A program made the position numbers and the translations under genes. This document shows, one piece after another, positions 1 through 9,383 of a stretch of DNA of 9,383 bases. The stretch lies in contig JBJCIZ010000161.1 of assembly GCA_051294375.1 (NCBI GenBank), forward strand, positions 1 through 9,383, given 5' to 3'. This DNA is from Paraspadella gotoi. Its lineage: Eukaryota; Animalia; Chaetognatha. How positions within the stretch are numbered: the first letter of the stretch is position 1; every line of letters begins with the position of its first letter. The notes under the pieces are model-generated. The model was given only the letters and a program-made list of their open reading frames with translations. It was not told the DNA's origin and did not search any database.

Positions 1-540
1 GGAAGACAATGAGAAAAAGAGAAAGGGAAAGGAATGAATGGAAAAGCCTGAATAAGTAGTTAAATTAAATGACGATATCCAAATTTTACAAGATGATGCC
101 TCCATTACCTAACACACGCCGGTTTACCAAAGATCCTTCTGCCTTGGACAAGGTTACACATTGGTAATGATATGAATAACAAGAGAGGGCAAAGGGCAAT
201 GACTTGGTTCATTTGGCCTGATAGCTTCTACTTTAAATCATGAGCTCCCTCATTTATCATATTACAAAGCCACGAATTTAACCCAAGCTATTAGCACTTA
301 AGACTTTTCCGGTTCCTCAGCATTATTTAAACCCAACCATTGAGATCACCACTTGCCCGCCAACAGCATTCTGGCAATTCTGGATCCATCCACTCCTCAG
401 GTCCATCCCAACAAATCGAAAGCAATCAATTTAAGCCAGATATTCCACCTTCATGTTCTCAGCTCCTACTCAAGCCCTTGATCCAGCATCTATTCTGGCG
501 ATCTTCGGCTAAAGCTGGAGCGATCACTGGCCCTAGGAAT

Positions 541-1050
541 AGATAAGAGGTGGAACGGGTGACAGCTATAGTAGCGTCATTCCTATCTCGGTTATATATT
601 GATGTAGACGAACTTCCGGTAGATGATCGTGAAAAATATCTTGAGTTGTTGAAATGGCACACTGGTACGGCTCATATTCCATTAAGCAATTGAAAATGAA
701 CTGCGAGTGGCACTAAAGCTTTATCTTATGCTAAACAAAAGTTAGTTCAATCACTGGGTTATTAGGCAACATACTGCGTGACGCTGAAAGATTACGTGAC
801 ATTTTATAAAACAGACTCTACTTTAAGTAAAGGGCGATCTTGTGTCTTAGAACCATATGGAGCCTTGATGAGGCTAAAAACACTGCTCTCATGTCTGGGG
901 ATGATGAAGGTTTTCTAACATCGATCTTGTAAACAAATTTGATTGATAAGCGCATTCCATTTCTACGTGATAAATGGCACAATACTTCCATCACAAGTTG
1001 ACCGTTTATTCAAAAGCAAATAGGAACAATTTGATCATTTCTTATACTCT
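541..1050 (+). pseudogene. BEL/Pao gag capsid-like region (DUF1759-like), frameshifted
   Basis: 580-675 reads FLSRLYIDVDELPVDDREKYLELLKWHTGTAH, followed by KALSYAKQKLVQSLG (~715-760) and LIDKRIPFLRDKW (~940-978). These resemble the EKLxxLxxxxxGxA, AxxxLxxxFG and KLPxxLRxKW blocks of BEL gag. Boundaries are approximate. Confidence 0.6.
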
Positions 1051-1264
1051 GGGATGATTTCAAGCAAACAGCTGGAGTCTCCCATATGCTCGTCCAAGTT
1101 TGCCTCCAAAAAGATGAGTTAAAGTGCCAGCTGCTAACACTTCCATGACTTCAAATACTCTAGCAGCTTCCAATCAAAAGGTAACAACAAGGATTCTCGG
1201 CTCAGCTACATGAAAGGCAATCAGTGTTAACAAAGATCTTAATGATCAAGTAAAAAGTTTAACA

Positions 1265-1477
1265 TGCCCTTTGGCACTAGTAAACATTATTTTGTCCCTG
1301 GTTGTCCTAATTTTATTAAATGGGACCAAGGTGCAAAGATATTTGAGTATGCTAAAAGTTAATCGTTTATGCTTCGACGGATGTCGTTGAACTAAACATT
1401 AAAATCTCTGACTGCAAGCATCACAAAGTTATTCTGTAAGACATGTAACTCTAAAAGCCCATTACTGCTCCTTCCAC
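1265..1477 (+). pseudogene. Three gag Cys/His zinc knuckles typical of BEL/Pao, frameshifted
   Basis: CP..(fs)..SKHYFVPGCPNF (1265-1314); LCFDGCR*TKH..(fs)ISDC (1367-1414); CKTCNSK..H...H (1434-1477). Confidence 0.75.
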
Positions 1478-1664
1478 ATCAGGCAAACAAAGATTACTCA
1501 AGCAGCTGATGATTTCTATAACAAAGGTGAAAACAAACAGTTGCCATCCACAAGTACAGATTCAACATCTGCCAGATTCTTGCTACAAATGATGGAGTGT
1601 TGGAACTTTATAGACCTCTTGATAGGCCATATTGTGAACACAAAGACAAACTGGAAACTGTTAT

Positions 1665-2100
1665 GCATTGTTGGGATACAGGCCAGTACAGAACAATGTT
1701 GTTCCACTGAAACTATCAGGAAAGATTAAACTTTACCAACAACAAAAGGTTTGGCTGACGGTTGTCAACTTCTTGATGCCTCCAAGACTGAACTACGTTC
1801 CATCAGTTCCTTTGACTTTACAATCCAATAGATAATCATTTTAAGAACAAGCGTTGTATGTTGCTCAATAGCCTTTCAAATAGAAATGTTCTCATTCCCC
1901 ACTTCAGGACAAGTTACAAATTATCCTCGATAAAGATATAACCTTACATGAACAGGGTGTGGTCCTTTCAAGATGATTGTATTGATAGGTATGGACTCCT
2001 TGCCCATTCCCTTGTGCCTGATGCTTCTACCATGCGTAGGAGCGCCCTCGGAATTGCACCCTTGTGCCGTTCAAAACACGATGGGGTGGACAGTTTTGGC
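1665..2100 (+). pseudogene. Retrotransposon aspartic protease (DUF1758-like), frameshifted
   Basis: GCA TTG TTG (G) GAT ACA GGC (C) AGT at 1665-1687 gives ALLDTGS with two 1-nt insertions. Downstream are IVLIGMD and HPCAVQNTMGWTV (ORF 1973..2182), matching the ILIGxD and PxAxxTxLGW motifs of BEL proteases. Confidence 0.8.
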
Positions 2101-2329
2101 GGTTACTCTTTCAGCCTGCTCTCAGTTTGAGTGTGATGCTATTAATTTTGACAATGAGATTTTGTCACAAAAAGTTGGATAAACTTGTTCGCATCACGAT
2201 TTAATGACACGAGATGAAAAAAAGATTGTGAGCCATAAATGATAAAAAAGCTCTTGGAGTTTTTAAAGGACTCTTTAAAATTTTTGTATGGCAATATCAA
2301 GTTGATTAACCTTGGAAGGAGAAGAGTCG

Positions 2330-3050
2330 GGGCAAGCGCTGAGGATCTTGGAACCCAGAGCCAGTTGCAAAAATGGCACTCAAATTGAAAAAAAGGTGAA
2401 ACTGTTCTGAGAAAACAATGAGGAAGTCAAAACAATGTTTTGATCAAGTTGAGACTTGGTAAGGAGGTTATATTCCATTGTTTTAAGAATCCTTTGACAG
2501 ACCAAAGGAAACCATTGCGGTTATGCTATAATCCTGGTCCAAAGAGATGACAAACCTGGCAGGTAAGAATATGCCATGATGCCAAGGCAGGACAGGAGGG
2601 AGTTTCTTTTGAATCTCAAACTGTGTCTGGCCCTGATTTGGCAAACAATTCTTGTTGCTGTTGATGAGATTCCATTGGAACATAAATAAGCAATCAGGCT
2701 GATGTTAAGGAATTTTTTTTACCAAGTCAGGTTGATCCCGAAGATAGAGATGCATCCGTTTTGGTTGGGCCCTGACAGGGAAAATGAAAGAAGGATCCCA
2801 TTCTGTTCCATAACAATGCTTGGTCTTTGTGCCAAAACCAGCACCAACAGCTGCCAACTTTGCTGTCCAAGAACATGCAACACAAAAACAAAGATTAAAT
2901 GATGTCACTACAGTTAACACGATAAAGAGAAGAATGTATGTTGATGAATCATCACTTCCAAACCAAAGTTTCTCAAGGAACAAGCATCATTGACCAATTG
3001 GACTAAGTACTTAGGCAAGGTTGTTTGAGCTGGAAAATTTGGTCAAACAA
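2330..3050 (+). pseudogene. Reverse transcriptase of BEL/Pao element, frameshifted
   Basis: KPG(K)VRICHDA (2552-2583), SGPDL (2626-2640), ADVKE..FYQV..DPEDRDA (2698-2755), AKPAPTAANFAV (~2830-2868), and MYVDE at 2934-2948 at the YVDD catalytic position. Confidence 0.9.
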
Positions 3051-3129
3051 GTAAAGAGTTGTGGCTGGTATGGATCCCTCAATGCTTGCAAAATCCATGC
3101 AAATGTTTTTGGACTCTGAAGAATATCCC

Positions 3130-3890
3130 AACAGGAAAAGGCTCTGGGCATATTTCTTGATTTGTAACAACAGAGTTTGCTGGTTTAAATATAGATTTTA
3201 AGAATGGGGAAAAAGGTCAGAATAAGGAGAAAGCTCTTTCTCTACTGCTTCATCTTTGACCCATTAGGCTTGCTGCACCCTTTATTTCAATGCTAGACAA
3301 CAATACAAAAGTTTTGTGCAAATTAAACTTGAGTGGATGAAATAATCTCTGGAGGAAAAAACCAGCTGATTGAAAAAATGGCGTGAGAATCATTATTGTC
3401 ATCTTGAAAAGGTCTATGATTCCTCGTTGGCTCTCTTCCAAAGACATGAAAAGAAAATCATCTCCAGAGATTGCACATGTTTAGCGATGCAGTCAATGGA
3501 GGTACGGGGGTTGCGCGTATGAAAGACTGACAGATAATGAAGGAAATATTAAAAGTCTCATTTTTTATGGAAGGCCAAGGGTGATTCCAACTCATCAAAT
3601 TACTAACTGGTGCTTTACATGGGTCTTATCCCAAGGAAAGAGTTAACGCTTGCCCTTTCTTCGGCGGAGAGCTGAATTATTGTCATGTCAAGGATATTTC
3701 TATGATCAAATACTTCTGCGGTCGACTCTACCTGTGTGTCTTGAAACAATAAGAAATGAAAAATGCCCATTACAAACCAATTTGTTGCTAATCGCTTTAA
3801 GTAAAATTCTTCATGCTAAGGACCTAAGAAAGTTAGAACATGGCGCATACGTCCCCAACAAACAACTCACTGACCTCTGTTCACGAGGCA
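3130..3890 (+). pseudogene. Pao-type RNase H / peptidase A17 region, frameshifted
   Basis: KALGI (~3138-3152), IFDPLG (3252-3269), LHMFSDA (3471-3491), IPRKEL (3628-3645), VDSTCV (~3722-3739), FVANR (3781-3795), DLCSRG (3872-3889). Confidence 0.9.
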
Positions 3891-4392
3891 TGTGCTGTGA
3901 TCAGGAGCCTGGATTTTACCACAACTGGTACCTAACTATGTATGTAATAAGAATGAAATGGCCATTGAGGATTGCCTCTGCAGCTCAGTCCTACCGACCG
4001 GATTCACCTGACTGTCTTGCAGCTCCAATAGGTCTTTAAAAAGTATCAAAGAACTTAGTATATTCTTGAATGATTCTGACAGCCAACATTTCTACTTGGG
4101 ATAAAATATAAAGAAAGGCTTGCCATATTCAGGCGCTTTGCATTTATCCAAACTAAAAGGAAAAATTATTTTTCACTTTCTGAATACCAAAATCAGGAGC
4201 TTCAACGTTATAAACTTCTTCAGAAAAAGCATTTCCACCGCGGAGTAATGAGTTTCTTTCTAAGAATTCTAAGTTATTGTAAGGTTCCATCAGAAGACGC
4301 AATGCAATAAGCATCACTGGAATGAAATGTCTTGGAACAAAACAGAAAAGGAATTATGGGTTTGTTCTCCATTACAAGCACTTTGATCCTTT

Positions 4393-5250
4393 TTGGATGT
4401 GGAAAATGGCATTATTCCGAGTAGGTGGTCGTTTGCCACAGAGCCAGATTGACACCCGGATCAAGGCATTCCAGCCATTCTTCCTTCAATGACAAAGTTG
4501 TCCAATTCTTTGATTCCGATACACTCATGATTCTCTGCCCATTGGTGGTACTGAGCAGACTCTTGCTGAGTTAAGACAACGTTTGGATCATAAAAGGACG
4601 GGCAACTGCTTAAAGAAAGTTATCTAGTTGCATTCCATTAAGAATCATCATGGTCGTCCAAATTAGAACAAAAAATGGCTCTTTACCTTCGTTCGCACTC
4701 AAATAGGCTACCCATTTGAAGCCACAGGAGTGATACATTTGGTCCATTTTCATAAGTCTGGGAAGAAGTAACATTAAAACATGGTTTTAATATTTACATG
4801 TTTACGAGTAAGAGCTGTGCATTAGAGGTAATAATGGAATCTCTCTACCTGCAGCATTCATAAATGCTCCGATCCGATTCCGTTGCCCGCCGACCTGCAG
4901 AGACATATCATGTACTCTGACAATGGCACCAACTTTGTGGGGCCAACAAGAACTTCTAAGGCATCAATGAATTGGGAACTCTGATCCACCAGGTCCATGC
5001 TTCCATGAAACCGACTCCAACATTGAATGGCACTTCAATCCTCCCTCATCTCCTCATTGGGTGAGGTGTTGGAAAATGGTTGGTAGAACCGTCAAAAAGC
5101 TCTTCATGTTTATTTCTTTGACAAAAGAGAATAAATCTGATTACCTTCCTCACGCTGGAACAGTGCCGAAGGCATAGTTACCGGCGCCCACTGACACGAG
5201 TTCCAAATGAAGTAATCGATCTTGAGCCTAACGCCGATCAGATTCTCAAT
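4393..5250 (+). pseudogene. Integrase (H2C2 zinc-binding plus DDE core), frameshifted
   Basis: RVGGRL (4418-4435), GGTEQTLAELRQR(F)WI (~4544-4589), PFEATG(V)DTFGPF (~4712-4749), IFTCLRVRAVH (4790-4822), YSDNGTNFVG (4913-4942), IEWHFNPPSSPHW (5022-5060), AEGIV(N)RRPLT (~5165-5196). Confidence 0.92.
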
Positions 5251-5329
5251 CTTGGGTGTGTCACGCGTTGGCGGGCCATCCTCTGATTCATCCACTCCCA
5301 CGACGGCAAGTGACGTTTCGTGATGCCTG

Positions 5330-5620
5330 GAAAAGCAGAGCCGCCAATGGCCGACGAATTTTTTGGCGCCGATGCAGCGCGATACGTATTTCGTGCCGCA
5401 AATCTCGATGACCTGGGGAAAGACCCGCAGGGAAAAATCTCAAAAGGGCGATGGTGCTCATCACCAATTGAACTGGTTCTCAGGGCCGCAATGGTCTATG
5501 CCCGTCGTGACGACGACTTTCCGACAAGTATATTCCAGCCAGCTTGTACGTCGGGTCTTGGTCCGTACGGCGAAATGGGAACTTTTCTCCGCGATCGCTC
5601 TGCCTTGTACTACTTGAGTG
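5330..5620 (+). pseudogene. C-terminal DUF5641-like domain of BEL/Pao pol, frameshifted
   Basis: ADEF..WRR at ~5350-5372, KGD..VLI at ~5445-5462, and QLVRRVLVRTA at 5540-5572, at the expected position after the integrase core. Confidence 0.75.
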
Positions 5621-6145
5621 CTGCTTTTCCTGACGATGGGAGGTAATCTGACCCCTTCTGTCATTGATCATGACACTATCCATCCTTCAATTGAAGTGGA
5701 TGATAGGAACTGAACATTTCTTTTAAAATTTGGTCCTAATTTTGTTACAGATTTTGTCTTCTGATTTAACAGTATTTACCTTACTTGGATGCTATCTTAC
5801 TGTTGATTTAAAATGTTTATGAATTTAGTATCATTTAAAGACGTTATAATAATACTTTTAAGTTGCCCTCTATCTATAAAAAATTAATTTTATATCTGTC
5901 GAATATGATGGATTGTTAAATTTTTATTGTACGAGATAGTCTCTTGGTTGTTTGATGCCCTTTAATGAATCATATTTTTTGTTGCTTACGAAGTATCTGA
6001 TTTGATCAAAGTATTTTAAAAGTCGCTCTCTGATGGTTAGTCCTTATGATGTGCCTTAACCAAAATAAAAAGAGATGTGCTTACTAAAACAGAGAAGGTT
6101 TACCAATATTCGTGACAGTCGCCAAGTGGCGTTTGGGGTGATATT

Positions 6146-6364
6146 TGTAATTTATGGTTAAGCTTAAAGTTGACTATTTTATAGTTCTTTTTTTTTGGTA
6201 CAGAAATAGTTCTCCCTTCGGACTTTGCTTTATGTCTCCCTTCGAAGTGTTATATGTTTCCCTTCTACTTGCTTCACGTCTCAGCTTCATGTTATGTCTA
6301 CTACAATAAATATTACTAAATTTACATTCTTCGATCTCTATAATAAATAGCAAGTCAGAAAACA
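6146..6364 (+). repeat. Candidate 3' LTR of the BEL/Pao element (~219 bp)
   Basis: Begins TGT(AAT) after a weak G-rich PPT-like stretch (GGGGTGATATT, 6135-6145) and ends AAAACA. It contains AATAAA at 6305 and 6342. No second LTR copy is present in the window to confirm it. Confidence 0.5.
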
Positions 6365-6541
6365 CTAGCTCGCTCACGGCCGTTATGGTAAAATCCTCAA
6401 TGTTTATTGCTAACTTTGAAAAATGAAATGTTCCTGTGAAAGTTCTGACTTATCAAATTTTATATGATCATAAGGGTTTATAATCAAATTATCCTTGTCT
6501 TAAATAACAATACCAATATTAGTTGGAATTTTACAAATAAC

Positions 6542-6571
6542 ATATATAATTATATAATATATAATTATATA
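6542..6571. repeat. Perfect 15-bp tandem duplication (ATATATAATTATATA x2) with palindromic core
   Basis: Read directly. It is flanked by the 10-bp inverted repeat ATACCAATAT (6510-6519) / ATATTGGTAT (6569-6578). Confidence 0.8.
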
Positions 6572-6873
6572 TTGGTATATCATTTAATAAATTCAACCAC
6601 AAACATGAATCAAAGTGTTGTATCGGTATTAACTTAGTGGTGAGCTGTTGACTGTTAAAATAAAGAAATTGCTATCAAATGATTGTCGATTCAAAAAAAA
6701 AATTATTTTGGTCAAATTTTGTTTAGGCTATTCCTCTAGGCTGAGAAACGTTTGGTGTATTATTTTCTTAAAAAATGAAATATTTCTTTCACCAGTGACA
6801 TTTCCAAAAAATTATGTGACAGTTTATTGATGAACCAATATTATAAGTCAACAACCTAATCTATACCTAGTAA

Positions 6874-7461
6874 AGTAAGGTGTAGTGAAAGTTGCAGATC
6901 AAAATACGAATAGTTGTTCATGAACAGTCTTGTACAAAAGAACATTGATATATAAATTTTTTTAAAAATTTTGTTAATTTTCGCATACGCCCATATTTAT
7001 ACATAGTACTTACCATAGAAAATGTCAAAATTTAAAAATAGTTTTTTTTTAGTTTTGAAAGCAGATTCTAATTCCTCATAAAAAGTTGATAAAAGAAAAG
7101 TCTTAATCAAAAATGTTTTCATTAAGTTAGCTAAAATTCAAAAAACTATATTTTTTATACTAAAATAAAATTATAGGTTAATAATAATAGTTTTTAACAT
7201 TTTGACCCACTTAATAAAATATTTTTTTAAATTTTAAAAATTCCTTTTATCAACTTTTTGTGAGGAATTCGAATCTACTTTCAAAAATAAGAAATTTTAA
7301 CATTTTTTATGGTGAGTACTATGTATATTGTATAAATATGGGCTTATGCAAAAATTGAAAAATAAAAATTTAATTTTTATATTTAAAAATGTTCACCTGT
7401 TCGTGATCTACTATTCAAATTTTGATTCTACTTAATTTTAATATTTTTGCTACGCTTTACT
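6874..7461. mobile_element. Long palindromic foldback element / MITE-like non-autonomous DNA transposon
   Basis: The left and right halves are imperfect reverse complements about a centre near 7168. Example: TTTTGAAAGCAGATTCTAATTCCTCATAAAAAGTTGATAAAAG (7053-7095) vs reverse complement of 7244-7286, TTTTGAAAGTAGATTCGAATTCCTCACAAAAAGTTGATAAAAG. GCATACGCCCATATTTATAC..ATAGTACTTACCATA (~6983-7017) matches ~7307-7349, and ATCAAAATACGAATAGT (6898-6914) matches ~7410-7426. Outer ends are approximate. Confidence 0.85.
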
Positions 7462-8280
7462 CGTCAGCTTTTGGTGATAAATCCTTCTCTGGCTCAGATT
7501 TGGCCATGAGGAAAGTGCTGCAAACGTTTTCCAATCAGTACAAGTTTCAGAACTTTGGATCTGAATTTAGTCTGCCACTAATAGTAAATGAGATGCCCCG
7601 TCTCACTTTTATGAATAAGCAGGGAACAAATCTAATACCAAGTCCATTTGGCCTGCCAATTCTGGCGCCAATGGTACTACAGATTCTTAGAATAGTAGCG
7701 TGATATAAATCACTACCGCCACACCTGGAAGATTCTCTAAAATCTTAACAACAAATAAGAAAATCAAGTAAGAAATTGCAACATCAATAGAATTGTTAAT
7801 AAGGTAGATGATCATATGCTAAGAAGAGTTTTTGTGAATACCAAGACAAAACTCCACACCCTATAAGTTATTTATAAGTATGATGGAAATCTCTGTAAAC
7901 AGATTTAACACTCCCTGCTTTTTCATTAACAAAGGTTCTGGATGCCATTAGCGCCTTTACCGGGATCAAAAATGACCAAGAACGCCTCCTCTGCACACTG
8001 CAAAGAATTAATTGTAATCTCATTAGTCATTCAAGAATCTTTCTCCATTGGTAAAAAACAGCAATAACAACAACAATACTATTTCTGGTTATTCATAGAA
8101 CAAAATATTAAGGACATGATGCAACATAAGTAATTGAAATTGTTTGGCAAAGGGCGTATAACTATTTAAAACCCCCTTTACCATTCTTTCTTTCAATCTC
8201 ACCAACTTTTGCCTGACTTTTGTAAGAGACTGTCCTGTCTCTCTATTCGTCTCTCTCTTGTTATAACTGAAGAGACAGTA

Positions 8281-8433
8281 ATTATTATTATGTGTTAGTG
8301 ACAGAACCGTTTAATATAAGTAGTCCCTGAGCTTCGGATCAGGCTGTAACAACTGCTAGTCGACCACCGGGCTAGAACCCCAGACCTTTGGTTTGGGAGG
8401 CGAATGACTTGCCTCCGGCACCAATGGTCGCTC
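8281..8433 (-). mobile_element. tRNA-derived SINE (tRNA-Gly-like head) with (TAA)n tail
   Basis: Minus strand reads GAGCGACCATTGGTGCCGGAGGCAAGTCATTCGCCTCCCAAACCAAAGGTCTGGGGTTCTAGCCCGGTGGTCG. It has an A-box-like TGGTGCCGGAGG, a B-box-like GGTTCTAGCC, acceptor-like pairing CGACCA/TGGTCG, and TCGCCTCCCA resembling the tRNA-Gly(CCC) anticodon arm. An ~70-nt body follows and ends ATAATAATAAT. Confidence 0.7.
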
Positions 8434-8699
8434 ATGAATGGTTGGTGGATTTTAGTCCACCATATAACCAACCAATGTATAAGTTGATCAATTATAAATA
8501 ACCTATGGTATCTCCTGACTTTAGACATGCTTTACTTTTAGGTCTTTCAATAACATTCAGTTACAGTTCAATCAATGAGACTCATTCATTAGCCCTTCCT
8601 CAGGCAATACAAATTGGCCACCTCACCATTTTTTTGTGCGCTTTGTAGTCGGGCATTGCCTAGGTTCACCCTGCCTATAAGCATAACACCTTCAGTCCT

Positions 8700-8941
8700 G
8701 ACCCGGTGGCTCATTGAGTAATGTCATCAGCTCATGACCACTAGGTACCGGGTTCAACCCGGTAACTACTCTGCGGGAAGCGTGAGGACGGCCGTAAGCC
8801 GCCTTGGGGGCATGGCAAACACTCAAGCCTGGTTCCAAGCCCAGGGACCCGTTCCATGGCTGCTAGAGGGGGTTATAGAAGTTACGGACAGTCATCTTCA
8901 GCCCACGTAGCGCCTTATCCACAGCTTTAACCTCAAAAAAA
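8700..8941 (+). mobile_element. tRNA-derived SINE carrying an internal twister ribozyme; short A tail
   Basis: A-box-like TGGCTCATTGAG (8707-8718), T-arm/B-box CCGGG-TTCAA-CCCGG (8748-8762), GC-rich structured body, and CTTTAACCTC followed by A7 (8935-8941). A possible diverged TSD is TAACACCTTCAGTCCT (8684-8699) / TAACACCATCTGTCAT (8957-8972), 13/16 identical. Confidence 0.75.
8773..8852 (+). ncRNA. Twister self-cleaving ribozyme, circularly permuted type P5 (variant with minimal P1 and 1-nt-short P2)
   Basis: P5 GCGGG(8773-77)/CCCGU(8848-52); AA; P2 strand GCGU(8780-83); conserved GAGGA(8784-88); P1 CGGCCG(8789-94); conserved UAA(8795-97); P2 strand GCC(8798-8800); T2 GC(8801-02); P3 CUUGGG(8803-08)/CUCAAG(8822-27); P4 CCUGG(8828-32)/CCAGG(8841-45) closing L4 UUCCAAGC(8833-40). 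Pseudoknot T1 is UCC(8834-36):GGA(8786-88) and T2 is GC(8801-02):GC(8839-40). Confidence 0.8.
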
Positions 8942-9383
8942 TTATAAAGTTTTGATTAACACCATCTGTCATTTGTCAAATTTATTCCATCTTCCTTTGC
9001 TTCTATTCTGCTTTCTTTCTCGTGGCGTTCACACAACAGAGTTGTGGTCCTCTTCTGACTACTCGGTGCATGAAAATTAATAGGAACCCGAAAATGAACA
9101 GTAAGCAATGAACATTTTTCGTATTACCATCAGAAAAATGGACACAGAACCAGATATTCTCACCTCATGATAAAGATACTCACTAATTTATTTACATTTT
9201 GCTTCTGTTTTGATATTGATTGATTCACAATTTAATTTTTTTTTTATTTGTCTAAATTATATATAATGATATACATAATCTCCATTTAGTTATTAGAAAA
9301 ACAATTTTTGGTAAAAACTTTCAAATACGGTAAGCACATATTATAAAAGAGAACCAAAATTTTTATTTCAAAAACTTAAAAAC

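Follow-up and report, generated by a model that had tools for sequence, protein, structure and literature searches.

The 9,383-nt stretch of Paraspadella gotoi DNA analysed here (the window) holds, close to its right end, a repeat that raises a question of design: what use would a mobile element have for a ribozyme that cuts its transcript just behind a Pol III-type promoter? The original prediction described a tRNA-headed SINE at 8700-8941 with a built-in type-P5 twister, whose cleavage would leave the promoter on one RNA fragment and the LINE-recognition tail on another of ~146 nt, a paradox for a SINE. We examined the ends of the repeat, its twister motif and its variation among family copies, and compared it with known ribozyme-bearing and Pol III-type elements.

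Ends, copies and parts of the repeat

Contigs from eight public runs, out of ten with matching sequence, were aligned to the window. Seven runs come from one organism (three studies, one possibly the source of the window) and gave 5,297 (X1), 4,343 (X2), 2,214 (X5), 449 (X6), 413 (X7), 1,556 (X8) and 2,138 (X9) aligned contigs. The predicted multi-copy nature of the repeat therefore stands, with thousands of contigs of the family in several runs instead of a single-copy locus. The eighth run (X10), from a second organism, gave 1 contig of 161 nt, which covers 8736-8890 including the twister at 90-95% likeness and represents either a related family or carry-over.

Loose contig ends pile up at 8644 (83, 54 and 20 contigs in X1, X5 and X6; 55, 49 and 35 in X2, X9 and X8) and at 8923 (61, 41 and 14 in X1, X5 and X6; 56, 12, 44 and 24 in X2, X7, X9 and X8). 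Depth in X2 rises from 316 to 84,078 at the left end and drops from 90,094 to 538 at the right end; outside 8644-8923 depth is down by more than 99%. These piles and steps, with self-comparison, define a high-copy repeat of 280 bp on the plus strand, 8644-8923, with TGT...ACA ends, which we read as a solo LTR. The boundaries 8700-8941 are replaced accordingly, and the ~146-nt tail fragment, which followed from them, goes as well. Self-comparison found no long terminal inverted or direct repeat in the unit, the inverted match being 4 of the first 5 bases. The window copy is flanked by a 4-bp target-site duplication, GCTT at 8640-8643 and again at 8924-8927, read in this one copy. Positions 8924-8941 are thus target duplication and flank, and the A-run at 8935-8941 lies in the flank, outside the family sequence.

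The majority sequence of the loose ends is AT-rich (agreement 0.38-0.46 in all runs listed), and the two flanks are roughly mirror images, the left ending in TAGATA (X1, X2, X5) and the right starting with TAT (X1, X5, X6, X7, X9). Mirror-image flanks around an AT-centred site fit an integrase that makes an even-length duplication; they also fit a preference for (TA)n. The loose ends and joints listed, where short contigs and majority lines may hide a minority of full copies, show no PBS, no PPT and no copy with two LTRs; nor do the listed joints include one from 8923 to 8644, as tandem head-to-tail copies would give. A single contig, present in X1 and X2, connects 8757 back to 8646 through 23 letters with a terminal G-run and was considered as PPT plus second LTR. 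We dropped it as evidence because that G-run is similar to 8804-8813 of the element itself; a copy nested in a deleted copy explains the contig equally well.

The repeat (all parts on the plus strand) begins with a leader at 8644-8699, which has TATAA at 8676-8680 and which we label U3-like. Depth over the leader is ~1/4 to 2/3 of that over the following tRNA-like head, which points to mapping loss or to some copies that may start near 8700. The tRNA-derived segment at 8700-8770 has an A-box-like motif at 8707-8717 and a B-box-like motif at 8751-8760. The latter is contained in the loop of a strong hairpin (8742-8768) immediately 5′ of the twister; the window copy is without 6 loop bases behind 8754 that other copies carry. 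The predicted tRNA-type Pol III promoter survives as these two box-like motifs, but not as a tRNA call at the head by ARAGORN or Rfam. By the box criteria used for Helenus elements (TRGCY...YGG, GGTTC), TGGCT and GGTTC are present and YGG is degenerate. Behind the twister a remainder at 8853-8923, which we label U5-like, ends in CCACA. The 280-bp element has no TTTT terminator; the first one is at 8950, in the flank.

The twister motif and its variation in the family

Every twister core element lies where it was predicted and in the P5-permuted order, within 8773-8852 on the plus strand. The closing stem P5 (8773-8777 with 8848-8852) is followed by AA (8778-8779), the P2 3′ strand (8780-8783), the GAGGA core strand (8784-8788), the loopless palindrome CGGCCG in place of P1 (8789-8794), UAA (8795-8797), the P2 5′ strand GCC (8798-8800), GC (8801-8802), the P3 hairpin (8803-8827) and P4 with its loop (8828-8845; stem 8828-8832/8841-8845, L4 UUCCAAGC at 8833-8840). 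G8784 presumably holds the place of the twister general-base guanine. P4 is an intact stem of 5 bp; P2 has 3 bp including one G.U pair, plus a bulged C8781, and a change at 8821 private to the window copy disrupts one P3 pair. Both pseudoknots, which have their partners in the L4/P4 region, are Watson-Crick as claimed, T1 with three pairs (GGA:UCC, from the GAGGA strand to L4) and T2 with two (GC:GC). T1 had been pointed out as a covariation; the pairing is there, but its GGA:UCC form is common among phage P5 twisters (GAGGA with UUCC in their parses) and is thus nothing special. The predicted cleavage site, U8795/A8796, is placed by homology to twisters (PMC8501958).

The P1 palindrome pairs within a monomer over at most 1 bp, short of the hairpin of at least 2 bp taken as the criterion, and over 6 bp when two copies pair (self-duplex -10.7 kcal/mol); it is the predicted dimerisation site. 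The GAGGG at 8867-8871, farther downstream, was weighed as the core strand of a P1-type parse and rejected by eye, P2 being non-adjacent and T1 weaker. Judged from its sequence, we regard the type-P5 motif as confirmed, with P1 collapsed.

The Rfam model Twister-P5 (RF02684) matches at the site when 8500-9100 is searched, at 17.9 bits (E 0.32 over all families) and under the gathering score of 37.6; its alignment misplaces UAA because P3 is long. In the whole window nothing in Rfam reached gathering level, hammerhead included, and Rfam models evidently overlook twisters of this build. A covariance model of 30 aligned phage P5 twisters, with the window sequence left out, scored 8777-8847 at 31.4 bits (rough E 9.8e-8), the runner-up in that search having 6.9 bits; in its alignment of the window copy P2 has the bulged C, the P1 loop has zero length and P3 is treated as an insertion. 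A relaxed twister descriptor, composed after the motif was seen, had a single match in the window, none in 20,000 shuffles of the element and none in 1,000 shuffles of the window.

With the type-P5 twisters of RF02684 the element shares the element order, GAGGA, UAA, GC, L4 and both pseudoknots, and with the phage examples also a 3-bp P2 and a P3 hairpin. We collected 123 phage parses in P5 order, 88 of them with full P2 and P4; three Watson-Crick P2 pairs occur in 78 of the 123, one search pattern having favoured a 3-nt strand. The element differs in its bulged P2, its sub-threshold Rfam score and, above all in length, in the 6-nt palindrome that replaces P1: the P1 linker is at least 14 nt in the 88 full parses, save one nested mis-parse. 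No short palindromic linker together with full P2 and P4 was found in 30 viral loci, or in at least 120 prokaryote genome loci (15 in full order; 59 of 64 parts scanned). A 20-base P4 motif searched in metagenome contigs gave 4 loci, all chance matches unrelated to the element. Several phage contigs (L111, L120, L109, L108 and neighbours) carry runs of 3-5 P5-type twisters with 3-bp P2, a few hundred bases apart.

Variation in the family was taken from contig listings at 8% and 2% cut-offs, contigs being a source that drops rare variants. Differences private to the window copy (at least 90% of depth) were excluded, as was a one-G deletion in 8844-8846 that can be placed outside P4. Counted in this way, variants occur at 0 of 44 positions of core, P3 and P4 and at 32 of the 180 other positions (Fisher p 5e-4). 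Within the twister span the figures are 0 of 44 against 7 of 36 (p 0.003), and for the 18 core bases by themselves 0 of 18 against 32 of 206 (p 0.055). Variants at 8798, 8774 and 8789 preserve pairing, the predicted bulge at 8781 is variable, and the common variants within the P3 hairpin (8812, 8816, 8819) sit in its loop. Conservation of the tRNA-like segment, where 6 of 73 positions vary, is similar to that of the twister span, with 7 of 80. The conservation of GAGGA, UAA and L4 that was expected of a working ribozyme is seen in that no core variant is listed, but two-sided compensatory changes are absent from the listed family variants. The pattern lends moderate support to selection on the twister fold.

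Folding energies, which leave pseudoknots unscored, are less favourable. In the window copy the minimum-energy fold is more stable than the active fold by 13.6-14.1 kcal/mol, a larger gap than in any of the 88 phage parses (median 2.6, maximum 11.2 kcal/mol), and a CGGC/GCCG hairpin is predicted to compete for the P2 and T2 strands with a probability of ~0.4. The window copy is thus predicted to be misfolded as a monomer. Since its private change at 8821 breaks a P3 pair, other copies may fare differently. A folding z-score of -0.12 for the twister span is uninformative.

Identity of the element and its possible cycle

The 280-bp repeat is probably the solo LTR of a Helenus-like TRIM. Helenus elements are TRIMs with a tRNA-like sequence in the LTR, a Gypsy-like PBS and, in animals, 4-bp duplications and LTRs of up to 323 bp, often with at least 10 LTRs per internal part (Kojima 2024, PMC10886601); at such a ratio a PBS would be hidden in our majority lines. 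Helenus TRIMs (TRIMp3) and the present repeat have in common a unit of LTR size with internal A and B boxes, termini of the form TG...CA and a 4-bp duplication, and many solo LTRs are to be expected. They differ in that, in the Helenus LTR sequences examined, the tRNA-like part is near the 3′ end of the LTR, followed by a short, often T-rich tail, whereas here it is followed by 150 nt that include the twister and no TTTT. In the text of PMC10886601 the word twister is absent and ribozyme occurs in a reference only; a term search of its consensus file, in which line breaks can hide matches, gave neither the twister P4/L4 motif nor a match to the element.

A ribozyme in an LTR has its precedent in plants. 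Plant retrozymes carry one in LTRs of 300-400 bp; they generate 4-bp duplications, occur as solo LTRs too and yield circular RNAs (PMC4918200, PMC7761336). The LTR retrozymes of Cervera et al. (2016, PMC4918200) are like our element in the ribozyme within a ~300-bp LTR, the 4-bp duplication, the solo LTRs and the non-coding sequence. Theirs is a type III hammerhead known from plants, whereas ours is a twister joined to tRNA-type boxes in an animal; moreover, plant retrozymes were described without evident promoters (PMC7761336), an LTR promoter being reported later (PMC9695139). The element may therefore work like a retrozyme without belonging to them, its ribozyme motif being a twister and not a hammerhead.

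The reading that we prefer, with a probability of roughly 0.45, is a retrozyme-like use of the twister: the repeat would be a solo LTR, the parent element a small non-autonomous LTR retrotransposon, and RNA of its two-LTR form would be cut once per LTR to unit length. Pol III would start near 8700 in the 5′ LTR and read the internal part into the 3′ LTR; with no TTTT in the 280 bp it could read through both LTRs, although at such length the lack of a terminator is weak evidence. The twister would cut at U8795/A8796 in both LTRs and release a monomer with a 5′-OH and a 2′,3′-cyclic phosphate, to be closed into a circle by a ligase of the host. Reverse transcriptase and integrase of Gypsy type, acting in trans, would copy this circle and integrate the product, duplicating 4 bp of target, and LTR-LTR recombination would leave solo LTRs, the window copy among them. 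Circularisation and reverse transcription with a Gypsy-type helper have been proposed for retrozymes as well. The separation of promoter from tail, a product of the wrong boundaries, then ceases to be a paradox, because a transcript with a ribozyme in each of its two LTRs would be cut twice, yielding RNA of unit length. Retrozyme-like circularisation and processing of multimeric transcripts, both among the options offered with the original prediction, are the ones we judge most likely, freed of the SINE context. If true, this cycle would explain where the defined ends of Pol III transcripts from an LTR element come from, and would unite TRIMs with Pol III promoters (Helenus, Cassandra) with ribozyme-bearing LTR retrozymes, which so far are hammerhead-based and plant-derived.

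The repeat could instead be an ordinary Helenus-type TRIM solo LTR that replicates in the normal LTR manner, the twister being an inactive or barely active relic of a SINE or Penelope-like fragment. The collapsed P1, the bulged P2, the predicted misfolding and an Rfam score well under threshold all suit a relic, as does a twister span conserved no better than the tRNA-like segment; Helenus itself has been proposed to originate from a SINE inserted into an LTR (PMC10886601). Such decay is harder to reconcile with 18 of 18 core bases and both pseudoknots being intact, and with variants that sit in loops, the bulge or linkers, or else preserve pairing; inefficient cutting is in any case possible for twisters without P1 (PMC8501958). 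We consider the relic a serious alternative, though rather improbable. Less credit goes to a non-LTR, non-autonomous element moved by a Penelope-like (Naiad-type) retroelement, in which Pol III promoter and ribozyme would make unit RNAs from tandem copies as in Sm-alpha. That element does combine a Pol III promoter with a hammerhead (PMC6765202), Naiads are without canonical hammerheads and prefer (TA)n targets (PMC8557442), and the flanks of our family are TA-rich. The reading is nevertheless unlikely, given ends that are fixed to the base on both sides, TGT...ACA and a 4-bp duplication, a window copy outside any TA run, and the lack of a tandem head-to-tail joint among the joints listed.

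In a further reading, the tRNA-like and twister sequences are cargo of a Ginger-like DNA transposon that is non-autonomous and has very short termini, TGT...ACA. Sharp-ended copies of unit length, the 4-bp duplication, the symmetry of the flanks and the failure to see an internal part would all follow; the reading is quite improbable in view of a terminal inverted repeat no longer than 4 of the first 5 bases and a conserved RNA fold that points to an RNA stage. Least probable is the conventional tRNA SINE at 8700-8941, with a LINE-derived tail and cut by its own ribozyme. Its tRNA-like A and B boxes are there, and the greater depth of the head than of the leader would allow some copies to begin at the head. 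Yet the family reaches 56 nt 5′ of the head at which the SINE was said to start, no pile near 8700 is among the loose ends listed, and the family stops at 8923 in CCACA, so that the A-rich stretch taken for a tail is flank not common to its copies. The SINE reading is largely refuted and a conventional SINE identity is not supported; repeats of this build are easily mis-filed as SINEs or tRNA genes.

Returning to our preferred LTR reading, its ribozyme also has counterparts among other retroelements. Truncated twisters occur at the 5′ ends of RTE elements (PMC7761336). The variants in RTE-clade LINEs (Perere-3 of schistosomes, PMC8501958) resemble ours as retrotransposon twisters with a weak or absent P1 but are P1-type and 5′-terminal in an autonomous LINE, not LTR-internal. 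Schistosome Sm-alpha and Sj-alpha are, like our element, short Pol III-type repeats with an internal self-cleaving ribozyme (PMC6765202), cleavage being predicted here; theirs is a hammerhead in a tandem non-LTR arrangement. The accessible portions of PMC10085705 and of bioRxiv 10.64898/2026.07.22.740005 describe no element of this kind. Nor did the titles, abstract openings and passages that we searched, a body of literature with subscription papers mostly outside it, yield a twister-bearing LTR element or a dimeric twister.

The P1 palindrome and the neighbouring sequence

Twisters without P1 can still cut, though inefficiently (PMC8501958). As P1 consists here of a palindrome only, efficient cutting probably needs two copies paired via CGGCCG, and the palindrome suggests cleavage by paired copies. 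Two monomers in the active fold come to twice -14.3 to -15.6 kcal/mol, and a swapped two-strand fold is predicted to be more stable, at -47.5 kcal/mol. It is nevertheless less stable than a pair of misfolded monomers (-61.4) and than the minimum of the dimer (-71.9 kcal/mol), pseudoknots being left unscored. In a transcript that contains both LTRs, the two motifs would together make up an ordinary P1-type twister with a 6-bp P1, the first contributing its 3′ half and the second its 5′ half; it would span the first UAA to the second GAGGA and have the whole unit as its P5 loop. Transcripts of solo LTRs, and the ligated circle, would have a single palindrome each and so be largely spared from cutting.

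A precedent comes from Penelope-like elements: where their hammerheads have a tiny, palindromic stem III, cleavage is believed to take place in the dimer (PMC6765202). The likeness to these minimal hammerheads is in the helix beside the cleavage site, a short palindrome, and in a repeat that is present twice per transcript; the ribozyme class and the retroelement differ, and dimer cleavage is in our case a prediction only. The element bears on whether twisters, like minimal hammerheads, act as natural dimers. That it is an animal LTR retrozyme with Pol III promoter and twister in one LTR, active only when the two LTRs of a transcript pair via the palindrome, we put forward as a doubtful but specific proposal. 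If it is true, the twister is a natural dimer-dependent one and serves as a check for full length: unit RNAs are excised for circularisation, and solo-LTR transcripts and the finished circle stay intact.

A second tRNA-headed, repeat-like stretch lies on the minus strand at 8318-8435. Its acceptor stem is partly intact, and next comes a hairpin at 8323-8345 that resembles the twister P4. The hairpin is a blastn match to the P4 of the element and scores 6.9 bits with the phage-twister model; the stretch has no Rfam match, and no GAGG/UAA core was seen adjoining the hairpin.

Read-through translation of 600-5700 on the plus strand shows, by eye, motifs that we take to be those of a BEL/Pao-like LTR retrotransposon. 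The coding region is heavily decayed, with many stops and frameshifts, and Pfam gave no match in five open frames or in the three read-through frames of 601-5700. Between the two, at 6970-7362, is a long AT-rich inverted repeat of MITE-like appearance, its arms up to 92% complementary.
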